Below the pieces are notes generated by a model, which worked only from the letters and a program-made list of their open reading frames with translations, was not told where the DNA came from and did no database searches. Made by a program: the position numbers and the translations under genes. A stretch of DNA of 64,000 bases, from NCBI GenBank assembly GCA_902826395.1, contig CADEER010000013.1:6560-70559 (forward strand), written 5' to 3'. Source of the stretch: an uncultured bacterium (GTDB lineage Bacteria; Desulfobacterota; Binatia; HRBIN30; CADEER01). This document shows, in pieces, positions 1 to 64,000 of this stretch (within the stretch, counting starts at the first letter, position 1; each line of letters begins with the position of its first letter).

Positions 1-621
1 TCGTCAGCGCGCGGCTGGTACTTCAGTCTGCTCGACCCATTTGAAGAACTGTTCGTCCGCTGGCGCGTCACGCCGGCGTCGCTGACGATGGGGCAGCTCG
101 TCGGCAGCGTGGTGTGTGCCGCTGCGTACGCCGCCGGCTTGATCTACACGGCCGGTTTCATCTTGTTGGCCAGCGGTACGCTCGACATTCTGGATGGCCG
201 GTTGGCGAGGCGTACCGGCGAGGCCAGCAAGGGCGGGGCGTTTCTCGATTCGGTCGTCGACCGCTACTGCGAGTTCGCGGTCTTGACCGGCTTGATCGTC
301 TACTTTGGAGGCGGCTGGCTGGTGTGGGCGCTGCTCTTCGCGCTGCTCGGCGGCATGATGGTCAGTTACACGCGGGCGCGCGCCGAGGGGCTCGGGCAGG
401 ATTGCCCGGTCGGCCTCCTGCAGCGCCCGGAGCGATTCGTGATCCTCGGGTTCGGCTCGATCTTCTCGTCGGCGCTGGCGCACGCCACCGGGGGGGAGCA
501 AGTGCTGCTCGAAGCGGTGATCTGGTTCCTGGCGGTGTTCACGAATCTGACTGCCCTGCAGCGGTTTTTCTATGTTCGTCGGGAGCTCGCGGCGCGCGAG
601 CGGGTGACGCCCGATGCGTGA
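1..621 (+). CDS. CDP-alcohol phosphatidyltransferase (PgsA/PgsA1-like), 5'-truncated by window
   Basis: Motif DILDGRLAR...GAFLDSVVDR; frame is open from base 1, so the true start lies upstream. Confidence 0.85.
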   Translation, partial: SSARGWYFSLLDPFEELFVRWRVTPASLTMGQLVGSVVCAAAYAAGLIYTAGFILLASGTLDILDGRLARRTGEASKGGAFLDSVVDRYCEFAVLTGLIVYFGGGWLVWALLFALLGGMMVSYTRARAEGLGQDCPVGLLQRPERFVILGFGSIFSSALAHATGGEQVLLEAVIWFLAVFTNLTALQRFFYVRRELAARERVTPDA

Positions 622-838
622 GCTGGCCGGCAAGGGGTGGCGGGTGCTCGGGTACTTCATCTGGATGCTCGGGGTCGGCGTGTACCTCGACAGTGACGCG
701 AGCGGCGCCGGTGCGGCGCTCTTGCTAATAGGCGGCGGCATGTTCGCCGTCGGCGCGGTCCAGTCGCTGAACGGCGCCGATGCTCGGGCGCGTCGGAGCG
801 CGCCTGCACCCGAGGGCGCCGGAGAGGCCGGCTCGTGA
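614..838 (+). CDS. Small two-TM membrane protein, unknown function
   Basis: 74 aa with two hydrophobic segments; its ATG overlaps the upstream stop and its stop overlaps the next GTG (GTGA). Confidence 0.6.
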   Translation: MRELAGKGWRVLGYFIWMLGVGVYLDSDASGAGAALLLIGGGMFAVGAVQSLNGADARARRSAPAPEGAGEAGS

Positions 839-1887
839 ACCGCTCTGCTCGGGTTGCGCTGAGCGTACTGATCTCGGTCGTTCTGCTCTGGTTTGCGCTG
901 CGCGACGTCGAGTGGGACGCGGCGATCGCGGCGATGCGCAGCGCCGACTACATTTGGGTTCTGCTCATGCTGCCGCTGACGGTGTGGACCCTCTACATCC
1001 GCGCCCAGCGCTGGCGCGTTTTCCTCGGCGGTGTCGGGTCGGCGCCGATGCGCACCCTGGTCTCGTCGACCAACATCGGATTCATGGCGAACATGGTCCT
1101 GCCCCTGCGCGTGGGCGAGGTGATTCGCCCGGTGCTGTTGAGCCGCAAGGAGGGGATGCCGTTGAGCGGGGTGCTCGGCAGTTGTCTGCTCGAGCGCATC
1201 TTCGACATGTTCTGCATCCTGCTCCTGTTCGGCATCGCCGCCAGCTGGGTCGAGGTCTCCGAACAGGTACAGCAGTGGGGCTACGCGCTGCTCTCCGTGG
1301 CGCTCACCGTCGGAGCGGCGCTGGCGCTGCTGCGCTTCCAGGAGTCGTTGGCTCTGCGCATCGCCGCCGGCGTTTGCGGCATTCTGCCGGAGCGGGCCGG
1401 CGCGCCGCTCTATCGGTTCGTCGAAGGCTTCGTGCGCGCCCTGGCGATGCTCGATAGCCCGGCTGCCTTTGCGCGAGCCTTCGGCTGGACGTTCTTTCTC
1501 TGGACGGTGATCGGTTCGATGTACGTCCTCGGCTTCTGGGCGTTCCACCTCGACGTTCCGGCGGTCAAAGGCGGTCTCGTGTTGACGGCGCTGATCGCAA
1601 TTGCGGTATCGGTCCCGTCGGCGCCCGGCTTCATCGGTTCCTACCAACTCGGCTGCGTGTTGGCGCTCGGGCTGTTCGCGATCGACGAGAGCACCGCGCT
1701 CGCCTATTCGCTGGTGCTGCACATGACGCAGTTCGTCTCGGTGATCGGCGCCGGCCTGTACTCGCTCTGGCGCGAGGGCATGAGCTTCCGCGACGTCGAA
1801 GCGCGCGAGGTGGAGGGCGAGCAGGCCATCGCGGCGGCCCGCGATGGTGAGTTGCCCGACGCCGGCGGACGCGGGTTGCCGCATTGA
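835..1887 (+). CDS. Lysylphosphatidylglycerol synthase TM / flippase-like (UPF0104) membrane protein
   Basis: RAQRWR, NMVLPLRVGEVIRP, LERIFD and PSAPGFIG motifs; multi-TM. Confidence 0.85.
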   Translation: MNRSARVALSVLISVVLLWFALRDVEWDAAIAAMRSADYIWVLLMLPLTVWTLYIRAQRWRVFLGGVGSAPMRTLVSSTNIGFMANMVLPLRVGEVIRPVLLSRKEGMPLSGVLGSCLLERIFDMFCILLLFGIAASWVEVSEQVQQWGYALLSVALTVGAALALLRFQESLALRIAAGVCGILPERAGAPLYRFVEGFVRALAMLDSPAAFARAFGWTFFLWTVIGSMYVLGFWAFHLDVPAVKGGLVLTALIAIAVSVPSAPGFIGSYQLGCVLALGLFAIDESTALAYSLVLHMTQFVSVIGAGLYSLWREGMSFRDVEAREVEGEQAIAAARDGELPDAGGRGLPH

Positions 1888-3116
1888 TGTCGCTCGCCGG
1901 CAAGACGGTGGTTGTCGGCGTCACCGGTGGAATCGCCGCGTACAAGGCGGCGGAAATCGTACGCCTCCTCGTCCAGCGCGGAGCCGCGGTGCGCGTCGTG
2001 ATGACTCGCTCGGCGTGCGAGTTCATCACGCCCCTGACGCTGCAGACGCTGTCGGGCCATCCGGTCGCGACGAGTCTCTTCGACCTGACGCAGGAGTCGG
2101 AGATCGGCCACATCCGGCTCGCCGACTCGGCCGACGTGGTGCTGGTGGCGCCGGCGACCGCAAACTTCATCGCCAAGTTGGCGCACGGACTGGCCGACGA
2201 TCTGCTCAGCACGGTGCTGCTGGCGACCCGCGCTCCGTTGGTGTTGGCGCCGGCGATGAACGTCCACATGTACGAGAGCGCCGCCGTGCAGGAAAACCTC
2301 GCGACGGTGGCGCGCCGCGGTGCGCGCGTTGTCGAGCCGGCCGTCGGCTCGCTGGCATGTGGTTACGAGGGTTCCGGCCGGCTGCCGGACCCGGCGATCC
2401 TCGTCGATGAAGTGGCGCGTGCTGCGAGCACCGCGGATCTCGCCGGCCGGCGAGTGCTGGTGACGGCGGGGCCGAACCGCGAGCCGCTGGATCCCGTGCG
2501 CTTCATCTCGAACCGCTCGACCGGGCGCATGGGGTACGCTCTGGCCGCCGCTGCCTGGCGCCGGGGCGCCGACGTGACGTTGGTGAGTGGGCCGACTTCG
2601 CTGCCCGAGCCGCACGGCGTGCGCGTCGTGCGCGCCGTCACGGCGGACGAGATGCACCGCGCCGTGCGCGCCGAGGCAAAGAGCGCCTCGATCGTGCTGA
2701 TGGCCGCCGCGGTCGCCGACTATCGCGCCAAGCGGGTGGCGACCCAGAAGATCAAAAAGGGGAAGGGCGGATACTCCCTCGAGCTCGAGCGCACGGTGGA
2801 CATCCTCTCCGATTTGCCGGCGGCGCGCGGCCGCATCGTGGTCGGATTCGCCGCCGAGACCGAGCAGGTCGTCGAGAACGCTCGACGAAAACTGGAGGCG
2901 AAGGGCCTCGACCTGATCGTCGCGAACGACGTATCGCGTCGCGATGCGGGCTTTGAAGTCGACACCAACGAAGTGACGCTGATCGACGCGTCGGGCAGCG
3001 AGGAGCTGGCGCTGGCGAGCAAGGATGAGATCGCCGACCGCATCCTCGACCGCGTGGTTCGATTGCTCGTCGAGCGCGGAGCCGCCCGGCGCGGGCGGGC
3101 TCGACGCCGCTCCTGA
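1887..3116 (+). CDS. coaBC: Bifunctional phosphopantothenoylcysteine decarboxylase/ligase
   Basis: GVTGGIAAYK, APATAN, PAMN, DPVRFISNRSTGRMG and GFAAET motifs; TGATG overlap. Confidence 0.97.
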   Translation: MSLAGKTVVVGVTGGIAAYKAAEIVRLLVQRGAAVRVVMTRSACEFITPLTLQTLSGHPVATSLFDLTQESEIGHIRLADSADVVLVAPATANFIAKLAHGLADDLLSTVLLATRAPLVLAPAMNVHMYESAAVQENLATVARRGARVVEPAVGSLACGYEGSGRLPDPAILVDEVARAASTADLAGRRVLVTAGPNREPLDPVRFISNRSTGRMGYALAAAAWRRGADVTLVSGPTSLPEPHGVRVVRAVTADEMHRAVRAEAKSASIVLMAAAVADYRAKRVATQKIKKGKGGYSLELERTVDILSDLPAARGRIVVGFAAETEQVVENARRKLEAKGLDLIVANDVSRRDAGFEVDTNEVTLIDASGSEELALASKDEIADRILDRVVRLLVERGAARRGRARRRS

Positions 3117-3144
3117 CGCGGGCGTGACGGCGAGACGGCCGTCG

Positions 3145-4059
3145 TCAGCCGAGCGCCCGGCTGCGGGGTTCGCTTCTCGCGGGGAACAGCGACGTGAGGT
3201 CGGCGCGGCCGTCGAGGTCGCGAATCAGCTCTTCGAGTGCCGGGGTGATCGCGTCGCTCCGATGCAGAGTGCGCAGCGTTGCGCGAATGCGCTGGGCCGC
3301 GGCGATCGCATCGAGTCCGGTGGGATCGGCGGCCTGGCAATCGGCGCGCCGGCCACGGCGCAGCAGATCGAAGACGTTCTCCAGGCAGGCCTGGTTGTAG
3401 TGATGGATGAACGGGGGCGAGAACACGTGTTTCGAGCGCGTCGACACCCCGGCCATGAACCGGTGCCAGTTGTCCCAATCGTGTAGTGCCAGGACGTTCT
3501 CGAAGATTCGCTTGTTGGTGCGGAAGGAGAACAGCGTGCGCGCCACGACGCGCTGGACCAGCGCGTCGCAGGCCGGGAAGGAGCGCCGGCGCAGATCGGT
3601 CACGATCTCGCGGTACTCGACGTCCTGCATCGAGTCGAAGCGCGCCTCCCAATAGATGTGGCGCAGCGTGCGCGCGCGGTAGCTGACGACGAGCTGAGTG
3701 GGGACGAAATGATTGTGCGAATAAACGTCGGCCGCGAGGTGGGTGAGGTAGCCGTGGGCGAAGGCGCGCTCGGCATCGGTGTCGGCTTCGTCGACCAACT
3801 GCCAGCCGACGTCCCACGAGTGACAATGCGCCTGCAGCGGACCCGTGTATTTCTTGCCGAGTGTGATGTCGGCACCGATGCAGCCGTAGAGGTACTCGGT
3901 CGGATGTCGCCGCAACAATTGTTGAAGGCCCGCGCCCAGAATGGTAACTCCCTTGAGTACCTCCGACCCGTGTGCGAGGTGGCTGATCGGGCCCCAGGCG
4001 AGGGCGTCGTCGGGCATCAAGACGAATGTTGCGACGATGAATACGGCGAGTGAGAACAC
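3145..4059 (-). CDS. Zinc-dependent phospholipase C / S1-P1 nuclease fold protein, secreted
   Basis: Signal peptide ending ALA|WG, then mature N-terminal WGxxxH; HLAADxxxH and HxxWE metal-ligand pattern. Confidence 0.7.
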   Translation of the reverse strand: MFSLAVFIVATFVLMPDDALAWGPISHLAHGSEVLKGVTILGAGLQQLLRRHPTEYLYGCIGADITLGKKYTGPLQAHCHSWDVGWQLVDEADTDAERAFAHGYLTHLAADVYSHNHFVPTQLVVSYRARTLRHIYWEARFDSMQDVEYREIVTDLRRRSFPACDALVQRVVARTLFSFRTNKRIFENVLALHDWDNWHRFMAGVSTRSKHVFSPPFIHHYNQACLENVFDLLRRGRRADCQAADPTGLDAIAAAQRIRATLRTLHRSDAITPALEELIRDLDGRADLTSLFPARSEPRSRALG

Positions 4060-4075
4060 AACTGCGGATGGTACT

Positions 4076-4909
4076 ATGACCCCTGCGGACCAACAAGCCG
4101 AGTTATCCGCGCTGGTCCGCGCTCTGCGTGATCACGTCGAAGCAGAACGCGACTTGGGGGCGCGCTGGTTTGCTGCTGCCGCGCCCGTCCCCAATGCGCC
4201 GTCAACCGCGGCTCGTGTGCGATCGCGCGACATCGCCGCACCGCGGCCGGACAGAGCGCCGCCGGTCGCCGCAAGTGCCGTGCCGAGGGCGCGCACCGAG
4301 GCGCAGGTCGGCGAGCGCAGCGCCACCGGTGCCGAATCGGCGGTCGTCGCCGCCGGGACGTTGGCGGCGCTTTCGAGTGCGATCGGCGATTGCCGGCGCT
4401 GCAAGCTCGCCGGAGGCAGGACCCATTTGGTCTTTGGGGTCGGGAACGAAAACGCCGACTTGATGTTCGTCGGCGAGGGGCCGGGACGCGACGAAGACCT
4501 GCAGGGCGAGCCGTTCGTCGGCCGCGCCGGCCAGCTCCTCACCGAGATCATCACCAAGGGGATGAAGTTGCGGCGCGAGGACGTCTACATCGCCAACGTC
4601 ATCAAGTGTCGGCCGCCGAACAACCGCAACCCGGAGCCCGACGAGATCGCCAGCTGTCTGCCGTTCCTGGAGCGCCAGATCGAGATCGTGCGGCCTCGCG
4701 TGATCGTCGCTCTCGGCAAGTTCGCGGCACAGACGCTACTTGGCTCGGCTACCCCGATCACCCGCCTGCGAGGGCATTGGCACACCTACCGCGGCGTGAA
4801 GCTGATGCCGACGTTGCACCCCGCCTATCTGTTGCGCAATCCGGGCGACAAGCGTTTGGTTTGGGAAGACGTCAAGCAAGTGATGGCCGAGTTGGGAATG
4901 TCGCGATGA
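4076..4909 (+). CDS. Uracil-DNA glycosylase family 4 (Fe-S)
   Basis: CRRC, GEGPG, PFVGRAG, KCRPP and TLHPAYLLR motifs; start moved to ATG 4076. Confidence 0.93.
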   Translation: MTPADQQAELSALVRALRDHVEAERDLGARWFAAAAPVPNAPSTAARVRSRDIAAPRPDRAPPVAASAVPRARTEAQVGERSATGAESAVVAAGTLAALSSAIGDCRRCKLAGGRTHLVFGVGNENADLMFVGEGPGRDEDLQGEPFVGRAGQLLTEIITKGMKLRREDVYIANVIKCRPPNNRNPEPDEIASCLPFLERQIEIVRPRVIVALGKFAAQTLLGSATPITRLRGHWHTYRGVKLMPTLHPAYLLRNPGDKRLVWEDVKQVMAELGMSR

Positions 4910-6252
4910 GGGCACGTTGGCTGGCGATGGTGGCGGTGGCGCTCGCGGTCGTTCTGCTGGCTATCGCCGCGCTGGGCGCACCGGCGGCGCGGGCGCCGAA
5001 AGAAAAGCCTGCAAAGCCGCCGCGTGAGATCTCGGGCGGGGTCGTACTCATCGAGATCGACGGGAGCATCAATCCGGCGACCGTCGAGTACATTCGCGAC
5101 GGGTTGAAGGTCGCGGTCGAGCAGAAGGCCGCGGCGTTGATCATCCAGATGGATACGCCGGGCGGCTTGCTCGAATCGACCAAGATCATCGTCAAGGATC
5201 TTTTGGCGAGCGACGTCGCCACGGTCGTCTACGTAGCGCCGGGCGGCAGCGGGGCGATCTCGGCGGGGGTGTTCGTGACCATGGCCGGCCACGTCGCGGC
5301 GATGGCACCCGGCACCAACATCGGCGCCGCGCACCCGGTCGCCGGCGGCGGTGAGGACATCGAGGGCGACATGCGGCAGAAGGTGGAGAACTTCGCCGCG
5401 TCGCTCAGCAAGACGATCGCGCAGGAGCGGGGACGCAACGCCGAGTGGGCCGAGAAGGCGGTACGCGAGAGCGTATCGATCACGGAGCGGGAAGCGCTCG
5501 AGTTGAACGTAATCGACATCGTGGCGCGCGACGTATCCGATTTGCTCGCCCAACTCGACGGCCGCGAGGTGGCGCTCGACGGGGAGCGGGTCGTTTTGCG
5601 CACCGCCGCGGCGGCGGTCGTGGCGCACGAGATGAACTGGCGCCAGCGCATCCTCAACATGATCGCCAACCCCAATCTCGCCTACGTTCTGATGGCGTTG
5701 GGAATGCTGGGGCTCTACCTGGAGTTCTACAATCCGGGGCTGCTGTTCCCCGGTGTGTTCGGGCTCATCTGCCTGCTGTTGGGGTTGTGGGCGACGCAAG
5801 TGCTGCCGGTGAACTACACGGGGCTGGCCTTGCTGGCAGCCGGGGTGATCCTGATGACCGCCGAGGTATTCACGCCGAGCTTCGGAGTGCTCGGTCTCGG
5901 CGGCCTGATCGCGTTCGTGCTCGGCTCGCTGTTTCTCTTCGAGACCCCCGACTCGACGATCGCCGTCGACCGGCGGCTCATCGGCGGCATCGCGGCGACC
6001 ACCGGGAGCGCCATTCTCCTCATGGGTTGGTTGGTGCTGCGGGCGCACCGGCGTCAGCCGGCATCCGGCGCGGAAGGCATGGTCGGCGAGATCGGTCGGG
6101 TGCGACGGCTGCTCGGCGGCTCGCGTGCAAAGGTGTTCGTCCACGGCGAGCACTGGGATGCGATCGTCGACGGCCAAGTCGAAGAGGGAGACGAGGTTGA
6201 AGTCACGGCTGTCGAGGGGCTGCGCGTTCGTGTGCGCCCGGCTCCATCCTGA
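4906..6252 (+). CDS. nfeD: NfeD family membrane-bound serine protease (long form)
   Basis: MDTPGGL, SAG, APGTNIGAAHP and C-terminal OB fold VHGEHW; ATGA overlap with UDG. Confidence 0.92.
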   Translation: MRARWLAMVAVALAVVLLAIAALGAPAARAPKEKPAKPPREISGGVVLIEIDGSINPATVEYIRDGLKVAVEQKAAALIIQMDTPGGLLESTKIIVKDLLASDVATVVYVAPGGSGAISAGVFVTMAGHVAAMAPGTNIGAAHPVAGGGEDIEGDMRQKVENFAASLSKTIAQERGRNAEWAEKAVRESVSITEREALELNVIDIVARDVSDLLAQLDGREVALDGERVVLRTAAAAVVAHEMNWRQRILNMIANPNLAYVLMALGMLGLYLEFYNPGLLFPGVFGLICLLLGLWATQVLPVNYTGLALLAAGVILMTAEVFTPSFGVLGLGGLIAFVLGSLFLFETPDSTIAVDRRLIGGIAATTGSAILLMGWLVLRAHRRQPASGAEGMVGEIGRVRRLLGGSRAKVFVHGEHWDAIVDGQVEEGDEVEVTAVEGLRVRVRPAPS

Positions 6253-6326
6253 TGTGCTGAACGCCTTGCCGAGGGGACTCCGCCCGGCATAGGGTGCGGG
6301 TTGCTCTGGGGAAAGGTCGTATCGTT

Positions 6327-7088
6327 GTGGATTCGTTAGTTCTGTCCGTTCTGCCGTACTTGCTCGCGCCGGCCGCCGCGCTGTTGTTCATGATCTTCAA
6401 GGTCCTGAAGGAGTATGAGCGCGGGGTGGTCTTCCGGTTGGGCCGTCTGGTCGGTGCCCGCGGCCCGGGGCTCACGTTGTTGATCCCGGGCATCGAGCGC
6501 ATGGAGCGGGTCGATCTGCGCACCGTGACGATGGACATTCCGCCGCAGGACGTCATCACCCGCGACAACGTTTCGGTGAAGGTCAACGCGGTGCTCTATT
6601 TTCGCGTCGTCGACCCGTCGCGGGCCATCGTCGAGGTCGAGAACTACCTGATCGCCACCTCCCAACTGGCGCAGACGACGTTGCGCAGCGTTTGCGGGCA
6701 GGGCGAAATGGACGATCTGCTGGCCGAGCGCGACAAGATCAACGAGCAGATCCAGCATATCCTCGACGAACAGACCGACCCGTGGGGGATCAAGGTCGTC
6801 ACCGTCGAGCTCAAGCACATCGATCTGCCGCCCGACATGCAGCGTGCGATGGCGCGCGAAGCGGAGGCCGAGCGCGATCGGCGCGCCAAAGTGATCAACG
6901 CCGAGGGCGAGTTTCAGGCGGCGCAGAAGCTGTCCGAAGCGGCGGCGATCATCGGGCAGCATCCGGCAGCGCTGCAGTTGCGGTACTTCGAGACGCTAAC
7001 GGAGATGGCGCAGGAGAACGAATCCGTCACCATCTTCCCATTGCCGTCGGAGCTTTTCGAGCCGTTCATGCCGAAGCCGAAGGAGTGA
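6327..7088 (+). CDS. SPFH/stomatin-like (slipin) protein
   Basis: [32 protein letters not shown] and LQLRY motifs; canonical partner of nfeD; GTG 6327 follows GAAAGG. Confidence 0.93.
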
Positions 7089-8164
7089 GCGACGCCGCGA
7101 GCAGAACCGCACGGGATCGCGCGGACGAGGCGACGCTCTCCGCCTACGATTACGAGCTCCCAGGCGAGCTGATCGCGCAGCATCCGGCGCCGCATCGCGA
7201 CGCCAGCCGTCTGATGGTGCTCGGAGGCGACGGCGGCGATCCGCGCCACACCGACATCGGCGCTCTGCCCGGCCTGTTGCGCGGCGGCGACCTGTTGGTC
7301 TTCAACGACGTGCGCGTGCGGCGAGCGCGACTGCACGGCCGAGCTCACAGCGGTGGTGCGGTCGAGTTGTTGGTGTTGCGCGAGCTGGCGCCGGGGATTT
7401 GGGATTGCCTCGGCCGGCCGGCGCGCCGGCTGCGGGTGGGTGCGCGGCTCGTCATGGCCGGCGATGTCGAGGTGGAGGTGGTCGGCGTGGAAGCGGGGAC
7501 CGGCCGGCTGCGGGTATCGTTGGGGGCCGCGGGTGACGTGGGCGCTTACCTCGAGCGCCACGGTGAGATTCCCTTGCCGCCGTACATCAAGCGACCGGAT
7601 GGGCCGAGCGACGGCGACGGCGAGCGATACCAGACCGTGTTCGCCGATCCGGTCGGTGCGGTCGCGGCGCCCACCGCCGGCTTACACTTCTCCGAGCGGC
7701 TGCTCGACGATCTGCGCCGTGTCGGCGTCGAGCTGGCGTGGGTGACTTTGGATGTCGGGCCCGCGACTTTTCTGCCGGTGCGCGCCGAAAGGCTCGACGA
7801 CTGCTCGCTGGAGCCGGAGTGGGCATCGATTCCACCAGCCACCGAGCATGCGATCGCGGCGGCGAAGCGGCGCGGCGGGCGGGTGATCGCGGTCGGCACG
7901 ACGACGACGCGAGCCCTCGAGTCGCGCGCCGCCGAACCGCTGGGCCTGCGCGCCGGCGAGTTTCCCGCCGGCGCCTTTCTGCGCGAGCGCGGGCAGTTTC
8001 GCGTCATCGACGGCTTGCTGACCAACTTCCACCTGCCTCGCTCGACGCTGTTGGTGCTGGTCAGTGCCTTCGCCGGACGGCAGCGCGTCCTTGCTGCGTA
8101 CGAGGAAGCCGTGCGCCTTCGCTATCGCTTCTACAGCTACGGCGACGCGATGCTCATCCTCTGA
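7085..8164 (+). CDS. queA: S-adenosylmethionine:tRNA ribosyltransferase-isomerase
   Basis: [36 protein letters not shown] and [10 protein letters not shown] motifs; GTGA overlap. Confidence 0.96.
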
Positions 8165-8177
8165 TAGAAGCGAGCGG

Positions 8178-9326
8178 ATGATCGGTGGGGTAAGAGCGGC
8201 GCCGCGCGCATCGGCTTTCCGGGTGGTGGCGACCGACCCGGGCTCGGCGGCGCGGCGCGGCGTGTTGCGCACCGCGCACGGCGACATCGATACTCCGGTG
8301 TTCATGCCGGTGGCGACACTGGGCACGGTCAAAGGCATCATGCCGAGCCAGGTTCGCGCCGCCGGGGCGCGCATCCTCCTCGCCAACGCGTACCATCTGA
8401 TCCTGCGGCCGGGGATCGACACGATCGAGGCCCTCGGCGGGCTGCACCGCTTCATGGGTTGGGACGGTGCCATCCTCACCGATAGCGGCGGTTTCCAGGT
8501 GATGAGTCTGTCCGAGCTGCGCGTGGTCAGCGAAGAGGGTGTCGAGTTCCGTTCGCATCTCGACGGCTCGAAGATATTTCTGCGCCCCGAGGATGTCGTC
8601 AGCGCCGAATGCAGGTTGGGTGTGGACATCCTGATGCCGCTCGACGTATGCGTCGCCGCCACCGACGGGCGCCGCGCCGTGGAAGAGGGGATGGAGCGCA
8701 CGACGCGCTGGGCCGAACGCCAGGCCGCGCTCGAGATTGCCGCGGACCGTCATTTGTTCGGGATCGTCCAGGGCGGACTCGAAAGCGACCTGCGTCGACG
8801 CCACGCCGGACAGCTTGCTGCGCTCGGATTTCCGGGCTATGCGGTTGGGGGATTGAGTGTTGGGGAGGATCGGCGCATGACGCGGGACATCGCGGCGGAA
8901 ACGGCTGCGGCACTCCCGGCCGATCGATCCCGTTATTTGATGGGGGTGGGCTTGCCGCAAGACCTGCTCCATTTCGTGGGCATGGGATACGACCAGTTCG
9001 ACTGCGTATTGCCGACTCGCAACGGCCGCAACGGCATGTGCTTCACCTGGGGCGGGCGCGTGAATCTGCGACTGGCACGTCATGCGCGCCGCGACGAGCC
9101 TCTCGACGAGAGCTGCGGTTGCTATACCTGCACGGGCTTTTCGCTCGGGTATCTCCGCCATCTGACGGTCGCCGGCGAAATGCTGGGGGCGCAACTCGCC
9201 ACCCTCCACAACCTGCACTTCTATCTGGACCTGATGGCACAGTGTCGCGATAGGGTCGAAGCAGGCACCTTCGCCGGCTGGGCGCGTGCGTCGATCGAAC
9301 GCATCGAGGAAGGGGAGCGAAGGTGA
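8178..9326 (+). CDS. tgt: tRNA-guanine transglycosylase
   Basis: TPVFMPV, ILTDSGGFQV, GIVQGG, GGLSVGE, FDCVLPTR and Zn motif CGCYTC...H. Confidence 0.97.
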   Translation: MIGGVRAAPRASAFRVVATDPGSAARRGVLRTAHGDIDTPVFMPVATLGTVKGIMPSQVRAAGARILLANAYHLILRPGIDTIEALGGLHRFMGWDGAILTDSGGFQVMSLSELRVVSEEGVEFRSHLDGSKIFLRPEDVVSAECRLGVDILMPLDVCVAATDGRRAVEEGMERTTRWAERQAALEIAADRHLFGIVQGGLESDLRRRHAGQLAALGFPGYAVGGLSVGEDRRMTRDIAAETAAALPADRSRYLMGVGLPQDLLHFVGMGYDQFDCVLPTRNGRNGMCFTWGGRVNLRLARHARRDEPLDESCGCYTCTGFSLGYLRHLTVAGEMLGAQLATLHNLHFYLDLMAQCRDRVEAGTFAGWARASIERIEEGERR

Positions 9327-9664
9327 TCGATACGGCTTGGGCGCAGGCCGGCCCGGGGGGGCCGCCCGCCTTCATATCGTTTCTGCCGCTGTTTCTGGTG
9401 TTGGGGGTGTTCTATTTCCTTCTCATCCGCCCGCAGCAGCAGAAGGCCAAGGAGCATCAGGCGACCCTCGCCGCCTTGAAGCGCAACGATGAAATCGTTA
9501 CGGGAGGCGGACTCTACGGCAAGGTGATCGCCATCAGCGACGACATCGTGACCGTCGAGATCGCCCCCAAGGTGCAAGTGCGGGTCAGTCGACCGACGAT
9601 CTCGGGCGTCGTCACCGCGAATCGAGAGAAGGACAAGCCGAAGATGAAGGACAAGGACACGTGA
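9323..9664 (+). CDS. yajC: Preprotein translocase subunit YajC
   Basis: FYFLLIRPQQ and GGLYG motifs; position tgt-yajC-secD. Confidence 0.95.
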   Translation: MIDTAWAQAGPGGPPAFISFLPLFLVLGVFYFLLIRPQQQKAKEHQATLAALKRNDEIVTGGGLYGKVIAISDDIVTVEIAPKVQVRVSRPTISGVVTANREKDKPKMKDKDT

Positions 9665-11262
9665 ACGAGCGCAGCCTCCTGTACCGAGCTCTACTGACCC
9701 TCGGGTTGGTCATCGTGGCGGTCGTGTACCTGCTGCCATCCATTCTCCATCCTGTCCCCAGCTGGCTGAGCTTCCTCGAAGAAAGAAAGCTGGCTTTGGG
9801 TCTCGATCTGCAGGGGGGCACGCACCTCATTCTCACTGTCGACATCGACAAGGCAGTGAAGAGCTACGTCGAGATAAATGCCGAGCAATTGCGCCGCGAT
9901 CTGCGCGAAGCAGGGGTGCAGGGCCCGAGCATCCGGCCGGGCGGCGATACCGCGGTGTCTGTCTCGGTGCCTCAGGACGCGGCCGAGAAGCTCGAAACCG
10001 TGGTGACCGATCGCTTCCCGTTTTTCTCGCTCGGCGCGAGTGAGACCGTGGACGGCCGGACGGTGCGGACGGTTACGCTCATCGAAGACGAAGTGAAGCG
10101 GATTCGGGAGTCGGCAGTCGAGCAGTCGCTGGAAACGATCCGCAACCGCATCGACGAATTGGGCGCTCGCGAGCCGGTCATTCAGCGGCAGGGTGAGCGC
10201 GACATTCTCGTGCAGTTGCCGGCGATCACGGACCCCGAGCGCGCCAAGCAGCTCATCGGCAGCACGGCCGTCCTGGAGTTCAAGATGGTGCGCGACCCCA
10301 TCGGCGATCCGTATGCGGCTGGCGACAAGCCGCTACCTGCGGGTACCGAGGTGCTGCACGAGCTCAAGAAGAACGAGGCCGGCGAGCGCGGCCGTGGCGC
10401 CGCCCTGCTCGTCGAGTCTCGCACTCTGATGACAGGGGACGTGATCACCGATGCGCGTGTCCGTCCGGGCGATCTGCCGAATTCGCGCATCGTGTCGATC
10501 GACATGAACTCGCGTGGTGCCCGCCTGTTCGAGGAGATCACCGGCGCCAACGTCAATCGCCAACTCGCCATCATCCTCGACGACACGATCTATTCGGCTC
10601 CGCGCATCCAGGAACGGATTCCCGGCGGCCGGGCGGTGATCACCGGCTCGTTCAGCGCCGAAGAGGCGGGCGATCTGGCGATCGTCCTGCGCACCGGAGC
10701 GCTGCAAGCGCCCGTGTCGATTGCCGAGGAGCGCACCGTCGGGCCGACACTCGGCGCCGATTCGATCCGCCAGGGTATCCAGTCGTTCGTCGTCGGCGGG
10801 GCGCTGCTGATGATCGCCATGGTGGTGTACTACCGGTTCGCCGGAGCGCTGGCGGTCGGAGCATTGGTCTTCAATACGCTGTTCATCTTCGCCAGTCTGG
10901 CCGCTCTGGGGGCCACCCTTACCCTGCCCGGTATCGCCGGGATCGTGTTGACGCTCGGCATGGCGGTGGACGCCAACGTTCTCATCAACGAGCGGATCCG
11001 CGAGGAACTGCGCCTCGGCAAGTCGGCTCGCGCCGCCATCGAGGCGGGCTACAAGCACGCCCTACCGGCCATTCTGGATTCGAACATCACGACGTTCTTG
11101 TCCGGGGTCATCCTGTTCCAATTCGGTTCGGGGCCGGTAAAGGGCTTCGCGGTGACTCTCTGCATCGGATTGGTGAGCACCGTCTTCACGGCGGTCGTTC
11201 TGACACGCCTCGTCTACGACTACCGCCTCGCGCGCGGCAAAATGACCACGGTGAGCATCTGA
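9661..11262 (+). CDS. secD: Protein translocase subunit SecD
   Basis: LGLDLQGG, IRNRID, TLPGIAG, MAVDANVLINERI and GFAVTL motifs. Confidence 0.97.
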   Translation: MNERSLLYRALLTLGLVIVAVVYLLPSILHPVPSWLSFLEERKLALGLDLQGGTHLILTVDIDKAVKSYVEINAEQLRRDLREAGVQGPSIRPGGDTAVSVSVPQDAAEKLETVVTDRFPFFSLGASETVDGRTVRTVTLIEDEVKRIRESAVEQSLETIRNRIDELGAREPVIQRQGERDILVQLPAITDPERAKQLIGSTAVLEFKMVRDPIGDPYAAGDKPLPAGTEVLHELKKNEAGERGRGAALLVESRTLMTGDVITDARVRPGDLPNSRIVSIDMNSRGARLFEEITGANVNRQLAIILDDTIYSAPRIQERIPGGRAVITGSFSAEEAGDLAIVLRTGALQAPVSIAEERTVGPTLGADSIRQGIQSFVVGGALLMIAMVVYYRFAGALAVGALVFNTLFIFASLAALGATLTLPGIAGIVLTLGMAVDANVLINERIREELRLGKSARAAIEAGYKHALPAILDSNITTFLSGVILFQFGSGPVKGFAVTLCIGLVSTVFTAVVLTRLVYDYRLARGKMTTVSI

Positions 11263-12173
11263 TGATCGACATCGTTCCGCAGGGCACGCGTTTCGACTTC
11301 TTCAAGTATCGCTACCCGACCGCGCTGGCGTCGGTAGTGGTGATCCTCCTTGGCCTGGGGGTCATGGCCTGGCGTGGTCCGAATCTCGGAATTGATTTCG
11401 CGGGCGGCTCACTGGTTCACGTGCGCTTCAAACAGGCGACGACGACGCAGGAAGTGCGAGAAGCCCTGGCCGGGACCGATCTGGAAGGCGTCGACATTCA
11501 GAATCTCGACGACAGCCGCGACGAGTTCCTGATCCGCACTCCGCTGGTGGAGGAGGGCGAGGCCAGCATCACCAACGCGGTGGCGGCTGCCCTCCAGAGC
11601 AAGTACGGCGAGGGGGTCGACATTCTGCGCGTCGAAACCGTGGGGCCGCGGGTTGGCGAAACGCTGCGCTCCAAGGCGATCCTCGCCATCGCCTTCGCGA
11701 CGGTGATGATGGGCGTCTACATCTCGGCGCGCTTCGAGTGGCGCTTCGGTATAGGTGCCGCGGCGGCTTTGATCCACGACGTCCTGGTGACGGTCGCCGT
11801 CCTCGTGTTCTTCAATTACGAGTTCGACCTGACGGTCGTCGCCGCGCTTCTGTCCATCGTCGGCTATTCGGTCAACGACACGGTGGTGATCAGCGATCGT
11901 ATTCGAGAGAATCTCGCGAAGGATCGACGCTCGTCGCTGCGCGAGCTCATCAACAACTCGCTCAACGAGACCCTCAGCCGCACGATCCTGACCACCGGGA
12001 TGACCCTGATCATGGTAATTTCCCTGTTGCTGCTTGGCGGTCCGGTGATCCGCGGTTTTGCCTTCTCGCTTCTCGTCGGCTTCATCGCCGGCGTCTACTC
12101 GACCGTCTACATCGCCAGCTCGATCGTCCTGTATCTCGGGGAGCGATACCCCGCGGCGAGAAAGGTCGCGTAG
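11262..12173 (+). CDS. secF: Protein translocase subunit SecF
   Basis: GIDFAGG, HDV, GYSVNDTVVISDRIRE and SRTILT motifs. Confidence 0.97.
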   Translation: MIDIVPQGTRFDFFKYRYPTALASVVVILLGLGVMAWRGPNLGIDFAGGSLVHVRFKQATTTQEVREALAGTDLEGVDIQNLDDSRDEFLIRTPLVEEGEASITNAVAAALQSKYGEGVDILRVETVGPRVGETLRSKAILAIAFATVMMGVYISARFEWRFGIGAAAALIHDVLVTVAVLVFFNYEFDLTVVAALLSIVGYSVNDTVVISDRIRENLAKDRRSSLRELINNSLNETLSRTILTTGMTLIMVISLLLLGGPVIRGFAFSLLVGFIAGVYSTVYIASSIVLYLGERYPAARKVA

Positions 12174-12178
12174 CGCGA

Positions 12179-13882
12179 GTGCGCCGGCGCTGGATTCTCG
12201 CGAACCCGCAGAAGACCGACGCCGAGCGACTTTCCGGCGAGTTGGGGTTGTCGCCGCTGTTGGCGTCCCTTCTCGCCAGCCGCGGCCTCGCCGATCCGGC
12301 CAGCGCCGACGGATTCCTGCGCGCCCGCCTCGACGAGCATCTGCGCTCGCCGATGCTCTTTCGCGACATGGGGGCGGCTTGCGAGCGGCTGGCGCAAGCC
12401 CTGCAACGCGGTGAGAGGATCGGCATCCACGGCGACTACGACGTCGATGGCATCAGCGGCAGCGCGCTGTTGGTCCGCTTCTTCCGCGCTCTCGGCAGCG
12501 AGCCGGCGCTGTACATTCCGCACCGCTTGAACGACGGCTACGGGCTCAAGGAGACCGGCGTCCGGGCTCTGGCGGAGCAGGGTGCTCGGGTGATGGTCAC
12601 CGTCGACTGCGGCGGGGTGAACCACGAGGAAATCCGCGTTGCCGCCCGGCTCGGGATGGACGTCATCGTCTGCGACCACCACCAGGTGTCCGACACGCCG
12701 CTGCCGGCCCGGGCCGTGCTCAACCCGATCGAGGAGAGCTGCGGATTTCCGTTTCGCGGCCTGTGCGGGACCGGAATCGCTTTTTATCTCGCTGCCGGAT
12801 TGCGCATGCGGCTGCGCGAGTCCGGAGCGACGCAGCTCCCCGATCTGCGAAGGCTTCTCGACCTGGTGGCACTCGGCACCATCGCCGACGTGGTGCCGGT
12901 AGTGGAGGAGAACCGCGTCCTCGTCAAACACGGGCTGCGCGAGATCGAGGGCAGCAGATCCCCGGGCATGATCGCCCTCAAGGCCGTCAGCGGCGTGTCG
13001 CGGCTGTCGAGCGGGGCGATCGGCTTTCGCCTGGCGCCGCGCCTCAATGCGAGTGGCCGCCTTTCCGACGCACGGCGCGCGGTCGAGTTGCTGACCACCG
13101 ACGATCGCGCGCTCGCCGAGCGTTTGGCGGTCGCTCTCGACGACGAGAATCGGGCTCGCCAGCGCATCGAGCGCGAGGCCGTGGACGAAGCGGTGGCCCA
13201 GGTCGAAGAGGCGGGTGACGCCGAGCGCCGGCATTGCATCGTACTCGCCTCGCCGGATTGGCACCCCGGTGTGGTCGGCATCGTCGCCGCGCGGTTGGTC
13301 GATCGCTATCATCGGCCGGCCGTGCTGATCGCCCTCGATGCCGCGGCGGGAACCGGGCGGGGGTCGGGGCGCAGTATACACGGCGTCAATCTCTACGCGG
13401 CGCTGCGCCAATGCGCCGATCTGATGATCGGCTTCGGCGGGCACCCGATGGCGGTCGGCATGACCGTGCAAGCGGATCGTGTCGCCGACATCGCCGCCCG
13501 CCTGGAGTCGATCCTCGCCGGCTCGACCCCCGCCGAGGCGCTGGTGCCGTCGCGTCGCGTCGATGCCGAGCTGTCTCTCGAGCACCTCGACGGAGCGGTG
13601 CTCAGCGACCTCGACCGCCTCGAGCCCTATGGCACCTCGAATCCGGAGCCGGTCTTTCTGGCTCGAGGTGTCAGGGTGCTGTCGAAAGCCCTGGTGGGCT
13701 CGAGTCACTTGAAGCTGTTCGTCGAGGGCGGCGGCTGCCGCTTCAGTGCGATCGGCTTCGGCATGGCGGACCGCGAGGTCGTCGCCGGGGACGAGGTGGA
13801 GATCCTGTACCGACCGCGGCTGTCGGACTGGGGCAATCAGCGGTCCGTCGAGATCGAACTCCGCGATTTGCGCCGGGCCTGA
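12179..13882 (+). CDS. recJ: Single-stranded-DNA exonuclease RecJ
   Basis: GDYDVDG, YIPHRLNDGYG, VDCG, DHH, LGTIADV, APRLNASGR and GGH (DHH/DHHA1) motifs; GTG 12179. Confidence 0.96.
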   Translation: MRRRWILANPQKTDAERLSGELGLSPLLASLLASRGLADPASADGFLRARLDEHLRSPMLFRDMGAACERLAQALQRGERIGIHGDYDVDGISGSALLVRFFRALGSEPALYIPHRLNDGYGLKETGVRALAEQGARVMVTVDCGGVNHEEIRVAARLGMDVIVCDHHQVSDTPLPARAVLNPIEESCGFPFRGLCGTGIAFYLAAGLRMRLRESGATQLPDLRRLLDLVALGTIADVVPVVEENRVLVKHGLREIEGSRSPGMIALKAVSGVSRLSSGAIGFRLAPRLNASGRLSDARRAVELLTTDDRALAERLAVALDDENRARQRIEREAVDEAVAQVEEAGDAERRHCIVLASPDWHPGVVGIVAARLVDRYHRPAVLIALDAAAGTGRGSGRSIHGVNLYAALRQCADLMIGFGGHPMAVGMTVQADRVADIAARLESILAGSTPAEALVPSRRVDAELSLEHLDGAVLSDLDRLEPYGTSNPEPVFLARGVRVLSKALVGSSHLKLFVEGGGCRFSAIGFGMADREVVAGDEVEILYRPRLSDWGNQRSVEIELRDLRRA

Positions 13883-14018
13883 GCGGCCGCCGCCGGCGAG
13901 CCGCCGCCAGGCCCTCTCGGGCGGCCGTCGTCGACTTGAACTGCACCCGATTGACTGGTTCAATGCGTCCTCGCCGACGCCTGCCACCGTCCCGTTGCGG
14001 CTCGGCTCTGCGATCTAC

Positions 14019-14210
14019 ATGGAACCCAAAGAGTCGATCCTGAACAGTAAAGAGGTGGCGCTGCTCCTCGATCTGAGTCCGGATACCGTCAACGAGTACG
14101 CCAGAAAGAGTGTTCTGCCGGCCTTCAAACAAGGCAGGCAGTGGCGATTTCTCGCTCGCGACATTCAGTCGTTCAAGCGCGAGATGCAGGAAGAAGCCAC
14201 TGCGGCCTAG
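14019..14210 (+). CDS. Excisionase-like helix-turn-helix (HTH_17/MerR-like) DNA-binding protein, 63 aa
   Basis: LNSKEVALLLDLSPDTV...LPAFKQGRQWRF pattern. Confidence 0.8.
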   Translation: MEPKESILNSKEVALLLDLSPDTVNEYARKSVLPAFKQGRQWRFLARDIQSFKREMQEEATAA

Positions 14211-14250
14211 CGCCGGCAGGCCCGTGGAGAAGAAGGGGATCAACCCAACC

Positions 14251-14991
14251 ATGGCTTTCGAGTCAACTGCTCCCCAAGCATACGAGAGCAAGCTTTACGG
14301 TGAACTTTCAGGCGTTTACGACCTGATCTTCGCCCGATTCTTCTATCCGCGCATCGCCGCGGTCATCCGCGATCTGCGGATTCCGCCAGGCGCCAAGGTG
14401 CTGGAGCTTGGGGTCGGTACGGGCCTCGCGTTGCGCGCCTATCCGCGGCACTGCCAGGTGACCGGCGTCGATCTGGCGCCGGACATGCTGGAGCGAGCGC
14501 AAGAGCGCATCGCGCGCAAGGGGTGGCGCCACATCCAGCTTCACGAGATGGACGCCATGAACCTCGATCTCGAGGACTCGAGTTTCGACTACGTGATGGC
14601 GTTCCACGTCGTCAGCGTCGTGCCGAAAGTCGACCGCTTCATGCGCGAGGCGCAACGCGTGTGCAAGGCGAACGGCAAGATCGTCGTCATCAACCATTTC
14701 CGCAGCGACAAGCGAGTGCTCGCGACGATCGACCGCAAGATCGAACCGATCACGCGGCGTGTCGGGTGGCACACGCTCGGCCGCGAGGAAGTCTTCCACG
14801 GTCTGCCGCTCGAGCTTTGCCGTGTGTACAAGACCTCGCGTCGATCGTTGTTCACCGTGGTCGTTGCGCGCAACGCAAAGAGCGACGAAAGCGCCGTGCA
14901 GGTCCCCCCGCAGTTGGTGACCGCCGCGGCCGGCGGGTCAATGGGGCAGATCGCTGCCGGGCCGAATCGGCACGAGGCCCCGGCGCATTAA
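14251..14991 (+). CDS. Class I SAM methyltransferase, PmtA-like phospholipid N-methyltransferase
   Basis: YDLIF, VLELGVGTGL, GVDLAPDML, MDAMNL and VINHF motifs typical of Rhodobacter-type PmtA. Confidence 0.7.
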   Translation: MAFESTAPQAYESKLYGELSGVYDLIFARFFYPRIAAVIRDLRIPPGAKVLELGVGTGLALRAYPRHCQVTGVDLAPDMLERAQERIARKGWRHIQLHEMDAMNLDLEDSSFDYVMAFHVVSVVPKVDRFMREAQRVCKANGKIVVINHFRSDKRVLATIDRKIEPITRRVGWHTLGREEVFHGLPLELCRVYKTSRRSLFTVVVARNAKSDESAVQVPPQLVTAAAGGSMGQIAAGPNRHEAPAH

Positions 14992-15516
14992 CCAGCGGGC
15001 ATCGCGCTGGCTGCCGGTGTGGAGCCAGCGCGAGTACGTGCGGACGGTCTGGCGATCGCTGCGAAAGACCTGCTCGAAGCTGATGTCGGTGAGCACCCGG
15101 ACGAGCTCCGGGAATCGCTCCGACATCTCGGCGAACAGCGACCGAGGTCGGCCCGGCGCCGGGACGCTGGCGAGATGCGCGTATGCGCTCCGCCCCAGCG
15201 CGATGTAGAAGTCGGCCGAGACGAGCTGTTGTTCCAGGTACTCCATGAACATGCCGGACAAGAACAGTGACGTGTCGCCGACGCGTCTCAGCTTGCCGGC
15301 GCGCTGGGCGGAATCGGCGGCCTGAAAGGACTCGAGGAAGTCGAGCGTCAAAGGCCGCCCCTGCCAGTTCTGCTCGGGGTGCGCGAAGTGCTCCATCAGG
15401 CGCACCAGATAGTGCTCGGTGCTCTCGCTGAGCTCGACCTGTTGCTCGCGGGCGGCCGTGCGGATCAAGTCGCGGAAGAAATCGGTCAACGGGCGACGGG
15501 TCAGGACTTCGTTCAT
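14938..15516 (-). CDS. Conserved hypothetical protein
   Basis: AGGAGG SD before ATG 15516; LRRVGDTSLFLSG...FYIALGRSAY motif recalled from uncharacterised proteins. Confidence 0.7.
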   Translation of the reverse strand: MNEVLTRRPLTDFFRDLIRTAAREQQVELSESTEHYLVRLMEHFAHPEQNWQGRPLTLDFLESFQAADSAQRAGKLRRVGDTSLFLSGMFMEYLEQQLVSADFYIALGRSAYAHLASVPAPGRPRSLFAEMSERFPELVRVLTDISFEQVFRSDRQTVRTYSRWLHTGSQRDARWLMRRGLVPIRPGSDLPH

Positions 15517-15697
15517 TGCCCCCTCCTCACTCCACGCTTCGCGCGGGCCCCTTTTCGCGCCGCGCACCGGGCGAGATTCTCTGCGTCGTCCCGGGGTATT
15601 GCAACCTGGATTTCGCCGCGCCCGGCGGGCGATGTGGCCAAAAGCCGGGTAGCCGGTGCTTGCGCTGTGCGCTATAGTGCGCGGCCGGAGGACGGCA

Positions 15698-17038
15698 GTG
15701 AAACTCAAGGCGCTCGCGACGGCATTGCTGGTGGTGGCCCTGTTCGCCACCGGCGGCGGTTGGTTGGCCGGTCAAGTATCGGCTCGGCAAGAGGACTACG
15801 AAAACCTGGAGGACTTCGCGAGCATCCTGGCGATGGTCCGCCGTCATTACGTGGATGACGTGACGACGCAAAAGCTCGTCGATGGCGCCATCCGCGGCAT
15901 GCTGAGCTCACTCGATCCGCACAGCGCCTATCTTCCGCCAGACGCTTACAAGGAGCTGCAGGTCGACACGAAGGGCAGCTTCGGTGGTCTGGGAATCGAG
16001 ATCACGCTGCGCGACGGGATCCTCACGGTCGTGTCGCCGATCGAAGATACGCCGGCGGCCCGCGCCGGCGTTCTCGCCGGGGACCAGATCATCAAGATCG
16101 AGGACGAGTTCACCAAGGACATGACGCTCATGCAGGCGGTCAAGCTCATGCGGGGCCCGAAGGGCACCCCGATCGAGCTCACGATTCGCCGCGAGGGGCA
16201 GGACGAGTGGCTCGACCTGACACTGGTCCGCGAGGTCATCCGCATCAAGAGCGTGAAGCATCGATCTCTCGAGCCGGGCTATGGGTATCTGCGGCTGACG
16301 CAGTTCCAGGAGCGCACTGCGACCGAGGCGGCCGCAGCGCTGGAGTCGTTGGCCAACGAGACGCCCGAAGGCCTGCAGGGCTTGGTTTTGGACCTGCGCA
16401 ACAATCCCGGCGGTCTGTTGTCGCAAGCGGTGAGCGTCAGCGACATCTTCCTCGATTCGGGACTGGTGGTGTACACCGAGGGCCGCCTCGACAACCAGGC
16501 TCAGAAGTTCTACGCGCACAAAGGTAACAGCCGTACCGATTTTCCGATGATCGTGCTGGTCAACGGCGGTAGCGCCAGCGCGTCGGAGATCGTCGCCGGC
16601 GCACTGCAAGATCACCGCCGCGCGATCATTCTGGGCACCCAGACGTTTGGGAAGGGCTCGGTACAGACGATCCTGCCGATCCACGCCGAAGAGACGGCGG
16701 ATTCTAACTCGGCGATTCGACTGACCACGGCGCGGTACTACACGCCGAATGGAAGATCGATCCAGGCGACCGGCATTACGCCCGACATCGTCATGGATGC
16801 CGAGGTGAAGACGGCGGAGGCGGACAATCGGCAGCAGCCCGACACCATCCGCGAGCAGAACCTGCCGCATCATCTGGAGAACGGACCGCCGAAACCGCAG
16901 CAGCAAGAGGATGGCGGTTCGCCAGAGGAAGAGATCGCTGACGGCAGCGAGGCTCCGGATGCGCAGTTGCAGCGGGCGCTCGAGTTGCTCAAGAGCTGGA
17001 ACGTCTTCAAGTCGGTGGTAGCGCATAAGGCGGCCTGA
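15698..17038 (+). CDS. ctpA: Carboxyl-terminal processing protease S41A with PDZ domain
   Basis: LDPHSAY, FGGLGIEI, DLRNNPGG, SASASEIVAG, TFGKGSVQ and TTARYYTP motifs; GGAGG SD. Confidence 0.93.
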   Translation: MKLKALATALLVVALFATGGGWLAGQVSARQEDYENLEDFASILAMVRRHYVDDVTTQKLVDGAIRGMLSSLDPHSAYLPPDAYKELQVDTKGSFGGLGIEITLRDGILTVVSPIEDTPAARAGVLAGDQIIKIEDEFTKDMTLMQAVKLMRGPKGTPIELTIRREGQDEWLDLTLVREVIRIKSVKHRSLEPGYGYLRLTQFQERTATEAAAALESLANETPEGLQGLVLDLRNNPGGLLSQAVSVSDIFLDSGLVVYTEGRLDNQAQKFYAHKGNSRTDFPMIVLVNGGSASASEIVAGALQDHRRAIILGTQTFGKGSVQTILPIHAEETADSNSAIRLTTARYYTPNGRSIQATGITPDIVMDAEVKTAEADNRQQPDTIREQNLPHHLENGPPKPQQQEDGGSPEEEIADGSEAPDAQLQRALELLKSWNVFKSVVAHKAA

Positions 17039-17069
17039 CCCGATCGCGGGCCGGCCGGAAGAGGCGGCG

Positions 17070-18149
17070 GTGGTGGCGCGCGCGGGCGAACGCGAGGAAC
17101 GTGACTGGGTCAGTTTCGGCTGGATGCTGTGGTATCCGGCTTATGGCGTTCTGGCTGCGCTGATCTACCTGTCGGCGGTCGAGATCGCCAACCCGTCGCG
17201 GCCGATCCGGATCGTCGCGCCTCCCGTCCTCGGCGACTCGCCGGATTGGGCGGCGACCTTTCCGGGTCACGTCGAATCTCTGCACACCAACGTGACGAAG
17301 CTCATCGCCGAGCCGCTCGGGGCAGCCGTCACCGCCGAAGACGCGCAAGGGGGCGGTGATGTGCGTTGGACGCATCGACTCCTCGAGGCGACTGTCGAGC
17401 GCGAGCGGCGCCCTGACGTCGAGGCGGCTTTGAGCGCCCTGCGCGCTACCGAGCCGGGTCTGTCCCTCGTCACTGAGGACACCTTCAATGGCAGTCAGGT
17501 GTTGGTGGGTCTCGACGGCCTGCTGACCCACACCTTGCGCATCGTCTGGTCGGATCAGCCGTCGCGACCGCGGGTCGGTTTGGTGGTCATGGGCCTCGGC
17601 GACGACCTGCGGCTGGCGCGTGAGATCATCGAGCTGGACCCGCCGGTAGCCGTGGCGATCCTGCCGTTTCGACCGTTCTCGGCACAGGTGGCGGAGCTGG
17701 CCAAGATCTTCGAGCGCGACGCACTCTTGCAGTGGAACGAAGCCTCGGCGCAAGACGTCGAGGCTTTGGCAGCCGCCCTGGCTACGGTGCCCGGTGCGAT
17801 CGGTGTAACACTGGCGAGCGGCGGCGACGTCGCGACCGACGCCGAGACGGCCCTGCTCGCGGCGGTTCGCGAGCGGGGATTGCATCCCATCGCGCTGTAC
17901 GCGGCCGGCGAAGGGCCGTTCGTCGCCGCGCTGCCGATGGGCGACGGTCAGAGCGGTGAGGGGCCGGCCTTCGAGCTGATCACCCGGCGCGCGCAGAGCG
18001 CAGGTCGAGCGATAGGCTTGGCGAGTGGAGTGGGGCGCGCTGAGCTCGTACAGGTGCGGTCGATGTTGTCGAAATGGGGCGACGAGGAGATCGACGTTGT
18101 CAGGGTGTCGCAACTGTTCGCCGCCAGTGGCGAGCGGCCGGCGACGTAA
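17070..18149 (+). CDS. Divergent polysaccharide deacetylase (YibQ-like), degenerate, with N-terminal TM
   Basis: RVGLVVMGLG...VAILPFRPFS resembles YibQ; follows ctpA as yibQ often does. Confidence 0.5.
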   Translation: MVARAGEREERDWVSFGWMLWYPAYGVLAALIYLSAVEIANPSRPIRIVAPPVLGDSPDWAATFPGHVESLHTNVTKLIAEPLGAAVTAEDAQGGGDVRWTHRLLEATVERERRPDVEAALSALRATEPGLSLVTEDTFNGSQVLVGLDGLLTHTLRIVWSDQPSRPRVGLVVMGLGDDLRLAREIIELDPPVAVAILPFRPFSAQVAELAKIFERDALLQWNEASAQDVEALAAALATVPGAIGVTLASGGDVATDAETALLAAVRERGLHPIALYAAGEGPFVAALPMGDGQSGEGPAFELITRRAQSAGRAIGLASGVGRAELVQVRSMLSKWGDEEIDVVRVSQLFAASGERPAT

Positions 18150-18208
18150 CTTGCTTCGAGACTCGGGCGCGTCCAGGTGAGTTCCGGCAGAGGCAAAAGG
18201 GGGGCGCG

Positions 18209-19063
18209 ATGAATCTCAACGGAGAGCCGGCGCATGTGGGCCGCCATTGCGGCGCATCGTCCTACACGGTGTCGCGCGAGGTCGTCGACTTCTACGCCGA
18301 GGCGCTGGACGACCACAGCCCGCTCTACCGCGAGTATGCGCCGCCGCTGCTCTACCACTCGGAATGCTATCGGTTCCTCGCGGAGTGGTACCTGCATAAC
18401 CTGATCGGCAATCTGCACGGCCGCCAGGAGTGGCAGTCGTTTGCTCCGATTCCCGTCGGCGGCACGGTGCGAACGCGCTCGACGATCGTCGAGCGCTACG
18501 CGAAGCGCGGTCGCGACTACGTGGTCAACGAGACCGATGTCGTCGACGCGAGCAGCGGCGCTCTGTTGGTGCGCGGCCGGACGCATCAGTCGTTCCTGCA
18601 GGCGCAGGCCGATGACGACGGCTTCGTCGTCGACGCGGATACGGCGAAGAAGAAGGAGCCGCGACCGCCGTTTCCTACCGCGACCGGCGATGATCTGGCG
18701 GCGCTGACGAAGGTCGTCGACCGGCGCCGCTGCTGGATGTTCTCGGGCCCGGGGCGCAACTACCACACGGATCCAGAGGAAGCGCGCAAACTCGGCTTTC
18801 CGAACATCGTGGTGCAGGGAATGATGAGCACGTGCTTCGCGTCGCAGCTCATGGTCGATCGTTTCGGGGAAGGCTTCCTGCGAGGCGGCCGGATGGATCT
18901 CAAGCTGACCAACGTCCTGTGGGCGGACGAGCGGGTGACCGCACGGGCGAGGGTGCGCGAGCGCAGCCGCGAAGGCGCGCTCGAGCGTGTGCATTGCGAT
19001 GTATGGGTCGAGAAGGATGATGGGACGCGTATCCTGATCGGCGACGCCAGCGCCCTCATGTGA
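18209..19063 (+). CDS. Double hot-dog MaoC-like dehydratase
   Basis: Two hot-dog halves; NYHTDPEEARKLGFPNIVVQGMM motif. Confidence 0.8.
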   Translation: MNLNGEPAHVGRHCGASSYTVSREVVDFYAEALDDHSPLYREYAPPLLYHSECYRFLAEWYLHNLIGNLHGRQEWQSFAPIPVGGTVRTRSTIVERYAKRGRDYVVNETDVVDASSGALLVRGRTHQSFLQAQADDDGFVVDADTAKKKEPRPPFPTATGDDLAALTKVVDRRRCWMFSGPGRNYHTDPEEARKLGFPNIVVQGMMSTCFASQLMVDRFGEGFLRGGRMDLKLTNVLWADERVTARARVRERSREGALERVHCDVWVEKDDGTRILIGDASALM

Positions 19064-19107
19064 CTTCGTGGACAGCGAAAGCCTCTGCGGATAGCTTGGG
19101 CCGCCTG

Positions 19108-20331
19108 ATGGGAATCCAGCTTGAAATCACCGCGCAGCGCCAGGTCGCGGTTCTGAGCGTCAGCGAGCTGAACTGGCATTTGCGCTCGAGCCTCGAACGA
19201 CGCTTCAGCTCGGTTTGGGTCGCGGGCGAGATCTCGAGTTTGCGATCTCCGTCGTCCGGTCACCTCTACTTTTGCCTCAAGGACGCCAGCGCGCAGATCA
19301 GCGCCGTGGTGTTCCGCTCCGCCGCGCGGCGCATTCCCTTTCGCCCGCGCGACGGCTTGGAGGTCGTGGTGCGCGGCCGTGTCAGCATGTACGAGGCGCG
19401 CGGTGACCTGCAGATCTACATCGACTCGATGGAGCCGCAGGGAGTGGGCAGTGCCCAGTTGGCTCTGCAGCAGCTCAAGGAGAAGCTGGCGGCCGAGGGA
19501 CTGTTCGACGCTACGCGCAAGCGACCGCTGCCGGCCTGGCCGCGCACCGTGGGCGTCGTCACGGCGCTGCGCGGCGCCGCGATCCACGACATCGTCACCA
19601 CCCTGCGGGCGCGCCTGCCGGGCGTGCGTATCCTCGTGCGGCCTGTCGCAGTGCAAGGTAGTCAGGCGGCAGCCGAGATCGCCGCGGCGCTGCGCGATCT
19701 GCAAGACGACGGCTCCGCCGACGTGGTGATCGTCGGGCGCGGAGGTGGATCAGCGGAGGATCTCCGCGCATTCAACGAGGAGCGCGTGGCGCGCGCCATA
19801 GCGCGGTGTCCGATCCCGATCGTTTCGGCGGTCGGCCACGAGATCGACGTCACCCTGGCCGACCTCGTCGCCGACCTGCGCGCCGCTACGCCGACCGCCG
19901 CGGCCGCCGCCGTTACCCCTGACTGTCGCGAGCTGCAGGCGCGTCTGTCCCGCTTGACGCGCTCGTTGGCGACCGCGATGCGCGCCGATCTGAACCGTCG
20001 GCGCCGCGGGCTCGGACTGGTCGCCCGCCAGTTGCGCGATCCGCGTGCCGAGCTGCGAGCGCAGCGGCTGCGTCTCGACGAGCTGGGCGAACGTTCGCGG
20101 CGCGCGATCGTCCAGATGGTGCGTCTGGCGCACGAGCGGACGCGGCGCGGCGGCGAGCGGCTGCATGCACTGTCGCCGCTGGCCGTCCTGCAGCGCGGCT
20201 ACGCGATCGCGCGCGAGCCCGACACTGGCGCGGTCGTGCGATCGGCGGCTGAGTTGAAGGTCGACGATCGGATCGAACTGCTGTTCGCCAGCGGCCGTGC
20301 CACGGTGCGCGTCGAAGAGACCGGCGGCTGA
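19108..20331 (+). CDS. xseA: Exodeoxyribonuclease VII large subunit
   Basis: GEISS, SGHLYF, RGGGSAEDL, VGHEID and RAATPTAAA motifs. Confidence 0.96.
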   Translation: MGIQLEITAQRQVAVLSVSELNWHLRSSLERRFSSVWVAGEISSLRSPSSGHLYFCLKDASAQISAVVFRSAARRIPFRPRDGLEVVVRGRVSMYEARGDLQIYIDSMEPQGVGSAQLALQQLKEKLAAEGLFDATRKRPLPAWPRTVGVVTALRGAAIHDIVTTLRARLPGVRILVRPVAVQGSQAAAEIAAALRDLQDDGSADVVIVGRGGGSAEDLRAFNEERVARAIARCPIPIVSAVGHEIDVTLADLVADLRAATPTAAAAAVTPDCRELQARLSRLTRSLATAMRADLNRRRRGLGLVARQLRDPRAELRAQRLRLDELGERSRRAIVQMVRLAHERTRRGGERLHALSPLAVLQRGYAIAREPDTGAVVRSAAELKVDDRIELLFASGRATVRVEETGG

Positions 20332-20352
20332 GCCGGGAGGCGAGCGAGTATC

Positions 20353-20694
20353 ATGGCGGCAAAGAAGCGGGATTCCGCGTCGGAAGAGCCGGTCGTTTCG
20401 TTCGAGGACGGCGTCGGAGCGTTGGAGGGCCTGGTCGCCGAGCTCGAGTCGGGCGAATTGCCGCTCGAGAAGGCGCTGGAGTCGTTCGAACGCGGTGTGC
20501 AGCTGGTGCGCCGGCTCAACGATCGGCTGAACGAAGCCGAACGAAAGATCGAGATTCTTTCGCGAGGCCCCGACGGCGATCTGATCGTGCGCTCGCATCG
20601 GCAGAGTGCGACGAATGATACGGGCGAGGTGCGCGACCCCGGCGGTTCGCGCGATTCGGAGCCGGCCGCGGACACGGACGATGACTGCGAATGA
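20353..20694 (+). CDS. xseB: Exodeoxyribonuclease VII small subunit (with C-terminal tail)
   Basis: FEDGVGALEGLVAELESGELPLEKALESFERG motif. Confidence 0.92.
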   Translation: MAAKKRDSASEEPVVSFEDGVGALEGLVAELESGELPLEKALESFERGVQLVRRLNDRLNEAERKIEILSRGPDGDLIVRSHRQSATNDTGEVRDPGGSRDSEPAADTDDDCE

Positions 20695-21574
20695 CGCCGC
20701 GAGTTATGTAGCGGAGCGCCGCCGACTGATCGACCAGGCATTGGAGGGGGCGGTCACCGTCGACGGCAGCCGGCTGCGCGATGCGATGCGCTACAGTCTG
20801 CTCGGCGGCGGCAAGCGCATCCGACCAATCATGTTGTTGGCCTCCGGCGAAGCTGTCGGCGCGGACTGCGCACCGCTGCTGCCGTTCGCTTGCGGTATCG
20901 AGATGATTCACACCTACTCGCTGCTGCACGACGACCTGCCGGCAATGGACGACGACGAGCTGCGCCGCGGCCGGCCGACCAGTCACGTTCGCTACGGCGA
21001 GGCACTGGCGATCCTGGCCGGCGATGCGCTCCTCACCGACGCCTTCACTCTGATGACGGCGGCGGCCCAAACGTATCCCGACCCGGTTGCTGCCATTCGC
21101 GCCGTGCACGAGATCGCCCTGGCTGCCGGGGCGGCCGGGATGGTTGCGGGCCAGGCCGAGGACATCGCGGCCGAAGGAGGCGACGCCGATCTCGCCACCG
21201 TGGAACGCATCCATCGTCGCAAGACCGGTGCTTTGCTGTGCGCCGCCGTGCGCGGCGGCGCCATCTTGGGAGGGGCTGAGGAAGACGCCTTGACTCGACT
21301 GACGCTGTACGGTGAGCGCCTCGGCCTCGCGTTTCAGGTGGTAGACGACGTGCTCGACGCCACCGCCGACAGCGGCGTGACGGGCAAGGTGGGCGGCCGC
21401 GATCGGGCTCTCGGCAAGCGCACGTACGTCGAATTGTTGGGTGTTGCCGGAGCGCGGGCGCGCGCCGTGGCGCTGCGCGACGAAGCGGTGGCGGCGCTCG
21501 ACGTGTTGGGGACTGCGGCGGCGCCGCTGCGTTCTCTCGCCGATCTCGTCGTCGGGCGTGCCGCTGCACCGTGA
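20681..21574 (+). CDS. ispA: Polyprenyl (farnesyl) diphosphate synthase
   Basis: GGKRIRP, HDDLPAMDDDELRRG, KTG and FQVVDD motifs. Confidence 0.93.
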   Translation: MTANDAASYVAERRRLIDQALEGAVTVDGSRLRDAMRYSLLGGGKRIRPIMLLASGEAVGADCAPLLPFACGIEMIHTYSLLHDDLPAMDDDELRRGRPTSHVRYGEALAILAGDALLTDAFTLMTAAAQTYPDPVAAIRAVHEIALAAGAAGMVAGQAEDIAAEGGDADLATVERIHRRKTGALLCAAVRGGAILGGAEEDALTRLTLYGERLGLAFQVVDDVLDATADSGVTGKVGGRDRALGKRTYVELLGVAGARARAVALRDEAVAALDVLGTAAAPLRSLADLVVGRAAAP

Positions 21575-21584
21575 GGCGAGTCGT

Positions 21585-22319
21585 ATGAAGGAGCGCCTCG
21601 ACCTCATCGTCGCGGAGCGATGCGGGGTGGCGAGTCGCGAGCGGGCGCGACGGTTGATCATGGCCGGCAAGGTTCGCGTCGATGGAACCGTCGTCGACAA
21701 GCCCGGTGCGGCGATCGCGGTCGAGGCAGTAGTCCATCTCGACGCCGACGAGCCTTTCGTCAGCCGCGGCGGCATCAAGCTGGAAGCCGCCCTCGATGGG
21801 TTTGGGTTGGATGTGTTGAACCGCGACGTAATCGATGTCGGCGCCTCGACGGGTGGCTTCACCGATTGCGTTCTGCGTCGCGGCGCCCGGCGCGTCGTGG
21901 CCGTCGACGTCGGCTATGGGCAGTTCGACTGGCGGCTGCGCAGCGATCCGCGCGTCACGCTGCTCGAACGGACCAACGCTCGCCACCTGGTGCCTGGCGA
22001 CTTACCGTTCGCGCCCGAGATCGCCGTGATCGATGTGTCGTTCATCTCGTTGCGTCTCATCCTACCGCCGGTTTCCGCCTCGCTTGCCCCGACGGCAACG
22101 ATCGTTGCGCTGGTCAAGCCGCAGTTCGAAGTTGGGCGCGGCGAGGTGGGCAAGGGCGGCGTGGTGCGCGACCCGGAACAGCACCGGAGTGCGCTGCGCG
22201 GCGTGTGCGAGGCTGCGGTCGAGATCGGCCTTGCGGTCGCCGGCGAGTGCGAGTCGCCGATCCTCGGTCCCAAGGGCAACCGGGAGTTTTTCGTGCTGCT
22301 GCGAAAGAACCCGCCCTGA
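21585..22319 (+). CDS. tlyA: TlyA family rRNA 2'-O-methyltransferase (S4 + FtsJ domains)
   Basis: FVSRGGIKL, DVGASTGGFT, DVSFISL, KPQFE and GNREF motifs. Confidence 0.95.
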   Translation: MKERLDLIVAERCGVASRERARRLIMAGKVRVDGTVVDKPGAAIAVEAVVHLDADEPFVSRGGIKLEAALDGFGLDVLNRDVIDVGASTGGFTDCVLRRGARRVVAVDVGYGQFDWRLRSDPRVTLLERTNARHLVPGDLPFAPEIAVIDVSFISLRLILPPVSASLAPTATIVALVKPQFEVGRGEVGKGGVVRDPEQHRSALRGVCEAAVEIGLAVAGECESPILGPKGNREFFVLLRKNPP

Positions 22320-22337
22320 GCAGGCGCCCTTGCGGGG

Positions 22338-22814
22338 CTAGTTCAGGGCCTGCGGGTCGGCTTCGGCGATCTCGCCGCGCAGCCGTGTGACATGCTCGTT
22401 CATGCGCCGAGTCAGCACGTCGAAGAGGTCGATCAACTCCGGATCGAGGTCGATCAGGTCGCGCGCCAGCTCGAGGATTCGATTGCGGCCCTGCTGCAGC
22501 ACCTCGAGGTCCTCGACGATGCGCGCCCAGTGATTGATGCCCTCCGACGCGACCAGCTTGCCGGCGCCGCCGCGTGCCGACGAACTGCGCGCCGCCAGCG
22601 CCGACTCGATCAGTGCCGTGGTGGCGCGATGCTCGGTTGCCAGGCGACGCAGGCTGGACTCCGCCGAATCGCTCGGGGCCCGTTCAGCCGTCAGCTCGAA
22701 TCGGGCTGCCCGCTCCAAAAACCCGCGATGTGCCTCGCGCAGGCCCTCGGCGACGCGCTTCTTGTCTTGGTCGCCCTTGTCCAACAGTCCGCGAAAGGTC
22801 TCCAGCCAGGCCAT
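22338..22814 (-). CDS. Hypothetical all-helical protein, possibly ferritin-like
   Basis: 158 aa amphipathic helices with E..H spacing (LATEH, MNEH); extended -10 element just upstream. Confidence 0.5.
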   Translation of the reverse strand: MAWLETFRGLLDKGDQDKKRVAEGLREAHRGFLERAARFELTAERAPSDSAESSLRRLATEHRATTALIESALAARSSSARGGAGKLVASEGINHWARIVEDLEVLQQGRNRILELARDLIDLDPELIDLFDVLTRRMNEHVTRLRGEIAEADPQALN

Positions 22815-22944
22815 ACGAGGCGCGCACGCTACCAGAGGTCGCCATGGAGTCAACCAGCCGCGGGGCATCTGATGCTACGAATCAGTGGGGCTGTTGCCTC
22901 GCGTCGGCGTTCGGCCTACTGTACGCCGTTCGAGAGGGACCATC

Positions 22945-23151
22945 ATGGCGCGAATAACCGTAGAAGATTGCCTCGACAACGTAGGTAACCGCTTCGAGCT
23001 CGTCCTGCTTGGCGCTCGCCGCGCCAAGCAGCTCCTCAAGGGGGCGCGGCCGCTGGTCGAGTCTGACAACAAGGAAGTCGTGACGGCGCTCCGCGAAGTG
23101 GCAGCCGGCGAAGTTCTGCTCGTGTACCCCGAGGCACCGCCGGAGGAGTAG
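22945..23151 (+). CDS. rpoZ: RNA polymerase omega subunit
   Basis: [28 protein letters not shown] motif. Confidence 0.96.
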
Positions 23152-23199
23152 GCGGCTTGGCGACCCCGCCGCGCGTGGCCGGCAGGGTGGAGTCGACCG

Positions 23200-24339
23200 A
23201 TGGAGGAGAAAGACCTCTATGCCGCGCTCGGGGTGGATCGAAAGGCGTCTGCGGACGAGATCCGCAAGGCCTATCGGAAGCTGGCGCGCAAGCATCATCC
23301 GGACGTAAACCCCGGCAATCAGGACGCCGAGAACCGGTTCAAGGAGATCTCCGAAGCCCACGAGATCCTCGGCGATCCCGACAAGCGCAAGCTGTACGAC
23401 GAGTTCGGCATGGCTGGCGCACAGTCGGGCTTTGATGCCGAGCAGGCGCGCGCCGCGCGCGACGCCTATGCGTGGCGCGCAACCGGGTCGGAACCGCGCG
23501 GTGGGTTCGGTGGCTACGAGAATTTCGAGGACATCTTCGGCGACATCTTCAGCGGCCGCGGATCACACGGCGCACGATCACGGACGGGTGTGCGGGCCGC
23601 CGGCGAAGATCTGGAGACCGAACTGGAGATCGACCTGCTCGATGCGGTGCGTGGGTTGGCGACCGAGATCGGCATCGACCGCCGCGAGGTCTGCGCCACC
23701 TGTACGGGCAGTGGCCTCGATCTGAGCAGCGCACCGATCTGCTCGCAGTGCGGCGGGCAGGGGCGGGTGCGAGTCGGCGAAGGACCGGTTGCGTTCATGC
23801 GCACGTGCCCGCGGTGCGGTGGCCAGGGGCGCGAGGGGACGAAGCCGTGTCCGACCTGCAGCGGCGCCGGTCAGACCAGTCGGCGCGAGCGCTTGTCGGT
23901 TAAGATTCCACCGGGGGTCGATACCGGTTCGCGGGTACGCGTTTCGGGCAAGGGCGGCGCTGGCATTGGCAACGGAGCGCCGGGCGATCTCTTCATCCGC
24001 GTCGTCGTGCGCCCGCATCGGCTGATCGAGAGACGCGGCGACGATCTCCACCTCGATCTTCCGGTGACCGTCGTCGAGGCCGTATCGGGAGCGTCGATCG
24101 ACGTACCCACCCCCGATGGAGCCAAGGTCAGAGTGCGAGTGCCGCCGCGCACACAGAGTGGTAAACAGCTCCGAGTTCGCGGTCACGGGATGCCGCGTCT
24201 CAAGGGCGACGGCCGCGGGGATTTGTATCTGCGGGTCGTCGTGCATATTCCGGAGGACGGCGGAGAAGAGGTGGAACGGGCCGCCGCGGAGATGAGCGCC
24301 GGCTACAAATCCGACCCGCGCAGTTCAATGCGGTTCTGA
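23200..24339 (+). CDS. dnaJ: DnaJ-class chaperone with J domain and four CxxCxGxG zinc-finger repeats
   Basis: HPD motif; G/F-rich region; CATCTGSG, CSQCGGQG, CPRCGGQG and CPTCSGAG repeats. Confidence 0.88.
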   Translation: MEEKDLYAALGVDRKASADEIRKAYRKLARKHHPDVNPGNQDAENRFKEISEAHEILGDPDKRKLYDEFGMAGAQSGFDAEQARAARDAYAWRATGSEPRGGFGGYENFEDIFGDIFSGRGSHGARSRTGVRAAGEDLETELEIDLLDAVRGLATEIGIDRREVCATCTGSGLDLSSAPICSQCGGQGRVRVGEGPVAFMRTCPRCGGQGREGTKPCPTCSGAGQTSRRERLSVKIPPGVDTGSRVRVSGKGGAGIGNGAPGDLFIRVVVRPHRLIERRGDDLHLDLPVTVVEAVSGASIDVPTPDGAKVRVRVPPRTQSGKQLRVRGHGMPRLKGDGRGDLYLRVVVHIPEDGGEEVERAAAEMSAGYKSDPRSSMRF

Positions 24340-24352
24340 GATCGAGGAGAGC

Positions 24353-24673
24353 GTGGCGAAGTACGTCAAAGTCCGCGAAGTCTGCGTGCAGCTCAGTCTC
24401 GACGACGCGACGGTACGCCAGCTTGTCGAGGAGGGACTGGTCGAGATTCGCCGTCCAACGTCGGGCGACGACGAGGTGCTGAGCGCCGACGATGCCGAGC
24501 GGCTGCGCGTCATTTCGGTGCTGATGCGCGACATGGACGTCAATCTCGCTGGAGTCGAGGTGATCCTCCACATGCGCGACGAGCTCATGTCGCTCCGCCG
24601 CCAGTTCGATCACGTCATGCAAACGCTCGTCGAAGAGCTCAAGAAGGAGATCGGCGGCCCGCCGCGCTCTTGA
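24353..24673 (+). CDS. CbpM/HspR-like MerR-family chaperone modulator
   Basis: EEGLV...RLRVISVLMRDMDVNLAGVEVILHM pattern; directly after dnaJ. Confidence 0.75.
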   Translation: MAKYVKVREVCVQLSLDDATVRQLVEEGLVEIRRPTSGDDEVLSADDAERLRVISVLMRDMDVNLAGVEVILHMRDELMSLRRQFDHVMQTLVEELKKEIGGPPRS

Positions 24674-24704
24674 GCGGCGGGGTGGAGCCGTGGATTGCGC
24701 GGTG

Positions 24705-25739
24705 ATGGCGGATCGACGCAAGGACCAGGACGCCCTCGACGCCGACGAGGTCGCGGACGACGAAGTCGGCGACGACGATGAATCGGCCGAGGCGGAGGCG
24801 ATCGAGCCCGAGGTCGTCGAGGACGAAGCCGCGGCGACTCAGGTCTTCGAATACGACGAAGAGGACGAAGCCGAAGAAGCCTCGGGGAGCTCGCTCGTTC
24901 CCTTCGACCCTCTGCAGCGATACATGGCCGAGGCGCGCCGCTATCCGTTGCTCAGCCGCGAGGAAGAGAGGGAGCTGGCGATTCGCTTGGTCGAACAGGG
25001 TGATGTCGACGCCGCGTATCGCTTGGTGACCGCCAACCTGCGGCTCGTCGTGATGGTGGCGCGCGAGTACGCGAAGGCCAGCCGCAACCTGCTCGACCTC
25101 GTGCAGGAGGGCAACATCGGCCTCATGGAGGCCGTGAAGCGTTTCGATCCGTATCGCGGCGTGCGCTTCCCGTCATATGCGGTGTGGTGGATCCGCGCCT
25201 ACATCATTCGCTACCTGATCAACAATTGGCGGATGGTGAAGGTCGGCACCACCCAGGCGCAGCGAAAGTTGTTTTTCAACCTCCAGAAGGAGAAGGAGAG
25301 GTTGGAGCGGGAGGGCATTTTTCCCGAGCCGCGTCTCATCGCCGAACGCCTCGACGTCAAAGAGCGCGAGGTGATCGAAATGGACCAACGCCTATCGGCG
25401 CGCGATTTGTCGGTAGACGCTCCGAGTCGGCAGGACGAAGACGCGACGCTACTCGACGTCCTACCGAGCCGCAGCAGCGACACCGAGGGCCAGGTCGCAG
25501 ACGCAGAGTTTCAGGCGCGCGTCGGAGCCGTGATTCGCGAGTTCGGCACCACCCTCAAGGGCAAGGAGGCGCGCATCTTCGAGTCGCGCCTGGTCGCTCC
25601 GGAGGCGCTGACGCTGCAGGAGATCGGCGACGAGTATAAGATCAGCCGAGAGCGCGTTCGCCAGATCGAATCGCGAGTCAAGAAGAAGCTAAAGGCCTAT
25701 CTGCTCAAACAACTGGGCGACATCGAAGAGGTTCTGTAG
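24705..25739 (+). CDS. rpoH: RNA polymerase sigma-32 family factor
   Basis: Region 2 NLRLVV/DLVQEGNIGLM/AVWWIRA; RpoH box QRKLFFNL; region 4 SRERVRQIE. Confidence 0.88.
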   Translation: MADRRKDQDALDADEVADDEVGDDDESAEAEAIEPEVVEDEAAATQVFEYDEEDEAEEASGSSLVPFDPLQRYMAEARRYPLLSREEERELAIRLVEQGDVDAAYRLVTANLRLVVMVAREYAKASRNLLDLVQEGNIGLMEAVKRFDPYRGVRFPSYAVWWIRAYIIRYLINNWRMVKVGTTQAQRKLFFNLQKEKERLEREGIFPEPRLIAERLDVKEREVIEMDQRLSARDLSVDAPSRQDEDATLLDVLPSRSSDTEGQVADAEFQARVGAVIREFGTTLKGKEARIFESRLVAPEALTLQEIGDEYKISRERVRQIESRVKKKLKAYLLKQLGDIEEVL

Positions 25740-25795
25740 GGCCGGCTGCGAGGGGTGGGCGCCAGCGGGCTTGCTGGCGAAGCGCGTGGCGCTCG

Positions 25796-25801
25796 TATAA
25801 T
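25796..25801 (+). promoter_or_regulatory. Sigma70 -10 element 9 nt upstream of an SD-less ATG
   Basis: Perfect TATAAT in high-GC DNA; TTGCTG at 25771-25776 is a possible -35 (19-nt spacer). Confidence 0.5.
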
Positions 25802-25810
25802 TTAACGGCC

Positions 25811-26545
25811 ATGGCGCGCTCGACGACGGCCGGGCTGGTCGTGATCGGCAACGAAATCCTCTCCGGCAAGGTGGAGGACACCAACTCGCCGTTCCTCGCC
25901 AAACAGTTGCGCGCCGTCGGTGTTTCGCTCGAGCGCATTCTCGTCATACCGGACGAGATCGAGGTCATTGCCGCCGCGGTGCGCGAGTACAGCGCCACGT
26001 ACGACCTCGTGTTCACTTCCGGAGGCGTTGGTCCGACGCACGACGATCTGACCATCGCCGGCGTGGCTCGCGCTCTCGGTCGCGAGGTGATCCGCCACCC
26101 CGAGCTCGAGAAGGCGCTGCGCGCGTTCTTTTCCGACCGCGTGACCGAAGCGCAACTTCGGCTCGCCGACGTCGTCGACGGAACCGAGCTGCTGCACGAC
26201 GGCAACCTGCGGTTTCCCACGTTCCTGGTAAACAACATCTACGTGCTGCCGGGTATTCCCGAGATCTTTCGCGACAAAGTGGTGGCGATTCGCGATCGTT
26301 TCACCACGGACCCGTTCCATCTGCGGATCGTCTATGTTCGCGAACAGGAGACGGCGATCGCGGCGTCGCTCTACGAGACGCTGGCCGCCTTTCCCAATTT
26401 GCTGCTCGGGTCGTATCCGAAGCTCAACAATCCCGAATACAAGGTGCGCTTGACGCTGGAGTCGAAGGACGTCGACTACTTGGAGAGCGCGCTCCGGAAG
26501 CTGCTCGAGGTGCTTCCGCCAAACGCCGTGGTCCGGCAGGAGTAG
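25811..26545 (+). CDS. CinA N-terminal-like / molybdopterin-binding domain protein
   Basis: IGNEILSG, DTNS and TSGGVGPTHDD motifs; lacks the C-terminal NMN deamidase domain. Confidence 0.85.
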   Translation: MARSTTAGLVVIGNEILSGKVEDTNSPFLAKQLRAVGVSLERILVIPDEIEVIAAAVREYSATYDLVFTSGGVGPTHDDLTIAGVARALGREVIRHPELEKALRAFFSDRVTEAQLRLADVVDGTELLHDGNLRFPTFLVNNIYVLPGIPEIFRDKVVAIRDRFTTDPFHLRIVYVREQETAIAASLYETLAAFPNLLLGSYPKLNNPEYKVRLTLESKDVDYLESALRKLLEVLPPNAVVRQE

Positions 26546-26555
26546 GAGGTGTGGA

Positions 26556-26900
26556 ATGAGAGGAATGACGAGGACGGCAGTATTGGCGATGGTGCTCGCC
26601 GTGGCGGCAACGCGACCGGCGGCCGCAGCGCCGGAGTATGTGCGCGATTTCGGGTTTGGGATGGCGGCAGTGGGGTCCAACATCTTCTACATCCCGGCGA
26701 AGATGTTGTACGCGACCGGCGGCCTGCTAGTCGGCACGCTCGGCTATGGGTTGACGGCGGGCAACCTCGAGGCCGCGCAGAACATTTGGGCGCCGTCGAT
26801 CGGCGGCACCTGGGTCCTCACTCCCGATATGATGGCCGGCAAGAAGCCGATCCTGTTCACCGGCGAGAGCTTTGCTCCGCGCGAGCGAGCCGATGAGTGA
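26556..26900 (+). CDS. Hypothetical exported or membrane protein
   Basis: GGAGG SD, signal peptide (PAAAA|A) and hydrophobic core. Confidence 0.65.
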   Translation: MRGMTRTAVLAMVLAVAATRPAAAAPEYVRDFGFGMAAVGSNIFYIPAKMLYATGGLLVGTLGYGLTAGNLEAAQNIWAPSIGGTWVLTPDMMAGKKPILFTGESFAPRERADE

Positions 26901-26903
26901 CCC

Positions 26904-27515
26904 ATGCCGGCGGGCGAATCGAGCTTTGTAGCCGGAGCTGCCACACCAGCGCGGATCCCGCACGCCACGGTCGCGGAGATCGCCCTGGCGGGACGATCCA
27001 ACGTCGGCAAATCGTCGCTGCTCAATCGTCTGGTCGGGCGCCACAGCCTGGCGCGGGTGAGCCGGACACCGGGCCGCACGCAACAGATCAATTTCTTCGC
27101 GGTCGGCGACGACCTCATGCTAGTCGACCTGCCGGGATACGGGTTCGCCAAGGTGCCGCGCGAAGTCGTCGATTCGTGGCGACGCCTGGTCGACGCGTAT
27201 CTGGTCGGTCGCGCGACGCTGCGAGGCGTCGTTGTGTTGGTCGACAGTCGGCGCGGCCTCTCCGACGAGGATCGCGACCTGATCGCCTATCTGGGCTCGC
27301 TCGAAGTGCCGTGCTGCATCGCCGCGACGAAGATCGACAAGCTCAAGCGGAGCGAGCGCGTCGCACAGATCCGCTCGCTCGAAAACGAGCTGCCGGACCA
27401 TGCGCTGACCGTCTGCTCGGCCGTCACTGGCGAGGGGGTTCCGGAGCTCTGGCAGCGCATCCGCGACATGGCGGCGCCGCTGCGTCCTCGAGACGGCAGA
27501 CGCTCAGAGCAGTGA
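26904..27515 (+). CDS. engB: Ribosome biogenesis GTPase YihA/YsxC
   Basis: G1 GRSNVGKS, G3 DLPGYG and G4 TKID motifs. Confidence 0.94.
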   Translation: MPAGESSFVAGAATPARIPHATVAEIALAGRSNVGKSSLLNRLVGRHSLARVSRTPGRTQQINFFAVGDDLMLVDLPGYGFAKVPREVVDSWRRLVDAYLVGRATLRGVVVLVDSRRGLSDEDRDLIAYLGSLEVPCCIAATKIDKLKRSERVAQIRSLENELPDHALTVCSAVTGEGVPELWQRIRDMAAPLRPRDGRRSEQ

Positions 27516-28919
27516 GCGGAGAACGTTGATCGTCGCTGCAATCGCAAACGCGACGTACATGGCGCTCACCACAACCAGGATGGCAACGCGCGCGCGGCTG
27601 GGCCGAAACGGCTCCGGCAGCAGCCGCAGATTGATCCACAGGGTGAGCGGCGCGTAGATCGCCATGGCGATGCCGCCGAAGAAGCCGGCGCTCAGCAGGA
27701 ACATGAAGGGCGGGATCGCTTCGTACGCATAGGTCAGGGCGATGCCCGCCCCTATCCACAGCGCCGCGATGGCGCCGTACAACTCGGCGGTCGATCGGCG
27801 ACGGGCCCAGGCGGTGCTGCCCTGCAGGATGTCGGCACAACTGCGCGCGACCCCGTCGATCAGCGTGAGCTGCGTCGAGAACAGGCACGCCACGCCGACG
27901 ACGAGGAACACGGTCTTACCGGCTCCGCCCCACAGCGATGCGAGGATGGTCGCCTCCTCCCAGACGAGCAGCTCGCTCTGCGGGACGATGCCGCGCGGAT
28001 GCAACACCGCCAGGGAGCCGACGATGAAGAGGAGAATTGTGAAGGTGTTGAGGAACCAGAAAAACAGCGTCTGATCGAGCGTGAGATGGCGTATCCAGGC
28101 GCTCCAGCGCTCGCGGTTTTCGGGCGTATCGCGAATCCGGTAGCACCGGCCGCCGTCTCGCTCGCCTTTGCCGCGCAGCGGGTTGACGACCCCCGGCGCC
28201 CGCGCCCCCATCCCCCATCCCTTGTCGAGGAGATAGAAGGAGAAGAACAGATTGGCGGTTCCGCCGGCGCCAGCAAAGACCAGCGCCGAGAAGAGCTCGT
28301 AGCCGGCCATGTCGGGATCCTTGAAGGGGAAGTTGATCATGCCGCGGCCGAGCGCGACCCAGGTGTCGGCGTCGCTGACCGTGAACGCGATGGCGACCAA
28401 CCCCAGCGTGATGACGACCACCAGAAACTGCACGGTGAGCTCCATCGAGCGGTAAACGGCGCGCGGTCCGAACAGCACCGCGGCGACGGCCGCGAAGGTG
28501 ACTGTCGTCCAGACGGTTGGCGACCCCGGTCCGTCGGGGCCGACGATCAGAACTTTGAGGGCGCCGCCGCAAGTCCGCGCCCAGCCGGGCACGATCCAGC
28601 CGACGACGTTGAGGCCGAGAAAGATCCACGAGAACCAGTGCCATACCCGTCGATATCCGGCGTAGACGCTCTCGCCGGTCGCCAACGTGTAGCGTCCGAT
28701 CTCGAGGTTGAGCCACAACTGCACGAAGACTCCGAGCACGGCGGCCCACGTCATGGTCGCGCCGTACTGCGCTGTCACGCGCGGCCACACGATGAGCTCA
28801 CCGGCGCCGACCGCGAGGCCGACGAGCACGGCTCCCGGTCCGACGAGATCCCGGAAGCGCCCCGGCATGCGAGGGAGATCGGCGTCTCGGTAGTCGCGCT
28901 CGCGATTGCTGCCCTCCAT
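27504..28919 (-). CDS. Nramp-like (YcsG/APC fold) transporter
   Basis: GPGAVLVGLAVGAGELIVWP and EIGRYTLATGE motifs; about 11 TM segments. Confidence 0.75.
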   Translation of the reverse strand: MEGSNRERDYRDADLPRMPGRFRDLVGPGAVLVGLAVGAGELIVWPRVTAQYGATMTWAAVLGVFVQLWLNLEIGRYTLATGESVYAGYRRVWHWFSWIFLGLNVVGWIVPGWARTCGGALKVLIVGPDGPGSPTVWTTVTFAAVAAVLFGPRAVYRSMELTVQFLVVVITLGLVAIAFTVSDADTWVALGRGMINFPFKDPDMAGYELFSALVFAGAGGTANLFFSFYLLDKGWGMGARAPGVVNPLRGKGERDGGRCYRIRDTPENRERWSAWIRHLTLDQTLFFWFLNTFTILLFIVGSLAVLHPRGIVPQSELLVWEEATILASLWGGAGKTVFLVVGVACLFSTQLTLIDGVARSCADILQGSTAWARRRSTAELYGAIAALWIGAGIALTYAYEAIPPFMFLLSAGFFGGIAMAIYAPLTLWINLRLLPEPFRPSRARVAILVVVSAMYVAFAIAATINVLRSLL

Positions 28920-29055
28920 GCAGCGGCGCACTGTGACAAATGACCACCGAGGCGACAAGGCGTCGCCGCGCGCTTGTGGCCGAGAGCGGGGCTTTGGGCT
29001 AGAGTCCAACGCTCTGATCCCGATGCGGCGGGTGTGGCCCGCGAGGAGGGGCCCC

Positions 29056-29988
29056 GTGAGCGGCGTCAAGTTCGGATTGTTCTATCCGCAGGTCGGCCAG
29101 TCCTTCGACGACTTTCGCCAGCGCACGCAGCTCGCGGAAAGGCTGGGCTTCGATTCGGTCTTCTGCGTCGACCACATGTGGCAGCGCGGCTTGCCCGAGG
29201 TCGATCACCTGGAGGCGTGGACGCTGCTGTCGGCGTTGGCGCCGCTCACCGAGCGGATCCGTTTGGGAGCGCTGGTGCTGTGCAACTCGTATCGAAACCC
29301 GGCTCTACTCGCCAAGATGGCGGCCACCCTCGATCAAATCAGCGGCGGCCGCCTCGTGCTCGGTATCGGCTCCGGGTGGATGGAGGAGGAGTACCGCGGT
29401 TATGGGTATTCTTTCCCGTCGACCCGGACGCGGATCGAGCAGCTCGATGAAGCTCTGGAGGTGATCAAGCGACTCTTCACCGAGAAGTGCGCCGACTTTC
29501 AGGGCAAGTACTACACGCTGAACCAGGCCTACAATCGCCCGGCCTCCGTGACGAAGCCGCACCCTCCGATCTTGATCGGAGGCGGCGGCGAGAAGCACAT
29601 GTTGCGCGTGGTAGCTCGTCACGCCGACATCTGGAACTGCCCCAACAACCACTCGCGCGAGCTCGACAAGCGGGTCGCGGCGCTGAGGAAGCACTGTGAC
29701 GACATCGGACGCGACTTCTCCGAGATCGAGGTCTCGGAACAGAGCTTCATCGTCGTCGGCTCCGACGAAGCGGACTTCAAGAAGAAGTGGGACATGGCCA
29801 AGCAGTTGCTCGGTGCCGCGTTCGACCTCGAGCACAGCGCCTTTCGCGGCACTCCGGATGCGGTGGTGGAACAGCTGCAGAAGCGCGTCGCCCAGGGCGT
29901 CACCTTCTTCACGTTCCTGTCGGGCGACTTTCACGCCCCCGAAACTCTCGAACTGCTCGCGGAGAAAGTGCTGCCGGCGTTCGAGTAG
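29056..29988 (+). CDS. Luciferase-like (LLM class, probably F420-dependent) oxidoreductase
   Basis: AERLGFDSVFCVDH, YRNPALLAKMAATLDQISGGR and HPPILIGGGGE motifs; GGAGG SD. Confidence 0.88.
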   Translation: MSGVKFGLFYPQVGQSFDDFRQRTQLAERLGFDSVFCVDHMWQRGLPEVDHLEAWTLLSALAPLTERIRLGALVLCNSYRNPALLAKMAATLDQISGGRLVLGIGSGWMEEEYRGYGYSFPSTRTRIEQLDEALEVIKRLFTEKCADFQGKYYTLNQAYNRPASVTKPHPPILIGGGGEKHMLRVVARHADIWNCPNNHSRELDKRVAALRKHCDDIGRDFSEIEVSEQSFIVVGSDEADFKKKWDMAKQLLGAAFDLEHSAFRGTPDAVVEQLQKRVAQGVTFFTFLSGDFHAPETLELLAEKVLPAFE

Positions 29989-30012
29989 CCGAATCAGCAA
30001 CCGCCGTGCGGT

Positions 30013-30903
30013 TCAGAGGGGCAGGTCTTCGCGTTTGACCACTTCGATGAACTTTTCCGCGGCGGGGGACAGATGGCGGCCGCGCTTGTGGATGATGCCG
30101 AGCGGACGCGAGAGATTCTGATCGGAGAGATCGGCGATCCGGATCGTGCCCTTTTCGACCTCGTGGCGAATCGCCGGCAGCGGCACGATGGCCACGCCCT
30201 GGCCGATCTCGACGGCGCGTTTGATCGTCTCGATGTTGTCGTACTCGGCGACGTACTGCACGGTGACGTGGTTGTTGCGCAGCAATTGGTCGGTCGCCTT
30301 GCGGGTGGCGATGTCCTTCTCGTAGGCGACGAACGGCTCGCCCTCGAGCTTGGCGACCGAAACCTTCTTCGCATTCGCCAGCGGGTGATCGGGCGGGCAG
30401 GCCAGCACCAGAGTATCTTCGCGGATTGGGATGGTGACGATCTGCGGGTGCTTCTGCGGATAGGCGACGATGCCGAGGTCGATCTGCTGGGCGATCACGT
30501 TGTCGTAGATCTTGTTGGGGCGCGAATACTCGACGTGGACATTCACGTCGGGATAGGCGCGGAGATATTCCTTCAGATAGACCGGTAGCTCGTGCAGGCC
30601 GACGCTGTAGACGATGGCGACGCGCAGATGGCCTCCGACCACGTCGCAACTGTGCTGCAGCTCCGCCTCGACGTCCTGATACTTGTCGATGATCTCGCGG
30701 CTGGCCTTGTAGAGGATCGCGCCCTGGGGGGTGGGCTTCGCGCCGCCACGGCTCCGCTCGAGAAGCTTGCAGTGATACTTGGTTTCGAGAGCTCGGAGTT
30801 GCTGGCTCACCGCGGATTGGGTGATGAAGTTCTGCGACGCCGCGACCGAGAAGCTGCCGGTCTCGACGACATCGCAGAAGACTTTGAGCGTTTCGATATG
30901 CAT
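30013..30903 (-). CDS. LysR-family transcriptional regulator
   Basis: N-terminal HTH FCDVVETGSFS..ITQSAVSQQLR and LysR substrate domain. Confidence 0.93.
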   Translation of the reverse strand: MHIETLKVFCDVVETGSFSVAASQNFITQSAVSQQLRALETKYHCKLLERSRGGAKPTPQGAILYKASREIIDKYQDVEAELQHSCDVVGGHLRVAIVYSVGLHELPVYLKEYLRAYPDVNVHVEYSRPNKIYDNVIAQQIDLGIVAYPQKHPQIVTIPIREDTLVLACPPDHPLANAKKVSVAKLEGEPFVAYEKDIATRKATDQLLRNNHVTVQYVAEYDNIETIKRAVEIGQGVAIVPLPAIRHEVEKGTIRIADLSDQNLSRPLGIIHKRGRHLSPAAEKFIEVVKREDLPL

Positions 30904-30914
30904 AAACGGAACTA

Positions 30915-30942
30915 ATCTTAGGGGGCAAGTTCGCGAAGTCAA
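30915..30942 (-). promoter_or_regulatory. Sigma70 promoter of the lysR gene
   Basis: Minus strand TTGACT (30942-30937), 16-nt spacer, TAAGAT (30920-30915); 11 nt to ATG. Confidence 0.6.
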
Positions 30943-31030
30943 GCGAATGGCCGGCTGTGGCGCGACCGGCGCTTGGGCCGCTCCTCCGGTTTGCCGGCAG
31001 AAGCGGGGCGAATCTAAGAGTCGCTCGAGC

Positions 31031-31594
31031 TCAGTTGGGTGGCGGGTACGGGACCTGCAGTGCGTCGAACGCCTCCCTCAGATCCCACATTGCGACGGCC
31101 CCGGTCAGAACGACACCGGGGCGCTGACTGACGCGCGCATAGATGGCGGTCGTGCTCGGATTGTGGTGGCCGAGCGCGATGTCGATCGCCTCGGCGCCCT
31201 CGCGCTCCAGGCGGATGCGGGCTCTCGGCTCAGCGAGGCCGTAGCCGGCGAGGTCCTCGGCGGTCGGTTCCTCTTCGATCGACAGGATCACGGCAAGCTC
31301 GCGCAGGTTGTCGAGGAAGTCATTGATCTTGCGCGGCGTCGAAGTGCCCGACCAACCATAGGCGGTGCGCTGCGCACGGGCTTCGCGATCGTCACTGTGC
31401 AGCAGAACGGCGACCACCGATTTGGGATCGAAGTCTACGAGGTGTTCGATCGCGGCGGACTCCGGCGTCGGTAGTGGCTCTTCGAAGACTGTCTGCCAGC
31501 CGACATCGGGGTTCTCTCCCAGGAGATCTCGATAGGCGATGACAGCGACTACCGCGACCGCGAGGGCGAGCAGGATCGTGTTGCGCCAGCTCAT
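31031..31594 (-). CDS. DUF4340-like domain protein with N-terminal TM
   Basis: LAGYGLAEPRARI...IALG..NP...IYARV pattern; follows a GldG-like gene. Confidence 0.7.
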   Translation of the reverse strand: MSWRNTILLALAVAVVAVIAYRDLLGENPDVGWQTVFEEPLPTPESAAIEHLVDFDPKSVVAVLLHSDDREARAQRTAYGWSGTSTPRKINDFLDNLRELAVILSIEEEPTAEDLAGYGLAEPRARIRLEREGAEAIDIALGHHNPSTTAIYARVSQRPGVVLTGAVAMWDLREAFDALQVPYPPPN

Positions 31595-31662
31595 CGCGGC
31601 CGGTCCTCACGACGGTCCCTACGAGTTGTGGCTCCGGGCGCGGCCATCCGGGCCGACATCGC

Positions 31663-33051
31663 TCAACGCCCACCCCGCCGGCGGTTGCGCAGCCCGGCGA
31701 GCACCGCGCCCATCAGTGCGGACAAGCCGGGTAAGACGACCACGCCGACCCAGAAGATGGTGCTGGTTTGCGACGCGGTGAGGGCCAGGGGTCGCTCGGG
31801 ATTGCCCTCCTCCTCGCGCCGCATGCCGATCAGCGACGGGTCGCGTGCCAGCACGCCGACTAGCGCGAGAAAGAAATCGCGGTTGCCGAGTGTATCCAAA
31901 TGATCGTTGGTGGCGAAGTCGGAGTCGCCGACGGCGATGATCATGCCCGGGGCGTTCGGGTCGTCGGTCGCGACCGTCGCCTGCGCGGCGATCGACAGGG
32001 GACCGGGTTCGTCGATGGTCGGGCGGAAGGTGACGTCCTGCGACGGCACTTCGGTTGCGTCGACGTGCGCCCAACTCGATTCGCTGGTCGCCGCCAGGGA
32101 AATTGCGTTGGTGTCCTCGTCGCCCGTGGTTCGAATGGTGCGCGCCAGCGGCAAGATCACCGCAGCGCGCAGACGATCCTGGAAGACGCCGGGCCGGAAA
32201 CGGTCGACCTGCGGAACGAACGAATCGGCGCCGACCATTCGATTCGACTCGTCGACGATGACGTTGCGCCCGGCCAACAGGCCGAAGCGGTTCAGTAGCT
32301 CGTCGAACGAGGGCGGCGCACCGGGGTCGAGAAGTAGGAGCAGGCGGCCGCCGTCGCGAACGTACTGCTCGATCGATTCCGCTTCGCCGCTCGCCAGGTC
32401 GTGCGACGGCGACGCCGAGACGATTGCCTTACACCGCTGATCGGGACCGTCGCGGCCGATCGTCAACTGCCAACCAACTGCGAACCCTTCCTGTTCGATG
32501 GCCTGCGTCAGCTGCGAGAGCCCGCCGCGCGGCGACGTGTCGCGCGGATCCGCTTCGCCATGGCCGGTCAGAAAGCAGATGGTGCCAGCGTCATCGCGAC
32601 TGAGTCGCAACAGTGCCGCGGTCAATCCCTCCTCGGTGACGGCGCGCAGCGGGTGGCGGGTTCCGTCCGCGAGCTCGAGGACGCCGGAGCCGTAGCTCGA
32701 TACCTCGAACTTCTTGGCCAGGCCGGGCTTGCGATCGAGATCGATCAGTTCGTAGTCGAGCTGCGGCGCGTGCGCGTGGATCTGATCGAGCAGATCGAGC
32801 AACTGCTGGCGTTGGGCGACCTGCTGGCTGTCGTAGAAGGCATACACGGTGGCCTTGCCCTCGAACGCCTCCGCCGCCTGACGCGCGTAGGGCGACAGCG
32901 TGAATCGCTGTGTCGGGGTCAGGTCGAATCGCACGTTGCGGCGCCCTGCGAGGAACTGCAGAGAGGCGAACAGCGCCAGGACGAGCACGATCTGGATCGC
33001 CGTCTGCGCGGCGGCGCGCCACGACGATACCGAGGTTTGCGCCGGTGTCAT
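31663..33051 (-). CDS. GldG-like ABC transporter auxiliary component
   Basis: RFDLTPTQRFTLS, CFLTGHGE and VGDSDF..N motifs; TGATG overlap with the permease. Confidence 0.82.
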   Translation of the reverse strand: MTPAQTSVSSWRAAAQTAIQIVLVLALFASLQFLAGRRNVRFDLTPTQRFTLSPYARQAAEAFEGKATVYAFYDSQQVAQRQQLLDLLDQIHAHAPQLDYELIDLDRKPGLAKKFEVSSYGSGVLELADGTRHPLRAVTEEGLTAALLRLSRDDAGTICFLTGHGEADPRDTSPRGGLSQLTQAIEQEGFAVGWQLTIGRDGPDQRCKAIVSASPSHDLASGEAESIEQYVRDGGRLLLLLDPGAPPSFDELLNRFGLLAGRNVIVDESNRMVGADSFVPQVDRFRPGVFQDRLRAAVILPLARTIRTTGDEDTNAISLAATSESSWAHVDATEVPSQDVTFRPTIDEPGPLSIAAQATVATDDPNAPGMIIAVGDSDFATNDHLDTLGNRDFFLALVGVLARDPSLIGMRREEEGNPERPLALTASQTSTIFWVGVVVLPGLSALMGAVLAGLRNRRRGGR

Positions 33052-33791
33052 CAGGGGACGCCTCGCCAGCGGCGCGACGCCAGCGATTGCCAGGTGAGGA
33101 ACAGGAAGAACGCGGTGAACAGGGCGAAGAACACCACGTCGCGCGTGTCGATGACGCCGCGCGTGAAGTTGAAGAAGCGGTCGAACAGCGACAGGCCCAA
33201 CAAGATCCGCAGGGTCGCCTGGTTGGCGGCTTCCTCGTTCCAGGTCATGAACCAGAAGAAAACCAGGATACCGTACGTGACCATGGCGCTGACGACCTGG
33301 TTCTCCGTCATCGATGAGATGAACAGGCCGCAACTGATGAAGGCGACGCCGAGCAGCACCAGCCCAAGGTAGGCGACGAGCAACGGCGCGACGTCGAACG
33401 GTTGGTAGGCGTAGAGCAGGGCGAAGGGGATGGCGGTCGGCAGCAGCATCAGCAGGAAGAACGCCACGGCTGCGAGAAACTTGCCCGCGATGATCTCCAC
33501 GTCGCGTACCGGATACGTCCACAAGAGCTCGATGGTGCCGAGCTTCTTCTCCTCGGCGAACAGGCGCATCGTGATCAGCGGCAGAATCAAGAGAACGACG
33601 AGACGCATGTCGAGGAACACCCACTGCCACAGGCCGATCACAGGTGTGAACGAAGCCATGAGCAGCATGAAGATCAGGTCGCTGTAGAAGAAGTAGCCGC
33701 TCAGCAGCAGGAACACTGCGAACAGCACGTAAGCGACGACCGATCCGAAGGCGGCCTGCAGCTCACGCCGACAGATGATCCAGATTCGCAC
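33051..33791 (-). CDS. ABC-2 type permease (GldF-like)
   Basis: RRELQAAFGS, PLITMRLFAEEKKLGTIELL and GLFISSMTENQ motifs. Confidence 0.88.
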   Translation of the reverse strand: MRIWIICRRELQAAFGSVVAYVLFAVFLLLSGYFFYSDLIFMLLMASFTPVIGLWQWVFLDMRLVVLLILPLITMRLFAEEKKLGTIELLWTYPVRDVEIIAGKFLAAVAFFLLMLLPTAIPFALLYAYQPFDVAPLLVAYLGLVLLGVAFISCGLFISSMTENQVVSAMVTYGILVFFWFMTWNEEAANQATLRILLGLSLFDRFFNFTRGVIDTRDVVFFALFTAFFLFLTWQSLASRRWRGVP

Positions 33792-34752
33792 CGTGCGTCC
33801 CTCGCTCCAGCTCGTCATCATCGCCCTGCACGAGCGTCAGGAATATCTCTTCCAGTGAAAATGCGACCGAGCGCAACTCGCGCAGACCCCAGCCGCGTTC
33901 CGCGATGGCGCGGGCGATGTCCTCGCGAACGTCGCGATCGCGTTCGGTCAAGATGGTGAGTACCGCGTTGCCGTCCCGGGAGCCGGGCGCGTCCGATACC
34001 GAGACGACGCCGCCGACGCGCGCCAACCACTCGCGCGCTTCCACGACCGGCGCCGTCACCTCGACGTAGATGCGACCGGCGCGCTGTACGCGGCGATTGA
34101 GATTGGCGGGGGTATCGACCGCCACAATGCGGCCGCGATGGAGGATGATGACGCGATCGCAGGTCTGCTCCACCTCGGTCAGGATGTGTGTCGACAAAAC
34201 GACGGTGCGGTCCTGCTTGAGACTGCGGATGAGGTCGCGCATCTCGGCAACCTGCTCAGGATCGAGGCCGGCTGTCGGCTCATCGAGGATCAGAACCTCG
34301 GGATTGCCGATCAGTGCCTGGGCGATACCGACGCGTTGGCGAAAGCCCTTCGACAGGCTGCCGATGATCCGCCGCGCAACGGTGTCGACGCCACAGGCAC
34401 GCATGGCCGCGTCCGCCTGCACCGACAGGCCGGCTCGACGCACGCCCTTCATGCGGCCGACGTAGTGCAGGTACGACTGCACGGTCATCTCCTGATACGC
34501 GGAGACGCGTTCGGGAAAGTAGCCGACCGCAGCGCGCGCCCGCAGCGAATCCGCCACGACGTCGTGCCCCGCCACCCGCGCTGACCCGGAGGAAGGCGGG
34601 AAGACGCCGGCCAGAATCCGCATCGTCGTGCTCTTGCCGGCACCGTTCGGGCCCAGCAGGCCGACGATCTCGCCGGTCGCGACCTCGAAGCTGATGTCAC
34701 TGATCGCGGTGAACGAACCGAACCGTTTGCTGACGCCGGCGACCGAGATCAT
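33763..34752 (-). CDS. ABC transporter ATP-binding protein (GldA-like)
   Basis: GPNGAGKST, LSKGFRQ, LDEPT and STHIL motifs. Confidence 0.92.
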   Translation of the reverse strand: MISVAGVSKRFGSFTAISDISFEVATGEIVGLLGPNGAGKSTTMRILAGVFPPSSGSARVAGHDVVADSLRARAAVGYFPERVSAYQEMTVQSYLHYVGRMKGVRRAGLSVQADAAMRACGVDTVARRIIGSLSKGFRQRVGIAQALIGNPEVLILDEPTAGLDPEQVAEMRDLIRSLKQDRTVVLSTHILTEVEQTCDRVIILHRGRIVAVDTPANLNRRVQRAGRIYVEVTAPVVEAREWLARVGGVVSVSDAPGSRDGNAVLTILTERDRDVREDIARAIAERGWGLRELRSVAFSLEEIFLTLVQGDDDELERGTHGANLDHLSA

Positions 34753-34879
34753 GTCCGAGCACTGTACTGAAGCCACCACATCGGCTCAATCCAGCGCCAG
34801 ATGATTCGCCGGGCGTTTGTGCGAAGCTGGCGCGATTTGGCTTAATAGGGCCATGTCGAAATTGCGCGCGGGCAGACGA

Positions 34880-35710
34880 ATGAGTCGATCGACCGCAGGC
34901 CGATGGCTGCTTGCCGTCATGGCACTGCTGATCGGCTGCACCACTGTGCCGTACACCAATCGCAGCCGGTTGATGATGGTGTCCGAGTCGGAAGACAGCG
35001 AGTTGGGACTCGCCGCCTATCGGGAAGTGCTGAGCCAGGAGAAGATCTCCAAAGACCCGGAAGCCAATCGCATGGTGTTGCGCGTCGGTCGGGCGATCGC
35101 CCTGGCCGCCGAGAAGCCGGAGTTCGATTGGCAGTTCACGGTGATCGACGATCCTAAGACGGTGAACGCCTTCGCGCTGCCGGGCGGCAAGGTGGCGGTC
35201 TACACGGGCATCTTTTCGGTCGCCGTCGACGAAGCCGGCCTTGCCACGGTGCTCGGTCACGAGGTGGCGCACGCGCTGGCTCGTCATGGCGCCGAGCGCA
35301 TGAGCCAGGGGATGGCGCTTCAGGGCGTCGGCGCCGGCCTGGCGATCGCCACCAGCGGCCAGAGTGCCGGTGTACAGCAGGCGGTGATGAGCGCCTACGG
35401 CCTCGGCGCGCAGGTCGGTGTCATGTTGCCATTCAGCCGCGAGATGGAATCGGAGGCCGATCACATCGGCCTCATTTTGATGGCCAAGGCTGGCTACGAT
35501 CCGTCCGTATCGGTCGGACTGTGGGAACGCATGGGCCAACTGAGCGGCGGGCAGAAGCCGATGGAGTTCCTCTCCACCCACCCCAACTACGACACCCGCA
35601 TCACCAAACTGCGCGAATGGATCCCGGAGGCGCAGCAGTACTATCAGGTCGCCACCAAGCAGCCGGTCGAGCGCCTCCCGGGCGTCAAGCAAGCCTCGGC
35701 GAAGAAGTAA
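34880..35710 (+). CDS. M48 family Zn metallopeptidase lipoprotein (LoiP/YfgC-like)
   Basis: Lipobox LIGC; NAFALPGG, HEVAH, ESEAD and LSTHP motifs; alternative start at 34853. Confidence 0.88.
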   Translation: MSRSTAGRWLLAVMALLIGCTTVPYTNRSRLMMVSESEDSELGLAAYREVLSQEKISKDPEANRMVLRVGRAIALAAEKPEFDWQFTVIDDPKTVNAFALPGGKVAVYTGIFSVAVDEAGLATVLGHEVAHALARHGAERMSQGMALQGVGAGLAIATSGQSAGVQQAVMSAYGLGAQVGVMLPFSREMESEADHIGLILMAKAGYDPSVSVGLWERMGQLSGGQKPMEFLSTHPNYDTRITKLREWIPEAQQYYQVATKQPVERLPGVKQASAKK

Positions 35711-35735
35711 CTGGCGACGCGGCGTGGCGAAGTGA

Positions 35736-36431
35736 CTACTCCGACCTTCGCGCGGTCAAGTACAGCGACAGGCCGACATACCAGGCGGGGAACAGGAGGC
35801 TCAGCCAGGCGAGGCCCGGTCGCGTCTCGGGTAGGAGTGTCATCAGGTACAGGACGAGCAGGCTCCAGGCAGGGCCTGCGGTGAAGGTGACCGACGCGCC
35901 CGCCGGATTGCGACTCGGATAGGCGTAGCGGATCGGCACGAACACCATGGCCGCGAAGAAGACGAGCATGACGGCGTTGAAGACCGGACCGGTGTCGAGC
36001 AGGTAGAAGTAGAGGACGACGACGTTCCAGTAAGAGGGGAAGCCGGTGAACATGTGGTCCGTCGTCTTGGCGTCGGTGCGCGCGAAGCCGTAGGCGCTGG
36101 CGAGTAGCGGCAGGCAGGCGACGGTCGCGCCCACGGCGCCGGCTGGTAGACGGTCGCCGAGGAATGCAATCGCGATCGGCACGAATACGTAGGTGAGGTA
36201 GTCGACGATGTCGTCGAGGCGGGCACCGTCGAACTCGGGCAGCACCGCCTTGACCTGCGCCGCGCGTGCCAGCGCTCCGTCTGTGCAGTCGATGAGCATC
36301 GCGAGCCACAGGCAGAAGAAAGCCAGCCGCACGTCGCCGTCGACTGCAATCACCAGCGCGAGAAAACCGAGAGCGGAGCCGAACGCCGTATAGGCGTGCA
36401 CCAGCCAAGCCAGCGTGCGCGCGCGGTTCAC
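35736..36431 (-). CDS. pcs: Phosphatidylcholine synthase-type CDP-alcohol phosphatidyltransferase
   Basis: DGALARAAQVKAVLPEFDGARLDDIVD matches the Pcs motif DG(x2)AR(x8)P(x3)G(x3)D(x3)D; FTGFPSYWN also present. Confidence 0.75.
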   Translation of the reverse strand: MNRARTLAWLVHAYTAFGSALGFLALVIAVDGDVRLAFFCLWLAMLIDCTDGALARAAQVKAVLPEFDGARLDDIVDYLTYVFVPIAIAFLGDRLPAGAVGATVACLPLLASAYGFARTDAKTTDHMFTGFPSYWNVVVLYFYLLDTGPVFNAVMLVFFAAMVFVPIRYAYPSRNPAGASVTFTAGPAWSLLVLYLMTLLPETRPGLAWLSLLFPAWYVGLSLYLTARRSE

Positions 36432-36847
36432 GATTTTGCGACGTGAGTTGCGACGTTGGGCTCGAACAGCACCTGCACGACGTTGCCGTCCGGGTCCGCC
36501 ATGTAGAACGAGTGACTGCCGTCGCGGTGCTCGCGCGGCTCCTGGAGGATCTTCTCGCCGCGCGCGCGAACCGCTTCGGCAGCGGAGTATACATCTGCGG
36601 GCGACGCGACGAGGAAGCCGAGATGGTCGAGACGATCGAGAGCAGCCTCTTTCGCTACGGGGATTTCACGGTGTTGGTGGAGCGCGAGATTGTCCGGACC
36701 GCTCGAGAGGTACGCCGTCGCGTCGTCGGGTTCCCACACCGCGGTCATTCCGAAGATGTCGCAATAGAAGCGCTTCGATGCCGTCACATCGCGTACTCGC
36801 AGGGCCAGATGGCGCAGTCCCAATGTCGCGATCGGCAGAGAGCTCAT
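36428..36847 (-). CDS. VOC/glyoxalase family protein
   Basis: LRHLALRV, LDHLGF and SFYMADPDGNVVQ motifs; GTGA overlap with pcs. Confidence 0.85.
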   Translation of the reverse strand: MSSLPIATLGLRHLALRVRDVTASKRFYCDIFGMTAVWEPDDATAYLSSGPDNLALHQHREIPVAKEAALDRLDHLGFLVASPADVYSAAEAVRARGEKILQEPREHRDGSHSFYMADPDGNVVQVLFEPNVATHVAKS

Positions 36848-36955
36848 CGCGGCCTGCCTACCAGATACTTCGCGCGATCGCGATGAGTGTTCAGTGCCGC
36901 GCGGTTTCTTTACTCGCTCAGGGGCGGGTGGTAGCTTTCGCGCACGGCGCACCCG

Positions 36956-37528
36956 ATGAGAAAACGTCTCCGACGGCTGGTCGTCGGCTCGCTGGTTCTT
37001 CTTCTGCTGGTCGGGGCCGCGATGCTGGCACGCAACTTCTGGGAGCAGCGCAAGGTTGAGTTGGCACTCGAAGCGATCGAGTTGCTGCCCGACGTTGCGC
37101 AGCGGATTCAGGACTTTCACCGTGTAAAAGTCGACGACGGCCGCAAAGTCTGGGAAGTCGCTGCGAAGGAAGCGCGGTACTTCGAGGACGATGGGGTGGT
37201 GGCGGTGGAGGATCCGGTGGTTTCCGTCTTCTTCGAAGAAGGGCGTTCGGTTTCGCTGCAGGGCCGCAGCGGCAAGGTCATTCTCGATGGCGCCGACGTC
37301 GACCGGGTCGAGATCGAAGGCGAGATCGACGTGAAGCTCAACGAGTACGCATTGAGCACCGAATCGGCGTACTACGAAGCCAATACCGACCGCATCATCG
37401 TTCCGGGCGCCGTGCGCGTCGAGAGCAAGCAGCTCCAGATCGATGGCAACGAAATGGAAATCGAGGTTGGCGCGCAGCGCCTGCGCGTCAACGACGGCGT
37501 GCACATGACCCTCTGGCCGAAGAGCTGA
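36956..37528 (+). CDS. lptC: LPS export periplasmic protein LptC
   Basis: N-terminal TM, beta-jellyroll-like sequence, position before lptA/lptB. Confidence 0.75.
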   Translation: MRKRLRRLVVGSLVLLLLVGAAMLARNFWEQRKVELALEAIELLPDVAQRIQDFHRVKVDDGRKVWEVAAKEARYFEDDGVVAVEDPVVSVFFEEGRSVSLQGRSGKVILDGADVDRVEIEGEIDVKLNEYALSTESAYYEANTDRIIVPGAVRVESKQLQIDGNEMEIEVGAQRLRVNDGVHMTLWPKS

Positions 37529-37576
37529 GGATCGCGCTCTTCGCGCCTTCGTGGTTTAGTCCACCTTTGTCGAGGT

Positions 37577-47247: not shown

Positions 47248-47593
47248 GTACAGCCGCGCAATGGTGCTGGCCGTGGCGATCTCGACCGCGGTGTGCGGCG
47301 CACCTTTCATCGCCGCGGCGGGCGAACCCGTGTCCGCAGCGGCGCTCTACGCCGCCGAATGCGCGTACTGTCACGGCGAACGCGGCGGGGGCAACGGTGA
47401 AGCGGCGGGAATGCTCAAGCCGCCGCCGACCGCTTTCTCCCGCGCCGAGTACTGGAAGACCGCCGATCGAAAGAAGATGGCCGAGACCGTCGCCAACGGC
47501 AAAGCGGGTACGGCGATGATGCCCTTCGGCAACAGGCTCTCCGCCGAGCAGATCGCCTCCCTGGTGGAGTACCTCGCGAGCTTCGCCAAGTAG
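47240..47593 (+). CDS. Periplasmic monohaem cytochrome c
   Basis: Signal peptide, CAYCH haem motif and distal Met in TAMMPFG. Confidence 0.85.
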   Translation: MSEYSRAMVLAVAISTAVCGAPFIAAAGEPVSAAALYAAECAYCHGERGGGNGEAAGMLKPPPTAFSRAEYWKTADRKKMAETVANGKAGTAMMPFGNRLSAEQIASLVEYLASFAK

Positions 47594-47606
47594 GCGCGGC
47601 GCTGCT

Positions 47607-48278
47607 TCAGTGCGCCGGAATTTCGGCGCGAAGCTTTGCCGCTTCTTCGAGCCGATGGGTCTTGCCTTGTTTCTCGGCGATGGCGACCGCCTCGTCGATG
47701 AGGCGCGTGCACTTCTCCGGCTGCCCCTTTTCGAGATAGGTGGCGGCCAGCTCGAGGCGCGCGCCGATCGCGTCGGGGTTCTCTTCGATGGCGCGCTTCA
47801 GAAACGTCTCGGCCTTGTCGAGATCCCCGCCGAGAGCCCACGGCAGTTGGCGATAGAGGCCGCCCTTGGCAGCGAGTCCGTCCGCATGAGCCGGATCGAG
47901 CTCGAGCACGTGGTCGAGACGGCCTTGCGCCTTGTAGAGATTCATCGGGTTGGGAACGGTCCCGGCGAGTAGCTCGAGGCGCCCTTCGGCAGCGAAGACG
48001 ACGAAGTGCGCGTCGGCGTTGTTCTCGTCGAGCGCCAGTGCCTCTTTCGCGGTGGCGCATGCCTTTTCGTAGGCGGCGACCTTATCGCCCTTGGCGTCGG
48101 CGGCTTCCGCCTTTTCGAGGAGCAGTGCGGCGTCGGCGGTCAGGTCGTCGGCGCGGCTGCGGCTGCTGCGCTCGCCGGCGGGGCTCGCCGGGTTGTCGGC
48201 GGCGTGGAGCGATGGGGCTGCGATCGCGACGAGAGCGAACGCAAGAAAGACGCAAATCCTTCGGCGCGGCTGTCTCAT
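47607..48278 (-). CDS. Secreted TPR protein (TatT-like)
   Basis: Signal peptide; TPR-like helices; LPWALGGDLDKA motif. Confidence 0.65.
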   Translation of the reverse strand: MRQPRRRICVFLAFALVAIAAPSLHAADNPASPAGERSSRSRADDLTADAALLLEKAEAADAKGDKVAAYEKACATAKEALALDENNADAHFVVFAAEGRLELLAGTVPNPMNLYKAQGRLDHVLELDPAHADGLAAKGGLYRQLPWALGGDLDKAETFLKRAIEENPDAIGARLELAATYLEKGQPEKCTRLIDEAVAIAEKQGKTHRLEEAAKLRAEIPAH

Positions 48279-48343
48279 TTCGGTCTCGGGCAACTTACCA
48301 GCGGCCCCCGGTTGGTGCAACGCCGGTATGACGGCGCCGGAGG

Positions 48344-49201
48344 CTACGACACGGCTTTCTGGCCGACGAGGGCGGCCGTCGCGTCGAGGGCGCCTATGAA
48401 GGCGAGCACGATCGATGCGAACAGCAGCGGCTGCTCGACGGGGAGGCTGTGGCCGGCTCCGGGCAACATCAGAAGGCGGGAATAGGGGATGGCACGGCTC
48501 ATCTTGACCGAGCCGCCGGGCGGCGTCAGCTGATCGTCCAATCCCTGTACGACCAGCACCGGCATGCGAACCGCGGTCAATTGTTGTGTGAAGTGGTAGT
48601 CGCTGACGGCGCGCGCCGCTGCCGCGTAGCCGGCCGGATCGTTGCTGGCGGTTTGTGCGCCGGCCGCGGCGACGATGTCTGGATGGGCGGTGGCGAAGCC
48701 CGGTGCAAACGAGCGCGAAGCATCGATGCGGCCGAAGCCCTTGGTCTCGACCCGATCGGCCAATCGAAGCCAGTTTGCGGTGGCCTTTTCCGAGATCTCG
48801 CTCGAAGTGCTGACGAGGACAGCGCTGCGCAATCGCTGCGGATGATCCAAGAGGAACCGCTGCGCGATGACGCCACCCATCGAGAGGCCGACCAGATGCG
48901 CACGCTCGATCTCGAGAGCATCCAGAACATGCAGCAGGTCGGTGGCGAACATGGGCAAGTCGTACGGCCCGCGGGGCTTGCCGCTGCGGCCGAAGCCGCG
49001 CACGTCCCAGCGCACGACCCGATGGTGCTGAGCAAGCGTCTCGACGCACGGGTTCCAAAAGCGGTGGTCGTCGCCGAGGCCGTGCGTCAGCACGAGCGGC
49101 GTGCCGTCTCCCTCGGCGCACGCGTACAGGCGTGAGCCCGAGCTCTCGATCGTCAACTCGCGCCGCGTGCCAGTCACGCGCGATACCGTATCCGCGAGCA
49201 T
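48344..49201 (-). CDS. Alpha/beta hydrolase (enol-lactonase-like)
   Basis: HGLG oxyanion motif, WDVRGFG, GLSMG nucleophile, D and GH triad; start 49201 or 49177. Confidence 0.88.
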   Translation of the reverse strand: MLADTVSRVTGTRRELTIESSGSRLYACAEGDGTPLVLTHGLGDDHRFWNPCVETLAQHHRVVRWDVRGFGRSGKPRGPYDLPMFATDLLHVLDALEIERAHLVGLSMGGVIAQRFLLDHPQRLRSAVLVSTSSEISEKATANWLRLADRVETKGFGRIDASRSFAPGFATAHPDIVAAAGAQTASNDPAGYAAAARAVSDYHFTQQLTAVRMPVLVVQGLDDQLTPPGGSVKMSRAIPYSRLLMLPGAGHSLPVEQPLLFASIVLAFIGALDATAALVGQKAVS

Positions 49202-49352
49202 CGCCAGGTCAACTGCAGCTCGACGGCCTTGGGCACATCGAGGCAAGACGCCCGACGCCTGCCTCCTGAAGTTGGCAGATCAGGGAATTCCCTGCCTCCT
49301 CTGATTGGCGCTTCAAGGGGAAGCGCGAGTGCGGTCCCAATCGGATGAACCT

Positions 49353-49370
49353 TTGGCATGTTGGTTGCGT
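49353..49370 (+). promoter_or_regulatory. Sigma54 (-24/-12) promoter
   Basis: TTGGCATGTTGGTTGCGT, with GG and GC exactly 10 nt apart, upstream of an SD-led ORF. Confidence 0.65.
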
Positions 49371-49394
49371 AAGAGGTTGGGGAGGAGACCCAGC

Positions 49395-49607
49395 ATGAAT
49401 CCGCAGGTGATTGTCGAGGTTGTGTCGAGCTCTGCTCTCTTGGGCGGTGCAATGTGGTTGCTGGTGGTCGGCGCGGCGGCGGCAGCCGTGCTGGCAGTCG
49501 TCTGGGAATCGGCATGCCCCGATCCCGTCGAGGCGGAACGGTCTTCTCTGCGCGTCCGTATCCTGCAACAGGCCGCTCGTTCTGCGCTGCGACAAGACCG
49601 GTCCTGA
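49395..49607 (+). CDS. 70-aa single-TM hypothetical protein
   Basis: Strong GAGGAG SD; hydrophobic segment followed by an Arg-rich tail. Confidence 0.55.
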   Translation: MNPQVIVEVVSSSALLGGAMWLLVVGAAAAAVLAVVWESACPDPVEAERSSLRVRILQQAARSALRQDRS

Positions 49608-49650
49608 ACGGCTGCAGCAGACGCGGGCGACTGTGATAGGTTGCGCGCCC

Positions 49651-50421
49651 ATGTTGCTTCCGAACGACATACTGCTCACCGGCAAGGTCGCGATCGTCAC
49701 CGGCGCCGCCTTGGGAATCGGCGCGGCTACCGCCGCGGCTCTTGCGCGGTTTGGTGCCGACGTCGCGATGTGCGACCGCGACGCCGCAAACCTGGAAGCT
49801 ACGCGCGCGGCTGTCGAGGCAAGCGGCCGCGTCGCCATCGCCGGCGTGTTCGACGTGCGCGACGGCACTTCCGTCACCGATTTTGTCGCCTCGGTAGTGC
49901 AGCGCTTCGGGCGTGTCGATGTGCTGGTGAACAACGCCGGCGGCGGGTTTCGCGCCGACCTGATGGACGTGACCGAGAAGGGCATGGACGCGCTGATGCG
50001 CGAGAACTTTTCCAGTGTCGTCGGGCTCATCCGCGCCTGTGTACCGCACATGGGAGAAGGGGCCTCGATCGTCAACCTCACCTCGATCGAGGCGCACCGC
50101 GCCGCGCCGGGCTATGCCGTCTATGCGGCGATGAAGGCGGGCGTTGCCAATCTCACGAAGAGCCTGGCGCTCGAGCTGGGACCGCGCCGCATCCGCGTCA
50201 ACTGCGTCGCCCCTGACGTGATCCCGACGCCGGGCATTGGTCTCGACATACCCGTTCGCACGCCGTTGACGCGTGCCGGCAAGGCCGACGATGTAGCCGC
50301 GGCAGTGATCTTTCTCGCCTCCGAGATGGCGGCCTTCATCACCGGATCGACGATCCACGTCGACGGGGGCAACCTCGCCGCCTCCGGCTGGAGGCGCACC
50401 CCGGACGGCTACGAGACCTGA
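49651..50421 (+). CDS. Short-chain dehydrogenase/reductase
   Basis: TGAALGIG, NNAG, YAAMK and VNCVAP motifs. Confidence 0.92.
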   Translation: MLLPNDILLTGKVAIVTGAALGIGAATAAALARFGADVAMCDRDAANLEATRAAVEASGRVAIAGVFDVRDGTSVTDFVASVVQRFGRVDVLVNNAGGGFRADLMDVTEKGMDALMRENFSSVVGLIRACVPHMGEGASIVNLTSIEAHRAAPGYAVYAAMKAGVANLTKSLALELGPRRIRVNCVAPDVIPTPGIGLDIPVRTPLTRAGKADDVAAAVIFLASEMAAFITGSTIHVDGGNLAASGWRRTPDGYET

Positions 50422-50521
50422 CCCGCATGTGGCCCTTCGGCCGTTTCACGGGCAGCGAAAATCGGCCCCCGGGAGACTGTGGAAAGCCGGCGAGAATGCT
50501 GTAGGATCGGCACCTTCCGTG

Positions 50522-50527
50522 TATAAT
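50522..50527 (+). promoter_or_regulatory. Sigma70 -10 element upstream of ilvB
   Basis: Perfect TATAAT; no clear -35. Confidence 0.4.
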
Positions 50528-50558
50528 CGCCGAACTTGATGTAAGCGAGGACAGTGTC

Positions 50559-52424
50559 ATGCCGACCCTGATGAAGTCGACCAGCACCAAACCGAAGGCC
50601 GATCGCCACCCGTTGGCAGGCACCCAGATGACGGGCGCCGACATGATCGTGCAGGTACTGGCCGACGAAGGGGTAGACACCATCTTCGGATACAGCGGCG
50701 GGGCCATCCTGCCGACCTACGACGCGGTCTTCCGCTATAACGAGGGGCGTTCGGCCGCCGAGGAGATGCGGCTCATCGTTCCGGCGACCGAGCAGGGTGC
50801 CGGCTTCATGGCCGCCGGCTATGCGCGTTCGAGCGGCAAGGTGGGAGTCTTCCTCGTCACGTCGGGTCCGGGCGCCACGAACTCGGTGACGCCGATTCGC
50901 GATTGTCAGGCCGATTCGATCCCGGTCGTTCTGATCTGCGGTCAGGTGCCGCGCGCGGCCATGGGAACCGACGCCTTCCAGGAGGCGCCGATCTTCAACA
51001 TCATGTCGTCCTGCGCCAAGCATGTCTTTCTTCTCACCGACGAGACCAAGATCGAAGAGACCATGCGCAGCGCCTTCGATCTCGCGCGCAGCGGCCGGCC
51101 GGGTCCGGTGGTCATCGACGTTCCGAAGGACGTGCAGAACGCGCAGGTGACGTTCAAAGGCGAGGGGCTGCTGCCGCTGCCCGGTTACCGGGAGCGCGTG
51201 CAGAAGGTCGGGCAATCGCGCCTCGACAACGACGAGATCGAGCATTTCTATCGCTTGCTGACTTCCAGCAAGCGGCCGTTGATCTATTCGGGCGGCGGCG
51301 TCATCAACTCCGACGCGGCGCCTGCCCTGAAGCGCTTTGCCACTCGCTTCCAGATTCCCGTCGTCACGACGCTGATGGGCATCGGCGGCTTCGATACGAC
51401 GCACGAGCTGTCGCTGCAGATGCTCGGAATGCACGGTACGGCGTTCGCGAACTACGCGGTCGAGGATTGCGACTTCCTGATCGCCGTGGGCTCTCGCTTC
51501 GACGATCGAGTCGCCGGCAAGGTGAAGGAGTTTGCGCCGAGGGCGCGTATTGCCCACATCGACGTCGACGCGTCGGAGATCGGCAAGGTCAAGAACGTCG
51601 ACTGGTCGCACGTCGCCGACGCCAAGCGTGGATTGACGCAGCTCCTCAAGGGCGGGGAAAACGTCCGCGTCGACTTCAGCGAATGGACGAAGCGCGTCAC
51701 GGCGCTGAAGAAGAAGCACGCCCTGAACTACAATCGCGAATCAGACGCCGTGCAGGCGGAGTACGTCCTGTCGACCCTCAACGAGATCACCGGCGGCGAG
51801 GCGATCGTCGCCACTGGTGTCGGCCAGCATCAGATGTGGGCGGCGCAGTACATCGACTTCAAGCGCCCGCGACACTTTCTCACGTCGGGCAGTATGGGAA
51901 CGATGGGCTTTGGTCTACCGGCGGCGATCGGAGCGCAACTCGCCAACCCCGGTGCGCTGGTCATCGACGTCGACGGCGATGGCAGCATCCGGATGAATCT
52001 CGGCGAGCTCGAGACGATGACGACCTACAACGTCCCGGTCAAAGTCCTGCTGCTCAACAACATGGGCGACGGCATGGTTCGCCAGTGGCAGGACCTCTTC
52101 TACGCCAACCGCTACTCCGGCACCGACAAGACCCTGCACAAAAAGGATTTCGTCAAAGCATGTGAGGCCGACGGATTCGGCTTTTCGATGCGCGTCACCG
52201 AAAATAAGGAAGTTCGCAGCGCTCTCAAGAAGTTCGTCGATTTCGACGGCCCGGCGTTCCTCGAGGTGATGATCGATCCCACCGCCCATGTGTACCCGAT
52301 GGTTGGCCCTGGGCTCGGCTATCGCGACATGATTACCGGCAAGTACATTCCGAGCCGCGAGCCGGAAGAGGGCGACGACGGCGGCGACGGCGGTCCGTCG
52401 CAAGAGCCCACCGGCTACTTCTGA
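50559..52424 (+). CDS. ilvB: Acetolactate synthase catalytic (large) subunit
   Basis: GYSGGA, TSGPGATN, GQV, RFDDRV, GQHQMW, GTMGFG and TPP motif DGDGS...NN. Confidence 0.93.
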   Translation: MPTLMKSTSTKPKADRHPLAGTQMTGADMIVQVLADEGVDTIFGYSGGAILPTYDAVFRYNEGRSAAEEMRLIVPATEQGAGFMAAGYARSSGKVGVFLVTSGPGATNSVTPIRDCQADSIPVVLICGQVPRAAMGTDAFQEAPIFNIMSSCAKHVFLLTDETKIEETMRSAFDLARSGRPGPVVIDVPKDVQNAQVTFKGEGLLPLPGYRERVQKVGQSRLDNDEIEHFYRLLTSSKRPLIYSGGGVINSDAAPALKRFATRFQIPVVTTLMGIGGFDTTHELSLQMLGMHGTAFANYAVEDCDFLIAVGSRFDDRVAGKVKEFAPRARIAHIDVDASEIGKVKNVDWSHVADAKRGLTQLLKGGENVRVDFSEWTKRVTALKKKHALNYNRESDAVQAEYVLSTLNEITGGEAIVATGVGQHQMWAAQYIDFKRPRHFLTSGSMGTMGFGLPAAIGAQLANPGALVIDVDGDGSIRMNLGELETMTTYNVPVKVLLLNNMGDGMVRQWQDLFYANRYSGTDKTLHKKDFVKACEADGFGFSMRVTENKEVRSALKKFVDFDGPAFLEVMIDPTAHVYPMVGPGLGYRDMITGKYIPSREPEEGDDGGDGGPSQEPTGYF

Positions 52425-52503
52425 TCGGCATCCGTGCGGGCCGGTCGCGGTGCGGCGTCCGGTTCCGTTGCGCGCTTCGGCGTGGTGGACCATCCTGCCG
52501 TCC

Positions 52504-53580
52504 ATGGCTGAGACCCGACCGCAGCTCCTTCCGCTTCCCGCCCAACCCGCCGATCTGCCGTGGCCGACTCGAGAGTGGCCTCGGGCAGAGCTCGATTCGC
52601 GCGTCGATCGCGCCGCTCTCGAGCGCCTGCTCGACCATGCGTTCGGACAACCCGAGCCGGATGATCTCGAACGGACCAACGCGGTCCTGATCGTCCAACG
52701 CGGCGCCATCGTCGCCGAGCGGTACCGCGAAGGGGTCGACGTCGACCGCGCTTTCATCTCGTGGTCGATGGCGAAGAGCATCACCAGTTGCCTGATCGGG
52801 ATCCTGGTGCGCGAGGGGAAGCTCGACATCTCGCAACCGATCCCCGTGTCGGAATGGCCGGTGGGAGACCGGCGGCGACGAATCACCATCGACCAGATGC
52901 TGCGGATGACCGATGGGCTGCGCTTCCGCGAGGCGGAACACCTGGGCGACGGCTCGGTGCGCTACTACCCCGACGACGAGTCGGACGTCATTCCGATGCT
53001 GTTCGGAGCGGGCAAAGACGACGTCGCGGGCTTCGCGGCAACCCTGCCGTACCAGGTCGAGCCGGACGAACGCTGGAACTACAACAGCGGCGCCAGCAAT
53101 CTGTTGTCGCGACTGGTGCGCGACACCGTCGGCGGAGGAGAAGATGAGATGCGCGCCTTCATGCGGCGCGAGTTGTTCGACCGCATCGGCATGAAGACCG
53201 CCGACCCGAGGTTCGACGGCGCCGGCAACTTCGTCGGCTCGAGTCACTGCTACTGCAGCGCGCGCGACTTCGCGCGCTTCGGCTATCTGTATCTGCGCAA
53301 CGGCATCTGGGATGGGGAAGCCCTCCTGCCGCCGGGTTGGGTCGACTACGCGCGCACGCCCACGGCACAGTCGGACGGTCTGTATGGCGCCCACTTCTGG
53401 GTAGTCCCGGGCAGCCTGGGGTTGTTCTACTGCAGCGGGGCTTTCGGCCAGCGCATTCTCATCAGTCCGAAGCTCGACCTGGTGGTGGTTCGTCTAGGCG
53501 TCACGGCGCCCCACAAAGTCGCCGCCGTTGTCCGCTACTGCAAGGAGTTGATCGACGCATTTCGGCCGACCGCAGCCTGA
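52504..53580 (+). CDS. Serine hydrolase, beta-lactamase class C / NylB-like
   Basis: SxxK (SMAK), YxS (YNS) and GAFGQ motifs. Confidence 0.88.
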   Translation: MAETRPQLLPLPAQPADLPWPTREWPRAELDSRVDRAALERLLDHAFGQPEPDDLERTNAVLIVQRGAIVAERYREGVDVDRAFISWSMAKSITSCLIGILVREGKLDISQPIPVSEWPVGDRRRRITIDQMLRMTDGLRFREAEHLGDGSVRYYPDDESDVIPMLFGAGKDDVAGFAATLPYQVEPDERWNYNSGASNLLSRLVRDTVGGGEDEMRAFMRRELFDRIGMKTADPRFDGAGNFVGSSHCYCSARDFARFGYLYLRNGIWDGEALLPPGWVDYARTPTAQSDGLYGAHFWVVPGSLGLFYCSGAFGQRILISPKLDLVVVRLGVTAPHKVAAVVRYCKELIDAFRPTAA

Positions 53581-53589
53581 GAGCCGCGG

Positions 53590-54852
53590 TCAAAAGACGA
53601 AGCTCGCTTCGAACCATGCGCGCCAACGGTCGGGCAATGGCTCGGTGCGGCCGTCGAAGTAGGCGAACTTGGTCAGCACCGTGACATACGGCCCGAAGGC
53701 GCGCTGCAGGATGGCGTCGAGCTCCCAGCCGAGGGAATCACTGCCCTCGTCACTCCAGAACCGGTGGTAGATGAATCCGCTCTTCATGCCCCAGGGCAGT
53801 TGTGGCGTCACGCTGCCGTAGAGGTCCTGCAAGCCATTGGGACCGCCGTTGTCGAGAAAGGCGTCGGCCCAGCCGTTGAACTTGTGCGCCGTGGAGAGCG
53901 GTGTGACGAAACGGGCCTCTCCGTCGTCGGACCCGAGGAGCTCGTAGCCGAGGGCGACTCCGCCGATTCCCTGATAACTGGCGCCGCCTTCGGCAGCGAC
54001 GTAGTGGGCCACGTAGTCGACCGGGTTGTTCGCGGCGTCGGTCTGCGCCGCGTAGGACGCCGCGTAGGACAGCGCCCATGGCGCGGTAAGCGGCTGCGCC
54101 CCGGTGACGCGCAGGCCGTACGAATTGGAGGAATTGCCCGGCGAGTTCTCGAAGTCGAGAAGGTAGGCGAAGGCGGCGATCCGCGCGGTCGGCCACGCGT
54201 CGTAGCCGATGCGCAGCAGATGTGAATCGGATCGAAAGTTTCGCAATGCCGGCGGTCCCTGATTGGCGAAGATGCGAGTCACGTAGTCGATGTACCCGTA
54301 CAGCAGTGACAGATGCTCGACTCCGAGGCTGGTCGAGGCGCGCACGGCGTCGAAGACCTGTTCATTCTGACGCCACGCGACGTCGCCAATGAAGCGATGA
54401 TCGTCGAGCGCCATGCGCTGGCGGCCCACCGTGGCGTCGGCACCCCAAAGCGTGGGGTTCTGGTAGCGCACGAAGAGCTGGTGCAGATCGGTGTCGTCCG
54501 GGTCCGCGATCGGTGTCTGACCGGTCGGCTCCTCGACTGCGTCGAAGTACTGATCGCCATCGATCGCCAGGACATTTTGCAGCTCGGCATATCCCGACAG
54601 TCCGTGGAATGGCTTCGAACCGACGCCGAGAAGCGTTCGTATCGTGTACGCTTGCGACGACTCCAGGGACTCGAAGTCGGCGAGCTCGATTCGCGCTCGG
54701 ACGTTGAGATTCACCTTGTAGTACTCGTTGTCGAGCAGTCGCCGCACTTGATCGCTCGTGGTCGGCGACGGCGCTGGCGGCTCGGCGGCCCAACCGGCGC
54801 ACGCGGCGCACACAACCATGTTGGCGATCGGCCAGCTCCATCTCCACCGCAT
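53590..54852 (-). CDS. Outer-membrane beta-barrel, alginate-export family porin
   Basis: Signal peptide, GRQRMALDDHRFIGDVAWRQNEQVFDA, TAHKFNGWADAF and terminal Phe (ASFVF). Confidence 0.8.
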   Translation of the reverse strand: MRWRWSWPIANMVVCAACAGWAAEPPAPSPTTSDQVRRLLDNEYYKVNLNVRARIELADFESLESSQAYTIRTLLGVGSKPFHGLSGYAELQNVLAIDGDQYFDAVEEPTGQTPIADPDDTDLHQLFVRYQNPTLWGADATVGRQRMALDDHRFIGDVAWRQNEQVFDAVRASTSLGVEHLSLLYGYIDYVTRIFANQGPPALRNFRSDSHLLRIGYDAWPTARIAAFAYLLDFENSPGNSSNSYGLRVTGAQPLTAPWALSYAASYAAQTDAANNPVDYVAHYVAAEGGASYQGIGGVALGYELLGSDDGEARFVTPLSTAHKFNGWADAFLDNGGPNGLQDLYGSVTPQLPWGMKSGFIYHRFWSDEGSDSLGWELDAILQRAFGPYVTVLTKFAYFDGRTEPLPDRWRAWFEASFVF

Positions 54853-54872
54853 GAAACCTTCCTCCGCTCGCT

Positions 54873-57119
54873 CTATTGGTTCCGCCGCCCACTTCGAGTG
54901 GGCCCGTTGTTTCGTCTCGACGCCACGAAGCGCTCGATGCGCACGGCCGCCATTTTGTACGACGGCTGGCGCGAGTGAGGGTCGAACGCGGCGAAGGTCA
55001 AACGGTTGGTCTCGGCGAAGTGCATGGGCATGAAGACCTGACCGATCCGGATCGAGCGGGTCGGGCGCGCGGTCGCGATGGCGGATCCGCGGCGCGAGAC
55101 GATGCGGACGCGATCTCCGGCGCCGACGTCGAGTCGCGCCGCGTCGTCGGGATGGATCTCCACGTAGGGTTGCGCATCCGACAGCTTCCGCAGCACCGCC
55201 GATTTGGCGGTGCGCGTCTCGGTGTGCCACTGCGCGACTCCGGCGCGGCCACTGAGCAGCGTCATCGGATAGGTGGGATCGGGCCGTTCGGGAGCAGGGC
55301 GCGGCTCGTCGATCACGAAGCGAGCCTTGCCGTCGGTGTGAAAGAACGCGCCGTCGGCGAACAGCCGGCGCTGCGTTGCCGGCTGCTCGGTGCCAGCCGG
55401 GCAGGGCCATTGAATGCCGCCCTGCCGCTGCAGATCGGCGTAGCCTCCGATGCCGCTGAAGTCGCAGGGCTGGCCTGCCGACAGGTCCTGCAAGATGCGG
55501 AACGCCGCTTCGGGCGATGTCCAACGCCGCACCGTTTCGGCGCACCCCCAGTATTCGGCGACCAGGCGGAAGATGTGGAAGTCGGCGAGAGCCGCGCCCG
55601 GTGCTCGGCTGACCTTCTGTATCAGGCCGATCCTGCGTTCGGAGTTGATGAACGTTCCGGTCTTTTCCCCCCAGCCGGCTGCCGGCAGAAACACGTCCGC
55701 GCGCTGCGCCGTCTCGGTCGTGCGATAGAGATCCTGCACGACGAGGCAATCCAGATTCGCGAACGCCTCGCCAAGGCCGGCGCTGTCGATCCAAGAGTGC
55801 ACTGGATTGGTCGCCACGACCCACAGCCCGCGGATCCGCCCTTCTCGAATCCGCTCGACGATGTCGTCGTACGTCCGGCTCTCGGCGGCCGGGACGGCGT
55901 CCTCGTCGACGTCGAGGACGCGCGCCACTTCGGCGCGCTGGGCTGCTCCAAAGGTGCGGCCGCCCGGCAGGCAGGTGATGTTGCTGAATAGGCGCGAGCC
56001 CATGGCGTTGGTCTGACCGGTGATCGAGTTGGCTCCGGTGCCCGGCTTGCCGATGTTGCCGGTGAGCAGCGCCAGATCGATGATCGCCTGCGCCGTGCGC
56101 ACGCCTTCGTGGCTTTGGTTGACGCCCATCGTCCACCAGAACGAAACACGCCGTCCGGGTCGGATGAGATCGGCGAGCGCGTGCAACTGCGCTTCGGCGA
56201 GGCCCGTCTCGCTGCAGACCCGCTCGGGGTTGTAGGCGTCGACGTGGCGGGCGAAGTCGGCGAAGCCGCTGGTGTGGCGGTCGACGAACTCGCGGTCGAT
56301 CCAGCCGCGCCGCAGCAGCAGGTATGCGAGACCGTACAGCAACACCAGGTCGCTCTTCGGCCGCGGTGACACATGCAGCGTTGCCATCGCCGCCGTCTCG
56401 GTAAGCCGCGGGTCGATTACGGCGATCTGCGGGTTGCGCCGGTTGCGCAGCACCCAATGCCAGAGAATCGGGTGTGCGATCGCGGGATTGGCGCCGACGA
56501 AGATCAGTACGTCGGAGAGTTCGAGATCCTCGTAGGTGAAGGGCGGCGCGTCGAATCCGAACGACTGCTTGTACGCGACGTGCGCGGTCGCCATGCACTG
56601 CCGCGTATTGGAATCGCCGTCGATGCCCATGCCGCCGCGCGCCACCTGGCCGAGCAGCGCCATCTCCTCGGTGGTCATCTGACCGGTGCTGAGGAACGCC
56701 AGCGCCTCGCTGCCGTGCTCGACCTGGATGGCGCGAAAGCGTTGCACGAAGGCGCGCATCGCCGTGTCCCAGTCGACCGGACGCAGGGCGCCGTCAATGC
56801 GTAGGTACGGCGTCGCAGCCCGATCCGGCGCGCTCAGCGGCGCCAGCGCCTCCCACCCCTTGGGACAGGCCATCCCCGCGTTTACCGGATACGCCGGCGA
56901 CGGGGTCAGGTTGACGGCGCGGCCGTCGCGCATGTGCACATCCAACGCGCATCCGGTCGAACAGAAGCCGCAGATCAGGGTGCGCAACTCTTCCGGCGCA
57001 AGGCGCGCCGGAATACGCCCGAGGTCAAAGCCGCCCGCCACCTGCTCGAGCTCGGTGCTCAATGGGCCGCGCCGCCTGAGCATCAGGTCGGCGAGCCGGA
57101 GTGCACTTTCGGCGAGCAT
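54873..57119 (-). CDS. nasA: Assimilatory-type molybdopterin nitrate reductase catalytic subunit (short, no C-terminal [2Fe-2S])
   Basis: CGFCSTGC...CPKG [4Fe-4S] motif; Mo ligand NTRQCMATA; [14 protein letters not shown] and SRQPSYK motifs. Confidence 0.85.
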
Positions 57120-57127
57120 CAGTGCCT

Positions 57128-58672
57128 TCAGGGATTCCGCGGCGCGACCGCGGCGCGAAAGAAGAGATGGCGGTCGACGCCGTCGCCGGCGAGCCACAAG
57201 GCGCATGCGAGTACGGTGGTCATCGTCGGTTGCGCGATCAGTGCGGTGGCGCCGAGCAGCACGGCACATGCCGCGGCCGCCGCCAATCTCATGTGCCACC
57301 ACGGGCGCAGCGCGCCGCCGAGGAGTTGGCGAGCGGTAGAGGGCGCCTGTCGCCAGCCGTCCCACACCTCGAAGAGTATCTTCGCGACCACCGCCGCGGT
57401 GGCGACGCCGACCAGCAGCGGTCGAATCTCTTCACCGCTGAGCCGATGCGCGAGCAGCAACAGCACGGCGCCGGACGCAGCGGCGGCGAGGAAGAACCGC
57501 GCCGGCGTCGCGGTGCGCGCCCAATGATCGCGCGGCGTATCCCGGTAGACCATGGCAGACGCAAAGGCAGCCGCGATCCCCGTCGCGCCCGTGAGCGCGA
57601 CCAGTCCGCGATCACCACCGATCTGAAGAGCGTGCGCCAGCGCCGCCGCCGCGGCGAGCCCGGCAAATGCGGACAGAGCGACGATCTCGCGACTGAGCCA
57701 CGACGTGCGCAGCCCGAGCACGGCGCGGAAGGCCCACTGCGGCCGCCCGAGATGGAAGAGCGCCGCGACCATGCCGGCGACGGCGCTGCCGAGCCCGAGG
57801 CTGATCGCCGTCCCGTGCGCGTCGCCGATCGGCAGCACGGCCGCCAATCCCAGGATACCGATCGCCGCCTGTGTCAAACTCAGCATCACCACCAGCGAGG
57901 GGTGCGACTCCGCCGGCGCGGCCGCCACAGCGATCGCGGTCGGCGCGGCGTGCGAGCGCGAGACGTATGCCGTTGTCGGGCGCGTGTAGCTCGCGTCGGG
58001 CGCGCCGGGTACCGCCGCGAAGCGCTCGGAGCATGTAGCCGCGGTCAGGTCGGTGTCGACGACGGTGATGCGGATCGCGTCGCTCGGACAACTCTGAACG
58101 CAAGCGGGCGCCTCGCCGGCGGCGAGGCGATCGGTGCACATGTCGCATTTGCGGACGATGCCGCGCGCGGCGTTGTACTGCGGCACGCCGTACGGGCACT
58201 TCATCACGCAGTACTGGCAGCCGATGCATTGGTCGTCGAGGTGGCGAACGATGCCAGTGTGCCGGTCCTTCTCGTAGGCGCGCACCGGACAGCCGCTCAG
58301 ACAAGCCGGGTCGAGGCAGTGGTGGCAGGCCGCCGTGACATGGCGCAGCAGAGGCTGCGCATCGTCGCCGCCGAGCAGCAATCCGACCGAGCGCCACGTC
58401 TCGCCGGGGTCGAGTCCGTTGCGGTTGTGGCAACCCGTGACGCAGGCCTTGCAGCCAGTGCAGCGATCGAGATCGACCTCGAAGGCGTACTGTTGTCCAG
58501 GATGGGGCGGCGCCGCCGGCATCAGGCCGCGGTAGCGCGCCGCGCCGGCGGCGATGTCGCCGCGCTCATGCGCGAGAGCAAAGGATTCCGCGGCACCGAG
58601 ATTCTGCTGCTCGCCCAGCGCGTCGGCGAGAAGCGTCGCGTTTCGTTCGATGCCGATCGGCTGCGGGATCAT
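57128..58672 (-). CDS. Fused DmsB-like 4x[4Fe-4S] protein and DmsC/NrfD-like 8-TM membrane anchor
   Basis: [42 protein letters not shown], then HPSLV and HLGRP..SWLSREI. Confidence 0.85.
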
Positions 58673-59070
58673 TCGGCCCTCCCGCATGGCGCGTGGGTCG
58701 CCGCGGTGCGCTCGCGTGCGACGACCTCGGCCGACGGCACGCCGACGAATACCCGACCATCGGCGACTACACGTACCGGGAAGGTCAACAGATCCGGCGT
58801 GTCGCCGGCGAAGGCGGCGCCAGTGCGCAGCGAGAAAGTGCGCTTGTGCATCGGGCAGGCGACCTTGGGTTCGCCGTCGCGCTCACCGGTCATCCCGCGC
58901 CACAGCACTTGCTCGTTCCAGTGCGGGCAGCGGTTCTGGACGGCATACCACTCGTCGCGCGCAGCGATCCGGAACACGGCGATCTGGATTCCCTCATAAA
59001 AGACGCAGGCGCCGCCGTCCGGAATCACGTCGTCGCGATGACACACGGCGATCCACAGCGGCTCAGACAT
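58669..59070 (-). CDS. nirD: Nitrite reductase small Rieske subunit
   Basis: NRCPH and VACPMHK Rieske ligands; QIAVFR motif. Confidence 0.92.
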   Translation of the reverse strand: MSEPLWIAVCHRDDVIPDGGACVFYEGIQIAVFRIAARDEWYAVQNRCPHWNEQVLWRGMTGERDGEPKVACPMHKRTFSLRTGAAFAGDTPDLLTFPVRVVADGRVFVGVPSAEVVARERTAATHAPCGRAE

Positions 59071-61630
59071 GACGCGCCTCTTCGAAGCGCACCGGCGCGT
59101 CCTCGTGCGGACCGCCATTGACGGGCGGCAGGGAGATGGCGCCGCCGCCCGAAGACGGGCGGATCTGACCGCGCTCGTCGGCGAACGCGATCGACGGGTC
59201 GCTTTCCGACGCGTTGACGAAGGCGCGAAAGCGACTCCGCTTCTCCGGGTCGTTGACGACTTCGGCCCACTCGCAGCGATAGCCGTCGACGGCCGCCTGC
59301 ATCTCGGCGTCGAGCTGCGCCCCGATGCCGAGCACGTCGTCGATGATCACGGCCCGCAGGTAGTCGATGCCGCCGTCGAGCTCTTCCAGCCAGCGCGCCG
59401 TGCGGGTCAGCGGATCGGCGGTGCGGATGTAGAACATCAGAAACCTGTCGATGTAGCGCAGGCAGGTCTCGTCATCGATGCCGGCGGCGAGCAGCACGGC
59501 GTGCCGCGGCTTCGAGCCGCCGTTGCCGCAGACGTAGAGATTCCAGCCTTCGGAGGTGGCGATGATGCCGAAGTCCTTGCTTCGGGCCTCCGCGCACTCG
59601 CGAATGCATCCCGACACCGCCGACTTGAGCTTGTGCGGCGCGCGCAGGCCCTTGTAGCGCTCTTCGACGCGGATCGCGAAGCCGACCGAGTCGAGAACGC
59701 CGTAGCGGCACCACGTCGATCCGACGCAGCTCTTCACGGTGCGCATCGCCTTCGCGTAGGCATGGCCGCTCTCGAAGCCGGCGGTGACCAGGTCTTCCCA
59801 GATGTCGGGCAGTTGATCGAGACGGGCGCCGAGCATGTCGATGCGCTGGCCGCCGGTGATCTTCACGTACAGGTTGTAGCGACGCGCCACTTCGCCGATC
59901 GCGATCAGCTTCTCGGCGGTGATCTCGCCGCCCGGAATGCGAGGAATCACCGAATAGGTGCCGCCGCGCTGGATGTTGGCGAGAAAGCGATCGTTGGTGT
60001 CCTGGATGACCGGCTGCTCGCTCGCCGGCTCGGCGTGGATCGATGCGAGGATCGACGCAACGACCGGCTTGCAGACCTCGCAGCCGCCGCCGCGACCGCA
60101 CTGGGTGAGCACCTCGGAATAGGTGTGGAAGCCGCGCACCCGGACGAGATCGAACAGCTCCTGTCGGCGCAGCGCGAAGTGCTCGCAGATCTGCTTGCGC
60201 ACCTCGACTCCGGCGCGCTGCAGCTCGCGCTCGAGGACTTGTTTGATCTGAGGCCCGCAACCGCCGCACCCGGTGGTAGCCTTGGTACAGGCCTGGATCG
60301 CCGGCATGGTGACGGCGCCGCCGGCGACCGCGGTGACGACGTCGTCAACGGTGACGTTGTTGCAAGTGCACAGCAGGCTGTCGCCGGTCAGCTCGGCGCC
60401 TTCGCCGCCGCGTACCGCCGTGCCGTCGACGATCAGCGACAGCGGCCGCTCCGGCAGAGGCTCGGCTCGGCGGAACAGCCCCAGCAGGTTGGCGTAGTCG
60501 CTGGTGTCGCCGACCAGCACCGCGCCGATCAGGGTGCGAGTCTCGCGGCGGACGATCAGCTTCTTGTACACGCCGGCGACCTCGTCGCGCACGGCGACGT
60601 GCGTGTGCTCCATCGTCTGCGGCGCCGTCGACTCACCGATCGAGGCGACCTCGACGCCGAGCAGCTTGAGCTTCGTCGACAGGTCGCCGGCGCGGAACGA
60701 CTTGTCAAAGCCTGCAATCTGAGCGGCGGCGACGTCGGCCATCTCGAAGCCCGGAGCGACCAGGCCGTAGACCGTGCCGTCGTGGCTGGCGCACTCGCCG
60801 ATCGCGAAGATGGTCGGGTCCGAGGTGCGCATGGTCGCGTCGACCGCGATGCCGCCGCGCGGTCCGAGCTCGAGGCCGCAGCCGGCGGCGAGCTCCTGGC
60901 GCGGCTTGATGCCGGCCGAGACGACGATCAGATCGACGTCGAGCGACTCGCCGCCGTCGAAGCAGAAGCGCATGCCGCCGGACTCGGTTCCGATGATCTC
61001 GTTGGTGCGCTTGTTGGTGTGCACTTGCACGCCGAGTGCTCGGATCTTGGCGGCGAGCAGCTCGGCGCCGTCGCGATCGAGCTGGCGCGGCATCAGCCAC
61101 GGCGCGGCCTCGACGACGTGGGCGCTCAAACCCAGATCGTAGAGAGCCTTGGCGGCCTCGAGACCCAGCAGGCCGCCGCCGATCACCGCTGCCGACTGGC
61201 GGGAAGCGGCCGCGTCGCGGATCGCGTCGAGGTCTTCGATGGTGCGATAGACGAAGACACCGCGTCGGTCGATGCCTGGCAGCGGCGGTACGAACGGCGC
61301 CGAGCCGGTTGCCAGGACCAGGTGGTCGTATCGGACCTCGAGTCCGCCGCCGGCGGCGACGACCCTGCGCCCGCGATCGACCGCGATCGCGGGCGTGCCG
61401 ACGCGCAACTCGATGCCCTGATCGCGGTACCAGGAGCGCGGTGCGATCTCGAGGTCGGCGGCGCTCTTGCCGGAGAAGTACTCGGTGAGATGCACGCGAT
61501 CGTAGGCCGGGCGCGGCTCCTCGCCGAGCACGACGATGCGGAAGCGCTCGCAGCCGCGGGTCTCGCGCAGCAGCGCGCAGAAGCGCTGCCCGACCATGCC
61601 GTTGCCCACTACGACGACCGTCTGCTTCAT
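59063..61630 (-). CDS. nirB: NADH-dependent siroheme nitrite reductase large subunit
   Basis: GNGMVG and GGGLLG FAD/NAD motifs, BFD CTCNN and CEVC, siroheme ligands KSCVGSTWC and SGCIREC. Confidence 0.96.
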   Translation of the reverse strand: MKQTVVVVGNGMVGQRFCALLRETRGCERFRIVVLGEEPRPAYDRVHLTEYFSGKSAADLEIAPRSWYRDQGIELRVGTPAIAVDRGRRVVAAGGGLEVRYDHLVLATGSAPFVPPLPGIDRRGVFVYRTIEDLDAIRDAAASRQSAAVIGGGLLGLEAAKALYDLGLSAHVVEAAPWLMPRQLDRDGAELLAAKIRALGVQVHTNKRTNEIIGTESGGMRFCFDGGESLDVDLIVVSAGIKPRQELAAGCGLELGPRGGIAVDATMRTSDPTIFAIGECASHDGTVYGLVAPGFEMADVAAAQIAGFDKSFRAGDLSTKLKLLGVEVASIGESTAPQTMEHTHVAVRDEVAGVYKKLIVRRETRTLIGAVLVGDTSDYANLLGLFRRAEPLPERPLSLIVDGTAVRGGEGAELTGDSLLCTCNNVTVDDVVTAVAGGAVTMPAIQACTKATTGCGGCGPQIKQVLERELQRAGVEVRKQICEHFALRRQELFDLVRVRGFHTYSEVLTQCGRGGGCEVCKPVVASILASIHAEPASEQPVIQDTNDRFLANIQRGGTYSVIPRIPGGEITAEKLIAIGEVARRYNLYVKITGGQRIDMLGARLDQLPDIWEDLVTAGFESGHAYAKAMRTVKSCVGSTWCRYGVLDSVGFAIRVEERYKGLRAPHKLKSAVSGCIRECAEARSKDFGIIATSEGWNLYVCGNGGSKPRHAVLLAAGIDDETCLRYIDRFLMFYIRTADPLTRTARWLEELDGGIDYLRAVIIDDVLGIGAQLDAEMQAAVDGYRCEWAEVVNDPEKRSRFRAFVNASESDPSIAFADERGQIRPSSGGGAISLPPVNGGPHEDAPVRFEEARHV

Positions 61631-61642
61631 GACGAGCTCTCC

Positions 61643-62458
61643 TTACGCCGCGTCGCTCTGGCGGGGTTGCGCCGCCGTCTCGGCGGCGAGAAAACCGATC
61701 AACCTCTCGCGCAACGCGTAGTACTGCGGATCTTCGAGCAGTTGACCGCGCTTGCGGGGGCGGGACAGTCGCACGTCGAGAATGTCGCCGACGCGCGCTC
61801 GCGGTCCGGACGTCATCATCACCACGCGGTCCGACAGCAGCAGCGCTTCGTCGACGTCGTGCGTGATCAACACCGCCGTGATCGCGTACTTGCTCCACAG
61901 GTCGAGGAGCACTTCCTGCAACTCCAGCCGGGTCAACGAGTCGAGCATTCCGAAAGGCTCGTCGAGCAGGAGCAGCTTCGGCTGCAGGGCGAAGGCACGG
62001 GCGATTCCGACCCGCTGCTGCATGCCGGCCGAAAGCTGGCGCGGGCTCGCGTCGAGGGCGCCGCCGAGCCCGACCAGATGCAGGTAGTAAGAGGCGATCT
62101 GGCGCTGCTCGGCGCGGCTCGCGTGCGGGTAGACCTGCCGCACTCCGAGCATCACGTTCTCGAAAGCGCTCAGCCAAGGCAGCAGGCAAGGAGATTGGAA
62201 GACGACACCGCGGTCCGGGCCGGCGCCGTCGATCTCGCGACCGTCGAGGACGATGCCGCCGTCGGTGAGTGGCGTCAGGCCGGCGATCATCGACAGGACG
62301 GTCGATTTGCCGCAGCCGGAGTGGCCGATGATCGAGAGCAGCTCGCCGCGCTGTACGTGCAAGTTGAAGTCCTCGACTACCGCTACCGGACCGGACTGCG
62401 TCGGGTACGCCTTGGTGACCTTGTAGAGCTCGAGATAGGAGCGTTCGTTGCGCTTCAT
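61643..62458 (-). CDS. nrtD: Nitrate ABC transporter ATP-binding subunit
   Basis: [33 protein letters not shown] and THDVDEA motifs; GAGGAG SD. Confidence 0.85.
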
Positions 62459-62468
62459 CGCATGCTCC

Positions 62469-63329
62469 TCAAACGTAGGGGCGAGCCGCCGGTCGCAGAT
62501 CGGCCGGGGATAAGTCCGGCAGCGGCGGCAGCGGCGCACTCGAAGTTGCAGGTCCGCGCCGGCCGATCTGCATCATGTACTCGGTGATGTCGTGGCGGAT
62601 GCGCTTGAACGCAGGGTCGTGGTTGACGCCCTTGCGATCGCGCGGCCGCGCCAACGGGACGTGGAAGCTCGGACCGAGCGTCGCGCGCGGCCCCTGGGTG
62701 AGCGGCACGATGCGATCGGCGAGCAGGATCGCTTCGTCGATGTCGTTGGTGATCAGGACGACGGTCTTCTGGTCGGCCTGCCAGATGCGCTCGATCTCGT
62801 CCTGCAGTGTCGCGCGGGTGAGAGCGTCGAGAGCGCTCAGCGGCTCGTCGAGGAGCAGGATCTTCGGATCGATCGCGAGCGCCCGCGCCACCGCGACCCG
62901 CTGGCGCATGCCGCCCGACAGCTCCGCGGGGCGCTTCGCCGCGGCAGCGGACAGATTCACCAGCGCGATCGACTCTTCGACGCGCGCCCGGCGCTGCTCT
63001 CTCGTCCACCGCGGGTACACGCTGTCGACGGCAAGCGCGACGTTGTCGCGCACGCTCAACCAGGGCAGCAGCGAGTAGTTCTGAAAGACGACGCCGCGAT
63101 CCGGACCCGGGCCGACGACGGGCGCGCCGTCGAGCTCGATGCGGCCGGTGTCGGGTTTGCTGAGTCCGGCGAGCAGCGACAGCAGGGTGGTCTTGCCGCT
63201 GCCCGAGTAGCCGATGATGGCGACGAGCTCGCCGCGTTCGATCGACAGGTTGATTCCCGACAGCACTTCGTTGCGCCGACCGTTGGTGACGTACGACTTG
63301 CTGACCGCGCAGATGTCGAGATGGGCCAT
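62469..63329 (-). CDS. nrtC: Nitrate ABC transporter ATP-binding subunit (NrtC-like, no C-terminal regulatory domain)
   Basis: [30 protein letters not shown] and [13 protein letters not shown] motifs. Confidence 0.8.
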
Positions 63330-63337
63330 GGCGCGCC

Positions 63338-64000
63338 TCACATCTGCTCGCGGCCGCAGCTGCCGAGGCGTTGAACGGCGATCATGATCCGATCGAGCAG
63401 GAAGCCGATGATTCCGATGGTGGCGACGGCGACCATGATCTGGGCGAGAGTCTGGCTGCTGCCGTTCTGGAACATGTCCCAGACGAACTTTCCGAGGCCG
63501 GGGTTCTGCGCCAGCATCTCCGCCGCGATCAGCACCATCCAGCCGACTCCGAGCGACAGGCGCAGTCCGGTGAAGATGAGTGGCAGCGCGGCGGGGACGA
63601 CGATCTTGGTCACGGTGCGGAACCAACCGAGCTTCAGCACCCGCGCGACGTTGAGGTAATCGCGCTCGACGGACGAGACGCCGAGGGCGGTGTTCACCAG
63701 GGTCGGCCACAGGGAGCACAGCGCCACCGTCACCGCCGAGCTGATGAACGACTTCTCGAACATCGGATCGGCCGATGTGTAGAGCGCGCTGACCAGGATC
63801 ATCACGATCGGCAACCACGCCAGCGGCGACACCGGCTTGAAAATCTGGATGAGCGGGTTGATCGCCGCGTAGAAGCCTGGGCTGATGCCGCACAGGATGC
63901 CGAGCGGAACCGCGACCAGCGTCGCGATGACGAAGCCGGCGAACACGGTCCCGACACTGGTCGCGATCTGGTCGAAGTAGGTCGGCTTGCCGGTGTAGCG
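63338..64000 (-). CDS. nrtB: Nitrate ABC transporter permease, 5' part outside window
   Basis: [20 protein letters not shown] and [20 protein letters not shown] motifs; frame open to 64000. Confidence 0.88.

Follow-up and report, generated by a model that had tools for sequence, protein, structure and literature searches.

The closest described relatives of the system reported here include membrane-bound molybdoenzymes. The E. coli DmsABC and Thermus PsrABC complexes each combine a Mo-bisPGD subunit that carries FS0, a 16-cysteine four-cluster protein and a heme-free anchor of eight helices, and they face the periplasm, to which they are exported by the Tat route. In SoeABC, too, a Mo enzyme is joined to an NrfD-like anchor and an Fe-S subunit, and the complex is oriented towards the cytoplasm (N-side); by description, its subunits are separate and its electrons run from substrate to quinone. 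SoeABC is placed among the NrfD-like complexes in a figure legend of a review of the NrfD family, and quinol oxidation by E. coli DmsC needs residues H65 and E87 (PMC8076601).

NarGHI reduces nitrate with quinol at an active site in the cytoplasm; its NarI subunit is a di-heme b anchor that sets up a proton-motive redox loop, and NarG is an Asp-ligated enzyme of the type II DMSO reductase family. In Mycobacterium tuberculosis, NarGHI is also assimilatory and supplies nitrite to NirBD, and thus offers a functional precedent for quinol-fed assimilation. The classical assimilatory nitrate reductases (Nas) used as reference systems are Klebsiella NasA/NasC, Paracoccus NasC/NasBG, Bacillus NasBC and cyanobacterial NarB.

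The gene pair that is the subject of this report, X and nasA, has been mentioned once, in one sentence of the 2020 genome paper on Lacipirellula parvula, where the enzyme is called NapA, the pair adjoins NarK as well as an assimilatory nitrite reductase that uses NAD(P)H, and the context is anaerobic respiration (PMC6995999). By its description, the pair of L. parvula PX69 is an X-NasA pair, and the Lacipirellulaceae are represented in our set by Adhaeretor (L007) and Aeoliella (L036). That paper gives no orientation, quinol-site or distribution analysis and no biochemistry (PMC6995999). No biochemistry or genetics on the pair was found in the literature, in agreement with the initial annotation, which had taken the system to be uncharacterized.

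The window (the whole stretch of DNA analysed, 64,000 nucleotides) carries a closely packed operon on its minus strand with the order nrtB-nrtC-nrtD-nirB-nirD-X-nasA-porin, as judged from the ORFs and their translations. The nitrate ABC transporter permease gene nrtB (63338..64000), assigned in the same way, has its 5' part past the window end; in the nearest relative, L081, this slot is filled by a BPD_transp_1 gene. The ABC ATPase genes nrtC (62469..63329; Pfam ABC_tran, E 4.3e-34) and nrtD (61643..62458; ABC_tran, E 1.7e-31) follow. After a gap of 12 nt comes nirB (59063..61630), encoding the large subunit of NAD(P)H nitrite reductase, which exceeds the cut-offs of both TIGR02374 (1016 bits) and NF011565 (1072 bits). 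It overlaps by 8 nt with nirD (58669..59070), the gene for the Rieske-type small subunit (Pfam Rieske_2; TIGR02378, 96.9 bits, cut-off 74.65). The nirD stop and the start of X (57128..58672) share an ATGA with GGGAGGG upstream, only 8 nt separate X from nasA (54873..57119), and 20 nt separate nasA from the final gene, which encodes an Alginate_exp-type outer-membrane porin (53590..54852; Pfam PF13372, E 6.2e-11).

The tight coupling that the initial annotation described, with gaps of 20 nt or less or overlaps, can be read directly from these junctions. Its claim that there is no separate diaphorase gene also stands: apart from nirB, none is found in the visible operon or in the complete operon of L081, which comprises a NasT-like gene, two NMT1_2 genes, nrtBCD, nirBD, X, nasA and the porin gene. 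Since NirB carries Pyr_redox_2, Fer2_BFD [2Fe-2S] and NIR_SIR (siroheme/4Fe-4S) domains (Pfam), with an FAD/NAD domain, nitrite is expected to be reduced with NADH, as had been proposed.

NasA is a short-form catalytic subunit of 748 aa. Its Pfam content consists of Molybdop_Fe4S4, Molybdopterin and Molydop_binding, the last of which ends at residue 723, and a C-terminal BFD, Fe-S, flavin or diaphorase module is absent (Pfam); the enzyme ends after its molybdopterin-binding domain, just as first noted. X-linked NasAs stop within about 30 residues of Molydop_binding. They have the catalytic fold, the FS0 motif (its cysteines at residues 50-85 here) and the Cys-Met Mo-ligand motif in common with classical Nas. 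The predicted Mo ligand is Cys175 (codon 56595-56597) in the sequence RQCMATA (residues 173-179), and 71/71 X-linked orthologues have RQCMAT[AS] or RQCMASA. The corresponding sequence is RHCMASA in NapA and RVC(U)H, a Cys/Sec-His arrangement, in FdhF; the motif of NasA belongs with Nap/Nas and not with Fdh. Since the protein falls below the cut-off of every NCBIfam equivalog, including NasA_Halo (NF041323, 459.5 bits, cut-off 1000) and NasC (NF047855, 425.1 bits, cut-off 1100), the substrate is assigned from the gene context together with the active-site motif.

In a tree, the X-linked NasAs form a single clade, apart from the Nas enzymes that bear BFD, diaphorase or flavoprotein modules, and they are 35-37% identical to classical Nas. 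The Sinorhizobium Nas has a C-terminal BFD [2Fe-2S] domain (Pfam), that of Ruegeria has the same 886-aa length, and those of Hymenobacter and Tsukamurella have fused diaphorase or flavoprotein modules. No X was found beside classical Nas in the examples examined, which fits the mutual exclusion that had been anticipated. NasA lacks the marks of the NADH- or ferredoxin-dependent Nas types: it has no BFD domain, its operon has no diaphorase besides NirB, and no conserved small ferredoxin was found among the neighbours in 85 loci.

X is a fusion protein of 514 aa with a family-specific N-terminal extension (residues 1-60), a DmsB-type four-cluster domain (61-205), a linker (206-257) and a DmsC/PsrC-type 8-TM anchor (258-514). 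The four-cluster domain (58058..58492, minus strand) would hold 4 x [4Fe-4S] on 16 cysteines that are invariant in 120 homologues and follow the DmsB pattern (71/74/77/81, 116/119/124/128, 149/152/155/159 and 176/179/191/195). It shares about 40% identity with E. coli DmsB and contains a Fer4_11 match (residues 113-202, E 1.8e-22, Pfam); X gives 139 bits with DMSO_dmsB (TIGR02951, NCBIfam), and its match to NarH is weak (58.5 bits). In the C-terminal part, Pfam finds DmsC (residues 299-505, E 6.6e-13), and hhalign aligns it with E. coli DmsC at 97.3% over 261 columns. The AlphaFold2 model of X (pLDDT 90.6, pTM 0.88) has eight TM helices, and Foldseek matches its halves to PsrB (TM 0.72) and PsrC (TM 0.74). 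Four cluster motifs fused to an eight-helix anchor with HLGRP and SWLSRE is also what the initial annotation had described. Because the only histidines conserved among the 120 homologues are H307, which is invariant, and H257, which is kept in at least 90%, X has no conserved bis-His pair; it lacks the heme ligands of NarI, and its anchor is predicted to be a heme-free, eight-helix DmsC/PsrC fold. X homologues carry the JGI name 'formate dehydrogenase iron-sulfur subunit'.

The predicted quinol-site loop of X is encoded at 57686..57754 (minus strand) and includes HLGRP (residues 307-311; H307 codon 57752-57754) and SWLSRE (residues 324-329; E329 codon 57686-57688). E. coli DmsC residues H65, S82, E87 and R271, the last of them in TM8, align with H307, S324, E329 and R501 of X with identical spacing. 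Among the 120 homologues, the first three never vary and R501 is kept in at least 90%, at a mean column identity of only 43%. This conservation points to the DmsC-type quinone link that had been suggested, but the residues could alternatively serve folding.

In X homologues, the loops on the Fe-S side have a mean of 12.7 Lys and Arg residues versus 2.1 on the opposite side, a bias that is reversed in E. coli DmsC (2 vs 5). No Tat motif occurs in any of the 120 X homologues, and NasA lacks a hydrophobic h-region at its N-terminus. The inverted charge bias and the missing Tat signals indicate that the Fe-S side of X, and the enzyme with it, faces the cytoplasm; on the same grounds, the pair does not fit a canonical DmsABC/PsrABC complex. 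X-NasA further differs from DmsABC and PsrABC in the fusion of the B and C modules, the 60-residue extension, the assimilatory role and a catalytic subunit from the Nap/Nas/Fdh branch, unlike DmsA and PsrA. SoeABC, for its part, has another substrate and a catalytic subunit of another clade, and NarG is only remotely related to NasA.

The pairing was surveyed in the best 80 GTDB loci selected by X and the best 80 metagenome loci selected by NasA. NasA lies directly after X in all 78 X-selected loci having downstream DNA (53-62% identity, about 95% coverage), and X lies upstream of NasA in all 77 NasA-selected loci with usable upstream DNA (64 by tblastn and 13 more by a family HMM). The pairing of X with short NasA is systematic in both directions within the sampled loci, as the initial annotation had foreseen, and no X homologue was seen beside a non-nitrate Mo enzyme among these best 80 per sample; the X family is larger, with 705 clusters at E<=1e-30 and a divergent tail outside both samples. 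The X-selected loci with the pair come from Planctomycetota, Verrucomicrobiota, Myxococcota, Fibrobacterota and Omnitrophota, and a separate look-up found nrtABC-MFS-X-NasA in an Actinobacteria-labelled MAG. Among 72,556 plasmid/chromid records, 670 have a NasA homologue and none has a fused X.

Next to the pair stand the Nrt ABC transporter, regulators resembling NasT (an ANTAR response regulator) and NasS (an NMT1_2 protein), a MobA-like NTP transferase, and a nitrite reductase that is either NirBD or CysJI-like; a neighbour census of 85 loci found no other universal partner and no conserved small ferredoxin. The context is one of nitrate uptake and assimilatory nitrite reduction, with the same partners as classical Nas (Nrt or NarK, NirBD and NasT/NasS-like regulators). 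NirBD adjoins the pair in 63/85 loci and a CysJ-like reductase in 17/85; verrucomicrobial loci have a CysJ-like flavoprotein and a NIR_SIR hemoprotein in place of NirBD, and several loci, such as L036, L046 and L048, have no reductase nearby. X and NasA stay together although the type of nitrite reductase changes.

The reading that we favour, and consider likely, is that X-NasA is a cytoplasm-facing, heme-free (mena)quinol:nitrate oxidoreductase for assimilation, while NADH-dependent NirBD handles nitrite. The two polypeptides would form one complex iron-sulfur molybdoenzyme of three modules. (Mena)quinol would be oxidized at the DmsC-type site, close to the cytoplasmic side of the eight-helix domain, with H307, S324 and E329 involved, and electrons would pass through the four [4Fe-4S] clusters of X to FS0 of NasA and on to Mo-bisPGD. 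NasA would reduce nitrate to nitrite in the cytoplasm, and NirBD would use NAD(P)H to turn this nitrite into ammonium. The gene pairing, the domain architecture, the conserved Fe-S ligands and quinol-site residues, the orientation and the nitrate-reductase-type active site are shown by the analysis, and from them we infer that NasA docks on X, that quinol is the donor and that X is physiologically necessary; at the level of sequence, the hybrid scheme of the initial annotation, with a quinol-fed nitrate step and an NADH-fed nitrite step, is supported. Since the anchor is heme-free and the Q-site lies on the side of the Fe-S domain, the step is probably not electrogenic.

X might instead be a membrane-tethered polyferredoxin that passes NAD(P)H electrons to NasA via NirB/NirD or, in other phyla, a CysJ-like flavoprotein. 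Its quinol site would then be vestigial and the DmsC-like domain no more than an anchor, for example one that keeps Nas close to the Nrt/NarK transporter. The ATGA overlap of nirD and X (translational coupling) and the frequency of NirBD and CysJ-like reductases beside the pair speak for this, as does the nearest outgroup, from Cetobacterium, in which the partners of the Mo subunit are an FAD oxidoreductase and a soluble protein of the 4Fe-4S dicluster type. In Paracoccus, moreover, NasG, a NirD-like Rieske protein, hands NADH electrons to NasC. However, the strict conservation of the quinol-site residues would be odd for a passive anchor, X stays constant while the nitrite reductase varies, and some loci have the pair with no reductase nearby, so that we consider this scheme unlikely.

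A mainly dissimilatory or redox-balancing role, in which X-NasA would be a heme-free functional analogue of NarGHI and its place in assimilation operons secondary, is compatible with quinol-fed assimilation. The respiratory CISM-type architecture is in its favour, and L. parvula PX69, whose pair is treated under anaerobic respiration by Dedysh et al., gives a positive API 20NE result for dissimilatory nitrate reduction (PMC6995999). It is nevertheless rather improbable as the main function: the neighbours are consistently assimilatory, genes for the respiratory reduction of nitrite, NO or N2O were not seen beside X-NasA, and a heme-free anchor with a Q-site on the cytoplasmic side gives no redox loop. 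That the molybdoenzyme is formate dehydrogenase-like is suggested by its best PDB sequence matches, which are formate dehydrogenases, by its 459 bits with TIGR01591 (Fdh-alpha) and by the JGI name of X homologues. This is highly improbable, as that score, like all family scores, is below cut-off, the Mo ligand is Cys followed by Met in all 71 orthologues and the gene context is uniformly one of nitrate and nitrite.

Under the favoured quinol-fed reading, an assimilatory nitrate reductase is widely paired with a membrane protein seemingly built to draw on the respiratory quinone pool. If this pool, and not NADH directly, feeds NasA, an NADH:quinone oxidoreductase could still conserve energy upstream.

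Two minor points concern the downstream end of the operon. An alternative nasA start is present (ATG at 57083 versus 57119), and orthologue N-termini favour 57119. The porin gene also lies directly after nasA in L081 and L095, and its family was found in 12/85 X loci.

The protein X, a 514-residue fusion of a DmsB-type four-cluster iron–sulfur domain to an eight-helix membrane anchor, probably forms with the short nitrate reductase NasA a quinol-fed nitrate reductase used in assimilation, and sequence analysis, to the extent that it can decide, supports the quinol-fed interpretation in the initial annotation. The genes lie in a region of 65–72% G+C, so that long antisense ORFs lie opposite every real gene, and all Pfam and NCBIfam matches in the operon region fall on the minus strand. 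On that strand, the operon consists of nrtB (63338 to the open end at 64000, recognized from its ORF and translation), nrtC (62469–63329) and nrtD (61643–62458), both with ABC_tran matches, nirB (59063–61630; TIGR02374, 1016 bits), nirD (58669–59070; TIGR02378), the gene for X (57128–58672; Fer4_11 and DmsC), nasA (54873–57119; three Mo-enzyme domains) and an Alginate_exp porin gene (53590–54852). Gaps of 12, 8 and 20 nt separate nrtD from nirB, X from nasA and nasA from the porin gene, respectively; nirB and nirD overlap by 8 nt, and nirD and X share an ATGA. NirB itself contains FAD/NAD, BFD and siroheme domains. The tight coupling of these genes that had been described earlier is fully confirmed by the junctions and domain content. 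In the closest long relative, the complete operon opens with two NasT/NasS-like genes, coding for an ANTAR response regulator and for an NMT1_2 protein (L081, 785–2711), and the window operon probably continues past base 64000 in the same manner.

Across 120 homologues with 42–66% identity to X, 16 cysteines are invariant and form four DmsB-type groups. The AlphaFold2 model of X (pLDDT 90.6, pTM 0.88) shows a ferredoxin-like domain and, after it, eight long helices. Foldseek matched the first half to PsrB (2vpw_B, TM 0.72), ArrB and FdnH, and the second half to PsrC (2vpw_C, TM 0.74) and ActC. A PDB sequence search returned only iron–sulfur subunits and no match to the anchor, which was instead recognized by fold search and by hhalign.

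The anchor contains two invariant motifs, H307-x-G-x-P and S324-W-x-S-R-E329, and R501 is conserved in at least 90% of the same 120 homologues. When E. coli DmsC, taken from an annotated dmsC record, was aligned to the X family profile with hhalign (probability 97.3%, 261 columns), its residues H65, S82, E87 and R271 corresponded to H307, S324, E329 and R501 of X, with identical spacings of 17 and 22 residues. Replacing either H65 or E87 blocks quinol oxidation by DmsC, and S82 and the TM8 arginine are conserved across NrfD-like subunits (PMC8076601). The alignment also equates a conserved E497/R501 pair in X with DmsC E267/R271, which are listed among putative proton-path residues (PMC8076601). 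Besides H307, the sole conserved histidine in the anchor part is H257 (at least 90%), and no conserved bis-His pair is present in the anchors of the 120 homologues, which fits a heme-free anchor.

None of the 120 X homologues has a twin-arginine motif, and their loops carry on average 12.7 Lys and Arg residues on the iron–sulfur side versus 2.1 on the opposite side. In E. coli DmsC, where the DmsB side is periplasmic, this charge bias is reversed (2 versus 5). Together with the hydrophilic N-terminus of NasA, these features lead to the prediction that the iron–sulfur domain, the quinol site and NasA all face the cytoplasm. SoeABC has been reported to face the cytoplasm and so shares the orientation predicted for X–NasA. 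The NrfD-like complexes listed in PMC8076601 include SoeABC.

NasA, a protein of 748 residues, has the Pfam domains Molybdop_Fe4S4, Molybdopterin and Molydop_binding and ends 25 residues after the last of them. It scores below every NCBIfam equivalog cut-off (NasA_Halo 459/1000, Fdh-alpha 459/666, NasC 425/1100), and its best PDB sequence matches are mostly formate dehydrogenases, plus Desulfovibrio NapA. The Mo-ligand motif RQCMATA, with Cys175 followed by Met, is shared by all 71 orthologues; the corresponding motif is RHCMASA in NapA and RLCM in classical Nas, and FdhF has Sec/Cys-His. Judged by sequence, this motif settles the assignment of NasA to the nitrate reductases, and the context is uniformly that of nitrate and nitrite metabolism. 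The X-linked NasAs end no more than about 30 residues past Molydop_binding, except in two loci, L019 (+148 aa) and L043 (+110 aa). At a verrucomicrobial locus, X is followed by two NasA copies in tandem (L057, 11957–17032).

Both proteins carry clade-specific segments near their N-termini. In X, residues 1–60 (58493–58672, minus strand) are a helical extension that has no counterpart in DmsB, with P52, P56 and Q61 invariant in this part of the protein and Q22, A27, V28, F31, H35 and Y47 nearly so. In NasA, residues 18–47 (56979–57068, minus strand) follow the pattern GPLTxEL..PGxFGLGxxPxR, which has no counterpart in classical Nas. The two segments may be a docking surface or a chaperone-binding site; as a candidate docking surface, their role is a matter of speculation.

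The association between the two proteins was examined in both directions. In a scan with the X profile of one genome per GTDB species, the best 80 of at least 598 relatives were inspected, and a NasA (53–62% identity over about 95% of its length) was found immediately 3' of X in every locus with downstream DNA, which only L073 and L075 lacked. The phyla represented are Planctomycetota, Verrucomicrobiota, Myxococcota (Sorangium, Haliangiales, Polyangia, Bradymonadales), Fibrobacterota and Omnitrophota, and looking up one X homologue separately showed this gene pair in a MAG labelled Actinobacteria. In the reverse test, a metagenome scan with the NasA profile, the best 80 loci (56–76% identity) had X directly upstream in 64 cases by tblastn and a contig-truncated X C-terminus in 13 more by the family HMM, so that X lies beside NasA in 77 of the 77 loci with usable upstream DNA. 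Eleven loci had seemed to lack X, which was due to contig truncation and poor conservation of TM5–8; the HMM recovered the X C-terminus in all of them. The co-occurrence of X with short NasA, for which a survey had been proposed in the initial annotation, thus holds both ways within these best-80 samples, and X is almost certainly the dedicated partner of NasA.

Mutual exclusion between X and Nas enzymes of the BFD or diaphorase type, which had also been proposed, agrees with the classical examples inspected, all of which carry other modules for electron input. In Sinorhizobium, NasA (885 aa) has a Fer2_BFD domain at its C-terminus, and Ruegeria NasA matches it in length (886 aa) and in its nirB-nirD-nasA context; the Hymenobacter nitrate reductase is fused to Pyr_redox_2 and BFD domains, and that of Tsukamurella to a sulfite-reductase-type flavoprotein. 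Among 72,556 plasmid and chromid records, 670 contain a NasA homologue (at most 41% identity) and none contains a fused X; as a negative control, tblastn with X against plasmid records matched unfused DmsB-type genes only.

The 71 X-linked NasAs cluster together in a maximum-likelihood tree (SH-aLRT 81; 100 with the Cetobacterium sister), apart from classical Nas, NapA and FdhF. The nearest outgroup, 41% identical, is encoded on a Cetobacterium somerae plasmid (L092, 4980–8738) and adjoins a 135-aa 4Fe-4S dicluster protein and an FAD-dependent oxidoreductase. Such a neighborhood suggests that the ancestor of the X-linked clade already had a polyferredoxin partner. In Sorangium sp. So ce388, X–NasA is directly followed by another NasA-like gene in divergent orientation, with 33% identity (L008, 14055–16205, minus strand); its product groups with the Deinococcus-type short nitrate reductase, outside the X-linked clade.

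Clustering of all neighbors at 85 X–NasA loci showed NirB at 63, NarK-like MFS transporters at 43, ABC ATPases at 18, CysJ-like reductases at 17 and NrtA-like proteins at 12; no conserved small ferredoxin or flavodoxin was found in this census. In verrucomicrobial and some other loci, NirBD is replaced by a CysJ-like flavodoxin/FAD/NAD reductase and an NIR_SIR hemoprotein (L009, 6548–10013; L004, 13433–15190), a pair that resembles an NADPH nitrite reductase of the sulfite-reductase kind, located beside X–NasA. At some loci, no reductase is close by. The X–NasA pairing is independent of the type of nitrite reductase.

In the most probable mechanism, X–NasA would be a cytoplasm-facing CISM that oxidizes quinol at the H307/E329 site of X and passes the electrons through the four [4Fe-4S] clusters of X and then FS0 to the Mo-bisPGD of NasA, and the NADH-dependent NirBD would reduce the resulting nitrite to ammonium. 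Since the anchor would have no heme and the quinol site and the active site would face the same side, the quinol:nitrate step itself should be electroneutral; by analogy with the DmsC pair, some proton handling through the putative E497/R501 path is possible. The use of quinol in place of NADH would allow energy to be conserved at the NADH:quinone oxidoreductase. Two leads bear on this: the phyla with the X–NasA pair are mainly menaquinone users, and the quinol-dependent NarGHI of M. tuberculosis serves assimilation.

The co-location with NirBD or CysJ-like genes and the nirD–X coupling favor a scheme in which X would relay NADH electrons from these proteins to NasA and the anchor would only tether. 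However, the quinol-site residues of X are invariant and there are X–NasA loci without a reductase, which makes this improbable. Slightly less probable still is a mainly dissimilatory or redox-balancing role, which is compatible with quinol feeding and fits the genome description of Lacipirellula parvula and its API 20NE phenotype (PMC6995999), but the neighborhood is assimilatory, which argues against this as the main role. That NasA is a formate dehydrogenase was rejected as extremely unlikely, being contradicted by the active-site Cys-Met motif and the nitrate/nitrite context.

Textbook Nas enzymes draw electrons from ferredoxin or flavodoxin, from NADH via a diaphorase, or from NADH via NirB/NasG. 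A quinol-fed, membrane-bound Nas, if true, would be a fourth electron supply beside these three, would make nitrogen assimilation depend on how reduced the quinone pool is, altering the energy cost of assimilation, and would be a candidate for the conversion of nitrate to nitrite in organisms without Nar or Nap. More tentatively, and with the odds against it, Nar, Nap and soluble Nas could be joined by X–NasA as an unrecognized fourth class of nitrate reductase in prokaryotes. It would then be a menaquinol:nitrate oxidoreductase, free of heme and facing the cytoplasm, that passes the first two electrons of assimilation via the respiratory chain, with energy conserved at NADH dehydrogenase and possibly through an NrfD-like proton path (E497/R501), and that doubles as a nitrate-to-nitrite electron sink at low oxygen. 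This would explain the nitrate-reducing phenotypes of Planctomycetes such as L. parvula, and metagenomic surveys would be counting the system wrongly, with NasA entered as purely assimilatory and X as a "formate dehydrogenase Fe-S subunit".

A full-text literature search found no characterization of X–NasA; the sole relevant text was one sentence on a gene pair of this type in a genome description (PMC6995999), and the NrfD review lists no similar complex (PMC8076601). A pair of this type had thus been noticed before, and what is new is the wiring and orientation of known modules in a widespread, uncharacterized system. Several large phyla that are abundant in the environment, namely Planctomycetota, Verrucomicrobiota, Myxococcota, Fibrobacterota and Omnitrophota, appear to have it as their standard form, and it occurs in at least one MAG labelled Actinobacteria.

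When 1.84 billion cluster representatives were searched exhaustively with phmmer, 705 clusters matched X at E ≤ 1e-30. The best 150 of these are all 438–610 residues long with E ≤ 1e-99, and most of them align across both domains. Clustered at 50% identity, the fused family thus has no fewer than 150 members confirmed among the matches listed, and up to about 700. A word-indexed search gave at least 7,585 matches. In databases, the homologues are called "DMSO reductase anchor subunit", "DmsC/YnfH family..." or "formate dehydrogenase iron-sulfur subunit", the last being the JGI name for many of them (P0009–P0120). Since NasA is the obligate partner, the JGI naming looks like systematic misannotation, a widespread error that the X–NasA reading, if true, corrects and that could inflate metagenome counts of formate dehydrogenase.

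In the window, the operon closes with the gene for the Alginate_exp-type outer-membrane porin (53590–54852, minus strand), as it does in the nearest relatives, including L081 (13891–15171); the porin is also found at L095, L129 and L011 (9613–11175). The family is present at 12 of the 85 X–NasA loci, from several phyla, and is a candidate nitrate/nitrite channel.

Follow-up and report, generated by a model that had tools for sequence, protein, structure and literature searches.

An apparently inverted DmsC/NrfD-type membrane anchor, fused to a four-cluster iron-sulfur domain and paired with an assimilatory-type nitrate reductase

The window analysed here (the whole stretch of 64,000 nucleotides, from an uncultured bacterium) encodes a membrane protein, called X below, and next to it the catalytic subunit of a nitrate reductase, NasA, and the two probably work together as a cytoplasm-facing quinol:nitrate oxidoreductase that has no redox loop and feeds assimilation. 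The initial annotation had proposed that the NrfD fold of X is flipped, with its quinol site near the cytoplasm. Our results support this predicted orientation, in which the Fe-S domain and the quinol site very probably face the cytoplasm, opposite to what holds for DmsC, PsrC and NrfD: the lysine and arginine (K+R) bias of the family is reversed relative to control proteins, export signals are absent, and the genes lie in a nitrite and nitrate context. With the Fe-S domain in the cytoplasm, the entire X module would therefore be flipped. A lookup of sequencing runs found the source stretch only in DNA metagenome runs, from wastewater, biofilter and soil.

Gene X (514 aa; minus strand, 58672-57128) is part of the gene order nirB-nirD-X-nasA. 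Its ATG directly follows the nirD stop, and the ATG of nasA stands 8 nt past the stop of X. Two reading frames were considered for X, the longest one from the ATG at 58687 (519 aa) and one from 58672, which is the probable start. The nirB gene (59063..61630, minus strand) encodes the large subunit of a cytoplasmic NAD(P)H-dependent sirohaem nitrite reductase with Pyr_redox_2, Fer2_BFD, NIR_SIR_ferr and NIR_SIR domains, and nirD (58669..59070, minus strand) encodes its Rieske-type small subunit (Pfam Rieske_2, E 2.3e-26). Read from the translation, NirD retains the cluster ligands CPH...CPMH, and is therefore NasG-like.

Three parts can be distinguished in X. The first 60 residues (58493..58672, minus strand) form a conserved N-terminal extension with the family consensus LIDxLLxEQQxLTAVERFAxxH...YRxLxPxxxPxPGQQYAF, which is not a signal peptide and is modelled by AlphaFold2 at low pLDDT (41-68). 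It is followed by a DmsB/PsrB-like electron-transfer domain (58055..58492, minus strand) with 16 cysteines in four groups (71, 74, 77, 81; 116, 119, 124, 128; 149, 152, 155, 159; 176, 179, 191, 195), which suffice for four [4Fe-4S] clusters and are invariant among 62 homologues. The Pfam four-cluster ferredoxin domain Fer4_11 covers residues 66-215 (E 1.8e-22). The DmsB model TIGR02951 also matches X (E 1e-40, 139 bits), but its equivalog cut-off of 214 is not reached, and X is therefore not a DmsB orthologue. The third part, encoded by the stretch that was flagged originally (57128..57910, minus strand; residues 255-514 and the stop codon), is a DmsC/NrfD-type anchor domain of eight helices, identified by Pfam, AlphaFold2 and Foldseek. 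PF04976 (DmsC) matches with an E-value of 6.8e-13 and 49.1 bits, above the family cut-off of 22.3, and the match extends over profile positions 56-273 of 275 (residues 304-510 in the 519-aa reading). Using phmmer, stand-alone DmsC relatives of the anchor were found down to E 8e-12.

The fold predicted for X agrees with this assignment. AlphaFold2, run with the 62-sequence alignment, gave a mean pLDDT of 89 (mostly above 90 in the anchor) and a pTM of 0.88. The anchor in this model has exactly eight long helices (residues 258-279, 283-305, 325-348, 354-377, 389-411, 418-442, 456-476 and 483-506) and two short loop helices, and a separate hydropathy assignment likewise found eight hydrophobic segments. 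Among solved structures, both halves of X come closest in fold to Thermus thermophilus PsrABC (PDB 2VPW-2VPZ), at a sequence identity of only 16-29%. In Foldseek searches the anchor matched PsrC (2vpw_C; TM-score 0.71, on target) and ActC, and the Fe-S half matched 2vpw_B, 1kqf_B and 6cz7_B, with a TM-score of 0.70 (on target) for PsrB. PsrC itself has eight helices in two four-helix bundles, and its quinone site lies beside the Fe-S subunit. Because the eight helices of X align one-to-one with those of DmsC and PsrC and the linker to helix 1 is short, the Fe-S domain should occupy the anchor face that DmsB uses on DmsC. The topology and the pTM thus suggest that it docks on the face of the quinol site.

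The quinol site appears to be intact. The loop from His307 to Glu329 (57686..57754, minus strand) aligns without gaps to Escherichia coli DmsC and is collinear with His65...Ser82...Ser85...Glu87 of that protein, of which His65, Ser82 and Glu87 are listed as quinone-site residues of NrfD-like anchors (PMC8076601). In the 62 homologues H307, S324, W325, S327, R328 and E329 are all invariant. In TM8, Asp500-Arg501 (57170..57175, minus strand) falls in the consensus E-R-x-L-F-F; Arg501, which aligns with DmsC Arg271, is also invariant, and at least 90% of the homologues (n=62) have an acidic residue at position 500. Thus the equivalents of DmsC His65, Ser82, Ser85, Glu87 and Arg271 are all invariant in the X family. 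The TM8 arginine of DmsC (Arg271) is placed mid-membrane, at the meeting point of proposed proton half-channels (PMC8076601). Inspection of X revealed no haem-ligand motif, although the sequence alone cannot prove that a cofactor is absent.

To assign the orientation, K+R were counted in the loops, whose borders were taken as the borders of the hydrophobic cores. In X, 4 K+R are found in each of the Fe-S-side loops that follow TM2, TM4 and TM6, and 3 in the C-tail on that side, compared with 0, 1, 2 and 0 in the opposite loops (15 versus 3 in total); the arginine counts in the initial annotation were the same, and they came out unchanged by the separate hydropathy assignment. The density of K+R in X alone differs little between the Fe-S face and the opposite face (0.19 vs 0.14 per residue), because the loops on the Fe-S side are longer. 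The case for the orientation rests on the family-wide contrast and the contrast with the controls, not on the counts of X alone. Throughout the family the mean is 15.0 on the Fe-S side versus 2.1 on the opposite side, and every member is biased in this direction (62 of 62; smallest difference +9). In contrast, the homologous loops of 74 stand-alone DmsC relatives carry 3.6 on the Fe-S side versus 8.0 on the other, with 62 of the 74 in the canonical direction, which is also that of E. coli DmsC (4 vs 8). Two other ways of setting the borders were discarded: AlphaFold helix ends overrun the membrane core and take up most of the charges, and moving the X borders by alignment to distant stand-alone anchors misplaced loop insertions (manual counts for P0476, 16 vs 5).

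Some of the stand-alone relatives could be compared with their catalytic (A) subunits, and in most of these spot checks the charge bias went together with export. Three of them (P0476, P0493 and P0335) concentrate K+R on the far side, and each is accompanied by an A subunit that bears a textbook Tat signal. In P0359 and P0325, whose A subunits lack a twin arginine, the bias is reversed (15 vs 1 and 11 vs 1). P0347 is discordant: its K+R are heavy on the Fe-S side (15 vs 6), yet its A subunit has an apparent Tat signal (KRRSFLGWSSFFGGAALF), and therefore the charge rule is not infallible among DmsC relatives. Five DmsC representatives are outliers with reversed bias; they share no common clade and sit on long branches. 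Three of these outliers have usable context, two with Tat-less partners and one with a Tat-like partner, and they give only partial support to a correlation between charge and export. In the same tree, the anchors of the X family group together as a separate clade, set off by a long branch (100/100).

Export signals were searched for in both proteins, and the statement of the initial annotation that neither X nor NasA has a Sec or Tat signal was borne out by a crude sequence test on 62 X homologues and 79 NasA loci. Neither an RR motif nor a hydrophobic core occurs at the N-terminus of X, whether read from 58687 or from 58672, and no Tat- or Sec-like N-terminus (RRxFLK-like motif with hydrophobic core) was found in X or its 62 homologues. 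The N-terminal 47 residues of NasA (56979..57119, minus strand), ahead of C50-x2-C53-x3-C57, contain a conserved GPLTxEL and no signal peptide. They include an RRR, which precedes charged residues and not a hydrophobic stretch, and even the longest open frame upstream of NasA has no hydrophobic core. Among the N-termini of NasA homologues in the 79 loci, none combines a twin arginine with a hydrophobic core; in almost every one of these loci the tblastn match begins at residue 18 of NasA. The E. coli DmsA positive control passes the same crude Tat test.

It is accordingly very improbable that X has the textbook orientation, with the anchor placed as in DmsABC, and with NasA and the Fe-S domain exported either by hitch-hiking or through a signal that escaped recognition. 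What speaks for it is precedent, and the case of P0347, in which an Arg-rich Fe-S side goes with a Tat-like partner. All mapped DmsC, PsrC and NrfD relatives, by structure or genetics, face the periplasm, and the proposed SoeC is the exception (PMC8076601). Against it, besides the lack of Tat and Sec signals in X (62 sequences) and NasA (79 loci), the far-side loops of the family are nearly free of K+R (mean 2.1), the neighbourhood of the X loci holds no third conserved gene with a signal, and the nitrite is used by the cytoplasmic NirBD, with nitrate importers encoded nearby. Judged from sequence, X lacks both the periplasmic Fe-S partner and the Tat-exported catalytic subunit that are usual for DmsC/NrfD anchors. 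Finally, we know of no case in which Tat export of a folded domain is followed by insertion of eight helices, whereas ordinary insertion from the cytoplasm readily accommodates a protein built as a folded domain with eight helices after it.

The product of nasA (54873..57119, minus strand; 748 aa) was assigned as the catalytic subunit of a Nas/Nap-type Mo-bisPGD nitrate reductase from its Pfam domains (Molybdop_Fe4S4, Molybdopterin and Molydop_binding, with no reductase domain of its own) and its active-site motif. The candidate Mo-ligand cysteine is C175, within RQCMATA, a Cys-Met motif of the Nap/Nas type. NasA scores well below the equivalog cut-offs of NCBIfam, both for NasA (NF041323; 459 vs 1000 bits) and for NasC (NF047855; 425 vs 1100). 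It represents a subfamily of its own and is orthologous to neither of these curated proteins. Its features are those of the assimilatory type: a signal-less Mo-bisPGD protein with an N-terminal [4Fe-4S] motif and a Cys ligand, in the context of nitrite reductase and nitrate uptake. Could the partner of X be instead a formate dehydrogenase or another oxidoreductase, so that X passes electrons into the quinone pool? The NCBIfam formate dehydrogenase alpha model gives 458 bits, nearly equal to the 459 of the NasA model (both below cut-off), cytoplasmic formate dehydrogenases are the top full-length matches in the PDB, and many X homologues are named "formate dehydrogenase iron-sulfur subunit" by JGI. 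However, the active-site segment NTRQCMATA best matches NapA, where it aligns with N-A-R-H-C-M-A-S-A at E 4e-14 (formate dehydrogenases, E 6e-9 or worse), and nirBD and nitrate transporters adjoin these genes across phyla. We therefore consider such a partner highly unlikely, and NasA is treated as a nitrate reductase below.

The pairing of the two genes is conserved. Of 80 loci, 79 encode a NasA homologue (53-64% identity) as the next gene after X, and Myxococcota, Planctomycetota, Verrucomicrobiota, Omnitrophota, Poribacteria and others are represented among them; the X-NasA module is present in thousands of metagenomic proteins from many phyla. Genes for an MFS transporter or for ABC ATPases stand near the X loci, and nitrate importers are encoded alongside X-NasA. 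When neighbouring ORFs were clustered, the MFS transporter was the only extra conserved neighbour, although shadow ORFs, arising from the high GC content, blurred this clustering. We found no published description of a NasA with a fused DmsBC partner, which is weak evidence, as the search covered only a minority of subscription journals. A 2020 survey describes the Nas/Nap/Aio/Fdh clade as being without canonical four-cluster or membrane-anchor subunits, and the X-NasA gene pairing is the association that this survey calls absent (PMC7331816).

The gene neighbourhood also bears on the electron donor. X might face the cytoplasm without being the main donor, if NADH feeds NasA through NirB and NirD and X serves as a membrane tether beside the nitrate transporter or as an overflow link with the quinone pool, running in either direction. 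For this route, the Rieske ligands of NirD (CxH...CxxH) are intact, nirB-nirD immediately precedes X, both in this window and in many other loci that were retrieved, and the NasB-NasG-NasC system of Paracoccus is a precedent for an NADH-fed route to a nitrate reductase. However, nirB occurs inside the fetched flank in 50 of 80 loci only, and the adjacency of X and NasA (79 of 80) includes about 30 loci without nirB in the flank. A mere tether would make the invariant 16 cluster cysteines and the His, Ser and Glu of the quinol site needless, and a four-cluster subunit beside a catalytic subunit is the canonical electron path of this enzyme class. On balance the NADH route is unlikely as the main supply of NasA, though it could run beside the quinol one.

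We infer a physical A-BC complex, quinol as its donor, the membrane orientation given above and electroneutrality, and the preferred quinol:nitrate reaction may proceed as follows. X would join, in one polypeptide, a DmsB-like four-cluster wire to a quinol-binding anchor of the DmsC/NrfD type, and would insert so that the cytoplasmic side holds its two termini, the Fe-S domain and the quinol-site residues His307, Ser324 and Glu329. The signal-less NasA would then dock on the Fe-S domain of X to give a cytoplasm-facing A-BC complex. Electrons would pass from quinol through the four clusters and the [4Fe-4S] cluster of NasA to Mo, where nitrate would be reduced, and the nitrite produced would go to NirBD.

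Like NarGHI, such an X-NasA complex would be membrane-bound, oxidise quinol and have a cytoplasmic active site. The two differ in the anchor, which carries di-haem b in NarGHI and is haem-less in X, and in the quinol site, which in X would share the cytoplasmic face with the active site. The quinol site of NarI is on the periplasmic side, making a redox loop of 2 H+ per 2 e-. Unlike in NarGHI, no charge separation would be expected at the nitrate step of X-NasA, because quinol oxidation and nitrate reduction would both occur at one face of the membrane, with no haem relay between faces. The nitrate step can thus reasonably be expected to be roughly electroneutral, with the reservation that conserved intramembrane charges are discussed as proton paths in relatives. 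Near-invariant charges of this kind are found inside the second four-helix bundle of X, where TM6 contributes Lys431 and TM8 contributes Arg501 and the acidic residue at position 500. An electrogenic NasA-X, in which quinol protons are led to the periplasm or the quinol-to-nitrate drop drives proton transfer, is quite unlikely.

Several known systems resemble parts of X-NasA. E. coli DmsABC has the same order of modules as X, 16 cysteines, an eight-helix PF04976 anchor, the gapless His65-Glu87 loop and the TM8 arginine, whereas its DmsB and DmsC are separate, its DmsA has a Tat signal and it has the chaperone DmsD. DmsAB is on the periplasmic face; Psr is also periplasmic, and both termini of PsrC are on the P-side (PMC8076601). 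Klebsiella NasCA, Paracoccus NasBGC, Bacillus NasBC and cyanobacterial NarB are like NasA in being cytoplasmic, signal-less enzymes with Cys-ligated Mo-bisPGD and an N-terminal [4Fe-4S] cluster, accompanied by nitrite reductase and uptake genes. The classical assimilatory nitrate reductases are soluble, and their donors are NAD(P)H, ferredoxin or flavodoxin.

The closest parallel in working principle is SoeABC of Allochromatium vinosum and Aquifex aeolicus, in which the NrfD-like subunit SoeC is expected to sit inverted, its quinone site facing the N-side (PMC8076601), so the flip has a precedent in one proposed inverted case. Compared by description, SoeABC shares with X-NasA a cytoplasm-facing Mo-bisPGD, a four-cluster subunit, a haem-less eight-helix anchor and the same quinone-site residues. 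However, SoeABC consists of three separate subunits and oxidises sulfite, with electrons going into the quinone pool, while in X-NasA the B and C parts are fused, the catalytic subunit belongs to the Nas/Nap clade, and electrons are expected to go from the pool to nitrate, in the service of assimilation. The two have a common working principle and are not a common family, as the catalytic subunit of X-NasA is not of the SoeA type. No SoeC was identified among the matches of the X-anchor search, which were mostly truncated copies of the fused protein and Tat-type DmsABC-D operons.

In summary, the inverted topology is not new (SoeC), and the pairing of a flipped anchor with NasA is new as far as we found. 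If the quinol:nitrate reading is true, a large bacterial group draws on the respiratory quinone pool to assimilate nitrate; the energy bookkeeping on nitrate would change, because NADH can pass the proton-pumping complex I first, and assimilation would be tied to the redox state of the membrane. Were the complex electrogenic after all, it would join Nar and Nap as a third type of nitrate reductase that conserves energy, haem-less and cytoplasm-facing, and widespread in Planctomycetota, Myxococcota, Verrucomicrobiota and others. For the evolution of membrane proteins, the X family would offer a clean and testable flip of a whole electron-transfer module, in which the redistribution of lysine and arginine is visible in homologous loops.

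The right end of the window is occupied by a tightly packed operon on the minus strand, in which two adjacent ABC-transporter ATPase genes (63893-61643) lie upstream of nirB (61630-59063), followed by nirD (59070-58669), gene X (58672-57128), nasA (57119-54873) and, as the last gene, an alginate-export-type porin gene (54852-53590) encoding a 420-aa outer-membrane protein. The ATG of X comes directly after the nirD stop, and the ATG of nasA (748 aa) lies 8 nt past the X stop with GAAGG ahead. X is a fused protein of 514 aa, and the region 57128-57910 (-) is exactly its residues 255-514. In Pfam, its N-terminal part matches Fer4_11, a ferredoxin domain with four clusters (E 1.8e-22), and its C-terminal part matches DmsC (PF04976, E 6.8e-13, 49 bits vs a cut-off of 22). 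NCBIfam gives DmsB as the top match of the N-terminal half (E 1e-40, under the equivalog cut-off).

The two ATPases are presumably NrtC and NrtD of a nitrate importer; the second (474 aa) has about 200 additional N-terminal residues without a Pfam match. The porin gene starts 20 nt past nasA. Its product (53590-54852) partially matches Alginate_exp (E 6e-11) and may act as an anion porin through which nitrate or nitrite passes. X itself carries a conserved 60-residue N-terminal extension (58493-58672, minus strand) before the DmsB-like start, with the family consensus LIDxLLxEQQxLTAVERFAxxH ... YRxLxPxxxPxPGQQYAF. Two or three helices are predicted in it at low confidence, no Pfam family matches it and it is not a signal peptide. 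A role in docking or maturation is possible.

A plain hydropathy scan detected eight hydrophobic segments in the anchor of X. The AlphaFold2 model from a 62-sequence alignment (pLDDT 89, pTM 0.88) has long helices at residues 258-279, 283-305, 325-348, 354-377, 389-411, 418-442, 456-476 and 483-506, plus two short loop helices. Foldseek pairs the N-terminal half with PsrB, FdnH and ArrB; its matches for the C-terminal half are PsrC (TM-score 0.71) and ActC. The initial annotation had claimed that neither X nor NasA, the molybdenum nitrate reductase encoded after it, has a Sec or Tat signal with a hydrophobic core, and this was borne out by inspection of the N-termini and by a crude Tat test, which the positive control E. 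coli DmsA passes. Upstream of 58687, X lacks any start codon; its two possible N-termini contain neither a twin arginine nor a hydrophobic core, and in NasA charged residues come after RRR.

The loop counts first reported for X proved exact: 4, 4, 4 and 3 Lys+Arg (K+R) after TM2, TM4, TM6 and in the C-tail, on the side of the Fe-S domain, vs 0, 1, 2 and 0 elsewhere. However, the Fe-S-side loops are longer (78 vs 21 residues) and the densities are 0.19 vs 0.14 K+R per residue, so the case from X alone is weaker than the raw counts. The weight of the charge argument is in the family comparison. All 62 homologues (43-66% identical to X) show the bias, with means of 15.0 on the Fe-S side vs 2.1 on the far side and a smallest difference of +9. 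As control, 74 full-length stand-alone DmsC relatives were collected by exhaustive search with E. coli DmsC as query, with loop borders set on that protein. Their homologous loops carry 3.6 K+R on the Fe-S side vs 8.0 on the far side, and 62 of 74 follow the canonical direction. Loop lengths are near-identical between the two sets (21-22, 15-16 and 24-29 residues); the charges moved and the loops are unchanged. For example, the loop after TM4, which carries 4 K+R in X, is YLLPAQPAWNSFATPAAFG in a relative with a Tat-signal partner and YNSIDTVPTWYSIWTPMGFF in E. coli DmsC.

Genomic context was inspected for seven stand-alone anchors; P0302 lies on a 1-kb contig and hence has no context. P0476 (16 K+R on the far side vs 5 on the Fe-S side by manual count), P0493 and P0335 (a member of the canonical-direction group among the 74) belong to A-B-C-chaperone operons in which the catalytic A subunit bears a textbook Tat signal (MTSRRSFLKWSALLAGATALGG; SRRRFLQWSAVAGGAAGA). 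The A subunits of P0359 (15 vs 1) and P0325 (11 vs 1), with K+R on the Fe-S side, contain no twin arginine; the three-subunit DmsABC-like operons of these anchors, at metagenome loci L093 (2076-5882) and L095 (1931-5852), are further candidates for cytoplasm-facing inverted DmsC systems with unfused subunits. P0347, in a DmsABC-like operon at locus L096 (411-4339), has 15 K+R on the Fe-S side vs 6, with three of the positive charges located in its N-tail, yet its A subunit has an apparent Tat signal (KRRSFLGWSSFFGGAALF). This anchor goes against the positive-inside rule, and therefore the charge-to-export rule is imperfect among stand-alone anchors. The near-empty far-side loops of the X family are the more telling feature, with 2.1 K+R vs 6-8 in every Tat-linked case.

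The eight helices of X align one-to-one with DmsC and PsrC and the linker from the Fe-S domain to helix 1 is about 20 to 50 residues, therefore one face carries the Fe-S domain together with both termini and the loops that follow TM2, TM4 and TM6. No ninth helix able to move the Fe-S domain to the other face is present in X. A folded four-cluster domain cannot cross the membrane without Tat, and we know of no case in which a Tat-exported domain is followed by eight helices, so the fusion favours a normal insertion that leaves the N-terminal domain inside. In DmsC, the termini and the quinone site are on the periplasmic face that bears the Fe-S subunit. The arrangement is the same in PsrC, where the face with the Fe-S subunit, the termini and the quinone site looks into the periplasm (PMC8076601). 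A cytoplasmic Fe-S domain of X would thus mean a flipped anchor, and the flip of the NrfD fold proposed in the initial annotation is supported at the sequence level by the missing signals, the family charge bias and the fusion topology.

The quinol-site loop of X aligns gap-free to DmsC (HLGSPMRAFNSLNRVGASALSNE). His307, Ser324, Ser327, Glu329 and, in TM8, Arg501 are invariant in the X family and correspond by alignment to DmsC His65, Ser82, Ser85, Glu87 and Arg271, which were named as quinol site and mid-membrane Arg in a review of NrfD-like subunits that also cites mutational work on His65 and Glu87 (PMC8076601). All 16 cluster cysteines of X are invariant in the family. The anchor also keeps the buried charges Lys431, Asp/Glu500 and Arg501, which could serve proton movement.

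In 79 of 80 loci from a one-genome-per-species scan, the gene directly after X encodes a NasA homologue (53-64% identity), and the sole exception is a 1.8-kb contig ending just past X. nirB is inside the fetched flank in 50 of 80, and an MFS transporter is frequently upstream. The hosts include Sorangium and other Myxococcota, Planctomycetota, Verrucomicrobiota, Omnitrophota, Poribacteria, Fibrobacteria, Lentisphaera and some Pseudomonadota. No Tat motif was found in the NasA N-termini of the 79 loci. About 45 residues precede the [4Fe-4S] Cys motif of NasA (56979-57119, minus strand); the GPLTxEL core of this segment is conserved in nearly all 79 partner genes, and it could be an interface with X or a remnant leader. 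The active-site segment NTRQCMATA is closest to NapA, with the Cys-Met of nitrate reductases, and full-length models do not separate NasA from formate dehydrogenases. Pfam detected no reductase domain or additional ferredoxin domain in NasA. Paracoccus NasG passes electrons from an NADH-dependent subunit to nitrate reductase. Both Rieske [2Fe-2S] ligand motifs, NRCPHW and ACPMHK, are retained in NirD (58669-59070, minus strand), which resembles this electron-carrying NasG, unlike a cluster-less NirD, and could be a second, NADH-linked electron route into NasA.

Fused X has more than 7,500 matches among database proteins at E <= 1e-10. The anchors of the X family group in a single clade (100/100), which a long branch separates from stand-alone DmsC relatives. 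Among 40 relatives of the source organism, full-length X is missing from all five congeners and twelve genomes of the same family, and occurs (~47% identity) only in four of the five genomes from a single genus, which belongs to a different family of the same order. This suggests horizontal acquisition of the operon. The source genome is a 423-contig assembly, and the sequence is present in wastewater and biofilter metagenome runs.

SoeABC comes closest as a working precedent: its peripheral subunits are believed to lie in the cytoplasm, and SoeC, with the quinone site on the N-side, is "expected to be in an inverted orientation" (PMC8076601). The flip has thus already been proposed, in a different enzyme. 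According to Wells et al., the Nas/Nap/Aio/Fdh clade has no member associated with four-cluster/anchor subunits (PMC7331816). A Nas-type nitrate reductase wired to such a module seems to be undescribed; our literature search found none, a weak absence with most subscription journals outside its scope. The sequence-level evidence supports a reading of X-NasA as a cytoplasm-facing, haem-less quinol-linked molybdoenzyme.

For its quinol oxidation, electron path and charge balance, we infer that quinol would give up its electrons at a cytoplasmic-face site formed by His307 and Glu329, and that the four clusters would relay them to the [4Fe-4S] cluster and Mo of NasA, where nitrate would be reduced in the cytoplasm. 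Because the protons from quinol and the protons consumed would lie on the same side, the proposed step would build no charge separation, unlike NarGHI, as the initial annotation had suggested in calling it roughly electroneutral. By standard potentials, electrons fall about 0.3-0.5 V between ubiquinol or menaquinol and nitrate, a difference large enough that the direction from quinol to nitrate is safe. Certainty on the mechanism is reduced because NirD keeps its Rieske ligands and the anchor keeps buried charges. If the mechanism is true, a possible benefit is that NADH would go first through proton-pumping complex I and not be spent directly on nitrate, and X-NasA is of interest for the energetics of nitrate assimilation as well as the evolution of membrane-protein orientation.
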